From contig CAVRCS010000004.1 of assembly GCA_963719635.1 (NCBI GenBank), forward strand, positions 459,465-523,464: a stretch of 64,000 nucleotides of DNA. Reading direction: 5' to 3'. Below the pieces are notes generated by a model. The model was not told the origin of the DNA and did no database searches. It worked only from the letters and a program-made list of their open reading frames with translations. A program made the position numbers and the translations under genes. The DNA comes from an uncultured Thermoplasmata archaeon (GTDB lineage Archaea > Thermoplasmatota > Thermoplasmata > Lutacidiplasmatales > UBA184). Below, piece after piece: positions 1 through 64,000 of the stretch (its first letter is position 1; every line of letters starts with the position of its first letter).

Positions 1-884
1 TCCCGGACGCCGACGCGCTGTTCTTCCCGATCGCGCGGCGGTTCCCGATCCTCCGCCACCACGGGATCACGCACTCGGTCTTCGGCGTGAGCGTCGTCGC
101 CGGGGCCGGCTGCCTGATCGCCCCGCTGATCGCGCCGGGGAGCCCGCTCGTCTACTTCCTCGTTCTCGAGGTCGGTGGCCTCTGCCACATCGCGCAGGAC
201 GGCTTCACGCACTTCTCGGTCCCGCCGCTCCTGCCGTTCTCGACCCGCAAGCTCGAGCTGGACGCCGACCGGGCGATCAACTTCGTCACCCTCGTCGTCT
301 CGGTCGCCTCGTTCTACCTGCTGCTCGGGGTCGAGCGGAACCGGCTCCCGTTCGCGGATTATCTGTGGACCGTCTACGGCCTGATGGCGTTCTTCGCGGC
401 GTACTTCGCCGTCCGCCTCGCCGGGCGGCTCGTCGTCGGCCGTAAGCTCAAGGGGCTCGGCGGGTTCGACGTCGTCGCCCCGACCACGAACCCGTTCGCC
501 TGGCTCGTCCTCTCCGAGAAGGAGGAAGGGGGCCGCCAGCGGACGACGTGGGGGCGGTACGTCTTCGGCCGCGGGCTCACCGCCGGCCCGTTCACGGCCG
601 AGGGGCTCCTGGAGCCCGGCCCCACCGGTCGTGCTCCGTCCGGCGAAGCGGAGGCGCTGGCGTGGGCGTACCCTCTGGCGCGTCGGGCGAGCGGAGCCTT
701 GGAGGCGACGTACCACTTCGGCGAGGCATCCCGGGACGCCGCTGGGGTGTGGACCGCGGTCTGGTACTCGCTCGAGTTCACCTTCTTCGGCCGGGCGGCG
801 GGCGTCCGGGTGCAGTTCCCCGTGGACGGTGGCCCGGCCGCCGTGCACCGCGCCTTCTACCGGCCCACGAACAGCGCCGTGTGA
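1..884 (+). CDS. Membrane-bound metal-dependent hydrolase (YdjM/YbcI-like), 5'-truncated by window edge
   Basis: Frame open from position 3: PDADAL...RHHGITHS and later HIAQD motifs plus hydrophobic segments. Confidence 0.75.
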   Translation, partial: PDADALFFPIARRFPILRHHGITHSVFGVSVVAGAGCLIAPLIAPGSPLVYFLVLEVGGLCHIAQDGFTHFSVPPLLPFSTRKLELDADRAINFVTLVVSVASFYLLLGVERNRLPFADYLWTVYGLMAFFAAYFAVRLAGRLVVGRKLKGLGGFDVVAPTTNPFAWLVLSEKEEGGRQRTTWGRYVFGRGLTAGPFTAEGLLEPGPTGRAPSGEAEALAWAYPLARRASGALEATYHFGEASRDAAGVWTAVWYSLEFTFFGRAAGVRVQFPVDGGPAAVHRAFYRPTNSAV

Positions 885-918
885 GCCCGCCCGCGGCCGT
901 GGAGGCGCCGCCGACGGA

Positions 919-1863
919 CTAGCCCGACGGGGGCGTCGACGGCGGCGGGGGGACGTGCCGGAACACCGCCCGCGCTCGCGCCGCCTCGAAGACTGCGGAG
1001 AAGTCCTCCTCGGCGTGGCCCGCGCGGATCGCTTCGGCCAAGAGGCGTTCTACCTCCCGGGCGATCGGAGAGCGTCCGCCGGCGCCCCGTGCCGTGCGCG
1101 CGACAAGCTTCAGGTCCTTCGCGGCGAGCGCCAGGCGGAACTGGACCGGGTAGCGCCGGTTGACGAACGCGTCGCGCTTCGCGCGAAGCATCCTCGACTC
1201 GCCGCCGCCCGCGAGGAGGAGGTCGGCCGCGCGGTCGACCGGAATCCCGAGCGCCTCGGCGAACGCGAGCGCTTCGGCGTCCATCGCCACGGTCCCGAGG
1301 GTGACGAGGTTGTTCACGAGCTTCATCCCCATGCCGGCGCCGAGCGGGCCGACGTGCTCCACGGCACGGCCGAGGCGGGTGAGGAGCGGCCGCACCTCCT
1401 CGAGGTCGGCCGCGTTCCCCCCGGCGAAGATCAACAGCTCCCCCCGCTCCGCCGCCTCCTTGCTCCCGCCGACGGGCGCTTCGAGGTACCGCAGTCCCCG
1501 ACTCGTGAGCCGCTCGGCGACCGCCTGGCTTTCGTCGGGCGCGATCGTGCCGAGATTCACGACGAGGGCCCCGGGATGGGCCCCGGCGGCGAGGCCCGAC
1601 CGGCCGAACAGCACGGCGCGCACCGCGCGGGCGTCCGAGACCATGACGAAGACGACCCCGGCGCCGACCGCTCGCCCGGCGGCGCGCGGGGAGTCGGCCC
1701 ACTGAGCGCCAGCCGCCAGGAGTGGCTCCGCCTTGGACCGGTCGCGGGTGTGGACGACCAGCGGCACGCCACCGTGCAGAAGCCGCGCCGCCGCGGGGGC
1801 GCCCATCGTCCCCAGGCCGAGGAATCCTACCAGCGCGGGGGGCGCGCTCGAACCGGTCGCCAT
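919..1863 (-). CDS. NAD(P)-dependent beta-hydroxyacid dehydrogenase (3-hydroxyisobutyrate DH family)
   Basis: GFLGLGTMG Rossmann motif, EAPVGGS, GAGMGMKLVNN, KDL; ATG at 1863. Confidence 0.85.
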   Translation of the reverse strand: MATGSSAPPALVGFLGLGTMGAPAAARLLHGGVPLVVHTRDRSKAEPLLAAGAQWADSPRAAGRAVGAGVVFVMVSDARAVRAVLFGRSGLAAGAHPGALVVNLGTIAPDESQAVAERLTSRGLRYLEAPVGGSKEAAERGELLIFAGGNAADLEEVRPLLTRLGRAVEHVGPLGAGMGMKLVNNLVTLGTVAMDAEALAFAEALGIPVDRAADLLLAGGGESRMLRAKRDAFVNRRYPVQFRLALAAKDLKLVARTARGAGGRSPIAREVERLLAEAIRAGHAEEDFSAVFEAARARAVFRHVPPPPSTPPSG

Positions 1864-1934
1864 CACGGGGCCTTCAGGCCTCGAGAGGACTTGACGCTCG
1901 TGCGGCCCCGGAGGGAGTCGCGGGTGCCGGCGGC

Positions 1935-2213
1935 CTACTTGTACGTCGAGTGGTGGGTCGTGCCTTCGTCGTCGATGATGGTGATGCACTCCCCCTCGCA
2001 CTCGAACAGGCACGCCTCGCACATGATGCAATCCGGCCCGTGGATGACGGCAGACTTCTCCGCGCGGAACTGGAACTTGGCGGCCACCGCGGGGTCGTCC
2101 ACGACGGCCGGCCAGTTCTCCCTCGGCTGCATCTCGAAGACAGTGACCGGACAGACGTCCCGGCAGTGCGTGCAGCCGGTGCACTTCTCGTGGGCGACTT
2201 CGACGGTGACCAT
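1935..2213 (-). CDS. 2x[4Fe-4S] ferredoxin
   Basis: CTGCTHCRDVCP and CIMCEACLFECE motifs; TATA-like TTAATATAT about 28 nt upstream of ATG. Confidence 0.85.
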   Translation of the reverse strand: MVTVEVAHEKCTGCTHCRDVCPVTVFEMQPRENWPAVVDDPAVAAKFQFRAEKSAVIHGPDCIMCEACLFECEGECITIIDDEGTTHHSTYK

Positions 2214-2240
2214 GGCCTGTCTGGGTTTCACTATAGACGC

Positions 2241-2250
2241 ATATATTAAC
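2241..2250 (-). promoter_or_regulatory. TATA box of ferredoxin gene (probably leaderless transcript)
   Basis: GTTAATATAT on minus strand, AT island in a GC-rich background at canonical spacing. Confidence 0.6.
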
Positions 2251-2290
2251 TGCCCTCGGCGGGCGACGGAGCTGGCGAACGCTGTCCGGG

Positions 2291-3142
2291 CTACGGGATG
2301 GTCGACGGGTCGGTCTTCCCGATGCGCCCACCGCCGCGCAGCGCGTCGAGCGCCGCCATCTCGGCGGCGGTGAGTTCGAAGCCGTACAGCGCGGCGTTCT
2401 CGCGGATCCGCTCCCGGTGGACCGACTTCGGGAGCTCGACGAACCCGTGCTGGAGGCCCCAGCGGAGCAGCACCTGGGCGGGGCTTTTGCTGTGGGCGCG
2501 GGCGATCGCCCCGACCTGCCTGTCGTCCAGCTTGTGTGCCCGGGTGAGCGGGGAGTACGCCTCGAGGACGACCCCGTGGGCCTCGCAGTAGCCGACCAGC
2601 TCCGGGTCGAAGACGAAGGGGTGCATCTCCACCTGGTTGACGGACGGGGCGATCTCGGAGTTCGCGCGGAGCTCCTCGAGGTGCCGGACCGTGTAGTTGC
2701 TGACGCCGATGGTGCGGACGACCCCGTCCCGCTGCAGCTTCTCGAGCGCCCGCCAGGAGGCGAGCCGTGCCTCCGCGTTCTCCGCGCGGGGCCAGTGGAT
2801 CAAGTACAGGTCGATCGGACCGAGGCCGAGGCGCTCCTGACTGGCCCGCGCCGCCGCCTGTGCCGGTTCGAACCCGTGGTCCGAGAACCAGAGCTTCGTC
2901 GTAACGACGACCTCCGAGCGGGGGACGCCGCTCGCGCGGACCGCCTCGCCGACCTCCGCCTCGTTGGCGTACATTGCCGCCGTGTCGATGTGGCGGTACC
3001 CTTCCGCGAGCGCCCACGACACGGAGGTGCGGGTGACGTCCCCCGCCGGTGTCTGGAACGTGCCGAGGCCCAGCCGGGGCAGCTCCAGCCCCTGGCGGGT
3101 CCGGACGCGCGACTCCAACCGCAGGACGTCGTCCGGTGTCAC
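2291..3142 (-). CDS. Aldo/keto reductase
   Basis: LGLGT, GYRHIDTAAMY, DLYLIHWP, IGVSNY, LPKS motifs; GTG start overlaps upstream stop (GTGA). Confidence 0.9.
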   Translation of the reverse strand: MTPDDVLRLESRVRTRQGLELPRLGLGTFQTPAGDVTRTSVSWALAEGYRHIDTAAMYANEAEVGEAVRASGVPRSEVVVTTKLWFSDHGFEPAQAAARASQERLGLGPIDLYLIHWPRAENAEARLASWRALEKLQRDGVVRTIGVSNYTVRHLEELRANSEIAPSVNQVEMHPFVFDPELVGYCEAHGVVLEAYSPLTRAHKLDDRQVGAIARAHSKSPAQVLLRWGLQHGFVELPKSVHRERIRENAALYGFELTAAEMAALDALRGGGRIGKTDPSTIP

Positions 3143-3399
3143 GGGGTCCCCGGAGCCGACGGCGAACGGCCCGGCGGGCGGAACCGCGAACCGCCCGGGA
3201 CTCGCCCGTCGTGGCGGCGCAACTGACTTTCGTGCTCGGGACACAGCGAGAACGTCCTCCACGGAGCCGACGGGGACCGGGGGTCGGCCGCGGCGGCGAA
3301 CAGGTCGACCGGGCGCGGGCGGTCGTCGCACGGCCCCCCGCTCCCCACGTCCGCGTCCCCGAGGACCGGGCGGAACGAGAAGTCGTACGCCTTGCCCAT
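3139..3399 (-). CDS. Small hypothetical protein (86 aa)
   Basis: ATG at 3399; stop overlaps the AKR start by 4 nt; C...CPEH possible metal ligands. Confidence 0.45.
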   Translation of the reverse strand: MGKAYDFSFRPVLGDADVGSGGPCDDRPRPVDLFAAAADPRSPSAPWRTFSLCPEHESQLRRHDGRVPGGSRFRPPGRSPSAPGTP

Positions 3400-3460
3400 G
3401 TCGCAGAGCGGACGCTGGAAGATCGCGCTCACCGCGTCGTCTCCGCGCCGACGGGTCCCG

Positions 3461-3751
3461 CTACAGGCGCTCCGCGAGCTTCGCGAACTCGGCGGCGGTC
3501 CATCCCTTCAGCGTGACCGTCCGCGCCATCCCCTGCGAGCCGATCCGAAGGATCAGCTCGTTCGCGACGTCGTCGTTGGGAAGCTCGAACGCGGCGACCG
3601 CATCGTACGTCCCCATGGTGAACAGAAAGCTGTGGACCCGGCCGCCGGCGGCGTCGACCGCCGCACGCAACTGCTCCGCCCGCTGGGGCGCCTTCTTCAC
3701 GGCTTGGATCCCTTCCTCCGTCCAGTTCACGAGCACCACGTACTGCCCCAT
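3461..3751 (-). CDS. GYD domain protein
   Basis: YVVLVNWTEEG...GGRV...MGTYD pattern, 96 aa. Confidence 0.85.
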   Translation of the reverse strand: MGQYVVLVNWTEEGIQAVKKAPQRAEQLRAAVDAAGGRVHSFLFTMGTYDAVAAFELPNDDVANELILRIGSQGMARTVTLKGWTAAEFAKLAERL

Positions 3752-3865
3752 GGAGTCCCCAGCCCGCCAGCGGGACGTGACTACTAAACGGTCGCGACGA
3801 GCCGCTCGGGCTAAGCGGGCGCTTCGCTGGCCAAGGGGCACCGGGCACGCGCCCGGGCGGGGCGG

Positions 3866-4675
3866 ATGTCGACCTTCGAGGCAGGGGAACTGCACCTCGC
3901 CTACGAGCGACGGGGCTCGGAAGGCGACCCGCTCGTGTTGATCCACGACGGGTGGGACGACATGCGGGTCTGGCGGCGGCTGGCGCCGATGCTCGAGGGG
4001 AGCTTCCAGCTCCTCGTCTACGACCGGCGCGGTCACGGAGCGAGCAGAGGCCCGCCCCGCCGCGCCGCTCTGGCGAATGACGTCGCCGACCTCGCCGGAC
4101 TTCTCCAGCACGCCGACTACTATCCGGCGCACCTGGTCGGGCACGGGGTGGGGGGCTCGGTCGCCTTCCGGCTCGCCCGCGACCGACCGGAGCTTGTCCG
4201 GAGCATCGTCGTGCACGAGCCGCCGTTCGCCGTTCCCCCACCGGCCGACCGACCCGGGCGCTCCCCAGTCCCGGAACCGTTCCACACCGGCCCTGCGGGC
4301 ACTCCGCGGCAGGCTCTCGACAACTACCTCCGGGAATCCGGCGGGTCGGGCGAGCGGTGGCCCGGCTTCGAGTACGCAGGCCCGGACGCCGCGGAGGCGG
4401 CGGTCCGAGGCTGGGTGGAGGACTCCGGAGACCCGGAGGTCACCGCGTTTCCCCAGGGGGGAGAAGGCGAGGTACTGGTGCCCGTCCTCACGACGGTCGG
4501 GTCGCGCTCACCTCCCGGGGCCGAGAGGGTCCAACTCGCGCTCGAGGAGCAGCTCCGCAACGCCGTCGCCCGGCGGTTGCCCGACACCGGGCACTGGGCG
4601 CCGTACACCGACCCCGACCTTTTCGCGGGTGTGCTAGGCGACTTCCTCCTCGAGCGGAACGTCCCGTCCAACTAG
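3866..4675 (+). CDS. Alpha/beta fold hydrolase
   Basis: YDRRGHG motif, elbow region GHGVGG, C-terminal GH. Confidence 0.8.
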   Translation: MSTFEAGELHLAYERRGSEGDPLVLIHDGWDDMRVWRRLAPMLEGSFQLLVYDRRGHGASRGPPRRAALANDVADLAGLLQHADYYPAHLVGHGVGGSVAFRLARDRPELVRSIVVHEPPFAVPPPADRPGRSPVPEPFHTGPAGTPRQALDNYLRESGGSGERWPGFEYAGPDAAEAAVRGWVEDSGDPEVTAFPQGGEGEVLVPVLTTVGSRSPPGAERVQLALEEQLRNAVARRLPDTGHWAPYTDPDLFAGVLGDFLLERNVPSN

Positions 4676-5069
4676 GCCGGGAGCGCCAAGCGGGCGGACC
4701 TCCTAGGACCGCAGACCCGCAGCGGATCGGGGGCGTTCGCCTCGTGCCGCGTCCACCAGCGGTGTGCGGGACCCGAATTGGTCACCCCGTAGACTCGATC
4801 GAGCCGCCGAACGGCGAGGCGGAGCGCCTCCCTCGCCTCGCCCCCATCGGTGCGGTTCGAACCGGTGAACGCCCCCGACGGATCGTTCGAACGTGGGTCT
4901 CGATGGGTCTGGAACGGGTGCAGGACGGTCACCGCCTGCCGACGACGCTGAAGTCGTCCGGACATTTCACCAGGTGACTCAGTCCATGCCCCTCCTCGTC
5001 CGAAGGCTCGCGGACGCGCAGCGCTGACGAGGGGGAGTACCCCCTCCGGGAGAGTACTGGGGCTAGTGG

Positions 5070-5486
5070 TCAGGAGTCTCGAACTTTCCTGCTAGAGGCG
5101 GCAGTAGGTCCGTCCGGAGAAGCTGCCCCGGCGGCCCGCCCCGAGCTGCGGGCGCGGACTGCCGCCTCGATGGCGGCCCGATCCACCGGTCCGAGGCCGG
5201 CTCCGGCAACGCCGTCGCGGCGGTCCACCTCCCGCCCGTTGTCGAAGACAAGGACGGTCGGCACGATGTCGATGCGGAACAGTTCCCAGAGCGGACTCTC
5301 CTCGGAGGTGACGTCGCCCAGGAGGACCGGTACCGGCAGGCGCCGCGCGAACTCCTCCAGCTCGGGGACGTACACCCGGCAGAACGGGCACCAGTCCGCG
5401 AGGAAGCCGACGACGACGACGCCGGGACGGCGGAGCTTCGTACCGTCGAACGCCTCTGCGCCGACCCGCTCAACCCCCCCGGTCAT
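5070..5486 (-). CDS. Thioredoxin family protein
   Basis: FLADWCPFC active site, IVPT cis-Pro loop. Confidence 0.85.
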   Translation of the reverse strand: MTGGVERVGAEAFDGTKLRRPGVVVVGFLADWCPFCRVYVPELEEFARRLPVPVLLGDVTSEESPLWELFRIDIVPTVLVFDNGREVDRRDGVAGAGLGPVDRAAIEAAVRARSSGRAAGAASPDGPTAASSRKVRDS

Positions 5487-5631
5487 CGTTCTCTCGAGGG
5501 GGAAGCCCCCCTCGTTGCCCTCCGCGCGGCGAACCACCGGCGGGCGATGAAGTCGTCGCTCGCCGCCGGCGACCGGCCGCACAACGTCGCTTTAGTACCC
5601 GGGCCCATGTGAGGGCCCGCCGAGGCAAGCC

Positions 5632-5781
5632 ATGATCCGGGACGGGGCGCTGGTCTGCGACCAGTGCCAAACGACGATCACGCGGATCACCGAGGTGCCG
5701 GCCGAGGGATGGCCACAGATGCACAACCTCTGCTCGGCGTGCTTCGACTCGCTCTGGAAGACCGGTCTGCAGCGGGCGTAG
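5632..5781 (+). CDS. 49-aa zinc-finger-like microprotein (not in ORF track)
   Basis: MIRDGALVCDQCQ...NLCSACFDSLWKTGLQRA; two CxxC motifs; fills the intergenic gap. Confidence 0.65.
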   Translation: MIRDGALVCDQCQTTITRITEVPAEGWPQMHNLCSACFDSLWKTGLQRA

Positions 5782-5787
5782 CCGGGC

Positions 5788-6357
5788 TCAGCCTGACCGG
5801 CCCCGCGCGACCGGAGGGTCCGGCCCTTCGAACGGGGCGAGCGTCTCGACCGCTTCGTCCTCGAACCAGCTGAGCACGACGAAGTACCAACTGAGCACCA
5901 CGAGGAGAAGCGTCTCGGGTCCGGCCTTTCCGGAGACCACGACCGCGCCGCCACGGAGGGCGCGCCCCTCCCGGACGGGTTCGATGTGAAGGAGCTCCTG
6001 ACCCCCGTCCGTCGTCAGGCGCCAGGCCGGCACCAGGTACCTCGCCCGCCGGAGGCGGTACCCCGGGCCCTGCCCGAGGTTGATCTCGTGATGCGCCACG
6101 TGGGCGGAGAGCCGCGCGATGGGCCCGGCGCGATCCGGCTCGCGGACGAGGACCGTCGGCTGGAGGAAACCGGCCCGCTTGAGCGTCCAGCTCGCTCCGG
6201 CGGTCCGGGCCGAGGCCAGCGAGCCGTGCGCGTGGGCCCACGTGAGGACCGCAATCTCGGCGTCGCCGGCGTGCAGCGAGAACGTCGCAGGGCTCTCCTG
6301 CGTCCGCGTCCATGCGAGCGCCGACGGGTCGACGGAGCTGAACGGAGCGAGCGCCAC
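5788..6357 (-). CDS. Hypothetical protein
   Basis: 189-aa ORF with protein-like composition; TTATGA TATA-like element about 25 nt upstream. Confidence 0.6.
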   Translation of the reverse strand: MALAPFSSVDPSALAWTRTQESPATFSLHAGDAEIAVLTWAHAHGSLASARTAGASWTLKRAGFLQPTVLVREPDRAGPIARLSAHVAHHEINLGQGPGYRLRRARYLVPAWRLTTDGGQELLHIEPVREGRALRGGAVVVSGKAGPETLLLVVLSWYFVVLSWFEDEAVETLAPFEGPDPPVARGRSG

Positions 6358-6579
6358 AGCGCACCACCGAGGGCCGCCTCATAACGGGAGAGGTCGCAGC
6401 GCTGCCGGGACGGCCCGCGCGCTCTTGTTCGGACCGGCGATATCGGAACCAGATGTCGGTCTGCCGACCGCCGGCCGGGTGTAGTAGCCCCGCCGCCCGT
6501 GCACCCGGACGGCCGTGCCCCGTGGTGCTCGGCTCGGCCGGGCCGGGCTAGGAGGCGGCACGGGGGCGTGCTGCGTGAG

Positions 6580-6816
6580 ATGACCTTCTCCCTCGGAGGC
6601 GCGGCCGTGATTGCCCTCGGCGCCGCGCTCGCCTTCGGCCTCTTCGTCGCGGGCGCCGGGTGGCCGTACGCCGGGGCGTGGCTTGCGGCGGGGATCGCGG
6701 TCGGGCTCGGGGCGTTCTTCGTCCGCATCGGCCGGGAGGCGCGAACGTTCCGCCGGACATGGCTGCGGGAGGTGGAGGCCGGTCGCGAGCCGCCGTCCGG
6801 CGGGCCTCCGTCGTAA
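6580..6816 (+). CDS. Small two-TM membrane protein
   Basis: Two hydrophobic helices followed by a basic tail; start uncertain (GTG 6568 or ATG 6580). Confidence 0.5.
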   Translation: MTFSLGGAAVIALGAALAFGLFVAGAGWPYAGAWLAAGIAVGLGAFFVRIGREARTFRRTWLREVEAGREPPSGGPPS

Positions 6817-6882
6817 CCGCCCTGCCGCAAGGGCGCCTTTCGGTCCGACACCTTTTTCCCCGTGGGGCCGGTCCCAGGTCGT

Positions 6883-6985
6883 GGCCGGGATGGGGTAGCT
6901 TGGTTATCCTGGGGGACTGTGGATCCCTCGACCCGGGTTCAAATCGGCGCGGGGTTCCCCCGCCGTGAAACTCTCGGTCCCGGCC
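6883..6985 (+). tRNA. tRNA-His(GUG) with a 28-nt intron at 59/60 (6944-6971)
   Basis: Acceptor GCCGGGA/TCCCGGC, anticodon loop CTGTGGA, T-arm CCGGG-TTCAAA^T-CTCGG, encoded G-1 opposite C73, no encoded CCA. Confidence 0.92.
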
Positions 6986-7825
6986 CTACCCGGAGCGGCG
7001 GGAGCCGCGCCGGGGCGTTCGGCTCGCAGGACGGCTACGGCGCTTTGACATGCGGTCGAGCACCGCCGGCAGCTCGCTGAGCGAGAACGCCGCCCAAGCC
7101 GCCCCCCACCGCTCGAGGTCGTCCGGAGTGAGTGTCCACCCTTTCACGGTGCTGGCGCGGCCGAGCGGGACGACCCCTTCGACCGACCGGGCGGCCTCCA
7201 TGTCGAACCGGGAGTCCCCCACCAGGAAGAACGGAACCGAGCCGTACCGCCGGCGGTACTCGGCGAGGTGCTCCCGTTTCGTCCCTTCCCGCGAGCCCAG
7301 GAGGTCGTCGAACCAGTAGCGCAACCCCTCCCGTTCGAGCAGGAGCTCCGCCATCTCCGTCTCGGAGCCCGTGGTGACGGCGAGGTTCCAGCCGGCGGAC
7401 GAGAGCGTCTTGAGCATCTTGGGGACGTCGGGGAACGGCTTGGCGCGGGCGTACGCCTCCGTGACCTTCCGCTGGTGGAACGTCCGGGCGGCCGCTACCC
7501 GCTCCGGGGGCGGCGCGTCGGGGAACAGCTGGGCGAGCTGCGCCTCAAACGGCATCCCGGTCGTCGCAAGGTAGTGGACCCGGCCCTCCTCGAGGGGGGT
7601 GCCGAACGCCTGGTGCAGGACCTCCGCCGCGACTTCGGCGATCAGGTCGAGGTCGTCGAGGAGGGTTCCGTCCAGGTCGAACAGCACGACCCCGCGCCCG
7701 ACCGGCACGGAGGCGGCGGCGGGCACCGGTCGGGGCGGGAACGCCATCGTATGCTCGTGGCGCGAGGAGGTCACCACCGGCAGCTCGAGGCGGGCGGGGG
7801 CGTCCGCCTGGGGGTTCTCCGGCAT
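6986..7825 (-). CDS. HAD superfamily hydrolase
   Basis: FDLDGTL motif I, VTTG motif II, VGDSRFD motif IV. Confidence 0.85.
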   Translation of the reverse strand: MPENPQADAPARLELPVVTSSRHEHTMAFPPRPVPAAASVPVGRGVVLFDLDGTLLDDLDLIAEVAAEVLHQAFGTPLEEGRVHYLATTGMPFEAQLAQLFPDAPPPERVAAARTFHQRKVTEAYARAKPFPDVPKMLKTLSSAGWNLAVTTGSETEMAELLLEREGLRYWFDDLLGSREGTKREHLAEYRRRYGSVPFFLVGDSRFDMEAARSVEGVVPLGRASTVKGWTLTPDDLERWGAAWAAFSLSELPAVLDRMSKRRSRPASRTPRRGSRRSG

Positions 7826-7921
7826 CGCCTCGCCGTGGCGGCGGCACCTTTAACGCTCGCGACCGTAGGGCAGAGCGCCCCGGACCCTCTCTGCGGGGGG
7901 CGGTTTGCAGGGGCGACGCGC

Positions 7922-9284
7922 ATGCATCCGAGTCGGGCGATCCGCGGACGGACCACCCGCCTGCTGGAAGGCCGCCGGATCCTGGTCGGCGTCTCCGGGT
8001 CTATCGCCGCCGTGGAAGTGCCGAAGATCGTTCGCGAACTGCTGCGCCACGGAGCCGACGTGCGGGCGGTGATGAGCCCCGAGGCGACGCGCATCATTAC
8101 GCCCGAGGCGGTGGAGTTCGCGACGGGCCACCCGCCGGTGACCCAGCTGACCGGGAACGTCGAGCACGTGACCCTGCTCGGACCGGGAGAGGGGCAGGCC
8201 GACCTGTACCTCGTCGTCCCGGCGACGGCGAACACCATCGCCAAGATCGCGCATGGGATCGACGAACACGCCGGTCACCTCCTGCGCCTCCGTCGCCCTC
8301 GGCAGCCACGTCCCGATCCTGCTCGTGCCGGCGATGCATGGAACGATGGGCGAGAACCCGGCGGTCCGCGAGGCGTTCTCCAGGCTTCGCGGGTGGGGCG
8401 TACACGTCCTGTTCGGCCTGGCGACCGAGGGCGAGGCGAAGCTCGCCTCGCCCGAGGAGGTGGCGGCGGCGGTGCTCCACCGGCTCGCCCGGGGCCCGTG
8501 GGCCGGCCGTCGGGTCGTGGTGATCGGCGGCGCCTCGCGGGAGTCGATCGACGCGGTGCGCTCCGTCACGAACGAGAGCTCGGGCGGGACCGCGGTCGCG
8601 CTCGCGAACCAGGCACACTTCCGGGGGGCAACGGTCGAGCTGTGGTCCGGAGCCCTCTCCGTGCCCGTGCCCCCGTGGGTGGAGCAGTTCCCCTGGCGCT
8701 CGGTAGGGGACCTCTCGCGCCTTGCCAAACGTCGGGCGACCAGCCTTCGGGCGGCCGCCGCCGTATTCGTCCCCGCGGCGCTCTCCGACTACACGCTCGA
8801 GCCGATCCCCGGAAAGATCCCCTCGCGAGAGCGTCCGACCCTGCGCCTCACGCTCACCCCGGCTCGGAAGCTCCTCCCCGAGCTCCGACGCCTTGCTCCT
8901 GCGCCGACCCGGCTCGTGGCGTTCAAGCTGCTCGCCGGCGAGTCCCCCGAGGCGCTCGAACGCGAGGGCCGTCGCCTCCAGGAAGAGAGCGGGGCAGACT
9001 GGGTCGTCGCGAACGACGCCACGACCGTCGGGGCCCTGGAGTCGAGTGTCCTCGCCCTCCCGAGGTCCGAACCACGACGGTGGCTCCGCGGTCCGAAGGC
9101 CGAGGTCGCTGGCAAGCTGTTGGACGACCTCGGGCGCGAGCTGGCGGACGGCCCGCGCCCCGCGGTCGCGCCCGGACCGACGGGGCGGCCGAGCAGCGCC
9201 CACCGCAGACGGCGCGCAAGGCGGCCGACGGGCCCGACGGCGTCCCCGGGCACCGCGCGCGTCCCCGTGCGTCGCCGCCGTTAA
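7922..9284 (+). CDS. coaBC: Bifunctional phosphopantothenoylcysteine decarboxylase/synthetase; +1 frameshift near 8265
   Basis: GVSGSIAA, PATANTIAK, PAM, IDAVR..TNESSG, VAFKL, VVAND spread over two frames. Confidence 0.88.
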
Positions 9285-9317
9285 GACGACCCCCTTGCTC
9301 GCCGCGCCCGGTCGCTC

Positions 9318-10451
9318 ATGGTCAAGCTGACGGAAGGTCGAGGGAAGGCGCTGTTCCGGAAGTACGACGTCCCCGTCCCTCGGGGAGTCGTCGTGACCTC
9401 TGCGGAGGAAGCGGAGCGCGCCACGGCGTCCGGCCGGGTGCCCCTTCCCTGCGTCCTGAAGGCGCAGGTCCTCGCCGGGGGACGGGGAAAGGGCGGTGCG
9501 GTCCGATTCGCGGCCACCGCGGCCGAGGCCCGGGCGGCCGCGGCGGCGATCCTCGCGACGCCGTTCCAAGGCGAGACGGTCCGGGAGGTTATCGTCGAGG
9601 AGAAGGTGGCGATCGCCCGCGAGCTGTACGTCTCGTTCGCCCTCGACCGGACGCTGCGGGTCGCCACGCTCATCACGAGCGCGAAGGGCGGGGTCGAGAT
9701 CGAATCGGTCCCCGACTCGGAGATCGCTCGGCAGCCGATCGACCCGTTCCCCGGGCTCGCGGCCTACGAGCGGCGGAGCGCGGCAGAGTCGCTGGGGCTG
9801 AAGGGTCCGCTGGCGGCGGAGCTCGACACGCTGCTGCTCGGGCTGTACCGCCTGTTCGAGCGGGAGGACGCCGAACTTGTCGAGGTTAACCCGCTCGCCG
9901 TCGTCGGCGAGCACCTGATCGCACTGGACGCCAAAGTGATCGTCGAGGACGACGCCGCGTTCCGGCACCCGGAGCTCGCGGCGATCCGGGACGACCGGAC
10001 CCCGCTCGAGGAGATCGCCCGCGAGAAGGGGATCGCCTTCGTCCAGCTGGACGGCAACATCGGCGTAATCGCGAACGGCGCGGGCCTGACGATGGCGACG
10101 GTGGACGTCCTCAAGGAGTTCGGCGGGGCGCCTGGCGTCTTCCTCGACCTCGGCGGCACGGACGACCCGAAGAAGGTCGCCGAGGCGTTCCTCCTGATGG
10201 CGCAGGCGAAGCCGGCCGCGGTGTTCCTGAACATCTTCGGCGGCGTCACCCGGTGCGACACGGTCGCGCAGGGGTTGGTGTCGGCGCTCGGGTCGATCCC
10301 AGCGTCCGAGCGGTTCCCGCTCGTCGCACGGATCCGGGGCAACAACGAGGCCGAGGGGATCGCCATCCTGCGCGGGGCCGGCGTCACCAGCGAGGGGGAC
10401 CTCAGGGTCTCCGCTGAGGCGGTCGTCGCGGCCGCCCGGGGGGCGCGATGA
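9318..10451 (+). CDS. sucC: Succinyl-CoA synthetase beta subunit
   Basis: KAQVLAGGRGKGG, EVNPL, NGAGLTMAT, NIFGG. Confidence 0.93.
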   Translation: MVKLTEGRGKALFRKYDVPVPRGVVVTSAEEAERATASGRVPLPCVLKAQVLAGGRGKGGAVRFAATAAEARAAAAAILATPFQGETVREVIVEEKVAIARELYVSFALDRTLRVATLITSAKGGVEIESVPDSEIARQPIDPFPGLAAYERRSAAESLGLKGPLAAELDTLLLGLYRLFEREDAELVEVNPLAVVGEHLIALDAKVIVEDDAAFRHPELAAIRDDRTPLEEIAREKGIAFVQLDGNIGVIANGAGLTMATVDVLKEFGGAPGVFLDLGGTDDPKKVAEAFLLMAQAKPAAVFLNIFGGVTRCDTVAQGLVSALGSIPASERFPLVARIRGNNEAEGIAILRGAGVTSEGDLRVSAEAVVAAARGAR

Positions 10452-11332
10452 GCGTCCTGGTCGACGCCGATACCCGCGTCGTCGTCCAGGGGATCACCGG
10501 CCACCAGGGGACAGTGCACGCCCGCGCGATGCGAGAGTTCGGCACGACGGTCGTCGCCGGGGTGACCCCGGGGAAGGGCGGCACGAATGTCGAGGGCGTG
10601 CCGGTCTTCGATTCCGTACGGGAGGCGGTTCGCGCAACCCACGCGAACGCCTCGTGCGTGTTCGTCCCCGCGCCGTTCGCCAAGGACGCGCTCCTGGAGG
10701 CAGTGGACGCCGGGATCCCGCTCTGCGTCCTCGTCACCGAGCACATCCCGTTCCACGACATGCTGGTGATGTACCACTACGCCCGCTCGAAGGGGACCCG
10801 GATCATCGGGCCGAACTGCCCGGGGATCGCCGCGCCGGGACGGGCGAAGGTCGGCATCATCCCGAACGTCGTCTTCCGACCCGGTCGCGTCGGGGTCATC
10901 TCGCGCAGCGGGACCCTGACGTACGAGATCGTCAACGGGATCAAGGAGCACGGCCTGGGCCAGTCGACGTGTATCGGGCTCGGCGGCGACCCGGTCGTCG
11001 GGACGTCGTTCGTGGATGCGCTGCCGTTGTTCGAGCGCGACCCCGACACCGACCTCCTGGTCCTGGTCGGGGAGATCGGGGGCACCGGCGAAGAGGAGGC
11101 GGCAGAGGCGATTCGGACGCACTTCACCAAGCCAGTGGTCGCCTACATCGCCGGCCGCAGCGCTCCCCCCGGGAAGCGGATGGGCCACGCGGGAGCGATC
11201 ATCTCGCGGGGCCGCGGGACGGCGGCGTCGAAGGTCGCCGCGCTGGAGGCCGCGGGCGCGCGCGTCGCCCGGTTCCCCTACGAGGTCAGCGAGATCGTAG
11301 CGCAGGTCGCCCGCGAGCAGTCCCGCAAGTGA
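10448..11332 (+). CDS. sucD: Succinyl-CoA synthetase alpha subunit
   Basis: QGITG, GPNCPG, SRSGTLTYE, MGHAGA phospho-His; ATGA overlap with sucC. Confidence 0.95.
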   Translation: MSVLVDADTRVVVQGITGHQGTVHARAMREFGTTVVAGVTPGKGGTNVEGVPVFDSVREAVRATHANASCVFVPAPFAKDALLEAVDAGIPLCVLVTEHIPFHDMLVMYHYARSKGTRIIGPNCPGIAAPGRAKVGIIPNVVFRPGRVGVISRSGTLTYEIVNGIKEHGLGQSTCIGLGGDPVVGTSFVDALPLFERDPDTDLLVLVGEIGGTGEEEAAEAIRTHFTKPVVAYIAGRSAPPGKRMGHAGAIISRGRGTAASKVAALEAAGARVARFPYEVSEIVAQVAREQSRK

Positions 11333-11541
11333 CCGCGCCCGAGGCGGAACCGCCGGCCGAGTCGTGCGCCGTCCCCGGCTGCGTTGGGAACCCCGTCCGG
11401 CACCTTGCCCGGGCGGAAATGCGTGCCGCGTTCCCCGAGCTCCCGGACGGCGGACGACGTGCGCCGGCGTGCCGAGAGCACTACCGCGCCTGGAAGAAGG
11501 CGACCAAGGACCGTCGGTCGCTCGACCGGCTCGCCTGGTGA
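11329..11541 (+). CDS. Small Cys/His (zinc-binding-like) protein, 70 aa
   Basis: GTG overlaps sucD stop; CAVPGC...CREHYRAWKK. Confidence 0.6.
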   Translation: MTAPEAEPPAESCAVPGCVGNPVRHLARAEMRAAFPELPDGGRRAPACREHYRAWKKATKDRRSLDRLAW

Positions 11542-11579
11542 CGCCGGGCGGTTCACGCCCGGCGGGGACGCTCGCGTCC

Positions 11580-11687
11580 CTACTTCTTGCGCATCTTCTG
11601 GGCCCTCATGCGGCGGCGCATCCGCTTCTTGCGCCACTTCCACCGCATGTGGCCGCGCTTCTTCCAGACGCGGGACGAGCGTTTCAT
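11580..11687 (-). CDS. rpl41e: Ribosomal protein L41e (eL41/eS32)
   Basis: MKRSSRVWKKRGHMRWKWRKKRMRR; upstream TTATTAA box. Confidence 0.85.
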   Translation of the reverse strand: MKRSSRVWKKRGHMRWKWRKKRMRRRMRAQKMRKK

Positions 11688-11795
11688 TCCACCATCGGCT
11701 GACGGAGCGGCGCTACGGCCGTCGCTTAATAAGCCTGCCTCGGGCGCGCCGCCCGCCGAGCGGCGACTTATCACCCCGTCGGTCCTCGGCCGGCA

Positions 11796-12206
11796 GTGCT
11801 GACGCCCGCTGACCTCGAGGTCAACGTGCTCGAGTTCCGGCTGCGTTCGTTCCAGTTCCAGCGGCTGGTCGAGCTCGGGGGTGAGAGTTACGCGGTCTTT
11901 GGCCGGACCGAGACGGAGAACGAGCGCCAGCTCCGCCCCAGCCTCGTCCACCTGTCGGTGGTCGTGCCGCTGCCGTGGGTCGTCCTGGACGAGGCGACCG
12001 ACCTCCTGCGGGTAGCGCCGAGCGGGAAGGCCGGCCCGGTCAGCGCGGGGAACCCGGTCGAGATTGGCGCCGAGCCGTCCGAGTTCGACGAGGACGGGGC
12101 CGCCTGGAAGAGGACCGTCGCGGGGCCCGCCGGCTACCTGTATGCACCGGCGGACCGGGCCGGCCTGCTCCTCAGCCCCGAGGGGCGCGCGGCGCTCGGC
12201 GGGTAG
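11796..12206 (+). CDS. Hypothetical protein
   Basis: 136-aa ORF with GC3-biased codons; TTTAT-like box (CTTATC) about 25 nt upstream. Confidence 0.6.
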   Translation: MLTPADLEVNVLEFRLRSFQFQRLVELGGESYAVFGRTETENERQLRPSLVHLSVVVPLPWVVLDEATDLLRVAPSGKAGPVSAGNPVEIGAEPSEFDEDGAAWKRTVAGPAGYLYAPADRAGLLLSPEGRAALGG

Positions 12207-12215
12207 GCCCGCTCC

Positions 12216-12965
12216 TTACGGCTTCGGCTTCAGGGCCATCTCGACGAGCGCAGCGAGGATGCCGCCGACGATTGGGGCGACCCAAAAGATCCAGTCCTGG
12301 TGGATCGCCCAGCCGTCGCCGGAGAACATCGCGGAGAGGATCGCGGGCGCGAAGCTCCGCGCCGGGTTGACGGAGGCGCCGTCCAACGGGATGGCGATCA
12401 GGTTCGTCATGGCGAGGGTGAGCGCGATGCCGACCGGGGCGAGGTTCTGGGCGGACCCTTCGGACCGGGTCGAGAAGAGGATCGTGACGACGAGCAGGAA
12501 CGTCAGCACGACCTCGAGCAGGAAGACCGAGCCGACGGCGACGAGATACGGCGCGCCGTTGCCGGAGTAGCCCTGGGACGCGAACGCGACCGTCGGAGCG
12601 GTCACCGCGTGCCAGAGCGGGCCGTAGCCGTGGGCGACGCCCGCGACCGTCGCGACACCGACGACCCCGCCGATGACCTGGGCGATGATGTAGCCGACCG
12701 CATCCATCGGCTTGGTCCGGCCGCCGATCCACATCGCGATCGTGACGGCGGGGTTGAAGTGCGCCCCCGAAATGTCGCCGAACGCGTAGATCATCCCAAG
12801 GACGCCGAAGCCGAGCGAGAGGCTCAACAGCAGCACCCGCGCGTCCGGGTCGAGGGTTCCGCCGTCGAGGCTGAGCGAGAGGAGGGCCGCGCCCGTGATC
12901 GACACGAGCAGCCCGAACGTTCCCAGGAACTCGGCGAGGTAGCGCTGGCCGGCGGTCCACTTCAT
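12216..12965 (-). CDS. MIP family channel (aquaporin Z-like)
   Basis: AEFLGTF, SGAHFNPAV and SVNPARS NPA boxes, six TM helices. Confidence 0.92.
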   Translation of the reverse strand: MKWTAGQRYLAEFLGTFGLLVSITGAALLSLSLDGGTLDPDARVLLLSLSLGFGVLGMIYAFGDISGAHFNPAVTIAMWIGGRTKPMDAVGYIIAQVIGGVVGVATVAGVAHGYGPLWHAVTAPTVAFASQGYSGNGAPYLVAVGSVFLLEVVLTFLLVVTILFSTRSEGSAQNLAPVGIALTLAMTNLIAIPLDGASVNPARSFAPAILSAMFSGDGWAIHQDWIFWVAPIVGGILAALVEMALKPKP

Positions 12966-13078
12966 CGGGGGCCGGGCACCGTCCGACCTCTTAAACCGTT
13001 CGCACGGACCTCGCCCGCCCTTTCTCGGCGGCCCGTCGCGGAACGGTTTCGGCGGGGCCGGCGCCGTGCGGGCAGCGG

Positions 13079-14218
13079 TTAGACGACGCCCATCGCCGTC
13101 AGCTTCTCCGGCAAGTAGTGGTCCGTGACGTAGTTCAGGCCGTACTTCGCGAGCGACTGCTGCTCGGCCTTCTTGCCGTTCTTGAGCATCAGCTCGATCT
13201 CGCTCCGCCACTCGGCGGTGCCGAACCGGGGGTCGGTGAGCTCGGCCTCGAGCGCGTGGATGTCCTGCTCGCTCAACTTGTCGCTGGGCAGATCGTAGTT
13301 CTCGATGTCGGAAGCGGTCACGCCGAGGAATTCCGCGCTCGGCGTCGCGAGATAGCTGGAGAGATGCGCGGTCTTGATCGCGCCGTAGGCGACGCTGGCG
13401 TAGATGCGGAACGACCACGGGTCGCCGTCGGTGAAGACCACGACCGGCAGCTTCAGCTCGTCAGAAAGGCGCCGTAGGAACCGCCGGGTCGAACGGGCCG
13501 GCTGGCCTTTGAGGTGGAGCAGGATCGCGTCGTTCTTCTCGTCGAAGCCGTTCTCCGCGAGGCGGTCGACCATCCCGCCGCACTCGATCGCGATGACGAA
13601 CTTCGCGTTCGTCGAGACGAACTCGATCTTCTCCTTTTCGACGTTGAACGGGAGGGCGTAGCCGCCGTCCCCGACGTCGTCGCGGCAGTTGATCTTCTTG
13701 ACGATCCCCTTGCGGTTGCGCTCCTTGATCGTGAGGTCGCCGATCACCGAGGCGCCGTTCTCCTCAGGATGGAGCCGGAAATCCTCGCGGAGGCGGTCGC
13801 AGAGGACCTCGAGGTCCTCGATCAGGAGGTTCGACTCGTCCTCGCTGTGGAACTTCCCCTCCTGCCACGCCTCGCTGATGTAGTACAGCTCCCGGAGCGT
13901 CGACGTCTTTGCGTCGCGCGCCATCTCGTTGATGAAATCGACCAGGTAGAACGTCCGCAGCAGCATCAGCGCCCCGTCGAGCTTGCGCGCGCTGCGCGTG
14001 CCCATCGACCGGCCGAGCTTCCAGACCCCCTCGCGGGACTCGAAGACTAGGTTCTGCTTCGTACGGAGCGGAAGCTGCATCCGCGGGATCTCGCCGGCGG
14101 AGAGCTGCCGGTAGATCTCCCCGGCGAGGCCAACGGTCGGGGCCAGCGCGTCGGCCCGGATCTTCGGGGCGTCCGCGTCAGTCGTCGTCTCGGCCTTGCG
14201 CGCTCGCTTCGGCGGCAT
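13079..14218 (-). CDS. top6A: DNA topoisomerase VI subunit A
   Basis: TLRELYY catalytic Tyr region, KGQP, DGDPW TOPRIM motif; GGAGGTG SD before ATG 14218. Confidence 0.95.
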   Translation of the reverse strand: MPPKRARKAETTTDADAPKIRADALAPTVGLAGEIYRQLSAGEIPRMQLPLRTKQNLVFESREGVWKLGRSMGTRSARKLDGALMLLRTFYLVDFINEMARDAKTSTLRELYYISEAWQEGKFHSEDESNLLIEDLEVLCDRLREDFRLHPEENGASVIGDLTIKERNRKGIVKKINCRDDVGDGGYALPFNVEKEKIEFVSTNAKFVIAIECGGMVDRLAENGFDEKNDAILLHLKGQPARSTRRFLRRLSDELKLPVVVFTDGDPWSFRIYASVAYGAIKTAHLSSYLATPSAEFLGVTASDIENYDLPSDKLSEQDIHALEAELTDPRFGTAEWRSEIELMLKNGKKAEQQSLAKYGLNYVTDHYLPEKLTAMGVV

Positions 14219-16202
14219 CGTAATCCACCTCCGTCTCGTCACCGGGGCCCGTCCCGGCGGCCTCCTCGGCGGCGGCTTCCGCCGCCTCCACCACCGTTCG
14301 CGGGAGCCGGACGTCCCAGTCCCCGGGCAGCGGGTCGGCGCCGAGCAGCCGGCCCTCGTCGACCCCGGCGATGTACCAATCGAGGTCGTTCACGTCGACC
14401 TCGGTCCCCTTGGGAAACCCGACGGTGAGCTGGGTCCGCCCGTTCGGCGCGAGCTTCGGGAGGGTCCACCACGCCCGACCGAGCTCCGGCTCCGTCCCGT
14501 CCGGGGCCGGGGTGAACGACGCGGTTCGGCTCAGTTCGGGGTCGAGCTCGAGGAACAGCTCCAGCACCCGCGCGCGGGGCGTGTAGTTCGTCACGTCGAC
14601 GGTGCCGCGGAGCGCGCCGGCGGCGCTCGCGAAGGTCGTCTCGACGTTCACGACGTCCATGATCTTCGTCACGACCGGGGTGAGGTCGGGGACCGGTTTC
14701 CCGACGAGGACGCTCGCCTTCTCGGCGAGCCTCGGCAGGATCTTCTGGATGATGGCGAACTTGTCGCTCGCGAAGTCGCGACGGCTCTTCCGGGAGAGGT
14801 GGGCCCGCAGGTGCCGTGCCCCCGCTTGCAGCGCGAGGGTCAACTCGCGGTCGATCTCCGGGTCCTCGGCGACGGCCTCCTTGGCCTCGCTGGTGAACGG
14901 GACCTTGGTCGAGGCGATGTGGACCAGGAGCACCATCGGTCCGGCCGGGAGCCCCGAGCCGCCCTTCTGGTCGAGGCCGTACCGCCTCCAGTCCATGCCG
15001 GCGACCGCGTTGGTGATCGCGCACGCCCCCTGCTGGAACAGCAGCGGGACCCGGTTGGCGAACCGGAGCAACTGGATCGGCTGGTCGCCGGGGAGGCCCC
15101 CGCCGTAGACGAGCCCCACCTCGACCATGAACGGGAAGCCGCCCCGCACCTTCGGCGGCCGGCTGACCGGCGGCGCGAAGAACTCGGGTCGGAGCTCGCC
15201 CAGGACGTTCCGCAACCCCCGCTTGATCAGCATCCCGCCGATCGGCGAGAGGCATTCGGCGTCCGGGGCGACGAGGGGGACGGCGCGGAGCGCCTCGAGG
15301 AGCCGCTCCTGGTCGGTCCCGAGGACCCCCGCCGGCTTGTCGCTCGCCGTGAGGCCGGCCCGGCCGATCACGTCCTTCGACGCGCGGGCGCTGACACCCT
15401 GCAAGTCGCGGATGAGGAACTCGCCGAGGGTCGGCCGCTTCGTTGACTTGAGGAGGGAGCCGAGCTCGCCGAGCTCGAGCCCGTACGGGTGAGGGGCCGT
15501 CTCGCGGGCGGCGGCGGGCAGTTCGTTCGTCGCCCGGGCGAACGTCACGCGGGTCCCGTCCGGCTCGGTGAGCACGATCTGGGCGTGAGGGTTGACGATC
15601 GCCGTGCCGCGGAGGTACTCGAGAGCGGACTGGCGGCCCCGCTGATACCTCGCCTTGAGGACGAGCTCGATCATCGTGCCGTGCGGCCGATCCCACAGGG
15701 TGACGTCCTCGGAGACGACCTTCGGCTGGTTCTTCTGAGTGTCGAGGACGAGCTCGAGGACGTGGGCCACGTCCTCCTCCTCGACCTTGGAGGTGACCCG
15801 GGCCGGGCGCGCGGTGGTGAGGTTGGCGTACAGCACGGCGGCCGAGACGCCGATCCCCTGCTGGCCGCGCGCCTGGCGGTTCGCGTGGAACCGCGAGCCG
15901 TACAGCAGCCGCGCGAAGACGTTCGGGATCTCCCGGCGCAGGATCCCCGGACCGTTGTCGGCGACGCTGACCTGGAACCGCTCCTCGCTCTCCTTACGGA
16001 TCGTGACGGAGACGTCGGGCAGGACGCGAGCCTCCTCGGCGGCGTCCAGCGCGTTGTCGACGGCCTCCTTGACGGTCGTCAGCAGCGCCCGGGCCGGATT
16101 GTCGAAGCCGAGGATCTGACGGTTCCGCTCGAAGAATTCGGCGATCGAGATCTCGCGCTGCTTGGCGGCGAGTTGCTGTGCGATCGTCGTCGCCGGCGCC
16201 AC
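14178..16202 (-). CDS. top6B: DNA topoisomerase VI subunit B
   Basis: AEFFERN, KEAVDNALDA, DNGPG, RGQQGIG, RFANRVPL, PFTSEAKEA. Confidence 0.95.
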   Translation of the reverse strand: MAPATTIAQQLAAKQREISIAEFFERNRQILGFDNPARALLTTVKEAVDNALDAAEEARVLPDVSVTIRKESEERFQVSVADNGPGILRREIPNVFARLLYGSRFHANRQARGQQGIGVSAAVLYANLTTARPARVTSKVEEEDVAHVLELVLDTQKNQPKVVSEDVTLWDRPHGTMIELVLKARYQRGRQSALEYLRGTAIVNPHAQIVLTEPDGTRVTFARATNELPAAARETAPHPYGLELGELGSLLKSTKRPTLGEFLIRDLQGVSARASKDVIGRAGLTASDKPAGVLGTDQERLLEALRAVPLVAPDAECLSPIGGMLIKRGLRNVLGELRPEFFAPPVSRPPKVRGGFPFMVEVGLVYGGGLPGDQPIQLLRFANRVPLLFQQGACAITNAVAGMDWRRYGLDQKGGSGLPAGPMVLLVHIASTKVPFTSEAKEAVAEDPEIDRELTLALQAGARHLRAHLSRKSRRDFASDKFAIIQKILPRLAEKASVLVGKPVPDLTPVVTKIMDVVNVETTFASAAGALRGTVDVTNYTPRARVLELFLELDPELSRTASFTPAPDGTEPELGRAWWTLPKLAPNGRTQLTVGFPKGTEVDVNDLDWYIAGVDEGRLLGADPLPGDWDVRLPRTVVEAAEAAAEEAAGTGPGDETEVDYDAAEASAQGRDDD

Positions 16203-16257
16203 GCCGGGGCACGGGCGGCAGGCGGTTCTTAACGGCCGCGTTCGAACGGAACGGTGG

Positions 16258-17079
16258 TCAGCCGGCGGCGGAGCCGGACGGTGGCGGGCGCGCCACCACG
16301 TCGCGTAGGACGGGCCGGAACGGTCGCCAGCGGCCGACGGCGGTGAGGTCGATCTCGGCGGTCACGACCCGCTCGCCTGCCCCCAGCCCCTTGCACGCCA
16401 CCGATGAGAGCGCGAGTGGCTCCCCTCGGCCGTCCCAGGCGCAGCTCCCTCCACCAAAGACGAGGCCGTCCTCGACCCCCACGCGATTCACGTACACGAA
16501 CGGGAGCCCGTTCTCGACCGCCCGGGCCGGCAGGAGCTTTTCGAACAGGGCCCGGCTCGTCGTCGGGGAGGCGGAGAGGTTGACCAGCAGCTCGGCGCCG
16601 GCGACGGCGAGCTCTCGCGTCACCTCCGGAAAGAACGCATCGTAGCAGATCTCGACCCCCAGCCGCACGCCGGGGAGGTTGAGCGGAGCGCTGCGGTCCG
16701 ACGGCGTGAACAGACGACCCTCCTCGAAGGGGCCGAACGTCGGCAGGTACCGCTTGACCTGCATCCAGCGCCCGCCGTCACGGTCCACCGCGACCGCCGC
16801 ATTCTCCACCTCCCCTGGCCTCGTGCTGGAGGCGACCGGGGCGCCGACGAGAACGGTGCACTTCGACTCCCCGGCGATGCGCTCGAGGGCCAACCATGTC
16901 GGGTCTTGGGGCCGAACGGCCAGGGTCCGGAGCCGGTCGCCGACGCCGTAACCGGTGACGAACAGCTCGGGGAAGAGGGCGAGTTCGGCACCGGCGGCGC
17001 GAACGACCTCCTCGACCCGTGCCAGGTTCCCCGCCACGTCGAGGGGCTTGGGCGCGAGCTCGGCGAGGGCGACGCGCAT
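16258..17079 (-). CDS. Carbon-nitrogen hydrolase (nitrilase superfamily)
   Basis: FPEL, K-x-x-L, ICYDAFFPE triad, ARAVEN. Confidence 0.9.
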   Translation of the reverse strand: MRVALAELAPKPLDVAGNLARVEEVVRAAGAELALFPELFVTGYGVGDRLRTLAVRPQDPTWLALERIAGESKCTVLVGAPVASSTRPGEVENAAVAVDRDGGRWMQVKRYLPTFGPFEEGRLFTPSDRSAPLNLPGVRLGVEICYDAFFPEVTRELAVAGAELLVNLSASPTTSRALFEKLLPARAVENGLPFVYVNRVGVEDGLVFGGGSCAWDGRGEPLALSSVACKGLGAGERVVTAEIDLTAVGRWRPFRPVLRDVVARPPPSGSAAG

Positions 17080-17489
17080 CAGTAGAAGTACCGACGCACG
17101 GCGAGGAGGTAGACGAGGAGGACGACGAACAGGACGAAGAGGATCGTGATGAAGCCGGTGAAGAACAGGTAGGCCGTCATGCCGAAGACGAGCACGATCG
17201 TCGTCCAGAGCGCCCACGTCTCCTGCCGCCAGAGCGACGTGGCGACGCTCAGGAGCGCTACCCCGACCACGAGCAGGATGAGCGCCCCGAACGTGTCGAA
17301 GGCCGAGAAGATCTCGAGGGTGGAGGGCACCGTCGCACCGACGAGCTGATTGAGCACGAACAGGACGGCGCCGAGCACCATCACGAAGCCCACGAGGCCG
17401 ATGAGGACGCTGACGATGGCTACGCCAAGAGGTAGCCGCGGGCGGACCGGAGTCGGCTCCCACGCCGGCGGGAGGTGCTCAACGTCCAT
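17079..17489 (-). CDS. Four-TM membrane protein, paralogue of 38623-39027
   Basis: PLGVAIVSVL...LW...WAL...YLLAVRRYF; alternative start at 17528. Confidence 0.7.
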   Translation of the reverse strand: MDVEHLPPAWEPTPVRPRLPLGVAIVSVLIGLVGFVMVLGAVLFVLNQLVGATVPSTLEIFSAFDTFGALILLVVGVALLSVATSLWRQETWALWTTIVLVFGMTAYLFFTGFITILFVLFVVLLVYLLAVRRYFY

Positions 17490-17927
17490 GGCGGCCGGGG
17501 TCGCACTCACCGTTGCGCCGCCGCTCATGGCCGTCGCATTCAGACCTGGAGGGCCTCTGAAGTAGCTTTCGGGCCAACGGAAGACGTCAGCCGGGCGAAC
17601 TCTCGGCGAGCCGGTCGCGACGTTGGGGTGGAGCGTCTCGGTTGGGGGAAGGTTTTCGAAGCGACGACCGGTCCGACTCGTCCGCGCGGAGGCGCTCGTC
17701 CGGAAACGGTCCGGCCCCCCCTCCTCACTTCCAGGCCGACAGCTGCCGCCGCCTCGCGAACGGCCGTAGCGGGGTCTTCCTGCTGACGCGGCATCCAACT
17801 TCTTGACCGTGGGCCACCCGACTATCCGAGGGAGTGGGGGCTCGCCGCAGTCGCCGGGGACCTGCCGGGCCCAGCGGCCATCACCTGACGACCGGAATCG
17901 GGACCGGACCCCGCGTCCTAGGGTCGT

Positions 17928-18980
17928 CTACGTGATTCGCTCGGCCGCCCCGTGGGCGAGCCGCTCCAGCAACAGCCGATAGGGGCCCGGCGGGAGCGGC
18001 TCAAGCGCGGCGACCGCCCGCAGAGCCCAGACCCGGGCCTCCTCGGCGGTCGCCTCGGGGGCTGCGACCGCCTCGCTGAGCTCGCGGAGGCGTAGCAGGT
18101 GCTTCGTCCGCTTCTTCCGGAGCGTGAACAGCCGCTCGAACTCCGCCTGGCGCTTTGGGTCAAGGCGGCGGTACGCCTCGAGGGAGACGAGCGTCGGGTT
18201 CCCCTCCCGGTAGTCGCCGTACAGCGGCTTGCCGAGGAGGTCCGGGTCGCCGACGACGTCCAACAGGTCGTCCCGGATCTGGAAGGCGACGCCGAGGCGG
18301 TGGCCGTAGGCTGCCAGCGCGTCGACCCGCGGCGCCGGCGCTTCGAAGATCTCGGCGACGGAGGCGAGCGAGGCGGCGATGATCGCCGCGGTCTTGTGCT
18401 CGACGATCCGGAAGTACCGTTCCCGCCCCCCGGAGAGGTCGTAGCGGGCGCTCTCCTGGAGCACCTCGCCCTCGACGAGATTCGCGCACGACTCCCCGCA
18501 GCGGAGGATGATCGATTTCGGGTACTCGGCCGCCAGCTCGAACGCGCGGACGAACAGGTAGTCGCCCGAGACGATGGCGAGCGGCTCACCGTAGGCGCGG
18601 AGCATCGACGGTCGACCCCGCCGGGTCTCGGCGTGGTCGATCACATCGTCGTGGACGAGGGTGGCGGTATGGATCAGCTGGAACGCCGCGGCGAGCGATA
18701 CGACCGGGCCGACCGATTGCGCCCCGAGCGCCCTCCCCGCGACCGCCATGAGCAGCGGCCGGACCCGCTTTCCACCCGCGGAGCAGGCGTACCGGGCCGC
18801 CTCGGTCAGCTGGGTGAACGGGGAGTCGAGGACCTCCCGGAGCCGCCCGTCGACCCGCTCCAGGTCCTGGACGAGCTCGGGCACGAGGGCGAGAAGGTCA
18901 CGCGCGGCGTCCTCTCCGAGGGTGCGCGTGACCTGGCTTTCGAGGGACGCCTCCAGCCCCTCGCCGACGGGGCTCGTCAC
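17928..18980 (-). CDS. Polyprenyl diphosphate synthase (medium/long-chain type)
   Basis: GGKRVRP, TATLVHDDVID, RRG, FQIRDDLLD; GTG overlaps upstream stop. Confidence 0.9.
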   Translation of the reverse strand: MTSPVGEGLEASLESQVTRTLGEDAARDLLALVPELVQDLERVDGRLREVLDSPFTQLTEAARYACSAGGKRVRPLLMAVAGRALGAQSVGPVVSLAAAFQLIHTATLVHDDVIDHAETRRGRPSMLRAYGEPLAIVSGDYLFVRAFELAAEYPKSIILRCGESCANLVEGEVLQESARYDLSGGRERYFRIVEHKTAAIIAASLASVAEIFEAPAPRVDALAAYGHRLGVAFQIRDDLLDVVGDPDLLGKPLYGDYREGNPTLVSLEAYRRLDPKRQAEFERLFTLRKKRTKHLLRLRELSEAVAAPEATAEEARVWALRAVAALEPLPPGPYRLLLERLAHGAAERIT

Positions 18981-20079
18981 GACGCCCCTCCGAGGCGTGC
19001 CGGCCAGCGCAGCCGCATCATCGCGTCGAGACCCTCCACCCCGATAAAACGCATTCCGAGCGCGAGGAGCCGGTCCGAGCCGGCAACGTGGTCCCCCAAC
19101 CCCTGGATCTTCGCCGCGCGGGCGAGGGGGGCGAACATCGCGGCCTTCCACGCCCGGTCGTACTCAGCCAGCGGCGCCTCTCCCCTCGCCGCCCGGGCGG
19201 CCGCCCCTCCGGCGAGGTGTCCGCTGAGCATCGCGGTCGGGATACCGCCGCCGTTCGTCGCCATCACGAGGTTCGCGGCGTCCCCTGCGAAGGCCACCGA
19301 GCCGACGACGAGGCTTTCCGGGGGGGTCCGACCGGCACCCACCACTTCGTCGGCTCGTGGAGCGGCCCGAGATGCCGGCGGCCGAGGAACGTCCCCAGCA
19401 TGCGCTCCAGCGTCGTCCCGGGAGGGACCTCCGGGACGCCGAGGCCGACGTTCAGGTCCGCGGCCCGAGGAAAGCTCCACGCGTAACCCCGAGGGGCCTC
19501 CCGCCCGAAGTGGAGTTCGACCGCGTCCCCGAGCGGGCCGTCGGCCGTCGCCGTGATCATGCGGAACATGACCCGGTGCGGGCGGAAGCCGACCGACGCC
19601 CCGACCGTCGACGTCGGGCCGTCGGCCGCCACCACCGTCCCCGCCGAGACGTCCCGGCCGCCGGCGCACCGGACGACCCCGTCCCGGACCCTCGTCACCC
19701 CGAGGGGGTACCGCAGCTCGGCGCCGGCCCCCTCGGCCTCGAGGGCGAGCGCCTTGTCGAAGGCGCGGCGCGAGACGGTCGCGCCCGCGAGCGGAAAGGC
19801 GTACTTCCGACCGTACGGGCTGTAGCAGGCGAGCAACCGTGTCTCCCGCAGGACCGTGGACGGCGGGATCGTGAACGCCTCCCGGACCAGCTTCGGGCTC
19901 CCGAACAGGTCGACCAGCTCCTCCGGGCTGGGAACGAACTCGCCGCACTGGACCGGCTGGCCCAGCTCCGCGCGGTGGTCGACGAGCAGCGTGCGCGCCC
20001 CCGCTCGGGCCGCCGCCCGCGCGGCGCACGCCCCCGCCGGCCCCGCGCCTACGACCACGACGTCGTAGCGGTCGCCCAT
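18977..20079 (-). CDS. Geranylgeranyl reductase family flavoprotein; frameshift in G-run 19320-19326
   Basis: VVGAGPAG, QCGE, AADG, YAWSFP, then GDAA..V....GGGI in a second frame. Confidence 0.85.
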
Positions 20080-20080
20080 C

Positions 20081-21676
20081 CTACGCTCCGAGCGCGAAGA
20101 AGTGCGTCGCGGCCGACTGGATCGGCCCGAGAGCCATCTGGGGGTAGACGCCGAACGCGACGATCGCCGCGGCGGCGAGGCCGATGGCGACGGCGCGCCC
20201 GTAGCCGAGCCCTCCCGCCGGCAGCGCCGGCGGACCGACGGCCCCCGCGACGGCCCCGGCCGGGACGGTCGACGGGCTGGGGGCGTCGAAGAAGATCGCC
20301 TTCAGGATGCGGGCGTAGTAGAACACCGACAGCGCGCTGTTGAGCAGGCCGGCGACGGCGAGCCAGACGAAGTAGCCCTTCGCATCCACCGCCGCGCTGA
20401 ACAGGACGAACTTGGAGGCGAAGCCGATGGTGAGCGGCACGCCCGCGAGCGACAGCAGCATCAGCGCGAAGGCGACCGACGTGTACGGCCGGCGAGCGCC
20501 GAGCCCCCTCCAGTCGTCGACGAGCGGCCCCACCCCGAGGCCTGCGACGCCGGCGACGACGAGGAAGGCGCCGCCCTTCATCAGGACGTGCGCGAGGACC
20601 TGGAACGTCGCGCCGGCGAGCGCCGCCGGTGTCCCGACCGCGATCCCGAGCAGCATGTAGCCGGCCTGGCTGATCGACGAGTAGGCGAGCAGCCGCTTCA
20701 TCTCCTTCTGCTGGAGCGCGAGCAGGTTGCCGAACGTCATCGTCAGCACCGCGAGGACGCTGAGCGTGATCTGGACGGTCGGGCCGATCGCGAACGCCCC
20801 GCCCGAGAACGGATTGCCGGGGGCGCCGGGGTGCACGAACAGCACCGGGCCCAGGAAGACGAGGAAGAACGCGAAGACGCCCATCTTCTTCGTCCCGCCG
20901 GCGAGGAAGGCGCTCACGTCGCTCGGCGCGCCGTCGTAGACGTCGACCGCCCACGCGTGGAACGGCACCAGCGTCGTCTTGAACGCGAGGCCCGCGATCA
21001 GGAACCCGTAGCCGAGGAGCGCGAGTACCGGGTAGCCGACCGTCCCGGCGACCGCCCCCAGGCGGAACAGGTTCGTCGTCCCGTAGGCGCCGAACAGCAG
21101 CGAGGCGCCGAAGAAGCTGAGCGTCGAGCTGACGGCGCCGATGATGTAGAACTTCATCGCCGCCTCGAGCGGGCGGAGGCCCCGGCGGGTGTAGCCGACC
21201 AGCAGGTAGCTGGAGAGGCTCGTCACTTCGATCGCGAGGAGCAGGAAGATGAGGTCGGAGGCAAAGGCGACCAGCATCATCCCGAGCGTCGCGAGCGCGA
21301 GGAGGCCGTAGAAGATCGGCGCGCCGGGCTCGTTCGACTCGCGGCTCAGCGAGGCGACGCCGACCAGGAACGCCGCGAGGAGGAACAGCGCCTGGAAGAC
21401 GAGGCCGAACGAGCTGACGGAGTACAGTGGCGCCGAGCCGGTGGCCGGAGTGACGTCGATCGCGCCCGCCCCGACCGTCCGCAGGAGCGCGAGCGGGGCG
21501 AATCCCAGGTCGGCGACGACGAGGAGGAGGGCGAGCGCCGTGCCGGCGACGACGACGGCGCCGACCCTCTCGAGCCGGCGAACCCCGAGGACGTCCAGGA
21601 GGAAGACGAGGAGCGCGCTGGCGAGGACGACCAGCTCGGGGGCGAAGGTCGCCGCGAGGGTGAGGGGGGGCGTCAT
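20081..21676 (-). CDS. nuoN: Complex I-like subunit N
   Basis: EAAMKFY, FK...PFHAWAVDVYDGAP, KRLLAYSSI, SLAGVP. Confidence 0.93.
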   Translation of the reverse strand: MTPPLTLAATFAPELVVLASALLVFLLDVLGVRRLERVGAVVVAGTALALLLVVADLGFAPLALLRTVGAGAIDVTPATGSAPLYSVSSFGLVFQALFLLAAFLVGVASLSRESNEPGAPIFYGLLALATLGMMLVAFASDLIFLLLAIEVTSLSSYLLVGYTRRGLRPLEAAMKFYIIGAVSSTLSFFGASLLFGAYGTTNLFRLGAVAGTVGYPVLALLGYGFLIAGLAFKTTLVPFHAWAVDVYDGAPSDVSAFLAGGTKKMGVFAFFLVFLGPVLFVHPGAPGNPFSGGAFAIGPTVQITLSVLAVLTMTFGNLLALQQKEMKRLLAYSSISQAGYMLLGIAVGTPAALAGATFQVLAHVLMKGGAFLVVAGVAGLGVGPLVDDWRGLGARRPYTSVAFALMLLSLAGVPLTIGFASKFVLFSAAVDAKGYFVWLAVAGLLNSALSVFYYARILKAIFFDAPSPSTVPAGAVAGAVGPPALPAGGLGYGRAVAIGLAAAAIVAFGVYPQMALGPIQSAATHFFALGA

Positions 21677-21695
21677 CGCGTTCCGCTCCCTCCGC

Positions 21696-23177
21696 TCACG
21701 GCACCGGGAAGCCGTGGACCGGCGAGCTCGTGATCACGTTCACCAGCAGGCTCGGAAGGATCCCGAACAGGACCGTGAGGGCGACCAGGATCCCCATCCC
21801 CGCCCCCTCGTACCACGACACGTCGTGCGCTCCGGCCGGGACCGCCTTCGCCGGCCCGAAGAGCATCCGCTGCATCATCCACAGGTAGAACGCGGCGGTG
21901 ACGACGAGGATCCCGAGCGGGATGAACACCCAGTAGCCGAGGGCGTACCACGTCGCGAGCAGGGCCGTGAACTCGGCCGGGAAGCCGATGAGCGCCGGGA
22001 GGCCGAGCGACGCGAGCGCGCCGACCATCACCATCGTCGCGAGCGCGGGGGTGGTCGGCGTGATCCCGCCGAGCGACCCCAAATCCCGCGTGCCGAACGT
22101 GTGGTGGACCGTTCCCGCGGACATGAACAGCAGCGCGCTCACGACCCCGTGCGCGAACATCAGCAGCACCGCGGCCAGCAGGCCGAGCGACGAGTCGAGG
22201 GCGATCGCCAGCAGGACGATCCCCATGTGGTTGATTGACGAGAAGGCGATCATCCGCTTCAGATCCCGCTGGGCGAGCGAGACGACCGAGCCCCAGATGA
22301 TCGACAGGAAGGCGACCGCGAAGAGGATCGGCCGGTCGTGGACGAAGCCGACCTGCAGCACCTCCACGCCCCAGCGGATCAGCCCGTAGGCTCCGAGCTT
22401 GAGCAACAGGCCCGCGAGGAGGACCGAGCCGCCGGTCGGGGCCTCGACGTGTGCGTCCGGAAGCCACGTGTGGAACGGGACGATCGGGAACTTCACGCCG
22501 AAGCCGAAGAAGAGGGCGAGGAACAGGAACGACTGGTCGACGCTGGAGAGCGTCCGGGCGCTCGCGTCGACCGCGGAGAAGTCGAGCGACGTCGCCCCCG
22601 AGTAGAAGACCGTCACCAGCAAGCCGACCAGCATGATGATGGAGGCGACGTGGGTGTAGACGAAGAACTTCAGCGCCGCGTAGCGGCGGCGCGGACCGCC
22701 CCACAGCCCGATGAGGAAGAACATCGGGACGAGGACCGCCTCCCAGAAGAGGAAGAACAGCAGCACGTCCAGCGAGACGAAGACGCCGAACGAGCCGAGG
22801 CAGGTGAGCAGGACGAGCCCGAAGTACGCCCCCGGGCGCTTCGTCTCGCCCCACGAGTACACGACGGTCGCGATCTGGAGTATCGCCGTCAGGAGGATCA
22901 GGACGAGCGAGATCCCGTCGACGCCGACCGTGTAGTTCACCTGGAGCCACGGGAGATGGATCCAGGCGTGCAGCTCGCTTTCCGCGAACCCGGGGACGAG
23001 CGGGCTGCCGGCGTAGCCCGGCCAGCCGGGATAGTTGAGGAACAGGAGCGCGACCTCGCCCACGAAGGCGGCGGAGGTGGCGAGCGCGACCCAGCGCGCC
23101 CGGGCCCCCGCGAGGAACGTGAGGACCGTTCCCGCGGCGAGCGTGAGGAGGGTCAGCGAAATCAGCGGCAGCGCCAT
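21696..23177 (-). CDS. nuoM: Complex I-like subunit M
   Basis: VDGIS, FWEAVLVP, PFHTWLPDAHVEAP, AHG. Confidence 0.93.
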   Translation of the reverse strand: MALPLISLTLLTLAAGTVLTFLAGARARWVALATSAAFVGEVALLFLNYPGWPGYAGSPLVPGFAESELHAWIHLPWLQVNYTVGVDGISLVLILLTAILQIATVVYSWGETKRPGAYFGLVLLTCLGSFGVFVSLDVLLFFLFWEAVLVPMFFLIGLWGGPRRRYAALKFFVYTHVASIIMLVGLLVTVFYSGATSLDFSAVDASARTLSSVDQSFLFLALFFGFGVKFPIVPFHTWLPDAHVEAPTGGSVLLAGLLLKLGAYGLIRWGVEVLQVGFVHDRPILFAVAFLSIIWGSVVSLAQRDLKRMIAFSSINHMGIVLLAIALDSSLGLLAAVLLMFAHGVVSALLFMSAGTVHHTFGTRDLGSLGGITPTTPALATMVMVGALASLGLPALIGFPAEFTALLATWYALGYWVFIPLGILVVTAAFYLWMMQRMLFGPAKAVPAGAHDVSWYEGAGMGILVALTVLFGILPSLLVNVITSSPVHGFPVP

Positions 23178-23181
23178 CGGC

Positions 23182-25164
23182 TCACCCTCCTCCCAGCCGG
23201 TCGAGGACGAACGGCGCGACGAGGAGGAGGAGCGCGAAGACGACGATCAGGCCGACGACCAAGTAGCTCGCGTAGTCGCTGACGACGCCGGACTGGACCT
23301 TGCGCAGCCGGTCGGAGAGGAGCCCGAACAGCCGCTCGAAGCCGTGGACCGTCCCGTCAATGACGTAGACGTCGACGAAGTCGGCGAGCCGGGAGACCGT
23401 GTAGACGCCCTTCCCGCCGATCCAGTCGTAACCGGCTTTCATGTAGTACCGCTCGAGCAGCAGCCGCCGGAGCGGCTGGGCGGGGCTGCTCGCGCTCAGC
23501 TCGAAGACCCTGCCGTTCCCCCAGCAGAGCCACGCGACGCCGATGCCGGCCCCGGCGAGCCCCACGCTGCCGACCGAGAGGAGGATCTGCGTCGTCCCGT
23601 AGACGGGCGGGATCCCGGCGCCGTGCTCCAACAGGTTCTGCATCCCGGGGAGGAACGCGAACAGGCCCGCGCCGACCGCGAACGCGGAGAGGACGACCAG
23701 CGGCACCTGCATCGTCCACGGTCCCTCGTGGCCGTGCGGGAGCGTCGGGTCGCGCGGGTGCTCGCCGGAGAAGGCGAGGAACCAGGCGCGGAAGATGTAG
23801 TAGGCGGTCAGGAACACCGCGGCGAAGGCGAGCAGGAAGAACGGCCAGTACTCCGGATGGGTTCCGAGGACCGAGTAGACGGAGGCGAGGATGTCGTCCT
23901 TGCTCCAGTAGCCGGCGAACGGCGGGATCCCCGACAGCGCGAGCCCGCCCACGGCGAACGCCGTGGCGGTGAGCGGCATCGAGCGCTTCAGCCCGCCCAT
24001 CTTGAACAGGTTCTGCGTCCCGACGGCGTGGATGACCGAGCCGGCGGCGAGGAACAGCAGCGCCTTGAAGAACGCGTGGGTGAACAGATGGAACAGGCCG
24101 ACCATCGAGAAGCCCGCCCCGATCGCGAGCACCATGTAGCCGAGCTGGCTGATCGTGGAGTAGGCGATCACCCGCTTGATGTCCGGGTGCACGACCGCCA
24201 TCGTCGCGGCGAAGAAGGCGGTGAAGCCACCGACCGCGACGATCACCAGCTGGTCGAACGACGTGAACCCGAGGAAGATGCTCGCGACGGCGAGCAGGTA
24301 GACGCCGGCCGCGACCATCGTCGCGGCGTGGATGAGCGCCGAGACGGTCGTCGGGCCCTCCATCGCGTCCGGCAGCCAGACGTGGAGCGGGAACTGCGCG
24401 CTCTTCCCGGCGGCCCCGCCGAGGATCATGATCCCGGCGACGGTCGCCAGCGTCGAGTGCGAGAACGCGCCGCTCAGGAACGGCGTGCCGTTGTGGACGA
24501 AGACGAAGCCGTTGGCCGCCCAGCCGCCGAAGCCGCCGGCGCCCGAGTACAGGTCGAACAGGATGAAGATCCCGAGGAGGAACATCACGTCGCCGACGCG
24601 CGTGACCAGGAACGCCTCCTTCGCGGCGCTCGCCGCGCTCGGCTTCTCGTAGTAGAACCCGATCAGGAAGTACGAGCAGACGCCGACGAGCTCCCAGAAG
24701 AGGAAGAACTCGAGCAGGTTGTTGGAGAGGACGAGCGCGCTCATCGCCGCCAGGAAGAGCATCAGCTCGGCGTAGTACCGGGAGAGCCCGCGGTCCTGGT
24801 GCATGTACCCGATCGAGTACAGGACGACCAGGAAGCCGACGACGGTGACGACGATCAGGACGAGCCCGCTGAGCGGGTCGACGAGCGTGCCCATGACGAG
24901 CGAGAAGCCGTTCTGGAACCCGGGCGCCGGCGGGAGGTGGAGCCAGACGAACTGCGTGTTCGTCGTCCGCCCGGGGAAGAACGCCTCGCCGACGCCGATC
25001 AGCACCCCGAGCACCAGCGCGACGGCGGAGGCGCCGACGGCGACCCAGCCGCCCCACTCGAGGCGGGCGAGACGCGTCCCCGCGACCCCGACGACGGCGA
25101 ACGCCAGGACGTAGGCGAGCGGGACGAAGAACGCCCACGGGAACAGCGCGGGGACGTTCAGCGT
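23182..25164 (-). CDS. nuoL: Complex I-like subunit L (probable ACG/CTG start)
   Basis: WELVG, KSAQFPLHVWLPDAMEGPT, THAFFKALLF; frame extends 50 hydrophobic codons upstream of GTG 25014. Confidence 0.92.
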   Translation of the reverse strand, partial: TLNVPALFPWAFFVPLAYVLAFAVVGVAGTRLARLEWGGWVAVGASAVALVLGVLIGVGEAFFPGRTTNTQFVWLHLPPAPGFQNGFSLVMGTLVDPLSGLVLIVVTVVGFLVVLYSIGYMHQDRGLSRYYAELMLFLAAMSALVLSNNLLEFFLFWELVGVCSYFLIGFYYEKPSAASAAKEAFLVTRVGDVMFLLGIFILFDLYSGAGGFGGWAANGFVFVHNGTPFLSGAFSHSTLATVAGIMILGGAAGKSAQFPLHVWLPDAMEGPTTVSALIHAATMVAAGVYLLAVASIFLGFTSFDQLVIVAVGGFTAFFAATMAVVHPDIKRVIAYSTISQLGYMVLAIGAGFSMVGLFHLFTHAFFKALLFLAAGSVIHAVGTQNLFKMGGLKRSMPLTATAFAVGGLALSGIPPFAGYWSKDDILASVYSVLGTHPEYWPFFLLAFAAVFLTAYYIFRAWFLAFSGEHPRDPTLPHGHEGPWTMQVPLVVLSAFAVGAGLFAFLPGMQNLLEHGAGIPPVYGTTQILLSVGSVGLAGAGIGVAWLCWGNGRVFELSASSPAQPLRRLLLERYYMKAGYDWIGGKGVYTVSRLADFVDVYVIDGTVHGFERLFGLLSDRLRKVQSGVVSDYASYLVVGLIVVFALLLLVAPFVLDRLGGG

Positions 25165-25177
25165 GGCGTCCTCCCCC

Positions 25178-25498
25178 CTACAGTTTCAGCTCGGTCGCTT
25201 CGGCGACGTTGATCGTCCCCTTCGCCCGGTTGAGCGCGAGGACAATGGCGAGGCCGACCGCGACCTCGGTCGCCGCGAAACCGACCAGGACGACCGCGGT
25301 CGCCTGGCCGGAGAGGCCGGACGCCGGCGTCGGCGCGAACGCCGCGAACGCGACGAAGTTCAGGATCGCCGCGTTCATCGCCACCTCGATCGCGATCAGG
25401 AGCAGGACGAAGTTCCGCCGGGTCAGGACCCCGAAGAGGCCGACCGCGAGGAGCGCGCCGGAGAGGGCGAGGAAGCCGACCTCGCTCAGCCCGGTCAC
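25178..25498 (-). CDS. nuoK: Complex I-like subunit K
   Basis: RRN...IEVAMNAA, ATEVAVGLAI; GTG overlaps nuoJ stop. Confidence 0.9.
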   Translation of the reverse strand: MTGLSEVGFLALSGALLAVGLFGVLTRRNFVLLLIAIEVAMNAAILNFVAFAAFAPTPASGLSGQATAVVLVGFAATEVAVGLAIVLALNRAKGTINVAEATELKL

Positions 25499-25984
25499 TC
25501 GCGCCCCTCCCGGACGAGGTAGATCGCCCCGGAGACGCTCACGAGCATCGTGAGGCCGAGGAGCAGCACCCACGGCCCGTACGTCGAGAAGAGCGCTTGG
25601 CTCAACGCGGACGGGGCGTACAGACGCCGGTGCCACCTCGGTCTGCGGCAGCTCACCGACCGCCGTCACGACGAAGACGAACGCGAGGACGGCGAGGGCG
25701 ACCGGCGCCGGGCCGATCCCGGTCGCCGCCTCCCGCGAGAAGATCTTCTTGCGGGTGACCATGATGCCGAACAGGAGCAGGACCGTCACCGCCCCGGCGT
25801 AGACGCCGAGCTGGAGGACGCCGAGGAACGTCGCGCTGAGCAGGAAGTAGATCAGCGCGAGGTCCACGAAGAAGACGGCGACCCACATGATCGTGTGGAC
25901 GAGCTCGCGGACGAGCAACGCCGCGACGGCGGTGGCGACCGCGACGACGGCGAGCAGGAGGAAAGCGACCTCCTCGAGGCTCAC
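25495..25984 (-). CDS. nuoJ: Complex I-like subunit J; frameshift near 25625
   Basis: LQLGVYAGAVTVL motif; final TM helix (LFSTYGPWVLLLGLTML) in another frame. Confidence 0.85.
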
Positions 25985-26760
25985 GTCTGGCCCCCCCAGA
26001 ACAGGCACTCCTTCGGGCAGACGCTGATGCACGTGCCGCAGCGCACGCAGTCGGAGTCGTTGATGACCGGCTCCTTCCAGATCCGCTTCGGCGTTTTGGC
26101 GCCGGGCTTGCCGTCCGGCTTCGGGATGTCGACCATCGTGATGCAGTCGGTCGGGCAGTCCCGGGCGCACGCGTTGCAGCCGATGCACAGCGGCGGCTCG
26201 AGCAGGATCCGGTCCTCGTTCTCGGGGAGCGCAAGCCGGATCGGGCTCATCGGCAACTTCGAGTGGAAGACGTCGAACATCTTCTGCGGCGAGTACACCA
26301 TCTCCGCCCGGCTCGGGGTCGCGAGCTCGTAGCGGGTCGTCATCGTGAGGCACCCCTCGGGGCAGGCGTCCGAGCAGAAGCCGCAGTAGCTGCACTTGCC
26401 GTAGTCGATCTGCGGGCACTTCTTCGGCTTCTTCGGGTCCGCCCCCGGCACCGTCACCATCTCGATGCACAGATCCGGGCACGAGAACGCGCAGAGGTTG
26501 CAGCTGATGCACGTCGCGATGTTCAGCGCGTGGACGCCGCGGTAGTTGTCCCACACCTGCCCGACGCCGATCGGCTTGCCCGAGGCGACCGCGACCTTTT
26601 CGCGGAACCGCGGGTCCTCCAGCCGCTCGAACGGGTAGAGGATCGTCGACGGCCGGAACAGGCTTTTCACGAACTGGCGTGCCGCGGTCGCCATCGGCCG
26701 GGCGACGAACAGGACCGGGTGCTCCTCGGCCTTCGGCGGCGCCGCGCTCGCGTCGGTCAT
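25981..26760 (-). CDS. nuoI: Complex I-like subunit I with four [4Fe-4S] motifs
   Basis: TILYPFE, YRG; four CxxCxxCxxxCP motifs. Confidence 0.88.
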   Translation of the reverse strand: MTDASAAPPKAEEHPVLFVARPMATAARQFVKSLFRPSTILYPFERLEDPRFREKVAVASGKPIGVGQVWDNYRGVHALNIATCISCNLCAFSCPDLCIEMVTVPGADPKKPKKCPQIDYGKCSYCGFCSDACPEGCLTMTTRYELATPSRAEMVYSPQKMFDVFHSKLPMSPIRLALPENEDRILLEPPLCIGCNACARDCPTDCITMVDIPKPDGKPGAKTPKRIWKEPVINDSDCVRCGTCISVCPKECLFWGGQT

Positions 26761-26782
26761 CGTTCCCTCGTTCCCCTCCCCT

Positions 26783-27913
26783 CTACGCCCCCGGCGACGG
26801 CACGCAGCCGAACACCGGCACGCAGCGCACCGTGACGAGCGCGGCGGCCAGGAAGACGCTGAGGAGTGCGAGGGGGATCATGCGGTTCCAGCCGACCCGC
26901 AGCAACTGGTCGGTCCGGACGCGCGGCAGGGAGGCCCGGACCCAGACGAAGAGGCCGAAGACGAGGTACGTCTTGACCATGAACCAGAGGATCCCGGCGA
27001 GCGGGAACGACGTCGCCGCCGACGGGACCCAACTCGGCAGCGTCCATCCTCCCAGGAACAGCAGCACGATGAGGATGCTGCCGACGAGCGCGCGCAGGTA
27101 GTCGGCGAGCATGAAGAAGGCGAACAGCATCCCGCCGTACTCGGTGTTCCACCCCTCGACGAGCTCCGCCTCCGCTTCGGGGAGGTCGAACGGGATCCGC
27201 TCCATCTCGGCGAGCATCGCCGCGACGAAGACGACCAGCGCGACGACGAGCGGCCCCCAGAACCAGTAGTTCTGCTGCTCGTAGACGATCGTCGTGAGGG
27301 AGAAGCTCCCCGCGACGACGACCACTGCGACGACCGCGAGGAGGAGCGGCACCTCGTAGGCGATCATCTGGGCCGCGGAGCGGAGCCCGCCCATGAGCGA
27401 GTACTTGTTGTTGCTCGACCAGGCGCTGACGAAGATGAACAGCGGCGCGAACGAGAAGAGCGCGAGCGCGAGCAGCAGGCTCAGCGGGATCGGACTCGAG
27501 TTCCACCCGCTGGAGATCGGCAGGATCCCGAAGATCATCATCGAGGTGACGAGGTAGGCGGTCGGCCCGAAGTAGAAGCCCAACTCGTCCGCCTCGGTAG
27601 GCCGCGTCGTGTGCTTGCGGAACAGCTTCAGGCCGTCCGCGAAGTTCTGCAGGAGGCCGGCGTAGCCGACGTGCATCGCCCCGCGGCGGTCCATGAACCG
27701 GCCGAGGAGCTTGCGCTCGAACCAGATCAGCACGATCGTGTTGATCATGCTCGCCAGGAGGAGGATCGCACAGAACACGAGGACCGCGAGGCCGGTGACG
27801 ACGTCGCCGTTCTCGGCGAGCCGCCCGAGCGGCCCCCCGACCGCCCCGCCGAGGGCGAAGAGGAGCGCGTGCACGAGAGTGTACGACACCGAGTAGAGCG
27901 TCGCGTTCGACAT
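26783..27913 (-). CDS. nuoH: Complex I-like subunit H
   Basis: ERK...ADGLKL, SNNKYSLMGGLR, RIPFDLPEAEAELV, LPRVRTDQL. Confidence 0.95.
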   Translation of the reverse strand: MSNATLYSVSYTLVHALLFALGGAVGGPLGRLAENGDVVTGLAVLVFCAILLLASMINTIVLIWFERKLLGRFMDRRGAMHVGYAGLLQNFADGLKLFRKHTTRPTEADELGFYFGPTAYLVTSMMIFGILPISSGWNSSPIPLSLLLALALFSFAPLFIFVSAWSSNNKYSLMGGLRSAAQMIAYEVPLLLAVVAVVVVAGSFSLTTIVYEQQNYWFWGPLVVALVVFVAAMLAEMERIPFDLPEAEAELVEGWNTEYGGMLFAFFMLADYLRALVGSILIVLLFLGGWTLPSWVPSAATSFPLAGILWFMVKTYLVFGLFVWVRASLPRVRTDQLLRVGWNRMIPLALLSVFLAAALVTVRCVPVFGCVPSPGA

Positions 27914-27925
27914 CGTTCCGCCGAC

Positions 27926-29071
27926 CTAGCGGTCGACCTCCCCGACGCAGATGTCGACGCTCCCCATGATCGGCGGGATGTCGGCGACGTGGTAGCCGAT
28001 CAGGTACTTCTTCGCGGCGCTCAGGTTCGCGAACACCGGCGAGCGGAACTTGACGCGGTACGGGTGCTCGCCGCCCTCGTTGACGACGTAGGCGAGCGCC
28101 TCGCCGTGCGGCTCCTCGATCGCCGAGAAGCCTACGCCCTTCGGGTAGCTGCGCTTCAGCAGGTACCCCTCCAGCCCGACCGGGGCGTACGGCGCGCCCA
28201 GCCAGCGGGGGAGCTTCTCCGCGATCACCGTTCCCGGGTGGTGGTCGAGCCAGTCGAGGACCTGGCGCAGGATGCGGACCGACTGGCGCATCTCCTCCAT
28301 CCGGACGAGGTAGCGGGCGGTCACGTCCGCGCCGTCCGCGAGCGCGACGTCGAAGTCGAGCCGGTCGTACGCCGCGTACGGCCGGTCCTTGCGGAGGTCG
28401 CGCTTCACGCCGGCCGCGCGGAGCATCGGACCCGTGACGCCGTGGTGGACGGCGTCCGGCCCCTTCAGGACACCGAGCCCGTCGCACCGCTGGCGGAAGA
28501 TCGTCGAGCCGAGGCAGAGCTGGTCGTACTCGCGGAACCGGTCGACGAGCCAGTCGAGGACCTTGCGCGCCTGGTCGTTGAAGCCGGCCGGCAGGTCGTT
28601 GCGGACGCCGCCGACCCGCATGTACTCGTACGTCATCCGGGCGCCGGTGTAGCTCTGGAAGAGATCGAGGACCAGGTCGCGGTCCCGCATGCCGTACAGG
28701 AACGGGCTCATCAGGCCCAGGTCCTGGACGAACGCGGCGTACCACATGATGTGGGAGGCGAGCCGCTGGAACTCCTCGCAGAGGACGCGCAGGTACTCGG
28801 CCCGCTCCGGCGGCGAGATCTGCAGCGCCTTCTCGGCGCCGAGGATGTACAGGTGCTCCCACGCGAGGCCCGCCACGTAGCAGCAGCGGTCCATGAGCGT
28901 GATCACCTCGTTGTAGTGCCGGTCCTCGCTGATCTTCTCGATGCCGCGGTGCAGATACCCCATCTCCGGGTCGACGTCCAGGACCAGCTCCCCCTCGATG
29001 CGGACCCTCAAGTTCCACAGTCCGTGGGTCATGGGGTGCTGGGGCCCCATGTTGATCCACATCTCAGACAT
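27926..29071 (-). CDS. nuoD: Complex I-like subunit D
   Basis: GPQHPMTHG, GYLHRGIEK, C-terminal GEVDR. Confidence 0.95.
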   Translation of the reverse strand: MSEMWINMGPQHPMTHGLWNLRVRIEGELVLDVDPEMGYLHRGIEKISEDRHYNEVITLMDRCCYVAGLAWEHLYILGAEKALQISPPERAEYLRVLCEEFQRLASHIMWYAAFVQDLGLMSPFLYGMRDRDLVLDLFQSYTGARMTYEYMRVGGVRNDLPAGFNDQARKVLDWLVDRFREYDQLCLGSTIFRQRCDGLGVLKGPDAVHHGVTGPMLRAAGVKRDLRKDRPYAAYDRLDFDVALADGADVTARYLVRMEEMRQSVRILRQVLDWLDHHPGTVIAEKLPRWLGAPYAPVGLEGYLLKRSYPKGVGFSAIEEPHGEALAYVVNEGGEHPYRVKFRSPVFANLSAAKKYLIGYHVADIPPIMGSVDICVGEVDR

Positions 29072-29582
29072 GGCGCACCTTCACGTCGAGCTCTTCCGGC
29101 TCGTGGAGCTTGAACGACCGTAGCAGCGGGTGGAACGCGTAGTCGTCGGGCATCAACAGGTGCCGCATATCCGGGTGGTGGTCGAACGCGATGTCGACCA
29201 TCTCCCACGCCTCGCGCTCGTGCCAGTTGGCGCTCGGCCAGACGGGCGTCGCCGACTCCACATGGGCGTCGGCGGCGGGAACGTTCGTGGAGAGGAGGAG
29301 GTACTGGCGCGCCTCGTCCGACCAGACGACGTAGACGACCTCCCGGTGCTCGACCCAGTCGATCCCCCCGACCATCGCCAGGTGCAGGAAGTGGAGCTCG
29401 TCGTGGACCGCGCGGAAGACGTCTAGCGCCCCGGCACGGTCGAACCGCAACCTTCCCGCGGTGCCGTCGAACGGGTCGACCCCGAGCAGATGCGGCCCCA
29501 GCCGGGGGAGAGCTGCCGCGAGACGTCGTCCGGTTGCATGGTCCGTTCCCGTGCCCGCGTCGGACCGACGGCGCCCGGTCAC
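29064..29582 (-). CDS. nuoC: Complex I-like subunit C
   Basis: [11 protein letters not shown]...F..HPD...HPLLR; GTG overlaps nuoB stop. Confidence 0.88.
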
Positions 29583-30133
29583 TCCTTGCGTTCGCGGATC
29601 AGCTTCTCGAGCTCGAGGATCCCGTCCAGCATCGCCTCGGGGCGCGGCGGGCAGCCGGCGATGTAGATGTCGACGGGGACGAGCTTGTCGACGCCGGGGA
29701 CGACCGAGTAGGCGGTGCGGAACGGCCCGCCGCCGGTCGCGCAGTTCCCCATCGCGATGACCCACTTCGGCTCGGGCATCTGCTCGTAGAGCGTGATCAG
29801 CTTGTGCGCGACCTTCCAGGTTACCGTGCCGTTGACGATGAGGAGGTCGCACTGCCGCGGCGTGGACCGCGGCACGACGCCGAACCGCTCCGCGTCCCAC
29901 CGGGCGCCGAACGCGGCCGCGAACTCGATCGCGCAGCAGGCGAGGCCCCAGTGCAGCGGAAAGAGCGAGTTGCGCCCGGCCCAGTTGAAGACGGGCCGGA
30001 TCAGCTTCTGCTGGCCCTGCTCGGCGATCAGGGCGCCGAGCGCCTCCTTCGCGGCCGGGACGAACTCCTTCGCGCGCACCGCCTCGATCTCGATGAACGG
30101 CACCCCCGGTTCCGAGACCGGCGGCGCGGGCAC
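29579..30133 (-). CDS. nuoB: Complex I-like subunit B
   Basis: [22 protein letters not shown]. Confidence 0.95.
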
Positions 30134-30170
30134 CGCGGCGGCGCTCGGCGGGGGGCGACGGCGGGGGCGC

Positions 30171-30540
30171 TCAGACGACCCACCTCTTCTCGCCGCTGAG
30201 GGCGTAGTAGATCCCCGTGATCGCGAGGGCCGTGAACGCGACGGCGACCAGCACGGGCACGAGCGCCGCGTTCACGGTCCGGAAGGTGAGGCCCCACAGG
30301 GCGAGGATGAAGCCGAGGACGTCGACGGCGACGAAGACGATCGCGAACGTGTAGTGCTGGGTCGGGAAGTCTATCTGCGCCTCCCCTTCCGCCTCCTCGC
30401 CGCACTCGTACGTCGTCCCCTCCAGGTACCGACCGGCGCCGCTTGGCGCCTAGGCTCCGGTTCATCAGGAGGGAGACGCACCCGAAGAGCCCCGCGACGA
30501 CGGCGAAGACGACGAACGTCGTGACGCCGGACTCGACCAT
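30171..30540 (-). CDS. nuoA: Complex I-like subunit A; frameshift near 30435
   Basis: N-terminal TM helix, then YECGE...[13 protein letters not shown] in the shifted frame; TTAAAT box near 30585-30590. Confidence 0.85.
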
Positions 30541-30686
30541 CGTGCCTCCGCTGCCCAGTGGACAGCCAAAGGACTTCCCGTCGTTATTTAACGGCACCCC
30601 GGAACGCGCCGTCTCCGAGAGAAGCCGGCTCCTTTTGGGCCCTCCGGGGGCCGCGGAGTTATGGCGCCCGAAAGCTCGCCCGGAGC

Positions 30687-31322
30687 GTGCGGCCCGATGC
30701 GTTCCACGCCCCGGTGACGCTTCGAGGCCAGCATGTCGACCTGGTGCCGCTGGAGCTCGCCCATGCCCCCGGGCTCCTCGCGGCGGCGCACGACCCCGAG
30801 ACGACGCGCTACCTCGTTCACGGCGTAGGGGCGGGACTCGCCGACGCCGAGGGGTTGGTACGGGCCCTGCTCGACCGGGGCGCGGCGGGCACCGACCTGC
30901 CGTTCGCCACCGTCCTGCGAGCGACCGGAACCGTCGTCGGCATGACCCGGTACATCCACATCGACCGGGAGAACGACTCGGTGGAGGTCGGCGGCACGTT
31001 CCTCGACCCGAAGTACTGGCGGACGCCGCTCAACACCGATGCGAAGCTCGTCCAGCTCCGCCACGCCTTCGAGACCGAGCGTGCGCACCGGGTCTGGCTC
31101 CAGACGGACCGGCGAAACCTCCGCTCGCAGGCGGCGATCGTCCGCCTGGGCGCGGTCCGCGAAGGGCTCCTGCGCGAGGACCGCCTCCTGGCGACCGGCG
31201 ACTACCGGACGAGCGTCGTCTATTCGATCCTCGTCTCCGAGTGGCCGGCGGTGCGGGAGACGCTCGAGGCATCGCTCCGTCGACCGTGGCCGGACGACCC
31301 GGCGCGTCCGAGCCCCGGCTAG
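30687..31322 (+). CDS. GNAT family N-acetyltransferase (RimJ/RimL-like)
   Basis: EVGGT, N..AK...L.HAFE, N.RSQ.AI.RLGA..EG.LR. Confidence 0.85.
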   Translation: MRPDAFHAPVTLRGQHVDLVPLELAHAPGLLAAAHDPETTRYLVHGVGAGLADAEGLVRALLDRGAAGTDLPFATVLRATGTVVGMTRYIHIDRENDSVEVGGTFLDPKYWRTPLNTDAKLVQLRHAFETERAHRVWLQTDRRNLRSQAAIVRLGAVREGLLREDRLLATGDYRTSVVYSILVSEWPAVRETLEASLRRPWPDDPARPSPG

Positions 31323-32137
31323 TTCAACGGCGGTGCCTTACCCCGCGGCTTCGGCGCGGGGAAGTCGGGCTTGCGCTTCTCCACGAACGCCCGGATCCCC
31401 TCCGGGAGCTCCGCGTCTTCCGCCGCGGCGACCGCTCCCCGCCGCTCCAGCATCATCTGGGTGGCGAGGCTCTCGTGAAAGGCGCTCTGCAGCAGCTGCT
31501 TGGTCCGCCCGTAGGCGAGGGTCGGGCCGCTCGCCAGCTCGAGCGCGCGCTCGCGGACCCGGCCCGCGAACGAGGCGGCGGGGACGACCTCGTGCACGAG
31601 GCCAAGCTCCCGGGCGCGGGCCGCCGGCACCCGGGCGTTCGTGAACAGCAGCTCCTGGGCGAGCCCGAGGCCGAGGAAATGCGGCAGGAAGTAGGTGAGT
31701 CCGCCGTCCGGGACCGCGCCCAGCGCCGGGAACGCGGGCACCAGCGTCGCCTCCTCCGAGGCGATCCTCCAGTCCGCGGCGAGTGCGAGGGAGAGGCCAC
31801 CGCCTGCCGCGACCCCGGCGAGCGCGGCGAGGACGGGCTTCGGCATCCCGACGATCTCCCGGACGCACTGCTCCTGCCCGCCGATGAGCTCATGGAAGAG
31901 ACGGGCGAGCTCGCCCCGGCGGCGGCATTCGTCCATCGCGGCGACGTCGCCGCCGGCCGAGAACGCCCGCCCGTCGCCCGTCAGGACGACCGCGCGGGCG
32001 CCGAGGTCGGTCGAGGCAGCCTGGAGCGCCGCGGCGAGCTCGCGCATCGTCGCGACGTCCAGCGCGTTCAGCCGGTCGGGCCGCGCGAGCGTGATCGTGA
32101 GGACCGAGCCGTCGCGCTCGGTGCGTACGCCGACCAT
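31319..32137 (-). CDS. Enoyl-CoA hydratase/isomerase (PaaG-like)
   Basis: FSAGGDV, GVAAGGG, PDGG, AFVEKRKP. Confidence 0.88.
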   Translation of the reverse strand: MVGVRTERDGSVLTITLARPDRLNALDVATMRELAAALQAASTDLGARAVVLTGDGRAFSAGGDVAAMDECRRRGELARLFHELIGGQEQCVREIVGMPKPVLAALAGVAAGGGLSLALAADWRIASEEATLVPAFPALGAVPDGGLTYFLPHFLGLGLAQELLFTNARVPAARARELGLVHEVVPAASFAGRVRERALELASGPTLAYGRTKQLLQSAFHESLATQMMLERRGAVAAAEDAELPEGIRAFVEKRKPDFPAPKPRGKAPPLN

Positions 32138-32323
32138 CGCGCCGTGCGCAGCCCACTCGGAGCTTAAACGCCGCGCTCGCGGGTCATCGTCGCGCGACGG
32201 CCGCCGCGATCGGACCCGCCGTGCGCGCTCCCGCGGCGTCGGGAGCAACCCGCCTGCCCGAACCCCGCAACCAACCGGGCTACAACGCGGGGACCCAGCC
32301 GCGGGCGGGCGGGACCGGCTCCC

Positions 32324-33658
32324 TTACGGGTCGGCGGCCGCCGGCGGGGGCCGACGCGCCCTGGGGGGCGGAGCGGCGTCCGCTTCGTCCGCGTCGTCGA
32401 ACGACGGCGGCTCGCCGTGAGGCTCGGCGGGCCGGTGAACCGGCGGGGCAATCGAAAATCCGCGCGTCCTCCCGGCAGCGTCCGGGGGGGGCGGCGCGAT
32501 CGGCGCCGTCCGGGTGCGCGGCAGCACCGCCGGTGGCGGGGCGATTACGTCCGGAGGGGGAAGGGACGGAACGCCCGTCGCGGCCCGCGCCGTGCGGGGG
32601 ATCGACTGCGTGTCGTCCGCCTCCGCCTTGAGCTCCTCCTCGATCGACTTGATGTCGGTCATCAGTTCGTCCTGCTTCGGGATCGGCCCGAGGATGTCGT
32701 CCATCGTCCCGACCCGCTTCTCGAGCTCGTCCAGCGTGTTGAGCGACCGGTCGGGGACTTGGCGGCTCGTGCCGAGGAACTCGCTCGCGCCCTCCATCAG
32801 GCGCGAGAACTCGAACGGGAACAGGATCTTCGTCGCCTGGCCGTCGCCGACCTTCGCTACCGTGTCCAGCGTGAGGACGGTCAGCGCCTTCGCGTCCAGT
32901 ACGCCGGCGCCGAGCGAGAGGATCCTCAGCCGCTGAGCCTCACCCTGGGCGGAGAGGATCGTCGCGACCCGGGCTCCCTCGGCCTCGAGGATCTGCGACT
33001 GCCGGACCCCCTCCGCCTGAAGGATGCGCGAGCGCTTCTGTCCCTCGGCGACGAGGATCGCGCTGCGCTTCTCCCCGTCCGCGCGGAGGACGGCGGCCCG
33101 TCGCTGGCGCTCGGCGGAGGTCTGCTCCTCCATCGCCGACTTGACCGGGCCGACCGGGTCGACCTCCTTGATCTCGACCGCGTCGACGCGGACACCCCAC
33201 TTGTCGGTCGCTTCGTCCAGGATGTCGCGGAGGCGGGTGTTGATCCGCTCGCGGTTGTAGAGCACCTCGTCCAGCTCCATGTCGCCGATGATCGACCGGA
33301 GCGTCGTCTGGGCGAGCGCGAGGGTCGCGACGCGGTAGTCCTGGACCTGGAAGATCGCCTTCGGCGCGTCGACGACCTTGATGTAGATGATCGCGTCGAC
33401 GTTCGTCGGCGAGTTGTCCTTCGTGATCACCTCTTGCCGAGGGACCTCGAGCACCTGCGTCCGCAGGTCGATCTTGAGGACGACCGACAGCGGGCTCACC
33501 ATGTTGAACCCGGGGTTGATCATCCGCTTGTACGAGCCGAGCAGCGTGACAATCCCCTGCTGGTACGGCTCGATCGTGTAGATCATCCGGGTCAGCAGGA
33601 CCAGGATGATGATCAGGGCGAGAACCAGGATGACGATGACCAGCGTGTAATCCATCAT
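32324..33658 (-). CDS. SPFH/stomatin family protein
   Basis: N-terminal TM, QEVITKDN, QTTLRSIIG, AER.RRA coiled coil, Pro-rich tail. Confidence 0.92.
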   Translation of the reverse strand: MMDYTLVIVILVLALIIILVLLTRMIYTIEPYQQGIVTLLGSYKRMINPGFNMVSPLSVVLKIDLRTQVLEVPRQEVITKDNSPTNVDAIIYIKVVDAPKAIFQVQDYRVATLALAQTTLRSIIGDMELDEVLYNRERINTRLRDILDEATDKWGVRVDAVEIKEVDPVGPVKSAMEEQTSAERQRRAAVLRADGEKRSAILVAEGQKRSRILQAEGVRQSQILEAEGARVATILSAQGEAQRLRILSLGAGVLDAKALTVLTLDTVAKVGDGQATKILFPFEFSRLMEGASEFLGTSRQVPDRSLNTLDELEKRVGTMDDILGPIPKQDELMTDIKSIEEELKAEADDTQSIPRTARAATGVPSLPPPDVIAPPPAVLPRTRTAPIAPPPPDAAGRTRGFSIAPPVHRPAEPHGEPPSFDDADEADAAPPPRARRPPPAAADP

Positions 33659-33752
33659 GCTTCCTCCGTGTCGCGCGTCCCGCGCCCCGCGGGGCGGAGC
33701 GCTCCCACACCCGGCGAGAACGTAACCGTTGTGGGTCGTTCCGCGCGCGCGC

Positions 33753-34220
33753 TCATGACGCCGGGGCCGACTCGACCGGCTCGACCTGGAGGGATACGCC
33801 CTCGCCGTGGACCACGCGGACCCGGGTGCCGACGGGGATCGCCGCGCTTCCGCGCGCCGACCAAATCTCCGAGTTGACGCGCACCTTCCCCTTCATCGTG
33901 TCCGGGATGATCGGCACGACCACGATCCCCTCGTGCCCGACCAGGCCCGCCGAGGTCGTGCTGAGCGGCCAGTGGGTCGGGGCGACCCAGCGGTAGTAGT
34001 AGATCTCCAGGACGGTCGCGAGGAACGCCGCGACCAGGATGGCGATCGGGCCGATGGCGCTGTCGAGCAGGTACGTCGGGAAGAACAGGTAGAGGAAGCC
34101 GGCGACCAGGAGGATTGAGCCGGGGATGAACAGGAGCGCGCCCGGGTGCACAAGCTCGGAAGCGAGGAGGGCGATCCCGACCCCGACGAGTACGATGCCG
34201 ACCTCGATGTCGATCGCCAC
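33753..34220 (-). CDS. NfeD family protein (short, OB-fold)
   Basis: Three TM helices plus GKVRVNSEIWSA; directly upstream of the SPFH gene. Confidence 0.85.
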   Translation of the reverse strand: MAIDIEVGIVLVGVGIALLASELVHPGALLFIPGSILLVAGFLYLFFPTYLLDSAIGPIAILVAAFLATVLEIYYYRWVAPTHWPLSTTSAGLVGHEGIVVVPIIPDTMKGKVRVNSEIWSARGSAAIPVGTRVRVVHGEGVSLQVEPVESAPAS

Positions 34221-34276
34221 GACCGCCCCGGTTCGGCGGGAGGCGGCGTCGGAGGATAAAGACCGACGACCGCGCC

Positions 34277-34858
34277 CTACCGGATGTACGTCTCCGAGCT
34301 CGCGAGGTCGAACCCGCGGACGACCTTGAGGCGCTGGCCGTCCCCGGTCGGGGCGTACGCGAGGAACGGGAACATCTGCCAGAGGTTCCCCTCCGCCATC
34401 TTCGTCACCGGGTGGTCCGGGCCGAACGCACCCCGCGCGACCCTCGCGGTGACCGTGCGCACGGCCTGCTCGTCGAGGTAGCCGAGCGCGTGCAGGTACT
34501 CGTGCGCGAGGACGACGAAGACGAAGGCGTTCACCTCGAGCGGCGAGCGGGCGTGGGACCGCATCACCTCGACCAGGCCCTCGTTGAGGACGATCAGGTT
34601 GCCGGTGACCTGCCAGTACGCCCCCAGCTGGGGTGGGAGGTTGGAGAGCGCGAGTCCAAGCCCAGGGCGCTCGGTGCCGAGCACGCGTCGGACCGCGGCC
34701 CGGACGAGCCGGTAGACCTCGGCGTAGTCGGCCGGCCGCTCCAGACGGTCGGCGAGGTCCGAGCCCTTGGGGCCGGCCGCGGCCGTCCGGTTCCGGCCCG
34801 GGGCGGGCGGGGAGGGCGGGGAGGGGGCACGGCTCGGCAGGGTGAGGAACGGAGTCAC
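34277..34858 (-). CDS. Putative zinc metallopeptidase
   Basis: VLAHEYLHALGY..E HExxH motif. Confidence 0.7.
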   Translation of the reverse strand: MTPFLTLPSRAPSPPSPPAPGRNRTAAAGPKGSDLADRLERPADYAEVYRLVRAAVRRVLGTERPGLGLALSNLPPQLGAYWQVTGNLIVLNEGLVEVMRSHARSPLEVNAFVFVVLAHEYLHALGYLDEQAVRTVTARVARGAFGPDHPVTKMAEGNLWQMFPFLAYAPTGDGQRLKVVRGFDLASSETYIR

Positions 34859-34975
34859 GCCCTCTCTAGGCGCCGGGGGTCGGATAAACTTCTACTTACG
34901 GCCACGCCACGAGGGGGCGTCGCTCGCGGCGGGCGGGGCGCGCAAGTCTATGAACGCCGCACGGCTGACGGCGGC

Positions 34976-35761
34976 GTGCCGCGGGCGGTGGACCTCGTCT
35001 TTCCCCGGCGCGAGCGGGTCGAGGACCGCCACAAGGAGCTCGACCAGCGCAAGCTCCTGGACGAGTTCTTCGACCACGCGACGCTGCTCGCGGTCTCGCG
35101 CCTGGTGAACCGGGGACTCTTTGACGTGCTCGACCACCCGATCGCCTCGGGCAAGGAGGGGGGCGTGTTCCGCGCGTCGAAGGGCGGGGAGCTGCGGGCC
35201 GTCAAGATCTACCGGATCTCGAACACGATGTTCCGCCGCCTCCCCGCGTATGCGCTGGAGGAGCTCCGGCGGGAGGCGAGCGTCGGGAACTACGGCGGCC
35301 TCATCTTCGCCTGGACGCGGCGGGAGCACTCCATGCTCGGCCGGCTCGCCGACGCCGGGGTCCGGGCGCCCCGGCCGTACGGCCACCTGCGCAACGTGCT
35401 GGTGATGGAGTTCATCGGGGACGAGGCGGGGGCGGCGCCGCGCCTCAAGGACGTACCGGTCGACGACCCGGCGCGGCTGTACAAGGAGCTGGTCGCCGAG
35501 TTCGGCCGGATGGTCCGGGACGCGAAGCTGGTCCACGGCGACCTCTCGCCGTACAACACGCTGTACCACGACGGCCAGGTCGTCATCATCGACGTCGCCC
35601 AGTCGGTCCGCTCCGACCACCCCGAGGCGCCCCGCCTCCTGGAGCGGGACATCACGAACTTCGCCCGGTTCTTGGGCCGCCTCGGCTACTCGGTCGAGCC
35701 GGCCGAGTTCCTGAAGGCGGTCGGCGGGGATACCGTCGGGCCCCACGCCGGGGAGGCGTAG
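34976..35761 (+). CDS. rio1: RIO1-type Ser/Thr kinase
   Basis: SGKEG, AVKIYR, LVHGDLSPYN, IDVAQ. Confidence 0.9.
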   Translation: MPRAVDLVFPRRERVEDRHKELDQRKLLDEFFDHATLLAVSRLVNRGLFDVLDHPIASGKEGGVFRASKGGELRAVKIYRISNTMFRRLPAYALEELRREASVGNYGGLIFAWTRREHSMLGRLADAGVRAPRPYGHLRNVLVMEFIGDEAGAAPRLKDVPVDDPARLYKELVAEFGRMVRDAKLVHGDLSPYNTLYHDGQVVIIDVAQSVRSDHPEAPRLLERDITNFARFLGRLGYSVEPAEFLKAVGGDTVGPHAGEA

Positions 35762-35763
35762 CC

Positions 35764-36336
35764 GTGCCGACGCTCACCGTACGGATCCCCGAGGACCGGG
35801 TCGGCGTCCTCATCGGCACCCGCGGGCGCACGCGCCGGGCGATCGCGACCGCGACCGGGGCGACGGTGGAGGTTGACGCCGACGACGGCGCGGTGACGGT
35901 CTCCGGGCCGGAGACCGACCCCATCGCCGCCCTGAAGGCTAGGGACATCGCGCTTGCGATCGGGCGGGGGTTCTCCCCGGAGCGCGCGATGCGGCTCGCG
36001 CGGGAGAACACGTTCCTGGGCGTCCTCGACATCAAGTTCACCACCGGCCGGCGCGACAAGGCCGCCCTGCGCCGGATCCGCGCGCGGGTCATCGGCGCCG
36101 GAGGCCGCGCGCGGAGCCGGATCGAAGCGCTCTCCGGCTGCTCGATGAGCATCTACGGCTCGACCGTGGCGCTCATCGGAACCGAGGACCAGCTCGACCG
36201 CGGGACCCGGGCGGTCGAGCTCCTCCTGCGGGGGAGCGAGCACTCGGCGGTCTTCCACCTGCTCGCCCGGCTGCGCCGGAACGCGGCGCTGGACGAGGCG
36301 ATCGCCCCGGAGCTCGAGCCCGCAGACGGGCCGTAG
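35764..36336 (+). CDS. KH-domain pre-rRNA processing protein (Dim2/Pno1-like)
   Basis: GVLIGTRG, AIGRGFSPE, RVIG..G; follows rio1. Confidence 0.88.
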   Translation: MPTLTVRIPEDRVGVLIGTRGRTRRAIATATGATVEVDADDGAVTVSGPETDPIAALKARDIALAIGRGFSPERAMRLARENTFLGVLDIKFTTGRRDKAALRRIRARVIGAGGRARSRIEALSGCSMSIYGSTVALIGTEDQLDRGTRAVELLLRGSEHSAVFHLLARLRRNAALDEAIAPELEPADGP

Positions 36337-36340
36337 CGCG

Positions 36341-37603
36341 ATGGCGAAGACCGTCCCGGTGGACGCCCCGACGCTCGCGTGGGCCCGGGGCGCGTTCGCC
36401 CGCTACTACGCCTCGTGCCGGCCGGAGGTGCCGGAGCGGCTCGCTCGCCGCGAGTTCGCCGTCTTCCCGTTCGCGGAGGGGAACCTGATGCGCCGCCACA
36501 CGACCGTCCCCACGCCCGACGGGCTCGCCGCGTTCCTGCGGGAGGCGGTGCCGCGGCACGTCTACTACTCGTCGGCGTACTACCGCTCCCCCGCCGAGCC
36601 GACGATGGCCGCGAAGGAGTGGCTCGGCGCGGACCTGATCTTCGACCTGGACGCCGACCACCTCCGGGGCGCGGAGGCGCTCGATTACGCGGGCCAGCTC
36701 GCCCTCGTCAAGACGCGGCTGCTCGACCTGGTCGACGACTTCCTCCTCCGGGACTTCGGCCTGGACCTCGCGACGACGTCGTTCGCCTTCTCCGGCGGCC
36801 GCGGCTACCACGTCCACGTCCGCGACCCCCGCTTCCTCCCCCTCACGAGCCCCGAGCGGCGCGAGCTCGTCGACTACGTTCTCGGGACGGGCGTCGACCC
36901 GACCGCGGCGATCGAGGAGCACCGGGAGGACGTCCGGTCCGGCCGGTCGATGGGCGGCGCGGACGAGCTCGACGGGGAGGCTGCGCCTCGGGGCCGCGCG
37001 GCCCGGTCGGTCCGCCTCGCCCCCCCGACCGCGCCGGGGTGGAAGGGGCGGACGACCCGGGCCGTCCTCGCCCTCCTCGCCCGGTGGAAGCGGGAGGGCG
37101 CGGAGGCGGCCGTCGTCGAGATGGAGCGCTGGGGCGTGCCGGGCGCCGACGCACGGAGCTGGGCCCGCCGGCTCCTGCAGCACGGGGAGGCCGAGAAGAT
37201 CCGGACGACCCTGTCGCTCGACCAGTTCGGCCGCGGCGGCTCGCCCCGGCAGTTCCTGGACGCGGTCGTCCGCCACGCTGCCGTCGAGGTCCAGGCCGAG
37301 ACGGATGCGCCCGTGACGACCGACATCCACCGTCTGATCCGGCTCCCCGGCTCGCTGCACGGGGGGACCGGGTTTCGGGTCGTCCCGCTGCGGCGGGAGG
37401 AGATCGACGCCTTCGACCCGTTCCGCGACGCGCTCGTCGACGGGGGAGATACGACCCCGGTGACGATCCTGGAGGAGGTCCGCTACCCGTTCGCGAGCGG
37501 CGGGCTCCACCGCAGCGTGGGGGCGACCGACGAGCTCCCTACGGCGCAGGCGGTGTTCCTGGTGCTGCGGGGACAGGCGGCACTTCGACCTTCACCGGGA
37601 TGA
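36341..37603 (+). CDS. priS: DNA primase catalytic subunit
   Basis: LIFDLDAD, FSGGRGYH, D..RLIRLPGSLH. Confidence 0.93.
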   Translation: MAKTVPVDAPTLAWARGAFARYYASCRPEVPERLARREFAVFPFAEGNLMRRHTTVPTPDGLAAFLREAVPRHVYYSSAYYRSPAEPTMAAKEWLGADLIFDLDADHLRGAEALDYAGQLALVKTRLLDLVDDFLLRDFGLDLATTSFAFSGGRGYHVHVRDPRFLPLTSPERRELVDYVLGTGVDPTAAIEEHREDVRSGRSMGGADELDGEAAPRGRAARSVRLAPPTAPGWKGRTTRAVLALLARWKREGAEAAVVEMERWGVPGADARSWARRLLQHGEAEKIRTTLSLDQFGRGGSPRQFLDAVVRHAAVEVQAETDAPVTTDIHRLIRLPGSLHGGTGFRVVPLRREEIDAFDPFRDALVDGGDTTPVTILEEVRYPFASGGLHRSVGATDELPTAQAVFLVLRGQAALRPSPG

Positions 37604-38543
37604 CCAGGCGCCCGATCTTCTCGATCGACGCCTCGATCTGGTCGCCGGACTTCAGCTTGCGGCTCTCCTTTCCGAACTCGAAGCCCGGGACGCCGCCGAG
37701 GCTTCCGAGCGAGATCATGTCCCCCGGCTCGAACGTGATCCCCTGGGAGAGGTGGGCGAGGATCTCCGGGATCCGGAAGATGTAGTCGGAGGTGTCGCCC
37801 TTCTGGCGCACGACCCCGCCGACCTTCAGTTCCATCGCCAGCGGGTACGGATCGCCGACCTCCTCCTTCGGCACGACCCACGGCCCGACCGCCATCGTCG
37901 CGTCGAACCCCTTTCCCATCACCCAGTCCGCCGCCCCCTCGGCCGGGTACTGGAGATCGCGGTAGCCCATGTCGAGCCCGATGGTGAACCCGGCGACGTG
38001 CTCCATCGCCTTCGCCGCGGGGATCCGCTTCCCCCGCTGGCCGATGACGCACGCGAGCTCGAGCTCCACGTCCGGGAACGAGCCCGTCGGGTTCAGCACG
38101 AGCGACTCGCTCGGTCCGACGAGGGAGTTGAAGAACCGGGTGAAGACGTACGGCCGCGCCGGGGCGGGCTTTCCCTGCTCGGCGAGGTGGCTCTTCGAGT
38201 TCTGTGCGAGGCAGTAGATCTTCTGCCCGTGCACGACCGGCGCGAGGAGCTTGATCCCCTCCTCCGCCTTGAACAGGTAGCGCGCCCCGGTCGCCGCCCG
38301 CGGGGTCCACCCCATGCCGCGGCGCCGGTCGATGTAGTCGAGGATCTTCTTCGTCAGCGCGACCGAGTCGGCGCCGCCCGAGAAGAACGCCTGCATGTCG
38401 CGGAACCGGCTCGGGTCCGCCCCCTTGACCGGGTTGACGCCGTAGTAGTCGCGGCACGCCGTGTCCAGGTCGACGTACTCGTTGGCGTCGGTGACCATCC
38501 CGAAGTGGAACTGCTCCTGCAGGGTGAAGTGGACGAGCTTCAT
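37539..38543 (-). CDS. Fumarylacetoacetate hydrolase family protein
   Basis: DVELEL, GFTIGLD, GKGFD, PGDMI; convergent overlap with priS. Confidence 0.85.
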   Translation of the reverse strand: MKLVHFTLQEQFHFGMVTDANEYVDLDTACRDYYGVNPVKGADPSRFRDMQAFFSGGADSVALTKKILDYIDRRRGMGWTPRAATGARYLFKAEEGIKLLAPVVHGQKIYCLAQNSKSHLAEQGKPAPARPYVFTRFFNSLVGPSESLVLNPTGSFPDVELELACVIGQRGKRIPAAKAMEHVAGFTIGLDMGYRDLQYPAEGAADWVMGKGFDATMAVGPWVVPKEEVGDPYPLAMELKVGGVVRQKGDTSDYIFRIPEILAHLSQGITFEPGDMISLGSLGGVPGFEFGKESRKLKSGDQIEASIEKIGRLVIPVKVEVPPVPAAPGTPPAP

Positions 38544-38622
38544 CGGCGGGACCGTCCTCCGCGACTCCCGACTCCACTTAACGGGTAGCCGCCGCGGGCG
38601 TCCGCGCCGCCGCCGAAGACCC

Positions 38623-39027
38623 TCAGCGGAAGTGGCGGTGCACGGCGATCAGGTAGACGAAGATGATCACCGCGAAGACGAAGCCGAACGTGGCGTACGC
38701 GCCCGCGTAGGCGTACGAGAAGATCTCCCAGAGGAGGAACAGCAGCCCGAGGACGAGGGCCCAGAGCCGTAGCCGCCAGAGCGCGACCCCGATACCGAGG
38801 ATCACGAGGCCGAAGATCGTGACGAGCGCCGCGAGGGCGAGGCCGGTCACGCCGAACGTCGACGGGACGTGGAAGTACGACTGCGTGACCGCGACCGAGC
38901 CGAACAGCAGCAGGCCGAGGACGAACAGGATGAACCCGTAAATCCCGACCAGGACCGAGAGGATCGCGACGCCGAGCGGCAGGGACTGTCGGGGCGGCGG
39001 AGCCGGTGGCGGCAACGACGACGTCGT
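38623..39027 (-). CDS. Four-TM membrane protein, paralogue of 17079-17489
   Basis: PLGVAILSVL...LWRLRLWAL...YLIAVHRHF; start TTG 39015 or ACG 39027. Confidence 0.7.
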   Translation of the reverse strand, partial: TTSSLPPPAPPPRQSLPLGVAILSVLVGIYGFILFVLGLLLFGSVAVTQSYFHVPSTFGVTGLALAALVTIFGLVILGIGVALWRLRLWALVLGLLFLLWEIFSYAYAGAYATFGFVFAVIIFVYLIAVHRHFR

Positions 39028-39138
39028 GGCTCTCTACCTCTCGCGGGGGTCTCCGCTGAGAGGGGCGGACGCGGCCCCCGGGATATGAACGTGCCGAAGG
39101 ACCGGAACCGGTCCCGCGGGGGTCGCCGGCCGGCCGGA

Positions 39139-39821
39139 TTACCGGGGTCGTGGGACGAACGTCGCCACGAACCCCTCCCCGAACCGGTCGACCGACTCCA
39201 GCCGGAGCGGGAACCCCTGCTCCAGGGTCGCCGTCTCCGTTCCCGCGACCATCGACGGGGCCGTCGTCCCTCCGATCACGACCGGGGCGTAGTAGACGGT
39301 CCATCGGTCGAACGCGCCGGCCCGGGCGAACGAGGCGAGGACGCTGGCGCCGCCCTCCACGAGCACCCGCTTCACACCGAGCCCGGTGAGCTCCGCAAAG
39401 AGGCGCGGGAGCTCGACCCGGCCCCGGCCGGCGACGACGGTCCGGATGTGGGGCGGGAACCCCGCCGGTTCGCCTCACCGACCGCGACCACGGTCGGGGC
39501 GGTCTCGTCGAGGATCCGGGCGCCCGCCGGCGTCCGGCCTCGGCTGTCGAGGACCACGCGGGTGGGGTTCCGCCCGGGCGGCCGCCCGAGCAGCTCCCAG
39601 TGGACCCGCAACGACGGGTCGTCGAGGAGGACCGTGCCGACGCCGACGACGATGGCGTCGACCGCGGCCCGCAGCTGCTGGACGCGGCGGAGGTCCTCCT
39701 CGGACGACAGGCGTGCCCGTGCCCCCCCCGCCAAGGCGAGGCGCCCGTCCATCGAGACGGCGCAGTTGAGCAGCACCTCGGGTCGGCTCTCGGCGGGCGC
39801 CGACGCAGCCGGGCGGGTCAC
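39139..39821 (-). CDS. RibD C-terminal/archaeal pyrimidine reductase (DHFR fold); two frameshifts near 39470 and 39385
   Basis: AVSMDG, VGVGTVLLDDPSL, RVVLDS, LVEGG. Confidence 0.8.
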
Positions 39822-39822
39822 G

Positions 39823-41298
39823 TCACGGCCCCGAGCGCAAGCGACGGACCTCTTCCTCGAGCTCCGGGGTCGGCGCGCCGGCGCTCCGCAGGTCCTCCAA
39901 GTTCACCGCAACGTTCGCGAGCGCCCCCTCCGAGGAGGCTGCGAGCAGGGCGAGCGCGGTGGTGAGGTCGCTCGCCAGCATCGTCTTGGTGCGGCTGCGG
40001 ACCGCCGTAAGCGCCCCTGCGACCGCGCGGGCGGCGCGGGCCGTCTCCAGCGGGACCAGGGCCGCCGCGCGGAGCGCGGAGGTGACCGCCGCGGCCGCCG
40101 CCGGATCCGTCGGCGCGCCCTTCAGCAGGCGACGGGCGGCCCGGACCCCCTCGTACGACCGACTGTCCTCCTCGGCGAGCTCGAGGAACCGGGCCCGCGC
40201 CGCACCGAGGCGTGCGTGGAGCGCGGAGAGCTCGGCGTCCGGGGTCGCCGGGGCGACCGAGTAGGCAACGACCATCTCCCCGAGCGCGGCGGCGAGGGCG
40301 GCGACCACGGCGGAGGCGCTCCCCCCGCCGGGGGTCGGCGTGCGCGCCGCAAGTCGGCCGGCGTAGCCGGCGATCGTTTCGCCGCCGGCGCGGTCCCGCT
40401 CGGCGGCGCGGACCTTCCGCTCGAGGACGAGGCCCCGGTCGAACCCCCGGAGCCGCAGCGCCCACTCGGCCGCGTCGAAGAGCGCGTCCTCGGGGATGAG
40501 GCCGACGATCTCCGACTCCTCGACGCCGGCGCCGAGCTTCTGGGCCTCCGTGCGGACGGCGTCGAACGCGCGCGGGACCGGGGTGACGCGGTAGTCGGTG
40601 AGGTTCATCGACACCTGGGCCCGCTTCCGTTCTGCGATCTCGAAGCCGAGAGCCTTGACGTCGGGAAGGCCCCCGTCCCGCGCCCGGACCGCCTTGGCGA
40701 CCTTCTTCGCCACCGCGACATCGGGCGTATCGAGCAGGACGTTGTAGGCGATCAGCACCGGCCGCGCGCCGACCGCCACCGCTCCGGCGGTCGGATGGAG
40801 CCGGGCGGCACCGAAGTCGGGAGCCCGGGCGGGGTCCGTCGGGACGGAGGCGAGGAGGACCTCGAACCCTCCTTCCCGGACCTTGGCGAGGTCGGCGCGC
40901 TCCGGGCGCCGGGCCGCGGCCGCGTACAGGTACACCGGCACGCCGAGCTCCCGGGCGACCCGATCGCCGAGCCGCTCGGCGAGCCGGACCGCCTCCGGCA
41001 TCGTCGACGAGCCGACCGGCACGAACGGGACGACGTCCGTCGCGCCCATGCGGGGGTGCTCGCCCTGGTGGACGGTTAGGTCGATCGTCCGGGTCGCGAC
41101 CTCCATCATCCGGAACACCGCCTCCAGCAGCGGGTCGCCGTCCCCGTAGAGCGTGATGACGCTCCGGTGGTGGTCCGCGTTGCTCTCGACGTCGAGCACC
41201 GTCACTCCTCCGACCGCCCGGGCGGCGTCGGCGATCGCCCGGACCTTGGAGAGGTCGCGCCCCTCCGAGAAGTTCGGGACGCACTCGAACGGCGTCAT
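39823..41298 (-). CDS. ftcD: Glutamate formimidoyltransferase/cyclodeaminase
   Basis: ECVPNFSEGR, GEHPRMGATDV, QVSMNL, PTPGGGS. Confidence 0.92.
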   Translation of the reverse strand: MTPFECVPNFSEGRDLSKVRAIADAARAVGGVTVLDVESNADHHRSVITLYGDGDPLLEAVFRMMEVATRTIDLTVHQGEHPRMGATDVVPFVPVGSSTMPEAVRLAERLGDRVARELGVPVYLYAAAARRPERADLAKVREGGFEVLLASVPTDPARAPDFGAARLHPTAGAVAVGARPVLIAYNVLLDTPDVAVAKKVAKAVRARDGGLPDVKALGFEIAERKRAQVSMNLTDYRVTPVPRAFDAVRTEAQKLGAGVEESEIVGLIPEDALFDAAEWALRLRGFDRGLVLERKVRAAERDRAGGETIAGYAGRLAARTPTPGGGSASAVVAALAAALGEMVVAYSVAPATPDAELSALHARLGAARARFLELAEEDSRSYEGVRAARRLLKGAPTDPAAAAAVTSALRAAALVPLETARAARAVAGALTAVRSRTKTMLASDLTTALALLAASSEGALANVAVNLEDLRSAGAPTPELEEEVRRLRSGP

Positions 41299-42329
41299 GC
41301 GCTCGGCCCGCCGAACGTCTCGAGCAGCGTCTGGTGTCCCTTCGCCTCGGCCGGCGTCGCCGCGACCGTCGGGCGGGTGCGCGCCCGCGAGACGGCGGCA
41401 CGGAAGCGAGTCTCCGAGAACCCGTGCGTTTCGACCAGGAGCTTGTGCAGGCCGACCTCGTCGACCGGTCCGAAGCTGATCGGCCCCGGCTCGACGGTCT
41501 CCGGGTGACGGAAGATCTCCGCGACCGCACGGGCCTCCTCCAGCTCGAGGCCGGCCCGTGCCATCGTCGCGTCGAATCCGAGGTGCTCGCGGACGAGCTT
41601 GAGGGCGGTCTTCGGACCGTAGCCGTCGGCCCCTTCGTTGAAGTCGGTCCCGACCAGGATGCCGAGGGCGATCAGCTCGTCCTGGTCGATCCCGAGGGTC
41701 GAGAGAAGGTCGGCGCGGTCGATCAGCTGGGCCGCGGGCGCGGCCCCGGAGCGTTGCCGGGCTGCCAAGCCTCGCACGAGGCGGGGGGCGCCGAACAACA
41801 GGCTATCGTAATCCTCGGAGGCGGCGGCCCAGGTGACCCCCTGGGCGGCGAGGACCGCGGCCTGGGCCTCCCCTTCGCCCGGCGCCTGCAGCACGGGCAC
41901 CCCCAGGCCCCGCAACAGCGCGTGCAGCTCGTCGACCATGGCGCGCGTCAGGTGGGAGGTCTGGGCCGCCTTCCTTCGCGCCGTAGCGAGGTCGCCGGCA
42001 GCGAGCGCCTCCTTCCACTCCCCCTCCGCCCTCTCCTTCGCCGCGATCCGCTTGCGGATCGTCCCAGCCTTTCGCTCTGGGGGCTTACCGTCGAAGACCC
42101 ACACGGGCAGCACTCCCTGCTCGAGGAGCGAGGTCGTCCGGTAGAACGTCCCCATCAGGTGGCTGGTGACCTGGCCCTGCGCGTCCGAGAACAGGTGGCC
42201 GTCCCGGCCGCGGATCGTCGCGAGGAACTGGTAGACCGCGTTGTAGCCGTCGACCGCGAGGCTACGCCCTGCGAGGGTGTCCCAAGGGAGCTCCTGGGCC
42301 GTCACCAGGGGTCGAAGCGGGAGCCCCAC
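41295..42329 (-). CDS. fen: Flap endonuclease 1
   Basis: DGYN..YQFL, VFDG, EGEAQAA, DYDSLLFG, GTDFN, PIP box QTLLETF. Confidence 0.93.
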   Translation of the reverse strand: MGLPLRPLVTAQELPWDTLAGRSLAVDGYNAVYQFLATIRGRDGHLFSDAQGQVTSHLMGTFYRTTSLLEQGVLPVWVFDGKPPERKAGTIRKRIAAKERAEGEWKEALAAGDLATARRKAAQTSHLTRAMVDELHALLRGLGVPVLQAPGEGEAQAAVLAAQGVTWAAASEDYDSLLFGAPRLVRGLAARQRSGAAPAAQLIDRADLLSTLGIDQDELIALGILVGTDFNEGADGYGPKTALKLVREHLGFDATMARAGLELEEARAVAEIFRHPETVEPGPISFGPVDEVGLHKLLVETHGFSETRFRAAVSRARTRPTVAATPAEAKGHQTLLETFGGPSA

Positions 42330-42521
42330 AGGGCGCATCGAGGAGGGGTGAGGTACTTGGGGTTGCTGAGGACGACCGGTGTCGGACCGGCGACCGGGGC
42401 CTGGTCCGGCGGTGCCGGGCGAAGATGCCGCCCCGCGGTGCGCCCGTCCGGAGCCCGTGCCGGGGCGGCGTAGCACCCGCTCCCGCTATACTCCGGCCGG
42501 CCTGCCACTCCCCGTCGGCCG

Positions 42522-43316
42522 ATGGAGTTCTTCTGGCGCGAAGAAGGCGACCCCGCGCAAGGTCCCGGCACCGGCGCCGTCCTGCTCTCCTCGTTCCCGA
42601 GCGCGGGCCTCGCCGCGACGGTGGCGAGCCACTACATTGTCCGCTCGCTCAAGCTTCCGCGCGTCGCGCGGTTCGAATCACCGGACGTCGCGCCGATCGC
42701 CGTCGTCCAAGGCGGCGAGGTGAACCCGACGATCCGGGTCTACGGGCGTCCGGGGCTCGGCCTCGTCCTCTCCGAGTTCCCGCCCCTCGCCGCCCAGCTC
42801 TCCCCGCTCGCGACGACGATCCTGGACACCGCCGAGCGGCTAAAGGCGCGCCTGATCGTCTGCCTCGAGGGCGTCGTCCCGCACCCCGACCCTGACCACG
42901 ACGGGGGAACGCCGGCCAGCACCGCCGACGAGAGCGTGTGGGCGGCGTTCTCCCGCCGGGACCCGGCCGTGCTCGCGTCGTTCGCGAAGACCCAGGCCCG
43001 TGCGTTGGAAGACGGGGTCATCGGCGGGGTCTCGGGGGCGCTCCTAGTGCAAGGAATCGGTCGAAAGGTCCCGGTCGCCGTCATCCTGGTCAGCACTCGG
43101 GCCGCCGAGGGGCTGCCGGACCACCGCGCCGGCGCCGTGCTGATCGAGTCCCTCGACCGCCTCCTGCCGGAACTGCAGATCGACACCGGTCCGCTGCGCA
43201 AGCAGGCGGCCGAGATCGAGAAGATGCTGCGCAGCGCGATGAAGACGCGTCCGGGCGCGCCGACCGCGACCGCGGTCGATGCCGAGGCCCCGCCCGGCAT
43301 TGGGATGTACGGCTGA
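42522..43316 (+). CDS. PAC2 family proteasome assembly chaperone
   Basis: FPSAGLAATVASHY, GVSGALL, PD.RA, ID..PL..QA.EIE. Confidence 0.85.
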   Translation: MEFFWREEGDPAQGPGTGAVLLSSFPSAGLAATVASHYIVRSLKLPRVARFESPDVAPIAVVQGGEVNPTIRVYGRPGLGLVLSEFPPLAAQLSPLATTILDTAERLKARLIVCLEGVVPHPDPDHDGGTPASTADESVWAAFSRRDPAVLASFAKTQARALEDGVIGGVSGALLVQGIGRKVPVAVILVSTRAAEGLPDHRAGAVLIESLDRLLPELQIDTGPLRKQAAEIEKMLRSAMKTRPGAPTATAVDAEAPPGIGMYG

Positions 43317-43350
43317 GCCCAGACCGCGCCGGCGGGGCCGCGTTTAGGCC

Positions 43351-43518
43351 TTACCCGAACGTTTCGCGGTACGTCAGCAGGTAGAACGCCCCAACGATCA
43401 TCAGGGCGATCATCGCGAAGATCGACACGGGGTTGGACGAGAACCAGGCGACGGTCACCCCGATCAGCCCGGCGGGGACCGCCAGGAGACCGATGCCGGT
43501 GACGAGCTTGCCGTCCAT
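43351..43518 (-). CDS. 55-aa two-TM microprotein (not in ORF track)
   Basis: MDGKLVTGIGLLAVPAGLIGV...FYLLTYRETFG; TTAAGA box about 25 nt upstream. Confidence 0.65.
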   Translation of the reverse strand: MDGKLVTGIGLLAVPAGLIGVTVAWFSSNPVSIFAMIALMIVGAFYLLTYRETFG

Positions 43519-43598
43519 CCCCCGGCCGAGGCGGTGGGTCTCTTAACGGTACGCGGCAGGTGGGCGAGGGAAGGGGGGGCTTCCCTCGCCCGGCATCA

Positions 43599-44513
43599 TC
43601 AGGGGCTAGGGGACGGCGGCCCGCTCGAGACGACCTCGAACGTGAGCTCCGCCTCGGCCCCGACCCGGGCCGCCGGTAGGACCGGCGGGAGTTCGGGCCC
43701 GAGCGGGGACACGGGCGGGTATTGGCCGGGGTACGCGAGCGTCTCGGACGCGACGACGGAGGGGATCTCGGGTCGCAGGAGCGGCTCGGCGTTGTACGCG
43801 GCGAGGAGCGCCTCGGCCGGGGCGAGGATCGCCTGCTCGAGGTGGTCGCCGATCACCTCCGACCAGTGGCGGCCGACGGCGCCGAAGGCGCGCGCTCCGA
43901 ACGACGCGATCAGCTTCTCGTTGTCGAGGACCTCGAGGGTCGCGTGGCCGCGTTCGCGCTTCTCGGCGAACGCCTCCACGAGGCGGAGGCGGCCGATCGC
44001 CCGCTCGGCGAGCGCCCGGCGCTCGCCTTCACAGCGGAACGGCTTGATCACGAAGACGCTCACCACCGCCGCATGGCGGGAGGCGAGCTCGAGGAGGTGG
44101 GGAAGGGCGCCGCTGCCGGCCCCGCCGCCCAGACTGCCGACGATGACGACGAACGAGGCCCCCTGGAAGATGCCCCGCAGCGACGGCTCGGCGGCGCGCG
44201 CGAGGACCCCGGCGACGACGGGCGAGCCGCCGGTGTCGACCTCCTCGCCCGTCTCCGGGCCGAGGTAGACCTGCCGGTCGTACTCCTCGTAGCGGTGGAC
44301 CTTCGGGTCGCAGTTGATCGCGACGGTCTCGACGTGGGGCAGGTGCTTCGCGGCGATCGCCCGGCCAATGTGGACCGCTCCGCCCCCGACCGTCACGAGG
44401 ACGACCCGGAGCTCCTGGCCCAAGCGCAGCGCCGACGGGACCTCCTCGAGGATCCGTTCGGCTACGCGCGTTCGGTTTCGTTCGTCGTCGTTCCACCCCG
44501 TCGTTTCCGTCAT
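43599..44513 (-). CDS. Divergent FtsZ/tubulin-family protein, GTPase N-domain only
   Basis: VGGG, AINCD, GGSP, LGGGAGSG, PF..EG.RR, DNEKL are collinear with FtsZ; no T7 loop or C-domain. Confidence 0.75.
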   Translation of the reverse strand: MTETTGWNDDERNRTRVAERILEEVPSALRLGQELRVVLVTVGGGAVHIGRAIAAKHLPHVETVAINCDPKVHRYEEYDRQVYLGPETGEEVDTGGSPVVAGVLARAAEPSLRGIFQGASFVVIVGSLGGGAGSGALPHLLELASRHAAVVSVFVIKPFRCEGERRALAERAIGRLRLVEAFAEKRERGHATLEVLDNEKLIASFGARAFGAVGRHWSEVIGDHLEQAILAPAEALLAAYNAEPLLRPEIPSVVASETLAYPGQYPPVSPLGPELPPVLPAARVGAEAELTFEVVSSGPPSPSP

Positions 44514-44546
44514 GCAACCAGCCCGACCGCCCGTCCGACGCTTGCC

Positions 44547-45047
44547 CTACCGCCCGACGACCCCCTTACGCTGGAGCTCGCGGCCGCTGTCGGAGAGTTC
44601 CCCGACGCGGGTCCGCGTCTCGACCGCCTCTCGGTTCCGCTCGCGCGCGTGCTGAGCGAGGTCGTGCACCTTGGCGTCCTTCTCTCCGTACCGGAAGATC
44701 TGGGCCAGGGCGTCCCTCACGTCGGCGTTGTTCATCACGTGGCGAGCATAGGCGATGGTGTCAGCGTACTCCTCCGGCTTGAGTCGGATGGCGACTTCGA
44801 CGTAGCCCTCCGAGTCCACCGCAGGGGTCGGCGTGCTGGACATCGCTCGGGACCGCAGGAACGCGTGCAGCGAGGCCCTCAAGAGCTCGGACCGGGTCGG
44901 ATACTCGCCCGAAGAGACGAACGAGTCGACCAGGCGGAGTTCGGAGAGGGTGCACCGCAGCGCGATGCGCGCGTCCTCACGGTCACGACGGGTGGCCTCG
45001 GGCCCGCTTGCGCGGTCCTTCTTCCCGTCCCGAGCGTTGTCGAACAC
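44547..45047 (-). CDS. Ribbon-helix-helix (CopG/CdrS-like) regulator, probably tandem RHH
   Basis: IALR...VDSFVSSGEYPTRSELLRASL; a second VAIRL...DVRDAL unit. Confidence 0.7.
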   Translation of the reverse strand: MFDNARDGKKDRASGPEATRRDREDARIALRCTLSELRLVDSFVSSGEYPTRSELLRASLHAFLRSRAMSSTPTPAVDSEGYVEVAIRLKPEEYADTIAYARHVMNNADVRDALAQIFRYGEKDAKVHDLAQHARERNREAVETRTRVGELSDSGRELQRKGVVGR

Positions 45048-45170
45048 AGTCGAACAAGACCATTGGCATTTCTGATACTTAAACAGGGGGAGGGGTTATC
45101 GACTGAAACCGTTCGAACCACGCGGGGTCGTGGCTGCTGACGTGTCGAACAAATATCGGTGTCGTCGAAC
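45039..45170. promoter_or_regulatory. Repeated GTCGAAC(A) boxes around the RHH promoter; TATA TTTAAG about 35 nt upstream
   Basis: Copies at 45039, 45049, 45144, 45164 plus the variant GTTCGAAC at 45111. Confidence 0.5.
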
Positions 45171-45421
45171 GCCCCCCTCCCTCCCGATGTCGATTGTATA
45201 ACCGCCCGATTTTCCACGCAGAGAACCTGGCGAGCGCCGGGTGGTGCAGGGCCCGCGGGCAGACGCGACCGACCCGCGCGCGCGCGGTCCGCGCAACGAG
45301 CACGGGCGCCGAGCGGGGCCGTCGGAGCATCGACGAGGACGCCCTCGCAGTAACAAAGAATTAAATCGAGGGGGCCGCGCTTGTTTCATGAGCCGCCTTC
45401 CGGGGCGGCGTCGAGGATTGT

Positions 45422-46726
45422 GTGACCGAGGGCGACGCCGCCGCGCAGTTTGCGCAGGAGGCGCGCGCCTCCGGCCTCGCGCTCCCGACCAGCCGTCGCT
45501 TCAACCTGCGCACCGTCGCGGTAGTGATCGCCGTGCTGATCGCCGGCTCGCTCGTGTTCGGTTATACGACCCACTGGGTGACCCTCAACCGGGCGGCGCC
45601 GAACCCGCTCGCCGAGCTTCCCGGATGCCCCGCCGCGGGCGTCAGCCTCCAGGTCGAGGTCGAGGCCGGCGCCGCCGCCGGACTCGCCGCGCTCTGGCCG
45701 TCCCTTGCGTCGGGGTTCTCGACGTCGACGGGCGGATGCCTGTCGGTCACTTCCAACTCGAGCGCCTCCGCGTTCGGCCCGCTCGCCGCCAAGAGCTCGG
45801 ACGCGGTCGTCGGGCCGCTTCTCCCCACGGGGGGCCCGCTCGCCGCCGACACGTACGCGGTGCCGCTCCTCCTCTCCCCGCTGTCGATCCTCGTCAACGA
45901 CGACGGCCTCGGGAGCGCCGTCAACGTCTCGGCCGCCGCTCTCGCGGGGGCGTACCTCGGTTCAATCGCCACGTGGGGAAGCGGGCTGCTCGCTGGCCCG
46001 AACCCCGGCAGCCACTCGAGCGCGAACGTGTCAGTCGTCTCCCTCCCGGGCCCGTCGGAGGCGAACGCTCTCTTGTCGGAGTACCTGAGCGAGCGAAACT
46101 CCACGTTCCAGGGGGAGGTCGGCGCGGGGGCCAATGTCAGCTGGCCGGACGGGGTGGTCGCCTCGAGCGCCGCCGAGGTCGCGACGCTGGTCGCCTCGAC
46201 GCCGGGTCGGATCGGCTACGTCCCCACGGACGTCTGTGGCTCGCTCCCCGTCGGCGTCATCTGCGCGGCCGTGGAGTCCGCCCCGGGCGTCTTCACCCTC
46301 CCGTCCGCCTCCACGGTCTTCTCGGCCGAGGCGCTCCTCGCGAACACGACCGCGGCCCAGGCGAACGACTGGACGAACCTCAGCGGCGTCGCCCCGCTCG
46401 CCCCGGGCGTCTACCCGATGGTGGAGGTGACGTACGCCACTCTCTACCGGGATCTCGGGACGGCCTACGGCGCGAGCCTGGACCTCAACGACTCCAAATG
46501 GCTCGTCGCCGCGTTCTTCTGGGTGGCCGCGGACACGTCCAGCGCGCCGGGGCTCCTGGCATCGCCGTACGGCTACTTCCCGGTCTCCGAGCAGCTCGGC
46601 TTCGAGGCGGAGAAGGCAGCGTTGAGCGTCACCTACCTCGGAAACTGGGTCCTCCTGCCCCCGAGCGCGATCTCTCCGAGCGACCCCGAGGCGGGAGAGG
46701 GAGGGGGAGAGACCGGTGAGTTCTAG
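45422..46726 (+). CDS. Membrane-anchored PstS-like substrate-binding protein (divergent)
   Basis: N-terminal TM; LAGAYLG.IATW, YLS, V...PGRIGYV, YPMV..TY segments resemble the PstS/PBP2 fold. Confidence 0.6.
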   Translation: MTEGDAAAQFAQEARASGLALPTSRRFNLRTVAVVIAVLIAGSLVFGYTTHWVTLNRAAPNPLAELPGCPAAGVSLQVEVEAGAAAGLAALWPSLASGFSTSTGGCLSVTSNSSASAFGPLAAKSSDAVVGPLLPTGGPLAADTYAVPLLLSPLSILVNDDGLGSAVNVSAAALAGAYLGSIATWGSGLLAGPNPGSHSSANVSVVSLPGPSEANALLSEYLSERNSTFQGEVGAGANVSWPDGVVASSAAEVATLVASTPGRIGYVPTDVCGSLPVGVICAAVESAPGVFTLPSASTVFSAEALLANTTAAQANDWTNLSGVAPLAPGVYPMVEVTYATLYRDLGTAYGASLDLNDSKWLVAAFFWVAADTSSAPGLLASPYGYFPVSEQLGFEAEKAALSVTYLGNWVLLPPSAISPSDPEAGEGGGETGEF

Positions 46727-48516
46727 CCCCGTCCGCACGTGGCTCCCGCGAGCCGTAGCCCTCCTCGTCGGCCCGGCGGCGGCGGGAGGGACGGCATCCG
46801 CGCTCGGACTGCCAGCCCCGTTCACCGGCCCCGGCGGCGGAGTCGTCGGCGCTCTGTGCTCCCCCCTCTTCGTCCTGGTCCTGGGCGCGGAGCTCCTGCT
46901 CCTCGGCCTCTGGACGACCCGGAGCTCGGGCGGGCTCGAGCTCGCCCTCTGGGCCGCTCCGGGCGCCCTGGTCGCGGCCGGTGCTGCGGGGATTGTGACA
47001 GGCCCCGCCGCTCGAGACGCGTTCCTCGCGGCGTCGGCGCTCCTCGTCCTCTGGTTCACGGTCGTCCTCCAGGTACGTGTACCGGCACAAGCAGCTCGCC
47101 GAGGGCACCATGGCGTACCTCCGCGAGGTGACGCTCCTCGCGATCGTGGCGAGCGCCGGCTGGTTCGTGTGGGTGCTGGATGGCTCGCCGTACGTCTGGG
47201 CGGCGACCGGGGTCGTCGCGACGGTCGTCCTCGTCCGCGGCCTGGCGGCCCGAGCCCCCGACGCCGCCGGCGAACGGGTCCCGTGGCTGCTCCGACCGCT
47301 CTGGGCGGTCCAGCTCCTGCTGTTCACCTTCCTGGCGGAGTTCTTCGTCGGCGCGCTCCTTGACCTCGAGCTCTCCGGCCGTTCGTTCCTCCAGTTCATC
47401 CCGTTCGTGCCGATCGTCGGCCCGACGGCGTCGGTGGTCGGCCTGGGCGTGTACGACGGACTGTGGTTCGGGGCGGCGATCCTCGCCTCCGCATGGTTCC
47501 TCGTCGCGCTCGGGGTGACGATGGGGGGCCTCGTGGTCCTGCGGATGCGGGAGGTCCACGTGCCCGCCCAGCGGTATCGGATGGGGCTGATGCTGGGGGT
47601 GTACGCTCTCGCGGCCGTCTACGTCCCGAGCCTCGCGTCGTCGACCCCGCTCGTCTCCAACAAGACCCTGGCGAGCCTCCCGCTCATCGGCTGGGGGTTC
47701 GGCCTCCGGTCGGGCGGGCCGTTCGAGTCCGGGATCTTCCTCGCCGTGCTGGTGATGTACGCCAGCGTCGGCGTCCTTACCGTCCTCTTCGGCCGGAAGG
47801 CGCTCTGTTCGGTGATGTGCGGCGCGGCGATCATGTACCAGGGGACGGCGATGCACGAGATGCGCCAGTTCAACCAGACGTCGCGCGTCGGCCAGTACTT
47901 CCTCGGGAGCCGTCTGTCGACCGCCTACGTCGTCGCGTCGACCCTCGCCCTGACGTCGTTGTTCGCGGTCTCGCTGCTGAGCTACCTCCACCGGCTGCCG
48001 ACCGTCCAGGTCGCGAACGGGGAGTTCGACACCAGCGCGCTCCCGCTCCCGATCGAGCTGTACTTCGGGGGCCTCTGGTTCGCGATGTTCGTCGCGACGC
48101 CGTACGTGGGGACGTACAACTGCGCGACGACGGGGGTCTGCCACTGGGGCTCGCTGAGCGTCCCGTTCGCGAAGGTGAGCTTCTTCCGGCTCCGGGTGAA
48201 GGACAGGGAGGTCTGCCAGCGGTGCACGACGTTCGACTGCGCGAAGGCGTGCCCGGTCGGGCTGGTCGACATGCCGTTCTACTTCCGGACGACCGGCGAA
48301 TACCGGAGCACGAAGTGTTGCGGGGTCGGCGATTGCGTTGGTGCCTGCCCGTACGGCAACCTCTACCACCAGGACGTCCGCCACTGGATCGCGAAGGCGT
48401 TCGCGAGGCTCGGCCGCAGCCGGCCCGGCCCCGCCCTGCCGATGGTTTCGTCGTCCCCGGCCGTCGTCCGGTCGGCGCCCCCGGCCGCGGAGCTCCACGC
48501 CCGCGGGCCGGGCTGA
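46716..48516 (+). CDS. Polytopic membrane 4Fe-4S protein (NapH/MauN-like); +1 frameshift near 47072
   Basis: Many TM helices, CSVMC, CATTGVC, CQRCTTFDCAKACP, CCGVGDCVGACP. Confidence 0.75.
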
Positions 48517-48759
48517 TGTCGCCGCCCCTTCCGAAGGGGACCGACAGCTGCCGACCTTCCCGCCTCCGCCCGGGATTCCTTTCGGCGCGCTACGGTCTAG
48601 CGCTCCTCAGGAGCGTGCGGATTGATACGTATTCGTGCGGATTACGTCAATCAACGATTTAGAAGTCGTCTCCTGTAGTTCGTCTCAGCCTCAATGTAGA
48701 TATAGGGGGTCCTCGAGACAATCGCTCGGGTCAGTTGACCCTACGGAGGAATCGAACGA

Positions 48760-49374
48760 ATGAACGCCATGGACAAGATGGTCCGGACCTGGAAGCGGAA
48801 GCGCCAGCGCGGGGTGTCGCCGATCATCGCGACGATCCTGCTGGTCGCGATCACGGTCGTGCTCGCGGCCGTGCTGTACGTCCTGATCTCGGGACTGACG
48901 CACGGCGGCGGGGCCGTCCCGTACTCGGTCTCGATGGGAACGCCGAGCTGGTCGGGGACGAGTCCGTCCTACGGAACGATCTCGATCACGGGCGCGACGA
49001 GCGGGTTGACGACCTCGCTCTTCGGGTTCGCGGTGGCGACGATCAGCGGCTCGCCGGTGCCGGTCGCGACGGCGGCACCCACGACGACCTGTAAGGCGAA
49101 GGTGTCCTACGCGACGACCGCCTGCACGGCCCCGACGACCGGCAACTGGTACGTCGTGCTCTACTACACGGGCAACGGGAGCATCGCGGACATCTGGGTC
49201 AACGGCGGCTGGACGACCGGCCTGACCAACAACTATGCCGTGGGCATCAGTGCCGGGGCGCAGTCGCTGGTGATCATCGGCTCGTCGGGCGCGAGCCTGC
49301 CGAGCTCCGGCGATCAGCTGAACGCTTTCGGGCTGGGCAGCTCGAGCGTGAGCGGTTCCTCCGGGTCGTTCTGA
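48760..49374 (+). CDS. Archaeal type IV pilin, copy 1
   Basis: Class III signal peptide RKRQRG/VSPIIATILLVAITVVLAAVLY. Confidence 0.9.
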   Translation: MNAMDKMVRTWKRKRQRGVSPIIATILLVAITVVLAAVLYVLISGLTHGGGAVPYSVSMGTPSWSGTSPSYGTISITGATSGLTTSLFGFAVATISGSPVPVATAAPTTTCKAKVSYATTACTAPTTGNWYVVLYYTGNGSIADIWVNGGWTTGLTNNYAVGISAGAQSLVIIGSSGASLPSSGDQLNAFGLGSSSVSGSSGSF

Positions 49375-50009
49375 GGTACGAACCATGAGCTTCGATTGGA
49401 TCAACGCGCGCAAGGCAGTCGCCCGACGCCGACTGGCCCAGAAGCGGGGCGTCTCGCCGATCATCGCGACGATCCTGCTGGTCGCGATCACGGTCGTGCT
49501 CGCGGCCGTGCTGTACGTCCTGATCTCGGGACTGACGCACGGCGGCGGGGCCGTCCCGTACTCGGTCTCGATGGGAACGCCGAGCTGGTCGGGGACGAAT
49601 CCGTCCTACGGAACGATCTCGATCACGGGCGCGACGAGCGGGTTGAAGACCTCGCTCTTCGGGTTCGCGGTGGCGACGATCAGCGGCTCGCCGGTGCCGG
49701 TCGCGACGGCGGCACCCACGACGACCTGTAAGGCGAAGGTGTCCTACGCGACGACCGCCTGCACGGCCCCGACGACCGGCAACTGGTACGTCGTGCTCTA
49801 CTACACGGGCAACGGGAGCATCGCGGACATCTGGGTCAACGGCGGCTGGACGACCGGCCTGACCAACAACTATGCCGTGGGCATCAGTGCCGGGGCGCAG
49901 TCGCTGGTGATCATCGGCTCGTCGGGCGCGAGCCTGCCGAGCTCCGGCGATCAGCTGAACGCTTTCGGGCTGGGCAGCTCGAGCGTGAGCGGTTCCTCCG
50001 GGTCGTTCT
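48817..50009 (+). repeat. 556-bp direct repeat (48817-49372 / 49454-50009), 2 mismatches
   Basis: Base-by-base comparison: differences only at 48962/49599 and 49010/49647. Confidence 0.92.
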
Positions 50010-50011
50010 AA
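49385..50011 (+). CDS. Archaeal type IV pilin, copy 2
   Basis: QKRG/VSPIIATILLVAIT; GAGGT SD upstream. Confidence 0.9.
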   Translation: MSFDWINARKAVARRRLAQKRGVSPIIATILLVAITVVLAAVLYVLISGLTHGGGAVPYSVSMGTPSWSGTNPSYGTISITGATSGLKTSLFGFAVATISGSPVPVATAAPTTTCKAKVSYATTACTAPTTGNWYVVLYYTGNGSIADIWVNGGWTTGLTNNYAVGISAGAQSLVIIGSSGASLPSSGDQLNAFGLGSSSVSGSSGSF

Positions 50012-50240
50012 GGGCGACCGAGCCTCGGGCCGCTCCGCGGCCCCGAACCAACCCCTTCCTCCCTCTTCTTCTGGCGCGGGCCTCGATGGTGGCGAATGCC
50101 CGCCAGGAGCAGGCCGAGGGCCGGGGGCGGGCAGCACCCGACCGCCCTGGCCCGAAGGTGCAGATGGCCACACGGGGCGCGATAATGTCTAAATACGGGA
50201 CGCCCGCCTCTTCGTCGGCAGGAGCCCGGCGGAGCCATCG

Positions 50241-51932
50241 ATGAGGATGCAAGCAGAGCGCGCGAGGCCCGTGGTCGGGATTGACCGGCGAGCGTGGAAG
50301 AGCCGCGTCTGGCGGCGCAACCACGCGCGGCACGGAGTCTCCGACGTCGTCGCCACCATCCTCCTCCTCGGGCTCACGGTCACCCTCTTCTCGGCGATCT
50401 TCGCGTTCGTCACGAAGTTCCCGTCCCCGCCGGCGCAGAACGTCGACCAGTTCCAGGCGACGTTGGTGACGGGCTCCGGCTCGATCACCAAGCTCGCGAT
50501 CGAGCAGACCGGGGGCCCGAGCGTCCCGCCGGGCGACCACGTCTTCCTGGTCGCCTCCCGGACGGTCACCAACTGGCAGTTCTCCCGAGCCTCGGGGATC
50601 CTCGTCTCGTGGGGGACCAGCAACTCCACGAGCGGCTGGTCGACCGGCCAGTTCTGGACGACCACCTTCAGCCCCGGGCTGACGATGCCCACCAACATCA
50701 CGATCTACGTCGTCTCGTCCACGAGCCTGCTCTACACGACGACCGTGCCCGGGGTCACCCCGAACAAGCCGCCGGTGATCTCGAGCGTGTACCCGAGCCC
50801 GTCCGAGCCGGCGGCCGGTGCGGCGTTCGTGCTGTACGCCCAGACGTCGGCGTACGCCTCCACGATGACCGTGACGGCGAGCTTCGCCGCGGTGCCCGGC
50901 CTCACCACGCTGGGGACCGGGGGGAACGGGACCGTCTCCCTGACGTACACCGTTTCCACGGGCCTATGGTCGTACTCGGTTCCGGCCAGTAAGACGACGA
51001 CCAACGGAACGTACGAGGTCTTCCTGAGCGGGGTCAACAGTAAGACCGGGGTCAAGTTCTCCGCTTCGTTCGCGTTCACGATCGGGGGCACCAGCAGCGG
51101 CGGCGGCAGCGGCTCCGGGTTCTATGTGACGGTCGGGCTCTCCCCGCAGCAGCCGCCGTACCCGCTCCTCTCCCCGAAGGTCTACCTGACCGCGACGATC
51201 ACGTACAACGGGACGACGCTGAACGTCCCGGTCTCGGTGTCGTTCAAGGTCGCCCAGACCCCGGCCGGTTACTCCGCGAGCACCACGACGGTCTCCGGCC
51301 AGTCCGGTCTGACCATCTCTGGCCCCGGAAAGGTGCTCGTCTACAGCAAGACCGCCTTCGGGTCGTGGATCTTCAATTCGACCGTCACGGTCACCGCGAC
51401 GGCTACCCTCACGGGGGTGGGGACCCAGGTGGGCGCCCTGAACCTCGGAACCCAGAAGCTCGTGGGCGGCCTGGTCCGTCCGCTGACCACCGGCCTCGGG
51501 GGTACGACCAACATCACCGGATCGGTCTACACGACCCAGTGGTCGCACAGCTGTACCTCGACCAGCTGTCCGTTCCTCTACGTGGACGTGTGGGACAACT
51601 ACGGCTCGGTCCTTGGGTTCCCGGGAACGTCGGTGTACTTCTCCGGAACGGTGTACGTGACGGGCACGGGCGGGACGACCTGCCCGACCGGGTGCAACAC
51701 CAGCGCTCTCGTGACCAACTCGACGCACACCCTTGTCACGCCGGGCACCACCGGCTCGTTCACGTCGTTGAACGTCGAGAGCCAGGGCAGCACGACGGTC
51801 CGCATGGCGGCGCTGACGTGGTGGAAGACCGGGGTCACGGTGACGTTCACCGTGCGCTTGACCGTCTACTGGGGTAGCCTGGTCATCGGCCACGTGGTGA
51901 ACACGTACGTGTCCACGCACTCGATGAGCTAA
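50241..51932 (+). CDS. Large type IV pilin-like/adhesin protein
   Basis: ARHG/VSDVVATILLLGLTVTLF; Ser/Thr-rich beta-type domains, several N-x-S/T sequons. Confidence 0.8.
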   Translation: MRMQAERARPVVGIDRRAWKSRVWRRNHARHGVSDVVATILLLGLTVTLFSAIFAFVTKFPSPPAQNVDQFQATLVTGSGSITKLAIEQTGGPSVPPGDHVFLVASRTVTNWQFSRASGILVSWGTSNSTSGWSTGQFWTTTFSPGLTMPTNITIYVVSSTSLLYTTTVPGVTPNKPPVISSVYPSPSEPAAGAAFVLYAQTSAYASTMTVTASFAAVPGLTTLGTGGNGTVSLTYTVSTGLWSYSVPASKTTTNGTYEVFLSGVNSKTGVKFSASFAFTIGGTSSGGGSGSGFYVTVGLSPQQPPYPLLSPKVYLTATITYNGTTLNVPVSVSFKVAQTPAGYSASTTTVSGQSGLTISGPGKVLVYSKTAFGSWIFNSTVTVTATATLTGVGTQVGALNLGTQKLVGGLVRPLTTGLGGTTNITGSVYTTQWSHSCTSTSCPFLYVDVWDNYGSVLGFPGTSVYFSGTVYVTGTGGTTCPTGCNTSALVTNSTHTLVTPGTTGSFTSLNVESQGSTTVRMAALTWWKTGVTVTFTVRLTVYWGSLVIGHVVNTYVSTHSMS

Positions 51933-51992
51933 CGCTCCCGCTCCACCGTCGGGCGCCCGCGTGCACTGTCCGTGGGAGTCGCGGACGCCAGC

Positions 51993-53138
51993 CTAGGGCT
52001 CGGGAGGGGGCGGCGGCGTTCCGTCGGCCCCCGACTTGAGCGGCGCGGAGACGGTCCCGAGGCTAGCCCCACACTTCCAGCACTTCGCCTCGTTGGGGTA
52101 GACGACCGCCCCGCAGCTGGGGCACGCGGCCTCGCCGGCCGACGGAGCGTTCGCCTTCGCCGGTGGGCTCGCAGCGTCGGCGGGGGGTGTACCGGCGCCT
52201 TCGCCCGAAGGGGCGGTGGGTGGGGCCGCCGCGCCGGCGGCGCCCTTGGCGGCCATGAACGCCTTGGCGCCCTGCCGGATCGCCGCGCGGTGGCGGCCCT
52301 CACGGTTCTTGAACCACATGTAGAGGATGAGGATGAAGTAGAACGGGATGCCGACGTAGACGAGCTCGTCGAGGTAGATCGCCCCGATCAGCGCGGCGTA
52401 GACGGTCCCGAACCCGCCGATGACCGGCCCCTCGATCGCGCCGTACGTAGGGTCCCCCACGAGGGGGATCTGCGCCGGATTCGAGGCGTTGGTCGCGTTC
52501 GCGAGGACGAGCGCCATCTGCCAGTTCCAGATCCCGTTCGTGCCGATGCGGAACGTGAACGTCACGGGGGTGCTGTTCGCCGGCGGACCCCCGAAGACGT
52601 GGGTCACCGGGATGAACGCGTAGCCCCCCGAGCAGGTCGAGGAGTTCGGGGTCGTGGCCCCCGGGCACGACGAGATGTACAGGTCGAGGGTGTCGTTCGA
52701 CCAGTTGGTCCCGTTCATCGAGCTCGCCAAGAACTGCGGGTTGAGCGTCACCGTCCACGTGAACGTCGTCGACTTCGACCCGATGAACGGGGAGACGGAC
52801 GCGTTCGTGAGCACCGAGCCCCCGCTCCCGAACGGGGAGGCGTCGAGGGAGTGCGCTGACGCGGGCGGGACGAGCAGCTCTTGGGTGAAGACGATGCTGG
52901 CGATCGGCGCGACCGCGATAAGGATTACGAGGCCCGAGAGCGCGAGGTACCTCGGTCGCTTCAGCCCCACCCAAACCGGCAGCGCGAGCGCCACCAGCAG
53001 CATCGCCGGGATGGCGAGCAGGGTCGCGACGTAGGCGAACGTCCCGAAGACGACGCCGATGCCGAGCAGCACCAGCGCCAGCCGCCCGGGTCCCGACTGA
53101 AGGAAACCCCTAAACCCGCGAACCGGCTCGCCGCTCAT
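51993..53138 (-). CDS. Membrane protein with extracellular domain and C-terminal double zinc ribbon
   Basis: N-terminal TMs, Asn/Thr-rich loop, TM, CPSCG...CWKCG. Confidence 0.75.
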   Translation of the reverse strand: MSGEPVRGFRGFLQSGPGRLALVLLGIGVVFGTFAYVATLLAIPAMLLVALALPVWVGLKRPRYLALSGLVILIAVAPIASIVFTQELLVPPASAHSLDASPFGSGGSVLTNASVSPFIGSKSTTFTWTVTLNPQFLASSMNGTNWSNDTLDLYISSCPGATTPNSSTCSGGYAFIPVTHVFGGPPANSTPVTFTFRIGTNGIWNWQMALVLANATNASNPAQIPLVGDPTYGAIEGPVIGGFGTVYAALIGAIYLDELVYVGIPFYFILILYMWFKNREGRHRAAIRQGAKAFMAAKGAAGAAAPPTAPSGEGAGTPPADAASPPAKANAPSAGEAACPSCGAVVYPNEAKCWKCGASLGTVSAPLKSGADGTPPPPPEP

Positions 53139-53177
53139 GGGACGCGGGGCTACGGCGCCCGCTCCTTTTAACTCCGC

Positions 53178-54514
53178 ATGAGGGGCGAGGTCGATTCCGG
53201 CCGGGGCGAAGCCCGGGCGGCGGTTCTGGTCGTCCTCGACGGGCTCGGGGACCGACCCAGCCCCGACACCGGTGGTATCAGTCCTGTCGAAGCGGCGGCG
53301 ACCCCGCACCTCGACCGGCTCTCCGGCCTCGGGGAGGTCGGACGGGTCTCTATCCTCGGACCGGGGATCGCACCGGAGTCCGACGGCGGTGTCCTCGCGC
53401 TGCTCGGCTACGACCCGGTCCGCGACTCGCCCGGAAGAGGCGTACTCGAAGCGATGGGGGTCGAAATCTCCCTGCAGCCGGGCGACGTCGCGCTCCGGCT
53501 GAACTTCGCGACCCTCGACCCGACTGGCCTCGTCACCGACTCCCGGGTCGGCCGGTCGCTCTCCACCGACGAGGCCGCCGAGCTCGCCCGGGCGTTGACC
53601 GCTGCCGACCTGCTCGGCCCTGAGGGGGTCCACGCGGGGGTGCGGGCGACGGTCGGCCATCGCGGAGTCCTCTGGCTCCGGCCGGCGGGGACGACTCCCT
53701 CTCGCCCAACGTTTCGAACGCGGACCCGTTCTACGAGAGAGTCGGCGGAATGGGAAAGGCGCGGACCCCGTCAGAGCCGCGGCTCACGGAGGTCCGCCCG
53801 CTCGACGGGACCGCGGCGGCAGCCCGTACGGCGTCGGTGCTGAACGCGCTCCTCGCCAGGGTCGGACCCGTCCTCACGAACCATCCGGTGAATGTCGCGC
53901 GCGCGCGCTCCGGCCGGCTGCAGGCGACCGGCATCCTGGTGCGTAACGCCGGGGCGCTCCCAGCGGTTCCGCCGCCCCCGTTTCGCACCCGGGCCGGCGT
54001 TCCCGGCGCCGCGCTCACGGAGATGCCCGTCGAGCGGGGAATCGCCCGTCTGCTGGGGCTCGAGGACCGGTTCGTGGGGCCCATGGGGGGCGACCATGAC
54101 GCCGGGTATCGCGAGCGCGCTCGGGCGACGCGCGAGCTGGCCCGCTCGTTCCCGTTCGTCTACGTCCACCTGAAAGGGCCGGACGAACCCGGACACGACG
54201 GCGATGCCCGCCGCAAGCGCACCGTGGTCGAGGAGATCGACCGTTCGTTCTTCGGCCCGTTCCTCGAAGGCCTCGACCTCACGACGACGGCGGTCGCCGT
54301 AACCGCCGACCACGCGACCCCGTGCGTGCTGCGGGCCCACTCGGACGACCCGGTACCGTGGCTGCTGGTCGGCGGGGAGACCCGGCCCCTGACCCGTCGA
54401 CCCACGCCGCGCTTCGGGGCGGAAGCTACCGGACCGGGAGCCTCGGCCCCCCTGGCGGCGAGCGAGGTCGTCCCGCTCCTGCTCCGCGCGGCCGGGGTCT
54501 CCCAGAGCCCATGA
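53178..54514 (+). CDS. apgM: 2,3-BPG-independent phosphoglycerate mutase; frameshift near 53690
   Basis: DGLGD, A.TP.LD, GRG.LEA.G, HLKGPDEPGHDG, TADHATP, HS.DPVP. Confidence 0.88.
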
Positions 54515-55533
54515 GGGCGCCGGCGCTGGTCGTCCCGCGGGCCACCGGCGAAACGGTCCGGCGCGCCTTGAGCGAATCGGGGGCGCTTCGCACCGACCTC
54601 GATATCCTCGCGGAAGAGGACCGGATCGCCTTCCCCCTCGTCGTTGGGGCGGAGGTTCCCGAGGGGCGGGGAGTCGTCGAGGAGCGGGAGTTCGTGCGTC
54701 GCCCGAGACCCGCCGTGCTCGAGTTCCGGGACCTGCTCGACTGGCCCCCCGCCGAGAAGGCGGTCGTGCCGCGCGCGTTCAACGTCGTCGGCGACATCGT
54801 GCTCGTCCGCTTGCCCCCCGAGCTCGAGGGACGCCGCGCGGAGGTCGGCGAGGCGCTGCTGGAGTTCGTCCCTGGGAGTCGCCTGGTCGGACTCGACCGG
54901 GGCGTCGACGGCGTGGAACGCGTGCGACGGGTCGAGCGGATCGCCGGCTCGGGGCCGTGGACGGCCCGACACCGGGAGAACCAGCTAGAGTTCGACGTCG
55001 ACGTCGAGCGTGCCTACTTCTCCCCCCGCCTCGCGGGCGAGCATGCCCGCCTCGCAGCGGCCGTGCGGGCCGGCGAACGGGTCTACGACCTGTGCTGCGG
55101 GGTGGGGCCGTTCGCGGTGACGATCGCCCGGGAGGGCCGGGCGAGCTCGGTGGTCGCGGTGGACGTAAATCCGGCCGCCATCGAGCTGTTGCGCAAGACG
55201 CTTGCGCGGTACCGGTTCGGCGAGCGGGTGCGGCCCGTCGTCGCCGATGTCGCGGTGTTCGCGGCGTCCGCGGAGCCGGCCGAACGCGTCGTGATGAACC
55301 TCCCCCGAGAAGGGATTAAGTACGGACCTCTTGTGGCAACGCTCGTCGCGCCCGGCGGCGTCCTCCACTACTACGAGGTCGTGCCCCGGGACGAGCTCGT
55401 CGAGCGAAGAACGATGATCGAGCGCGCGTTCTCCGCCGTCGGACCGTTCACGGTAGCCCCGCTCGCCGTCGTCCATCCGTACTCCCCGTCGAGCGACCTT
55501 GTCGCGGTGACCGCCACCCGCGGGGAGCGCTGA
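54511..55533 (+). CDS. Trm5/Taw2 (Met-10+) family tRNA methyltransferase
   Basis: VVGDI, HREN, YFSPRL..E, DLCCGVGPF, MNLP. Confidence 0.85.
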   Translation: MRAPALVVPRATGETVRRALSESGALRTDLDILAEEDRIAFPLVVGAEVPEGRGVVEEREFVRRPRPAVLEFRDLLDWPPAEKAVVPRAFNVVGDIVLVRLPPELEGRRAEVGEALLEFVPGSRLVGLDRGVDGVERVRRVERIAGSGPWTARHRENQLEFDVDVERAYFSPRLAGEHARLAAAVRAGERVYDLCCGVGPFAVTIAREGRASSVVAVDVNPAAIELLRKTLARYRFGERVRPVVADVAVFAASAEPAERVVMNLPREGIKYGPLVATLVAPGGVLHYYEVVPRDELVERRTMIERAFSAVGPFTVAPLAVVHPYSPSSDLVAVTATRGER

Positions 55534-55537
55534 TCCG

Positions 55538-57859
55538 ATGGCGAACCCGGTGGTCCTCGACCTGGCCGACGCCTCGGAGCGGGACCTTGCCCTGGTCGGC
55601 GGGAAGGCGGGCAAGCTTGGCGAGCTCGTCCGCGAAGGGCTCCCGGTGCCGCCCGGGTTCATCGTGACGACCGAAGCGTACCGCGCGTTCGTCGAAGCGA
55701 ACGGCCTGAATGCGGTGATCACGGAGGCTCTCGGTCAGCTCGACGAGCGCCACCCCGCGACCGCGGACACCGCGTCCCGGAAGATCCGCTCCGCCTTCGA
55801 GGCGAAGGAGTTCCCGCCCGAACTCCGCGCCGCGGTCAGCTCCGCGTACGAGGCGTACGCCCGCCGACACTCTGTCCACTTCAGCGCCGTACGCTCGAGC
55901 GCCACGGCTGAGGACCTCGACGACGCCTCGTTCGCCGGCCTCCAGGACACGTACCTCAACGTCCGCGGGACCGAGCAGGTCCTCGAGTCGGTGCGTCGGT
56001 GCTGGGGGTCGCTGTTCACCCCGCGGGTGCTCGTCTACCGCCAGAAGAAGGGGATCGACCACGCCAACCTGCGGCTCGCCGTGCTCGTGCAGAAGATGGT
56101 CGACGCGACCGTCAGCGGGATCCTTTTCACGCGCGACCCGAACACCGGCGAGAACCACATGATCGTCGAGGCCGGCTGGGGCCTCGGCGAAGCGATCGTC
56201 GGCGGGGAGGTCACCCCCGACCACTACGTCGTCGACGGCGTGACGCTCAAGGTCATCCACAAGCAGCTCTCGGAGCAGAAGGTCCGCTACGTCCGGGCGG
56301 AAGGGGGCGGGAACCGCCGCGAAGACGTCCCGGCCGACCAGCGCTCCATCCAGAAGCTCCCGGATCCCCGCCTCGCCCGGCTCGTCTCGCTCGCGCGCCT
56401 CATCGAGTCGCGGTACCGCCGGCCGATGGACGTGGAGTGGTGTGCGGACGTGCAGTCCATCTACATCGTCCAGGCTCGACCGGTGACGACGATCCCGACG
56501 TCCACGGTCGGCGCCTCGGGTTCCGCTCCGACGACCGAGGCCGGCGACGCGCCGCTCGTCCGAGGCTTCGGCGCGAGCCCGGGGGTTGCCGCCGGGGTCG
56601 CGCGCCTCCTGCGCGGGGCGGAGGAGATGGAACGGCTGCAGGCCGGCGAGGTCCTGCTGACGACGATGACGACGCCGGACATGGTGCCGGCGATGTCGCG
56701 CGCCGCCGCCATCGTCACCGACGAGGGCGGCATGACGTGCCACGCGGCGATCGTAGCGCGCGAGCTGGGGGTCCCGTGCGTCGTCGGGACCCGGGAGGCG
56801 ACGAGCCGGATCGCCGACGGGGCCGAGGTGACGGTGGACGGCAAGACCGGCCTGGTCTACGCCGGTCGCCGGGCCAGCGCGCTGGCGAAGTCGGCTCCGG
56901 CGCCGGCGGCTGGCGCTGGCGGAGGCTTCTCCGAGTCGGTCCCGGTGACCGCGACGAAGATCTTCGTCAACGTCGGCGTCCCCGAGAAGGCGGAGGAGTA
57001 CGCCCGGCTTCCCGTCTCGGGCGTCGGGCTGCTCCGTACCGAGTTCATCTTCACCGCGCACGTCCGCGAGCACCCGCTCGCGCTCCTGCACCAGGGGCGT
57101 AAGGACGAGCTCGTCCGGCGCCTCGCCGAGGGGATCGCGAAGGTCTGCCAGGCGTTCCACCCGCGACCGGTCCTCGTCCGCACGAGTGACTTCAAGACGA
57201 ACGAGTACCGCGGCATGCCTGGCGGCGAGCCGTTCGAGCCGGTCGAGGAGAACCCGATGATCGGCTGGCGCGGCTGCTCGCGGTACATCTCGAGCGTCTA
57301 CAAGCCAGCGTTCGAATGCGAGCTCGAGGCGATCCACCGGGTGCGGACCGACCTGGGTCTGAAGAACGCGATGGTGATGCTCCCGTTCGTCCGGAACACC
57401 TGGGAGCTGGAGGAGGTCAGCGCCATGCTCCGGGCCGCCGGACTGCGGCGCTCGCGCGATTTCAAGCTGTACCTGATGGCGGAGGTGCCGTCGACCGTGC
57501 TGCTGGCGAGCGAGTTCGCGCACCACTGCGACGGCTTCTCGATCGGGTCGAACGACCTGACGCAGCTCATCCTCGGCGCGGACCGCGACTCGGAGACGCT
57601 GGGGCGGATGGGCTACTTCGACGAGCGGGACCCCGCCGTCCTGCGGGCGATCAAGCTCCTCCTGGAAGGCGCCCACCAGGAGGGGTCGACGGTCGGCATC
57701 TGCGGCCAGGGGCCGAGCGTCTACCCCGAGTTCGCCGAGTTCCTCGTCCGGGAAGGAATCGACTCGATCTCGCTCAACGCCGACACCGTCGTCTCGACGA
57801 CGCGGACGATCGCGGCGATCGAGCAGCGGATGAAGCTGGACGGCTTCCGGGGCGGCTGA
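55538..57859 (+). CDS. ppsA: Phosphoenolpyruvate synthase
   Basis: GGKAG, VRSSATAED, QARP, GGMTCHAAIVARE, FSIGSNDLTQ, ICGQ. Confidence 0.95.
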   Translation: MANPVVLDLADASERDLALVGGKAGKLGELVREGLPVPPGFIVTTEAYRAFVEANGLNAVITEALGQLDERHPATADTASRKIRSAFEAKEFPPELRAAVSSAYEAYARRHSVHFSAVRSSATAEDLDDASFAGLQDTYLNVRGTEQVLESVRRCWGSLFTPRVLVYRQKKGIDHANLRLAVLVQKMVDATVSGILFTRDPNTGENHMIVEAGWGLGEAIVGGEVTPDHYVVDGVTLKVIHKQLSEQKVRYVRAEGGGNRREDVPADQRSIQKLPDPRLARLVSLARLIESRYRRPMDVEWCADVQSIYIVQARPVTTIPTSTVGASGSAPTTEAGDAPLVRGFGASPGVAAGVARLLRGAEEMERLQAGEVLLTTMTTPDMVPAMSRAAAIVTDEGGMTCHAAIVARELGVPCVVGTREATSRIADGAEVTVDGKTGLVYAGRRASALAKSAPAPAAGAGGGFSESVPVTATKIFVNVGVPEKAEEYARLPVSGVGLLRTEFIFTAHVREHPLALLHQGRKDELVRRLAEGIAKVCQAFHPRPVLVRTSDFKTNEYRGMPGGEPFEPVEENPMIGWRGCSRYISSVYKPAFECELEAIHRVRTDLGLKNAMVMLPFVRNTWELEEVSAMLRAAGLRRSRDFKLYLMAEVPSTVLLASEFAHHCDGFSIGSNDLTQLILGADRDSETLGRMGYFDERDPAVLRAIKLLLEGAHQEGSTVGICGQGPSVYPEFAEFLVREGIDSISLNADTVVSTTRTIAAIEQRMKLDGFRGG

Positions 57860-57972
57860 GCGTCCGCGAGACGCCCGTCCCGCGGGCCCCCCCCCGGGAC
57901 GTTCCCGACCGGATTCGCCCCGGCGAAGAGGCGAATCTATATACGTATCCATGCGCCTCTTTCGACGGCGTG

Positions 57973-58890
57973 ATGCGAGCTCGCGGGCACCGCTGGCGCC
58001 GCCGGGGGACCCGGGGCGTCTCTCAGGTCCTCAGTGTCATCCTGATGCTGGCGATCACCATCAGCCTGATGGGGCTCATCTACGGGATCCGACTCCCGCT
58101 GCCCAGTTCGCCGCCGTCGCTCTCGTACGCCGCCGTGAACAACGTGAAGTACCCGGCGTTCGGCGACCCGACCGACTGCTACCCGAACCTCCCGTACCTG
58201 CCGAACGACTGGAAGTACTACCTCTGGGGCGGGGAGAACAACACGACGGACCGGGCGCTCTGGACGGAGTACATGGACGACTGGGACACGGACTGCGAGC
58301 TGGACGACAACGGGATCTACGCGACGATGAACGCGACCGGGATCGTCATCACCGGCGTCTCGCAGTCGATCCCGCTCTCGGCCATCGAGTTCGAGTTCAT
58401 CTGCACCAACACCACGCCGAAGGTCCAGACGACCTACCTCGTCCAGGGGTACCTCGACGACATGGAGTGGGTGCCGGGAGGCTCGCAGAACCTCTCCTCG
58501 AGTGCCCCGACGCTCGGCACGTGCGGCTCGTTCGACCCGCGGGGGAGCGGGGCGAACAGCGTCTACTACAACCGACTCGGCTTCTTCGACCCGCTCAACG
58601 ACGGGATCACGACCCTCACGCCGGGAATGACCCTCGTGCTGTACGTCCACACGCCGGATTCGATCACGGAAGCCCCGAGCGAGCTCACCGAAGGGTGCGG
58701 CGGGCGCGGCGGCAGCTGCACCTGCCCGTGGGGCGCGAATTGCGCCTGGGGCCAGCAGGACACCGACGACTACCACGGCGCGCCGCTCTGGTGCTTTACG
58801 GACCCCGGGTCGTGCACGGTCGAGTTGATTGACACGGACGTCAACTCGCCGGTCGTGATCCTTACGGTGCCGGTGTACCTCCTCGGATGA
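57973..58890 (+). CDS. Type IV pilin-like protein with Cys-rich acidic domain
   Basis: TRG/VSQVLSVILMLAITISL; TATATA box at about 57938-57943. Confidence 0.75.
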   Translation: MRARGHRWRRRGTRGVSQVLSVILMLAITISLMGLIYGIRLPLPSSPPSLSYAAVNNVKYPAFGDPTDCYPNLPYLPNDWKYYLWGGENNTTDRALWTEYMDDWDTDCELDDNGIYATMNATGIVITGVSQSIPLSAIEFEFICTNTTPKVQTTYLVQGYLDDMEWVPGGSQNLSSSAPTLGTCGSFDPRGSGANSVYYNRLGFFDPLNDGITTLTPGMTLVLYVHTPDSITEAPSELTEGCGGRGGSCTCPWGANCAWGQQDTDDYHGAPLWCFTDPGSCTVELIDTDVNSPVVILTVPVYLLG

Positions 58891-59492
58891 GCACGGACAC
58901 GATCGTTCCGGGCCGCAGCCTTCCGCCCGTGCGCCGCCCGCTGCGGCTTCTCCGCTGGGTGGCGGTCGCCTGCGTCGCTGCTGTCCTCATCGAGGCCGGG
59001 GCGGTCACCGACGGCTTCGGGATCCCGAGCCTCCTGGCGCGGCACTCCAGCCCGTCGTCGGCCCCCAACCCGAACCCGTTCGAGGAGAAGGTCCTGGCCG
59101 TCGACCCGAAGCTGGTCTATGGGATGGGCGGAGCGAGCACGTTCTCGTTCCCGAACGGCGCCGACCTCTGCAGCCGCTGTCCGATGGTCCCGGTGGTGAA
59201 CACCAACGTCACTCCCGCGGTCGCGGGTGTCTGGGTCTACTTCAACATCACGTACCACGGACAGAACTACACGCACGTCGCCAACTTCTCGGTGAGCACT
59301 TCGGGGGCGAACGGCAACCTGTTCACGCTCGGCTGCGTCAGCCTCCAGTCGTCCCGGTGCAACGAGCAGCTGGTGGGGCTCAGCTTCCTGCACAACCAGA
59401 CGTGGGCGGTCGAGGTGTACGTCTACGCCGCCTCGGTGCCGTACAACGGCGGCGACGGCTACACGATCACCTTCCGGATGACGTCGCCGTAG
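58887..59492 (+). CDS. Membrane-anchored secreted hypothetical protein
   Basis: Basic N-terminus plus TM, Cys pairs, sequons; ATGA-coupled to the pilin-like gene. Confidence 0.65.
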   Translation: MSTDTIVPGRSLPPVRRPLRLLRWVAVACVAAVLIEAGAVTDGFGIPSLLARHSSPSSAPNPNPFEEKVLAVDPKLVYGMGGASTFSFPNGADLCSRCPMVPVVNTNVTPAVAGVWVYFNITYHGQNYTHVANFSVSTSGANGNLFTLGCVSLQSSRCNEQLVGLSFLHNQTWAVEVYVYAASVPYNGGDGYTITFRMTSP

Positions 59493-59530
59493 ACCCGCCC
59501 GAGACGGGCGACGGCTCCGGGCCCTGGGGG

Positions 59531-60397
59531 TCAGCCTGTCCTTCCCGCCTCCGCCGAGCGTGGGGGTCGCCACCGGGGAGGTCCCGCCGGGCCCGGCGAG
59601 GGGAGCGCGAGTTCCGCATCGGCGGGCAGCTCGTAGACCCGGAACCGGGCCACGGGGGAGAGCCCGATAGCCCCGAGCGGGTCGACCGCCCGGGCCGACT
59701 CGGCGAGGAGGAACGTCTGCCTCGCGGCCCCTGCGGGCTGGCGCCCGGCCGCGTACGCGACGAGCGCACTTGCGGCCCCGCGGCCGCGCGCTTCCGGAAA
59801 GGTCGTCGCGAGGTGGACCCCCGCGGTGGCCCGGTGCCGGTACACGACCGCAGCGGCGGCGCTCTCGCCGTCCACCCACGCGAGCAAGGGGGCCAGGCTC
59901 TCGTCCGGGTTCGGATGATGCCGAGACGGTGTCGAGCGCTGCGCGCAGTTCCGGCCGATCCCGCGGGCCGGTCCAGAACTCGACCACGCGGTCGAGCTCC
60001 TCGGTGCGCGCCGGGCGGACGTCCGCGCCCGGCGCCGGTACGGCGGCTCCGCCCGCGCTCCCGTCGTGCATCAGGAGCGTCAGCGGTTCGGCCCGAGCGA
60101 CGAACCCGAGCGCCCGCAGCCCCGCGTCGAGGTGGGGGGCGTCGGCTCGGGGAGCCGGAATGTCGGTCGGAGCGCCCGCTGGAAATAGTGGTCCAGCGCG
60201 CGCTCGAAGAAGGCGGCCTGGCGCTCCGCTCCGACCCCCTCGACCTGGACGAAGTTGAACCGCGGGGCGGGGATCCGCTCGTGCGTGACGAGCGTCGCCC
60301 CCGCGACCTCCAGCGCGAACCCCCCGAGCGTCAGTACGAACTGACGCTCGGCGTCCAGGGCCGCTTCGACCGCGGGGCGGGCGCTGGAGTCGTCCAC
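59531..60397 (-). CDS. GNAT family acetyltransferase, multiple frameshifts
   Basis: TFPEARGRGAASAL acetyl-CoA motif; coding segments in several frames; GGAGG SD before GTG. Confidence 0.6.
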
Positions 60398-60541
60398 GGG
60401 CCCTCCAGAGAAGAGGAGCTTACGAAGCCGCGCCCTAGCACCTGCGAGCGGCGCCGGCGCCGCCCGCGGAGAGCTTCCCCGGCGAATCGCTTATAGACGG
60501 CGGGTCTCCCCGCCCGCAGGGCAGCTGCCCCCGAGGCTTCG

Positions 60542-62448
60542 ATGGAATCCGTCCGCATCCAGCCGCCAGGTCCCGTCGCCGTCCTCGGCGGCGGCACGAT
60601 GGGCGCGGGGATCGCCCAAGCGTGCGCGGCCGCGGGCTACCGCGTGCGGGTCCGGGACGTCGACGCCGCCGCGCTGGACCGCGGCCGCGGGATCCTCGCG
60701 AAGTCGCTCGCGGGCGCCATCGAGCGTCGCAAGATGACCCCGACCGTGCGGGAGGAGCTCCTCGGGCGGGTCGAGTTCACCACCGAGGTCGGGGCCGCCG
60801 TCCGGGACGCCACGCTGGTCGTCGAGGCGGTCTTCGAGGAAGCGAGGGTGAAGGCGGCGCTGTTCGCCGAGGTCTCCCCGCTGGTCGCCCCGACGACGAT
60901 CGTCGCGACGAACACCTCGTCGCTCTCCGTCGAGGCGCTCGGGACGGGGTTCCCGCACCCGGAGCGGTTCGCCGGACTGCACTTCTTCTTCCCCGCGGCG
61001 ATCAACAAGCTGGTCGAGGTCGTGGCGACCCCGCAGACGTCCGCCGCGACCCGGGCGGAGCTGTTCCGCTTCTCCGGCCGCTTGGGTAAGCTCCCGATCG
61101 AGACGGCAGACGCGGCCGGCTTCTGCGTCAACCGGTTCTTCGTCCCGTACCTCAACGAGGCGTGCCGCCTCGTCGACGAGGGGGTCGCGAACTACGCGAC
61201 CGTCGAGGAGGTCGGCCGCGAGACGTTCGGCGCCACGCTCGGCCCGTTCGAGCTGATGAACGTCACCGGCGTCCCGATCGCGTTCCACGCCAACACGAGC
61301 CTGTTCCACGCCTTCGGACCCGCCTACGAGCCGTCCGCGCTGCTGGAGCGCCAGTTCAAGGCCGGCACCCCGTGGCCGTGGAAGGAGCAGGCGGTCGAGC
61401 CCGAACGCAAGGGCGCGGTGCGCGACCGACTGCTCGGCCAGGTGCTCGGGATCGCGAGCCGGATCGTCGAGGAGGGCGTCGCGACCGCCGAGGCGGTCGA
61501 CCGGGGAGCCGTCGTCGGGCTGCGGCGCCGACACGCCCCGTTCGCCCAGCTGTCGGCCGTCGGGCTCGCCGAGGGACTGCGGCTCGCCGAGGCGTACGGC
61601 GCCCGGTGGGGCGACGCCTTCCCCATCTCCGCCGAGCTTCGGAGCCGGGCGGCCCGGGGCGAGCGGCGGTGGCCGATGCGCTACGTCCGGACCGAGCGCG
61701 ACGGGCCGGTCGCCTGGGTCCTGCTGGACCGCCCCGAGGTGCTCAACGCCCTCAACTCGGAACTCCTCGCCCAGCTCGAGGCCGAGTTCGAGCGGCTCGC
61801 CGCGGCGAAGGACGTCCGCGCCGTCGTGCTCGCCGGCTCCGGCGCGGACTTCGCCGCCGGCGCCGACATCGCCGAGATGGCGGGCAAGACCGCCGAGGAG
61901 GGGGTCGCCTTCGGGTTCGTCGGGCAGAAGGTCGCCCGGACGATCGAGGCGTGCCCGTTGCCGGTGATCGCCTTCGTCGAAGGGTACGCCCTCGGCGGGG
62001 GACTCGAGGTCGCGCTTGCGGCCGACTTCATCGTCGCGGCCGAGGGGGCCCAGCTCGGACTCCCCGAGGTCACGGTCGGGATCCACCCCGGCATGGGCGG
62101 GGCGAGCCGCCTCGCCCGTCTCATCGGGCGGGCGAACACCAAGCTCCTCGTCTTCTCCGGAGTCCCCGTCAGCGCCGCCGAGGCGTTCCGGCTCGGGTTC
62201 GTCGCGAGGGTCGTGCCGGCCGACCGGGCCCGGGACGAGGTCGCCGAGCTCGCCCGGCTCATCGCCGCGCGGGCCCCCCTCGGGGTGCAGTGGGCGAAGC
62301 AGGTGATCGACCGGGGCGTCGAGGCGTCGTACGACGAGGCGCTCCGCCTGGAGGGCGACTCCGCGGGCCGGACGTTCTCGACGTCGGACCGGACCGAAGG
62401 GATGCGCGCGTTCCTGGAGCGCCGCCCCCCGAGTTCCGGGGCGCCTAG
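60542..62448 (+). CDS. 3-hydroxyacyl-CoA dehydrogenase/enoyl-CoA hydratase fusion; terminal frameshift near 62428
   Basis: GGGTMG, EAVFE, TNTSS, GLHFF then FAAGADI, GGGLE, PEV; natural end RRPPEFRGA in the shifted frame. Confidence 0.88.
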
Positions 62449-62454
62449 GGCCGC

Positions 62455-62847
62455 CTACGCGGGGTCGCCGATCTGCTGCCCGGTAGCCGGCGGCGTCGAG
62501 CTGGCCGGCGGCGAGCTCGCCGGCCAGCTCGATCCGGAACAGCCAGCCCTTGCCGTACGGCTCCTGGTTGACGAACTCCGGGTGCGCCTTCAGCTCGCCG
62601 TTCACCTCGACGACCGTGCCGGCCCCGGCGCGTAGATCTCCGAGACGGTCTTCACCGACTCGAGAGCGAGCACGCTTTTGCCGGCCTCGACGACCGACCC
62701 GACCGCCGGCAGGTCGACGAAGACGATGTCGGTCAGTTCCGCCTGCGCATGGTCGGTGATCCCGACGGTCGCCCGGCGGCCGTCGACGCGGACCCATTCG
62801 TGCGTGCTCGTGTAGCGCAACCCTTCCGGAACGTTCTCGCCGCTCAT
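62455..62847 (-). CDS. gcvH: Glycine cleavage system H protein; frameshifts near 62626 and 62478
   Basis: HEW, GITDHAQ, ESVK lipoyl-Lys, N.EPYGKGWL. Confidence 0.88.
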
Positions 62848-64000
62848 GCGGTCCCTCCCTTCCAGTCGTCCGCGTACGCCACCTGCGCCGGGGTCGGGGT
62901 GTCGAGGCCGACGCCGAACGGGGCGAGCGCCGCCCGCGCGACCGCGCGGTCGAGCTCCTCGGGGACGGCGTACAGCTTCGGCGCCAGCGAGGCACCGTGC
63001 CGGACGAGGTGCTCCGCGGAGAGCGCCTGGAGCGCGAACGACAGGTCCATGATCTCCACCGGGTGCCCCTGCGCCGCGGCGAGGTTGACGAGGCGGCCCT
63101 CCGCGAGGAGGTAGGCGCGGCGGCCGTCCGGGAACCGGTGCTCCTCGACGTTCGGCCGCACGGTCCGGTGCTGCGGCGCGAGCCGCAGGAGGTCCGGTTT
63201 GGAGATCTCGACGTCGAAGTGGCCGGCGTTGGCGAGCAGACAGCCGTCCTTCAGCACGGCGAGGTGCTCCGCACGCACGATGCCGGGCCTACCCGTGACC
63301 GTCAGAATCAGGTCGGCGCGGCGGGCGGCGTCGAGCATCGGCTGGACCGCGAAGCCGTCCATGCGTGCCTCCAGGCCCCGCACCGGGTCGACCTCGGTCA
63401 CGACGACCTCGGCGCCAAGCCCGTGGAGCCGGGCGGCGACCCCGCGGCCGCACCACCCGTACCCCGCCACGACCGCGACCTTGCCGGCGATGAGAGTGTT
63501 GGTGGCGTTCACGATCCCCTCGACAGCCGACTGCCCGGTGCCGTAGCGGTTGTCGAAGTAGTGCTTGAGCGCCGCGTCGTTGACGTCGATCGCCGGGAAG
63601 AGCAGCTTGCCGGCGTTCTCCAGCGCCCGCAGCCGGGTGACGCCGGCCGTCGTCTCCTCCGTCGAGCCGCGGAGCTTTCCGCGCGTCCCGCGGCGCTCGT
63701 GGACAAGGACAACCAGGTCGGCCCCGTCGTCGATGATGACGTCCGGTTCCGGTTCGAGCAGCGCGGCGACCCCCCCGTGGTATTCCGCCATCGATTCGCC
63801 GCGCACGGCGTGCGTCTCCACGCCGGCCGCGCGTACCGCGGCGACCGCGTAGTCGTCCGTCGTGAGCGGGTTGCTCGCCGACAGGCGCACCGTCGCCCGC
63901 CGGCCTGGAGCGCGAGGGCGAGCGCGCACGTCTTCGCCTCGACGTGGAGGACCGCCGCGACCGTAACGCCCGCGAACGGCCGTTCCCGCTCGAGCCGGGC
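62844..64000 (-). CDS. ahcY: Adenosylhomocysteinase, 5'-truncated by window edge; frameshift near 63900
   Basis: [45 protein letters not shown]. Confidence 0.93.

Follow-up and report, generated by a model that had tools for sequence, protein, structure and literature searches.

A BHB intron at position 59/60 of tRNA-His and of other tRNA genes in a Thermoplasmata archaeon

Position 59/60 in the T-loop is listed among the non-canonical positions of archaeal tRNA introns (PMC4090602). In ARMAN-2 (Ca. Micrarchaeum) introns at this position have been described for pre-tRNA-Cys(GCA) and pre-tRNA-Pro(GGG) (PMC3239211). According to the relevant sections of two reviews, splicing endonucleases (EndA) of the alpha4 and alpha2 types handle only canonical bulge–helix–bulge (BHB) introns, and euryarchaea carry introns only at position 37/38 (PMC4090602, PMC4033280). 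The (alpha-beta)2 and epsilon2 types alone are stated to cut non-canonical introns, and the A. fulgidus EndA was unable to process relaxed substrates of the HBh' and hBH kinds (both in excerpts of PMC5829648). In passages of PMC4033280 and PMC3239211 Korarchaeum cryptofilum is called the only archaeon with an alpha2 EndA and non-canonical introns.

Genomes of the Lutacidiplasmatales have been described, in the portion of the genome paper concerned with them, as having about 69% G+C and 2.1 Mb and as coming from acidic soil; for the type genome, tRNAscan-SE 2.0.5 in archaeal mode gave tRNAs for all 20 amino acids (PMC9287336). The word "intron" is absent from this genome paper (PMC9287336). A literature search returned no description of T-loop introns in Thermoplasmata, though supplementary tables of tRNA surveys may list cases.

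The DNA analysed here, called the window, is a stretch of 64,000 nt that corresponds to G000:C4:459465-523464, where G000 is the source assembly, from an uncultured Thermoplasmata archaeon; coordinates without a contig name are those of the window. Direct reading of the sequence revealed a tRNA-His(GTG) gene at 6883-6985 (plus strand), with the following features, all on the plus strand.

6850..6859, +: T-rich element ACCTTTTTCC resembling a promoter, with its centre about 28 nt upstream of base 1 of the tRNA gene; no other A+T-rich patch lies upstream
6883..6943, +: 5' exon, with G-1, the 5' strand of the acceptor stem, the D arm, the anticodon arm, the variable loop, the 5' strand of the T stem and T-loop positions 54-59
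6883, +: G-1, encoded, opposite the discriminator base C73 (6985)
6884-6890 with 6978-6984, +: acceptor stem, GCCGGGA / TCCCGGC
6893-6895 with 6908-6910, +: D stem
6912-6916 with 6924-6928, +: anticodon stem, 5 bp with the 7-nt loop CTGTGGA, 100% paired in 21 sequences
6919-6921, +: anticodon GTG
6933-6937 (CCGGG) with 6973-6977 (CTCGG), +: T stem, which is also the outer BHB helix H1, 5/5 pairs, 100% of the cells paired in 21 sequences
6938-6941 (TTCA, T54-A57, exon strand) with 6966-6969 (TGAA), +: central BHB helix, 4 bp
6942-6944, +: 5' bulge AAT, predicted from the BHB rule to be cut at 6943/6944
6945-6949 (CGGCG) with 6961-6965 (CGCCG), +: inner helix of at least 5 bp, with compensatory changes at 5 pairs
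6944-6971, +: intron of 28 nt, made up of the inner hairpin (6945-6965), TGAA (6966-6969) and AC (6970-6971)
6970-6972, +: 3' bulge ACT, predicted cut at 6971/6972; ACT or a close variant in all orthologues
6972..6985, +: 3' exon, with T60, the 3' strands of the T stem (6973-6977) and of the acceptor stem (6978-6984) and the discriminator base C73 (6985)

The insert lies between T-loop positions 59 and 60 (T54 is 6938 and A59 is 6943) in a strict hBHBh' fold. The preliminary description of this DNA had reported a tRNA-His with a 28-nt insert at 6944-6971, and we could confirm each of its coordinates and helices base for base. By the established BHB rule the cut falls after the second nucleotide of each 3-nt bulge. 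It had also been claimed that such cleavage restores TTCAAAT; this holds by direct reading, since removal of the insert in silico leaves exactly this T-loop of 7 nt, with the G53-C61 pair present. Read from G000 alone, the junction is ambiguous by one base, as each bulge has T as its last base. Relatives have G, C or A as the last base of the 5' bulge; T60 therefore comes from the 3' bulge and the junction is fixed at 59/60. In the minimum-energy fold (z = -2.3) the four tRNA stems and the inner intron helix are formed and the TTCA/TGAA helix is absent.

G-1 opposite C73, an identity mark for HisRS, is a GC pair in 21/21 orthologues. An element matching the T-rich patch, AAACCTTTTCTT, is situated at -36 to -25 in 20/20 orthologues of the same genus and is a putative archaeal TATA/BRE promoter. 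CCA is not encoded; the discriminator base is directly followed by CTA. This CTA is the stop codon of a convergent gene for a HAD-family hydrolase (6986-7825, minus strand; Pfam HAD_2, E 1.8e-18), and CTAC is kept 3' of tRNA-His in most orthologues of the genus.

That standard scans may miss the gene had been anticipated, and they did: ARAGORN run on the whole unspliced window gave 0 tRNA genes, and Rfam gave no tRNA match in the window at its gathering score. At a lax threshold Rfam scored 14.4 bits, with only 6891-6947 aligned to the tRNA model. The sequence spliced in silico was recognized by ARAGORN as a 75-nt tRNA-His(gtg).

We considered how often such a structure would be found by shape in the source assembly (1.83 Mb on five contigs, 70-71% G+C, 82.6% complete). 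A strict BHB scan of the genome yielded 46,168 BHB-shaped candidates, only seven of which gave an ARAGORN tRNA across the junction after removal in silico. These seven were tRNA-His, four other verified tRNAs with a T-loop intron, and two artefacts, namely a Pro-GGG with a 69-nt insert and an Arg-TCG with a 106-nt insert. In DNA of 70-71% G+C the BHB shape alone is thus not significant.

An intact tRNA-His elsewhere, with this copy unexpressed, had been named in the preliminary description as a finding that would speak against the gene. A second tRNA-His was not found in the 82.6%-complete assembly by ARAGORN, whole-genome Rfam or DNA search; at this completeness a second copy is possible outside the assembled part. 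The second DNA match to tRNA-His in G000 turned out to be 27 nt of a tRNA-Glu T arm and not a second copy. ARAGORN with introns allowed made 96 calls, most of them with implausible introns of hundreds of bases, and the short canonical ones were used as leads; a "His atg" row with a 644-nt intron is noise.

The full pre-tRNA-His including the intron was recovered by DNA search of 40 relatives in 20/24 genomes of the same genus (19/23 without the unpublished G019); the four genomes without a match are 62-79% complete. In an alignment of 21 pre-tRNAs, which leaves out G019, the exons are almost invariant and the intron is variable: the 5' exon is nearly invariant and the 3' exon has a single variable column. 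Nevertheless the pairing is kept, as 97.1% of the pair cells are standard compared with 27-68% after sliding of the 3' partners. Two-sided changes occur at six pairs, of which five belong to the inner helix, and the covariation score was reached by 0/500 shuffles. The central helix is paired in 95.2% of the cells. Its A57 pair is replaced by an A-G or A-A mismatch in many relatives, in 4/21 sequences of this alignment and in 6/7 loci from other genera. In relatives the tRNA-His motif is accordingly often not strictly canonical. The description of the motif as a textbook BHB is correct for this gene with its strict 4-bp central helix; among relatives, many of which show the A57-G mismatch, the strict form is the exception.

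One RNA library (run X19) contains a small share of the sampled words. Its single contig of 167 nt, the allele of a relative between foreign flanks, spans 6891-6989 and retains the intron; no exon joint is listed. The intron-bearing contig may be precursor or carried-over DNA. A contig from another run, X20, was rejected, being the intron-less tRNA-His of another organism.

The X19 contig bears on the question whether the insert is removed at all. If it were not, the locus would be a pseudogene, a relic of an attachment site or the gene of a mature tRNA with an extra arm in the T-loop, and such a reading could point to this sole RNA contig, which keeps the insert and in which no spliced RNA was seen. 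Against it, the gene is the only tRNA-His found in the assembly, its exons are strongly constrained in 21 genomes and the insert keeps the exact EndA geometry. In addition, this architecture recurs in twelve other tRNAs, among them several sole isoacceptors. A T-loop is needed by all tRNAs, and an insert of 28 nt would destroy it. We regard retention of the insert as extremely improbable. Very probably 6883-6985 is a working and apparently the only tRNA-His(GUG) gene, with an inherited 59/60 BHB intron that is spliced by EndA and RtcB.

Outside the genus, eight tRNA-His loci were taken from six further genera of the family, and 7/8 have the 59/60 intron, GGAG being in most of them the 3' strand of the central helix; the remaining locus (1/8) failed the T-loop filter. 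In the same order, G028 of family f3 has a 14-nt intron at 59/60 of tRNA-His. The tRNA-His intron at this site also occurs in three further families of the class (f11, f22 and f24), which makes five together with f3 and the family of G000. The tRNA-His of family f2 has a 37/38 intron instead, and six other families are intron-less. The preliminary description had taken the intron for an independent gain in this lineage. Its occurrence in 20 of the 24 genomes of the genus, in six other genera and in f3, f11, f22 and f24 speaks against this, and judged from these loci the intron is inherited and not newly gained. The class-wide pattern may reflect one old gain with losses, or several gains.

The tRNA-His gene is one of many. 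At least 13 of about 44 credible tRNA genes of G000 (approximately 30%) carry a 59/60 intron, so that at least 12 further genes with the same T-loop intron had been overlooked in the preliminary description. The figure of about 44 comprises 31 Rfam matches over the cut-off, 9 intron-bearing genes below it, Leu-TAG, and Arg-GCG, initiator Met and Trp. An Rfam tRNA match is overlapped by 12/13 of the intron-bearing genes, and several of the other twelve tRNAs are sole isoacceptors. A strict hBHBh' with a 4-bp central helix at 59/60 was seen in His, Asp, Gln-CTG, Gly-TCC, Lys-TTT and Arg-TCG, and one mismatch in the central helix in Glu-CTC, Arg-TCT, Ala-GGC, Asn, Ser-GCT, Ser-GGA and Leu-TAG. 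All 13 follow a common plan in which the T stem is the outer helix, the bulges are AA/N and mostly AC/T (the slash marking the cut) and the inner hairpin is G+C-rich. TTCR is paired with YGRR, or with GGAG or GGAA when R57 is A, giving an A-G mismatch in 7/13. The introns are 26-38 nt long.

These genes were not obtained by a single scan. The strict BHB scan missed 7/13 T-loop introns on account of the mismatch in the central helix, and also Gly-TCC, which has a 2-bp inner helix. R1, a covariance model that was built from 19 sequences and covers the T arm together with the intron, gave eight matches of 38.7-58.7 bits on G000 and then none above 20 bits; Glu-CTC, Arg-TCT and Ala-GGC were new. 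Asn, Ser-GCT, Ser-GGA and Leu-TAG were added by a relaxed T-loop scan and by reading weak Rfam matches. Of the 63 candidates from the relaxed scan, 50 were rejected because they are situated in coding-like sequence and have neither a tRNA body nor an Rfam tRNA match. Several tRNAs called intron-less by ARAGORN score only 20-24 bits in Rfam because they contain the T-loop insert and were mis-folded by ARAGORN. As general tRNA finders miss or mis-fold these genes, the tRNA complements of such genomes look incomplete.

Canonical introns occur in G000 in Trp, Met, Tyr and Leu-TAA. Lys-TTT and Leu-TAG have a second insert in the D-loop, and initiator Met has a D-loop insert only (G000:C4:299490-299633, C1:257800-257960 and C4:232700-232800, respectively, with approximate boundaries). 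In tRNA-Gly(TCC) (G000:C4:267668-267771; L103) a C occupies the place of U33, the loop being CCTCCAA in G000 and G007 and CTTCCAA in G003 and G022. Weak Rfam tRNA matches were further noted at G000:C1:3738-3815 and C3:78469-78529. An orphan tRNA 3' half at G000:C1:520291-520329 consists of a T arm with an intron-less TTCAAAC loop and an acceptor strand, with no 5' half nearby; it may be the leftover attachment site of an integrated element.

Thirteen tRNA genes with an insert at the identical site and with the same pattern at the 3' end might suggest that the 59/60 introns are a recently mobile element copying between tRNA genes, and intron transposition has been reported for Thermoproteales (in part of PMC4090602). 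The 13 inner sequences are no more alike than shuffled ones: the maximal local score of 14 was reached in 62/300 shuffles and the mean in 138/300. There is thus no sign of recent copying, and the common 3' end is dictated by the pairing to TTCR. Moreover, in loci from G003, G007, G011, G022 and G033, 17/20 were tRNAs with a T-loop intron, in which the exons are near-identical and the hairpins have diverged but still pair; the other 3/20 failed the T-loop filter. As G003, G007, G011 and G022 have the intron in the same tRNAs, the copies are old and orthologous. Recent mobility of the introns is very unlikely in our view.

R1 matched 24/24 genomes of the same genus, 4-11 times each. Among 150 genomes drawn from the order it matched 144/144 genomes of the family in seven genera (141/141 without the unpublished G019, G050 and G061), 0/4 in family f2 and 1/2 in family f3, these counts being lower bounds with 40 candidates scored per genome. 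In a draw of 150 genomes of the class, 24/135 genomes outside the family, from 11 families, had exactly one match each. Sixteen of these class loci were fetched; 14/16 are real tRNAs with a T-loop intron and 2/16 failed the T-loop filter. They were assigned as follows.

tRNA-His: f11, f22 (two genomes), f24
tRNA-Arg(CCG), also with a canonical intron: f6 (three genomes), f10, f14, f26
tRNA-Lys(TTT), with three introns: f27 (two genomes)
Leu-TAA: f30
Glu-TTC: f24

From these matches the 59/60 intron emerges as a thinly spread trait of the class, mostly of tRNA-His and tRNA-Arg(CCG), which is expanded in one family. The tRNA-Arg(CCG) genes with both a 37/38 and a 59/60 intron occur in four families of the class, and several were mislabelled as Trp by ARAGORN; the double-intron loci are L133 (G033), L186, L188 and L191 (family f6), and L187, L189 and L195.

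The preliminary description had proposed surveying the tRNAs and the EndA architecture across the lineage. Besides the at least 13 intron-bearing genes in G000 and the matches in all 144 family genomes, this survey brought out a two-unit EndA in 40/41 genomes across the class (39/40 without G019), where a single open frame holds two PF01974 units spaced by about 540 nt. The EndA of G003, a protein of 354 aa encoded at L139:396-1460, matches the two-unit enzyme of A. fulgidus (1r0v; E 3e-27), and its residues 187-354 align to residues 4-171 of the M. jannaschii enzyme (1a79) with no net insertion. In the alignment with 1r0v the motifs FRAY, HARYLV and VRK line up with FRVY, HSEYLV and VRK; the Tyr, His and Lys of these motifs of the C-terminal unit are what we take to be the catalytic residues of EndA. 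The EndAs of the family are colinear over about 348 residues with those of G028 and other relatives without the expansion. Judged by alignment length, there is no specific loop (CSL, ASL or L3) in the family EndA, with small compensating indels possible. By its domain layout the family EndA is of the two-unit alpha'2 type.

The EndA gene of G000, by contrast, is broken across three reading frames (G000:C2:27400-28300; loci L031 and L032). These breaks probably stem from indel errors in the assembly, and such errors would agree with its completeness of 82.6% on only five contigs. A gene for the ligase RtcB was found at G000:C4:319384-320688 (561 bits).

With these components we propose the following path from the gene to the tRNA. 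The gene would be transcribed from the conserved promoter-like T-rich element situated about 28 nt upstream. The T stem of the precursor would form the outer helix, T54-T55-C56-R57 would pair with TGAA of the intron 3' end to give the 4-bp central helix, A58-A59-N and A-C-U60 would be the two 3-nt bulges, and the G+C-rich intron hairpin would be the inner helix. An alpha'2-type EndA with two units, predicted to be a homodimer, would then cut after A59 and before U60. Joining of the exons by RtcB would create the T-loop UUCAAAU for the first time. CCA would be added afterwards, as it is not encoded. Both bulges and both flanking helices are kept, so that cleavage by a strict enzyme is plausible, though less certain with the A57-G mismatch that is frequent among these introns. 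Points that speak against this path are the minimum-energy fold with its missing TTCA/TGAA helix, the intron-bearing X19 contig, the broken EndA frame of G000 and the reviews' restriction of alpha4 and alpha2 enzymes to canonical introns.

The mechanism would be that of ordinary archaeal BHB splicing and the 59/60 site was already known; the interesting part is the expansion at a single site in a euryarchaeal lineage with an alpha'2 enzyme. The position in the T-loop is shared with ARMAN-2, whose Pro(GGG) intron also is a strict hBHBh'. However, as far as described in PMC3239211, ARMAN-2 has a three-unit epsilon2 EndA with a specific loop and a relaxed hBH intron in Cys, whereas the enzyme in the family of G000 is a plain two-unit one; G000 moreover uses the 59/60 site in at least 13 tRNAs. 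As in Thermoproteales and other Crenarchaeota, many tRNA genes are interrupted outside 37/38, some of them by two introns (sections of PMC4090602 and PMC4033280). The Thermoproteales introns are described there as having scattered positions and often relaxed motifs, and as being served by an (alpha-beta)2 enzyme with a Crenarchaea-specific loop. In contrast, the extra introns of G000 are almost all at one site, keep both bulges and the flanking helices and show no sequence similarity to each other. The motif geometry and the enzyme type are the same as for the 37/38 introns cut by the alpha'2 EndA of A. fulgidus (PDB 1r0v/2gjw), but the exon strands are the T stem and T-loop here and not the anticodon stem–loop. 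Like Korarchaeum cryptofilum, the family of G000 combines a two-unit EndA with non-canonical intron positions; the korarchaeal EndA is described, in the passages concerned, with the crenarchaeal extra loop, whereas the G003 EndA has no net insertion relative to M. jannaschii.

The site itself may explain why introns of the 59/60 class came to occupy at least 13 tRNA genes in the family. Both the T stem and TTCR are provided by the exon in every tRNA, so that two helices out of three are supplied in advance, which would favour this site; an insert would then need only a hairpin and the 3' end YGRR-AC for a strict-BHB enzyme. On these grounds we tentatively put forward, as a rather unlikely reading in its full extent, that the 59/60 insert is a portable splice cassette which can be spliced even by a strict alpha'2 enzyme, colonised a third of the tRNA genes in the ancestor of the family and was kept, possibly shielding attachment sites from integrating elements. 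Reviews link non-canonical positions to endonucleases of broad specificity; a family that combines a plain two-unit enzyme with interruption of about 30% of the tRNA genes at a single non-canonical site offers a natural way to ask whether it is the motif, and not the position, that the enzyme limits. If the insert is such a portable cassette, the enzyme architecture would not limit the position of euryarchaeal tRNA introns, which would speak against the current co-evolution model.

Protection from integration is an idea known from the literature on disrupted tRNA genes. It leads to a further alternative, in which the intron is spliced and is kept by selection, either because it splits the segment from the T arm to the 3' end that serves integrases as attachment site, or because the excised, probably circular, hairpin RNA is functional. 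The long retention in the same tRNAs across species while the intron sequence drifts, and the recurrence in tRNA-His in five families, would fit selection, and the orphan 3' half at G000:C1:520291-520329 with its intron-less T-loop could be an old attachment-site remnant. Yet retention would equally be expected of a neutral insert whose sole route of loss is exact deletion, and in the excised part only the structure and not the sequence is conserved, which argues against a sequence-specific function of the RNA. Maintenance by selection is in our opinion quite improbable.

The DNA data sets that contain this stretch are soil metagenomes. A nearby gene for succinyl-CoA ligase matched MAGs labelled "Thermoplasmata archaeon" and no others, with 58-83% identity. 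In one of them (run X2; window 6905-6943) short contigs with a depth of 34-48 end exactly at the last exon base, 6943, and the contig that continues through the intron has a depth of 6.3. This pattern probably reflects several strains with the same exon and different introns in one soil.

Finally, a tRNA-Met with a 28-nt canonical intron was found to be duplicated in G000 together with a nearby coding stretch (C4:41624-49653 and C5:10011-18042). The two copies are in opposite orientation and differ by a 1-nt indel, and are either a large inverted repeat or an assembly duplication.

What the first reader, a model, noticed from the sequence alone, without database searches (positions are those of the whole stretch)
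43599..45047. RHH regulator plus a 'half-FtsZ': candidate undescribed cell-division control module
Seen: a 304-aa protein collinear with FtsZ through helix H7 but with degenerate nucleotide loops (GGGAGSG for GGGTGTG; DTGG for GAGG). It has no NxDxAD T7 loop, and a Pro-rich tail replaces the C-terminal domain. Only about 230 nt remain after H7, so a frameshift cannot hide that domain. An RHH gene lies directly upstream. Known: the archaeal cdrS-ftsZ2 operon has this layout, and T7 is needed for polymer-coupled GTP hydrolysis. Inference: a derived paralogous operon encoding a non-polymerising FtsZ that could cap or sequester canonical FtsZ.
Basis: partly seen in the sequence, partly recalled or inferred. 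Interest (0 to 1): 0.8.

Follow-up and report, generated by a model that had tools for sequence, protein, structure and literature searches.

The report
Single-domain FtsZ paralogue with RHH regulator
A soil archaeon carries a conserved relative of the cell-division protein FtsZ that keeps only the nucleotide-binding half, sits behind its own DNA-binding regulator gene, and probably tunes the division ring rather than building it.

Summary
ORF 43599-44513(-) encodes a 304-aa protein whose AlphaFold model (pLDDT >90 over aa ~40-235) superposes on FtsZ residues ~8-203, through helix H7 (Z 25.4, rmsd 1.9 A). There is no T7 loop (0 of 120 family members) and no FtsZ_C domain. It is not decay. The ~305-aa form occurs in 146 of 179 genomes of one Thermoplasmata family, in all 7 genera. 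dN/dS is 0.18 in the core and about 1 in the linker. The upstream gene is a 166-aa protein with two RHH-like repeats and a 50-residue helix. It scores like CdrS but below cut-off. Its promoter carries conserved GTTCGAC boxes unique in the genome, which suggests autoregulation. A conserved 55-aa two-TM gene follows, apparently with its own promoter. The pair is a divergent branch of a wider, apparently undescribed "RHH + short FtsZ" module, seen in at least 11 of 30 sampled families of the class, including Methanomassiliicoccales. The genome also has two canonical FtsZs.

The parts
45196..45202 (-). Conserved GTTATAC box, about -156 from the RHH start. It may be the TATA box of an upstream promoter P1.
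   Evidence: Present at -156 +/-1 in 30 of 30 orthologous loci (29 distinct genomes; L009 and L029 are the same place). The promoter role is inferred from the spacing: box 1 starts 32 nt downstream.
45164..45170 (-). GTTCGAC box 1 (operator-like)
   Evidence: Present at -124 +/-1 in 25 of 30 loci. Listed.
45144..45150 (-). GTTCGAC box 2, inside the conserved block TTGTTCGACACGTCAG
   Evidence: Present at -104 in 30 of 30 loci, counting GTTTGAC variants. GTTCGACACGTCA and GTTCGAC-N13-15-GTTCGAC each occur once in the 1.83-Mb genome, both here.
45111..45118 (.). Palindrome GTTCGAAC, an extra box in this genome
   Evidence: It is not conserved in most orthologous loci.
45076..45083 (-). TATA-like box TTTAAGTA of the proximal promoter, -36 from the GTG start
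   Evidence: TT[TA]A[AT][AG]TA at -36 in 29 of 30 loci. Sequence read. The promoter role is inferred.
45039..45055 (-). GTTCGAC box 3, overlapping the start codon (GTG TTC GAC AA), plus an extra copy 10 nt upstream
   Evidence: The box at +2 is present in 30 of 30 loci of the genus. It is present in 8 of 9 loci of other genera; L045 has GTCCGAC. Direct-repeat family D1.
44547..45047 (-). 166-aa RHH-type protein gene (CdrS-like by sequence). It has two RHH-like repeats, a long C-terminal helix and a conserved C-terminus KGVVGR.
   Evidence: Alignment A2. Pfam RHH_1 matches 14 of 17 members, best E 8.8e-7. NCBIfam CdrS NF058555 matches 17 of 17, best E 1.3e-7, all below the cut-off of 100 bits. 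dN/dS median 0.35. Model pLDDT 78.5.
44850..44969 (-). RHH repeat 1 (aa 27-66: RIALRC...ELRLVDSFVSSGEYPTRSELLRASLHAFLR)
   Evidence: CdrS model hit over aa 27-66. ParD/CopG-type PDB hits at E 0.04-0.2. The monomer model draws the predicted strand as helix, so the fold is not confirmed.
44682..44801 (-). RHH-like repeat 2 (aa 83-122: VEVAIRLKPEEY...)
   Evidence: Pattern read from alignment A2. Helices 91-103 and 110 onward in the model. Inferred.
44550..44681 (-). C-terminal long helix and conserved end motif (D/E)L(E/Q)R(K/Q)G(V/Y/F)(V/L)G
   Evidence: Helix 110-160 in the model. The motif is conserved across genera.
43599..44513 (-). Single-domain FtsZ paralogue ('half-FtsZ'), 304 aa
43980..44429 (-). 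Nucleotide-binding core, aa 29-178 (S1-H5 with loops T1-T5)
   Evidence: Pfam/HMMER alignment. pLDDT 85-98. dN/dS 0.18.
43800..43979 (-). aa 179-238: family-specific helix insert (180-187), S6, T6 (LDNE), H6 and a long H7 (211-246 in the model)
   Evidence: dN/dS 0.50.
43698..43799 (-). Variable Pro-rich linker, aa 239-272
   Evidence: dN/dS 0.99. pLDDT 54-63. Low column conservation.
43629..43697 (-). Conserved C-terminal peptide, aa 273-295 (PELPPvLPAA..GAeAELTFEV)
   Evidence: E289, L290 and E293 are invariant. E[LIC]x[FLI]E is present in 119 of 120 members. It is conserved in other genera. dN/dS 0.39.
43562..43591 (-). GC hairpin (12-bp stem) just after the half-FtsZ stop codon
   Evidence: -26.6 kcal/mol, z -4.71, 0 of 200 shuffles fold as well. 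Hairpins of different sequence sit at the same place in orthologous loci (no shuffle control was run on those).
43539..43546 (-). TATA-like box TTAAGAGA, 28 nt before the ATG of the small gene
   Evidence: Read. Similar TTAAG/TTTAT boxes sit at the same distance in orthologous loci. The promoter role is inferred.
43351..43518 (-). 55-aa protein with two hydrophobic segments (aa ~5-25 and ~30-50) around an invariant N29-P30 (SNP) turn
   Evidence: Alignment A3, 18 sequences. Hydropathy. Adjacent to the half-FtsZ gene in 30 of 31 loci of the genus and in 8 of 10 loci of other genera. dN/dS 0.44.

Best explanation
This is a conserved cell-division accessory module.

What the module contains:
- A two-gene transcription unit. 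The first gene encodes an RHH-type DNA-binding protein that most likely represses its own promoter(s) through GTTCGAC boxes placed at the predicted transcription starts.
- The second gene encodes an FtsZ paralogue reduced to the N-terminal nucleotide-binding domain plus helix H7. A disordered linker and a conserved acidic-hydrophobic C-terminal peptide follow. This is the same 'core - linker - C-terminal peptide' layout as FtsZ, minus the T7 loop and the C-terminal subdomain.
- A separately promoted 55-aa two-TM protein follows in this family.

How it most likely works (inferred):
- The half-FtsZ still binds nucleotide in most lineages.
- It has the nucleotide ('top') face but no T7/'bottom' face. 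It therefore cannot be the activating subunit in a protofilament and cannot extend one.
- It could dock on the T7 face at the growing (bottom) end of FtsZ1/FtsZ2 filaments and act as an end-capper.
- It could also use its C-terminal peptide to occupy the partner that normally holds FtsZ tails.
- Either way it would tune ring assembly.

Shown: the fold, the missing parts, conservation, selection, operon anatomy, the repeated boxes, and membership of a class-wide 'RHH + short FtsZ' family.
Inferred: DNA binding, GTP binding, any contact with FtsZ, SepF, the RHH protein or the small membrane protein, and any effect on division.
For: Fold:
- AlphaFold mean pLDDT is 81.8, with the order S1-H1...S6-H6 and then a 36-residue H7.
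- The top 50 Foldseek hits are all FtsZ, E about 1e-12.
- VIA-align gives Z 25.4, rmsd 1.9 A, model 28-235 onto S. aureus FtsZ 8-203.

Missing parts: T7 in 0 of 120 members. No FtsZ_C.

Not decay:
- 335 database hits; the top 120 are 259-323 aa.
- 146 of 179 genomes of the family, in 7 of 7 genera.
- In 5 of 5 'negative' genomes checked, the flanking FEN1 gene is at a contig end or not found.
- dN/dS is 0.18 in the core, 0.99 in the linker and 0.39 in the C-terminal peptide. The neighbouring gene PAC2 gives 0.27.

Nucleotide loops are kept: GGG.G.G in 120 of 120, LDNE in 118 of 120, PF.CEG in 120 of 120.

Regulator:
- RHH_1 matches 14 of 17 members and the CdrS model 17 of 17.
- Boxes at -124 (25 of 30 loci), -104 (30 of 30) and +2 (30 of 30), with TATA-like boxes 32-38 nt upstream of boxes 1 and 3.
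- The paired box and the extended box are unique in the genome.
- 11 of 16 other TGTTCGACA sites lie inside coding ORFs, and none lies upstream of a division gene.

Wider family:
- Short FtsZs of 257-310 aa with PF00091 only. All of the top 120 hits have this form, and several are named Methanomassiliicoccales.
- They end at the same point after H7.
- hhalign of the half-FtsZ family scores 156.7 against the short FtsZs, 128.1 against canonical FtsZ and 78.5 against Z3.
- An RHH gene lies directly upstream in 6 of 6 loci.
- These loci have repeated TATGACA boxes around the TATA box.

Canonical partners exist: two full FtsZs and SepF are in the same genome.

Literature:
- The N-domain nucleotide site plus the T7 loop of a second monomer forms the catalytic site, and the two domains fold independently (PMC7327170, passages).
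- Bottom-interface mutants block division, and in Du et al.'s mutants the toxicity was substoichiometric. Subunits add at the bottom (bioRxiv 10.1101/2020.02.25.965095, passages).
Against:
- The core is only 20-27% identical to solved FtsZs and sits on a long branch (stem 1.67). Its top face may no longer fit FtsZ.
- In two other genera of the family, and in the analogous proteins of two other families, the T1/T4 loops are degenerate (GGEAGT, GGETGS, LGGHTSS) while the tail peptide and the partner genes persist. GTP-dependent docking therefore cannot be the universal core of the function.
- The H7 residue that gives guanine specificity in FtsZ is not conserved. This is read; the role of that residue is recalled.
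- The RHH fold is not confirmed by the monomer model (pTM 0.36, first strand drawn as helix). Its best Foldseek hit is E 0.32.
- Box 3 could be conserved because it encodes the N-terminus MFDN/K or serves translation of a near-leaderless mRNA.
Confidence: 0.45

Rival explanations
1. Regulated-inhibitor pair with toxin-antitoxin-like logic. The RHH protein both represses the operon and directly binds and neutralises the half-FtsZ. Its 50-residue C-terminal helix and conserved end motif might pack on the H7 face left bare by the lost C-terminal subdomain. Free half-FtsZ arrests division, and the pair acts as a brake released under some signal.
For: - Gene order is RHH first, then the effector, 33 nt apart.
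- Operator-like boxes overlap the promoter and start codon.
- RHH repeat 1 scores with ParD antitoxin models in 16 of 17 members. It also hits ParD/CopG structures.
- The model shows a long C-terminal helix, 110-160. The end motif is conserved across genera.
- H7 carries invariant W217 and E234 with no domain to cover it.
- In H. volcanii, over-expression of cdrS alone inhibits division, while over-expression of the cdrS-ftsZ2 operon stimulates it (PMC8406309, abstract passage).
Against: - The module is strictly vertical, single-copy and syntenic in a whole family. That is unlike mobile TA modules.
- PADLOC gives nothing.
- No interaction was tested.
Confidence: 0.15
2. Tail-competitor or ring-associated adaptor. 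The half-FtsZ does not touch FtsZ filament ends. Its C-terminal peptide binds the same partner as FtsZ tails (SepF) or the co-located 2-TM protein. This places a GTP-sensing or purely structural N-domain at the membrane or ring.
For: - The core-linker-peptide layout is kept under selection.
- The peptide is conserved even where the GTP loops decay.
- Related tail motifs occur in short FtsZs: (A/P)E(L/M)(I/V)xA matched 57 of 120 by the regular expression used. One divergent short FtsZ ends LDITFLIEE.
- The genome's own FtsZ tails end ELELVQ and VIDLVR.
- SepF is present.
- Archaeal SepF binds the FtsZ C-terminal domain (PMC8178401, passages).
- The 2-TM gene is adjacent in 30 of 31 loci.
Against: - The resemblance of the tails to the FtsZ tail is short and was not tested statistically. 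The archaeal 'GID' motif is absent.
- The 2-TM protein exposes almost nothing outside the membrane. It is absent next to short FtsZs outside this family.
Confidence: 0.2
3. A minimal self-assembling or DNA-positioning system. The half-FtsZ polymerises by tail-to-core contacts, as phage PhuZ/TubZ use their tails. It works with the RHH protein bound to the upstream boxes, as an adaptor-centromere pair analogous to tubC-TubR-TubZ or parC-ParR-ParM.
For: - The order boxes - DNA-binding adaptor - tubulin-like NTPase with a conserved tail matches tubC-tubR-tubZ (recalled).
- After its own clusters, the language-model neighbours are viral tubulin/TubZ-like clusters, score 0.85-0.91. This is a lead only.
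- Weak PDB hits to RepX (E 0.007) and PhuZ (2.5e-4 with the profile).
Against: - FtsZ hits are far stronger: 1e-16 by sequence, and structural Z 25 with only FtsZ in the top 50.
- TubZ and PhuZ keep both domains (recalled).
- There are only three boxes at one chromosomal site.
- PHROGs gives nothing.
- The locus is chromosomal, syntenic and inherited vertically.
Confidence: 0.08
4. A decaying or truncated ftsZ pseudogene kept by chance, or a gene-calling artefact in GC-rich DNA.
For: GC content is 71%, so long spurious ORFs abound.
Against: - The length is conserved at about 305 aa in more than 100 database clusters.
- Core dN/dS is 0.18.
- 48 columns are invariant.
- The fold is predicted with confidence.
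- The family is present in 7 of 7 genera.
Confidence: 0.01

Closest known systems
Canonical archaeal FtsZ1/FtsZ2 (TIGR00065; Pfam Tubulin + FtsZ_C)
   Same: - N-terminal Rossmann-type nucleotide-binding domain with loops T1-T6 and helix H7 (Z 25, rmsd 1.9 A).
- A disordered linker and a conserved C-terminal peptide.
   Different: - No T7 synergy loop and no C-terminal subdomain.
- T4 is GGGAGSG.
- A 10-residue helix is inserted after H5.
- H7 is lengthened to about 36 residues.
- The full-length model score is 69.6 against a cut-off of 295 bits.
cdrS-ftsZ2 operon of Halobacteria (Darnell 2020, PMC7439475; Liao 2021, PMC8406309; passages read)
   Same: - An RHH gene lies directly upstream of, and probably co-transcribed with, an ftsZ-family gene.
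- RHH repeat 1 scores best with the CdrS model (17 of 17 members).
   Different: - CdrS is about 55 aa with one RHH. This protein is 166 aa with two RHH-like repeats and a long helix, and it scores below the CdrS cut-off.
- The partner here is a half-FtsZ, not FtsZ2.
- The boxes are unique to its own promoter, whereas H. volcanii CdrS has 18 sites.
Short FtsZ (257-310 aa, PF00091 only) of Methanomassiliicoccales and other Thermoplasmata. Found here. Annotated 'cell division protein FtsZ' or 'hypothetical'. I found no paper describing it.
   Same: - It ends at the same point after H7.
- It has a linker and a tail motif.
- An RHH gene lies directly upstream (6 of 6 loci).
- It has repeated xGACA boxes around the TATA box.
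- It gives the best profile-profile score.
- A common clade is not rejected (p-AU 0.295).
   Different: - Short FtsZs keep canonical GGGTG[TS]G (118 of 120). They are much closer to FtsZ (hhalign 439) than to this family (157).
- No 2-TM gene lies downstream.
- The free tree does not join the two groups. A narrower grouping gave p-AU 0.0497.
Truncated FtsZ paralogues of Hyphomicrobiales, e.g. Agrobacterium FtsZ1 (Aubry 2026, PMC13732431; abstract and sections 3 and 17 read)
   Same: Extra FtsZ copies outside the main division locus that are proposed to tune or inhibit division.
   Different: Those keep the GTPase domain and lose the C-terminal linker and/or peptide (section 3 read). Here the opposite is lost: the C-terminal subdomain and T7 go, while the linker and peptide stay.
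FtsZ end-cappers and sequesterers (MciZ, SulA; engineered bottom-face mutants; bioRxiv 10.1101/2020.02.25.965095, passages read)
   Same: The proposed mode of action is the same: a subunit that can add to a filament end but offers no face for the next subunit.
   Different: MciZ and SulA are unrelated small proteins that bind the FtsZ bottom face. Here the capper would itself be FtsZ-derived. Nothing has been tested.
FtsZl1 (Pfam Tubulin_2) and TubZ/PhuZ
   Same: They are divergent tubulin-superfamily NTPases. FtsZl1 also lacks recognisable T6-H7 and C-domain similarity (PMC2875224, passages).
   Different: - Tubulin_2 scores 11.4 bits against a cut-off of 27.
- FtsZl1 has a coiled coil and an alpha-helical C-domain.
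- TubZ and PhuZ are two-domain proteins (recalled).
- Structural matches here are all FtsZ.

Membership tests
FtsZ (TIGR00065 equivalog) | Tubulin/FtsZ GTPase domain (PF00091) above the cut-off | tested here: met
   48.7 bits against 33. Fold Z 25.4.
FtsZ (TIGR00065 equivalog) | Whole-protein score above the equivalog cut-off | tested here: not met
   69.6 bits against 295.2, over aa 34-177 only.
FtsZ (TIGR00065 equivalog) | T7 synergy loop NxDxx(D/E) after H7 | tested here: not met
   0 of 120 family members. The two canonical FtsZs of the genome match.
FtsZ (TIGR00065 equivalog) | C-terminal subdomain (PF12327 FtsZ_C) | tested here: not met
   No hit. The genome scan hits three other loci only. 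The tail is disordered in the model. The tail alone gives nothing against PDB.
FtsZ (TIGR00065 equivalog) | Tubulin signature GGGTG(T/S)G in T4 | tested here: not met
   GGGAGSG in 115 of 120 members and GGG[TS]G[TS]G in 4 of 120. The looser GGG.G.G is in 120 of 120.
FtsZ (TIGR00065 equivalog) | GTP binding and GTP-dependent polymerisation | not testable with these tools
   Needs protein work.
CdrS (NF058555) | RHH sequence signature | tested here: met
   RHH_1 matches 14 of 17 members, best E 8.8e-7. The CdrS model is the commonest NCBIfam hit, 17 of 17.
CdrS (NF058555) | Score above the curated cut-off (100 bits), and a small single-domain protein of about 55-61 aa | tested here: not met
   20.9 bits for the window protein. 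It is 166 aa with a second RHH-like repeat and a long helix.
CdrS (NF058555) | Directly upstream of, and co-oriented with, an ftsZ-family gene | tested here: met
   The gap is 33 nt. The arrangement is conserved in 30 of 31 loci.
RHH fold (Arc/MetJ/CopG) | Strand-helix-helix fold paired into a ribbon | tested here: inconclusive
   The monomer model has the helices but draws strand 1 as helix; pTM is 0.36. The best Foldseek hits are RHH proteins (ArtA, ParD, CopA) but at E 0.32-6.
Short FtsZ + RHH module of Thermoplasmata (defined here) | PF00091 only, ends after H7, then linker and tail; RHH gene directly upstream | tested here: met
Short FtsZ + RHH module of Thermoplasmata (defined here) | Forms one clade with the short FtsZs | tested here: inconclusive
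   The free tree does not join them. AU test p 0.295 for half-FtsZ plus the 6-row short clade, and p 0.0497 for a 5-row version that left out a nested row. The groups were named after the tree had been seen.
FtsZl1 / Tubulin_2 (PF13809) | Family model above the cut-off | tested here: not met
   11.4 bits against 27.
TubZ/PhuZ | Closest structural or sequence relatives are TubZ/PhuZ | tested here: inconclusive
   RepX E 0.007 and PhuZ E 2.5e-4, against FtsZ E 1e-16. All top-50 fold hits are FtsZ.
Type II toxin-antitoxin module | Patchy, mobile distribution | tested here: not met
   Single-copy, syntenic and family-wide.
Type II toxin-antitoxin module | Antitoxin binds and neutralises the downstream protein | not testable with these tools

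The most novel reading that the evidence does not exclude
Thermoplasmata carry a class-wide, undescribed kind of tubulin-superfamily protein: a single-domain 'hemi-FtsZ' made by losing the T7 loop and the GTPase-activating subdomain. It would work as a self-derived, substoichiometric end-capper of FtsZ filaments. It would be held in check by its own RHH partner, whose long C-terminal helix docks on the bared H7 face. Together they would form an autoregulated division brake built from FtsZ itself.
Probability: 0.15. Interest if true: 0.85.

Novelty: new variant of a known kind. Interest (0 to 1): 0.65.

Why it matters
Archaeal FtsZ-based division has very few known regulators, and no natural FtsZ-derived capper is known to me. 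This finding gives three things:

1. A natural experiment on the two-domain logic of tubulin-family proteins. It is a stand-alone nucleotide-binding half that has been kept for a long evolutionary time.
2. A defined, testable three-part module: regulator, half-FtsZ and small membrane protein, with mapped candidate operator boxes.
3. A link to a much larger family of short FtsZs in Methanomassiliicoccales, where cultured strains exist. Those proteins are currently annotated simply as 'FtsZ', which can mislead counts of FtsZ paralogues in archaeal genomes.

If the capper or brake reading is right, it would be the first protein-encoded negative regulator of archaeal FtsZ assembly with a clear mechanism.

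Tried and rejected
- **ESM Atlas** did not hold the window protein. The homologue P0074 gave its own Thermoplasmatota clusters and then viral tubulin-like clusters at 0.85-0.91, which is a lead only.
- **Expression:** no RNA holder is listed. Four DNA runs of one soil-metagenome study hold the stretch.
- **Rfam** on 42400-46000 gave only sub-threshold hits, the best being ASdes at 25.8 bits against 40.
- **PADLOC and PHROGs** gave no hit for any of the three proteins.
- **BLASTP** of the half-FtsZ against the genome's third paralogue Z3, and of RHH166 against the RHH next to Z3, was insignificant. hhalign of A2 against that RHH gave probability 25%.
- **tblastn** of the three proteins against the whole genome found no second copy.
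- **Net charge and pI** of the core are unremarkable next to the FtsZ N-domains. The script ended with an error after 17 rows.
- **PAC2 search** in five 'negative' genomes returned only paralogues at other loci. The FEN1 search was the informative one.
- **The class-level search with the short-FtsZ profile** at E<=1e-55 also caught canonical FtsZs. Its tally of 177 of 201 is therefore not a count of short forms. I read short forms off the 150 listed rows out of 628.
- **Foldseek on the RHH model** gave nothing at E<=0.001.
- **Literature searches**, together with passages of PMC9856176 and PMC9871819, turned up no description of an archaeal N-domain-only FtsZ. Supplementary tables of those papers and of Darnell 2020 (Table S1) were not open to me and might list such proteins.


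Full report
**1. What is there**

The window is part of contig C4 of a 1.83-Mb, 5-contig, 82.6%-complete genome. GC content is about 71%. Named database relatives call it 'Thermoplasmata archaeon', and the DNA is held by soil-metagenome runs.

Three genes lie on the minus strand:
- 44547-45047, 166 aa.
- 43599-44513, 304 aa.
- 43351-43518, 55 aa.

The gaps between them are 33 and 80 nt. They are flanked by a PAC2-family gene and a FEN1 gene.

**2. The 304-aa protein is an FtsZ nucleotide-binding domain plus H7 and nothing more of the globular core**

Sequence evidence:
- Pfam Tubulin scores 48.7 bits against a cut-off of 33, over aa 37-176.
- TIGR00065 scores 69.6 bits against a cut-off of 295.
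- Solved FtsZs match at E 8e-13 with the single sequence and 1.2e-16 with the family profile, but only up to aa ~179.
- Profile-profile alignment to 18 canonical FtsZs of this class runs to column 228.

Structural evidence:
- The AlphaFold model was built on a 59-row alignment. Mean pLDDT is 81.8, with blocks of 92-98 from aa 101 to 230.
- It has S1-H1-S2-H2-S3-H3-S4-H4-S5-H5, an extra helix at 180-187, S6-H6, and one 36-residue helix at 211-246. After that there is no secondary structure and pLDDT falls to 54-71.
- All of Foldseek's top 50 hits are FtsZ, at E about 1e-12.
- VIA-align gives Z 25.4, rmsd 1.9 A and 192 aligned residues. Model residues 28-235 map onto S. aureus FtsZ 8-203, which ends where T7 begins.

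Missing parts:
- The T7 motif is absent in 0 of 120 family members, while the genome's FtsZ1 and FtsZ2 have it.
- FtsZ_C is not detected. The last 130 aa match nothing solved.

**3. It is a selected gene, not decay**

- The protein search gave 335 hits. The top 120 are 259-323 aa and carry PF00091 only.
- Against 1.84 billion representatives, 21 score E<=1e-30 and all are at most 321 aa. The scores then drop steeply to ordinary FtsZs.
- In relatives, 18 of 24 other genomes of the genus had a full-length orthologue at 46-61% identity.
- With the family profile, 146 of 179 genomes of the family matched, in all seven genera: 118/149, 5/5, 1/1, 3/4, 2/3, 8/8 and 9/9. Of 72 high-quality genomes in the order-level draw, 63 matched. 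The two sister families gave 0 of 6.
- I checked five 'negative' genomes of the genus. FEN1 lies at a contig end in two and was not found in three, so these absences look like assembly gaps.
- The best hit outside the family is a normal 370-aa FtsZ.

Nei-Gojobori dN/dS over pairs with dS 0.05-1.5:

| Gene or region | dN/dS |
|---|---|
| Whole half-FtsZ gene (median of 442 pairs) | 0.31 |
| Neighbouring PAC2 gene (median) | 0.27 |
| Core, aa 29-178 | 0.18 |
| aa 179-238 | 0.50 |
| Linker | 0.99 |
| C-terminal peptide | 0.39 |
| N-terminal 28 aa | 1.16 |

Two caveats apply to these values. One locus pair is a duplicate (L009 = L029). dS is probably underestimated at this GC3.

**4. Anatomy of the protein**

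Across 59 sequences, 48 columns are invariant. The conserved blocks are:
- LRLGQ..R before S1.
- VGGGA (T1).
- ETVAINCDPKV (T2).
- DTGGSPVVGG (T3).
- SLGGGAGSGALP (T4).
- KPFRCEGERR (T5).
- LDNE (T6).
- F..V..HW...I..H.E...LAPAEA in H7.

The Thr-to-Ala change in T4 is itself conserved (115 of 120). 'Degenerate' therefore overstates it for this genus.

After a variable, 23%-Pro linker comes a conserved peptide, PELPP.LPAA..GA.AELTFEV. E[LIC]x[FLI]E is present in 119 of 120 members and in every other genus sampled. This is the FtsZ plan of core, linker and C-terminal peptide, with the T7 loop and C-terminal subdomain removed.

In two other genera the T1, T3 and T4 loops are truly degenerate (VGGAA; GGEAGT/GGETGS). 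T5, T6, the tail peptide and both partner genes persist there.

**5. The upstream gene**

- The 17 orthologues share RIALRC..EL.LVDSFVa.GEf.tRSELmRaALhAFLR at aa 27-66.
- A second strand-helix-helix-like stretch follows at aa ~83-122.
- Then comes a helical region ending in an invariant KGVVGR. Other genera have the related ending (D/E)L(E/Q)R(K/Q)G(V/Y/F)(V/L)G.
- RHH_1 matches 14 of 17 members. The CdrS model matches 17 of 17 and a ParD-antitoxin model 16 of 17, all below curated cut-offs.
- The monomer model (pLDDT 78.5, pTM 0.36) shows the helices and one 50-residue C-terminal helix (110-160), but draws the first strand as helix.
- Its best fold hits are RHH proteins (ArtA, ParD, CopA, Rv0298) at non-significant E values of 0.32-6.
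- I therefore call it RHH-type on sequence. The tandem arrangement is inferred.
- Sources annotate relatives as 'Arc/MetJ-type ribbon-helix-helix transcriptional regulator'.

**6. A conserved regulatory region**

I compared 30 orthologous loci from 29 distinct genomes.

| Element | Position relative to the RHH start | Loci |
|---|---|---|
| GTTATAC | -156 +/-1 | 30 of 30 |
| GTT[CT]GAC box 1 | -124 | 25 of 30 |
| GTT[CT]GAC box 2, inside TTGTTCGACACGTCAG | -104 | 30 of 30 |
| TTTAAGTA-type box | -36 | 29 of 30 |
| GTT[CT]GAC box 3, overlapping the start codon (GTG TTC GAC AA) | +2 | 30 of 30 |

- Box 3 is also present in 8 of 9 loci of other genera.
- Each AT-rich box lies 32-38 nt upstream of a GTTCGAC box. 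That places a box at each predicted transcription start. This is my inference from the usual archaeal TATA-to-start spacing, which I recall rather than cite.
- In the whole genome the pair GTTCGAC-N13-15-GTTCGAC and the extended box each occur once, both here.
- Of 16 other TGTTCGACA sites, 11 lie inside coding ORFs and none lies upstream of a division gene.
- The window as a whole has 50 GTTCGAM sites against 24.9 expected.
- The simplest reading is autorepression by the RHH protein.
- An alternative for box 3 is constraint on the N-terminus MFDN/K, or on translation of a near-leaderless mRNA.

**7. The downstream part**

- Right after the half-FtsZ stop codon is a 12-bp-stem GC hairpin: -26.6 kcal/mol, z -4.71, 0 of 200 shuffles fold as well.
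- Orthologous loci have hairpins of different sequence at the same place (no shuffle control was run on those).
- A TTAAGAGA-type box then lies 28 nt before the ATG of the 55-aa gene. That gene therefore probably has its own, leaderless, promoter.
- The 55-aa protein has two hydrophobic segments around an invariant N29-P30 (SNP) turn. Invariant residues include M1-D2-G3, P15, N29, P30, G43 and Y50.
- It is adjacent to the half-FtsZ gene in 30 of 31 loci of the genus; L036 differs downstream.
- It is adjacent in 8 of 10 loci of other genera. L049 ends 143 nt after the half-FtsZ gene. In L046 it was not found within the remaining ~700 nt.
- In one genus a vapBC-like pair has been inserted between the two genes.
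- The 55-aa gene is absent next to the analogous genes outside this family.

**8. The wider family**

The genome has four PF00091 genes:
- An FtsZ next to secE/nusG/L11.
- A second canonical FtsZ.
- A divergent 309-aa full two-domain paralogue, 'Z3' (T7-like NVDLAS; FtsZ_C at 24.7 bits).
- The half-FtsZ.

Z3 is also preceded by a two-repeat RHH gene. In five other genomes of the class, RHH genes of this kind lie upstream of every non-FtsZ1-like paralogue examined and of none of the two FtsZ1-like clades.

One such paralogue type is a 'short FtsZ':
- It is 257-310 aa with PF00091 only, in all of the top 120 hits. Several are named Methanomassiliicoccales or Methanomassiliicoccus sp..
- It has canonical GGGTG[TS]G in 118 of 120 and a strict T7 motif in 0 of 120.
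- It ends its globular part at the same point as the half-FtsZ.
- Among the 150 listed of 628 matches in a 201-genome class-level draw, such short frames occur in 11 of 30 families. This is a lower bound.
- An RHH gene matching the A2 profile (E 7e-14 to 2.4e-8) lies directly upstream in 6 of 6 loci.
- Four of these loci have 3-4 TATGACA(A) boxes around the TATA box. These share a GACA core with the GTTCGACA boxes here.
- Their tails carry (A/P)E(L/M)(I/V)xA; the regular expression matched 57 of 120. A divergent short FtsZ of another family ends EVLDITFLIEE. Compare AELTFEV here.

Relationship to the half-FtsZ family:
- The half-FtsZ profile scores best against the short FtsZs: 156.7, against 128.1 for canonical FtsZ and 78.5 for Z3.
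- The short FtsZs are far closer to canonical FtsZ (439).
- The quick ML tree puts the half-FtsZ clade (support 100) on a 1.67-long stem outside the FtsZ1-like clades, without a resolved sister.
- A clade of half-FtsZ plus the six-row short clade is not rejected (p-AU 0.295). A five-row version that left out a nested row gave p 0.0497. I named both groups after seeing the tree.
- My reading is that the half-FtsZ operon is the fast-evolving version, in this family, of a class-wide 'RHH + short FtsZ' module. That module is itself a paralogue of the cdrS-ftsZ2-type layout. Orthology is plausible but not shown.

**9. Mechanism**

Established background:
- FtsZ has two independently folding domains joined by H7 and T7. 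The N-domain nucleotide site and the T7 loop of the next monomer together form the catalytic site (PMC7327170, passages).
- Filaments add subunits at the bottom. Bottom-interface mutants block division, and in Du et al.'s mutants the toxicity was substoichiometric. Cappers and sequesterers can be told apart by GTP turnover (bioRxiv 10.1101/2020.02.25.965095, passages).

A protein with a nucleotide face and no T7 or bottom face is, on paper, a natural bottom-capper. The kept linker and tail peptide suggest it also goes where FtsZ tails go. SepF is present in the genome, and archaeal SepF binds the FtsZ C-terminal domain (PMC8178401, passages).

Points against a simple GTP-dependent capper:
- Identity to FtsZ is low.
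- The branch is long.
- The P-loop-like motifs are lost in some lineages.

The bare H7 face (W217 and E234 invariant), the long helix of the RHH protein and its conserved end motif make a direct RHH-half-FtsZ complex an attractive rival.

**10. Comparison with the literature and novelty**

- CdrS is about 55 aa and co-transcribed with ftsZ2 (PMC7439475, passages). In H. volcanii it binds 18 sites (PMC8406309, passages).
- FtsZl1 lacks T6-H7 and FtsZ C-domain similarity but has a coiled coil and its own C-domain (PMC2875224, passages).
- The truncated FtsZ paralogues of Hyphomicrobiales keep the GTPase domain and lose the linker and/or peptide (PMC13732431, abstract and sections 3 and 17).
- A survey of archaeal tubulin-family proteins mentions patchy 'non-canonical' members without this architecture, in the passages I saw (PMC9856176).
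- Six literature searches found no description of an archaeal N-domain-only FtsZ.
- I rate it a new variant of a known kind.

**11. Unpublished genomes**

One unpublished genome (G019, locus L021) is one row or locus among many in A1-A3 and in the counts. G178 and G179 enter only the tallies. No claim depends on them alone.

Noticed in passing
G000:C1:338442-339793 (L003:1028-2379): A second 'RHH + FtsZ-like' pair in the same genome. A 135-aa protein with two RHH-like repeats is followed by a divergent 309-aa two-domain FtsZ paralogue ('Z3'). Z3 has a T7-like NVDLAS and only a weak FtsZ_C match (24.7 bits). TGTCA repeats overlap the RHH start codon. Orthologues occur in other genera of the family. 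It may be the fast-evolving FtsZ2 of this lineage.
   Followed up: partly
L082-L087, L069 (genomes G278, G320, G344, G326, G033, G307): Canonical-looking short FtsZs of 261-290 aa with no T7 loop and no C-domain, as in Methanomassiliicoccales-named database relatives. Each has an RHH gene directly upstream. Four loci have 3-4 TATGACA boxes around the TATA box. Sources annotate them simply as 'FtsZ' or 'hypothetical'.
   Followed up: partly
L041:3373-4267 and L042: In one genus a PIN-domain (VapC-like) gene plus an AbrB/SpoVT-like gene is inserted between the half-FtsZ gene and the 55-aa gene.
   Followed up: no
L041-L044, L049 (proteins P0130, P0131): Half-FtsZ orthologues of two genera have degenerate T1/T3/T4 loops (VGGAA; GGEAGT/GGETGS). 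They keep T5, T6 and the C-terminal peptide. This suggests loss of nucleotide binding without loss of the gene.
   Followed up: partly
L071 (G025:C22) and L067 (G031:C19): Other families of the class have their own divergent short FtsZ-like genes behind RHH genes. T4 reads LGGHTSS in one and MGGGTATG in the other. One tail ends EVLDITFLIEE. No small membrane gene lies downstream.
   Followed up: partly
G000:C5:137900-140600: Upstream of the second canonical ftsZ there is no cdrS-like ORF. Instead there is a 1.5-kb stretch of lower GC (55-60%) and a 330-aa transposase-like ORF.
   Followed up: no
window 45048-45421: The 374-nt intergenic region between the RHH gene and the divergent PBP-like gene (45422-46726, +) is long. 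Its conserved GTTATAC box could equally belong to a promoter for the other strand.
   Followed up: no
L036 (G114:C137): In one genome of the genus, the RHH and half-FtsZ genes are followed by unrelated sequence instead of the 55-aa gene, PAC2 and FEN1. This could be a rearrangement or a chimeric contig.
   Followed up: no
G084:C83:1-861; G086:C39:10309-10812: The FEN1 gene next to the cassette sits exactly at contig ends in genomes that seem to lack the cassette. This locus may be hard to assemble.
   Followed up: partly
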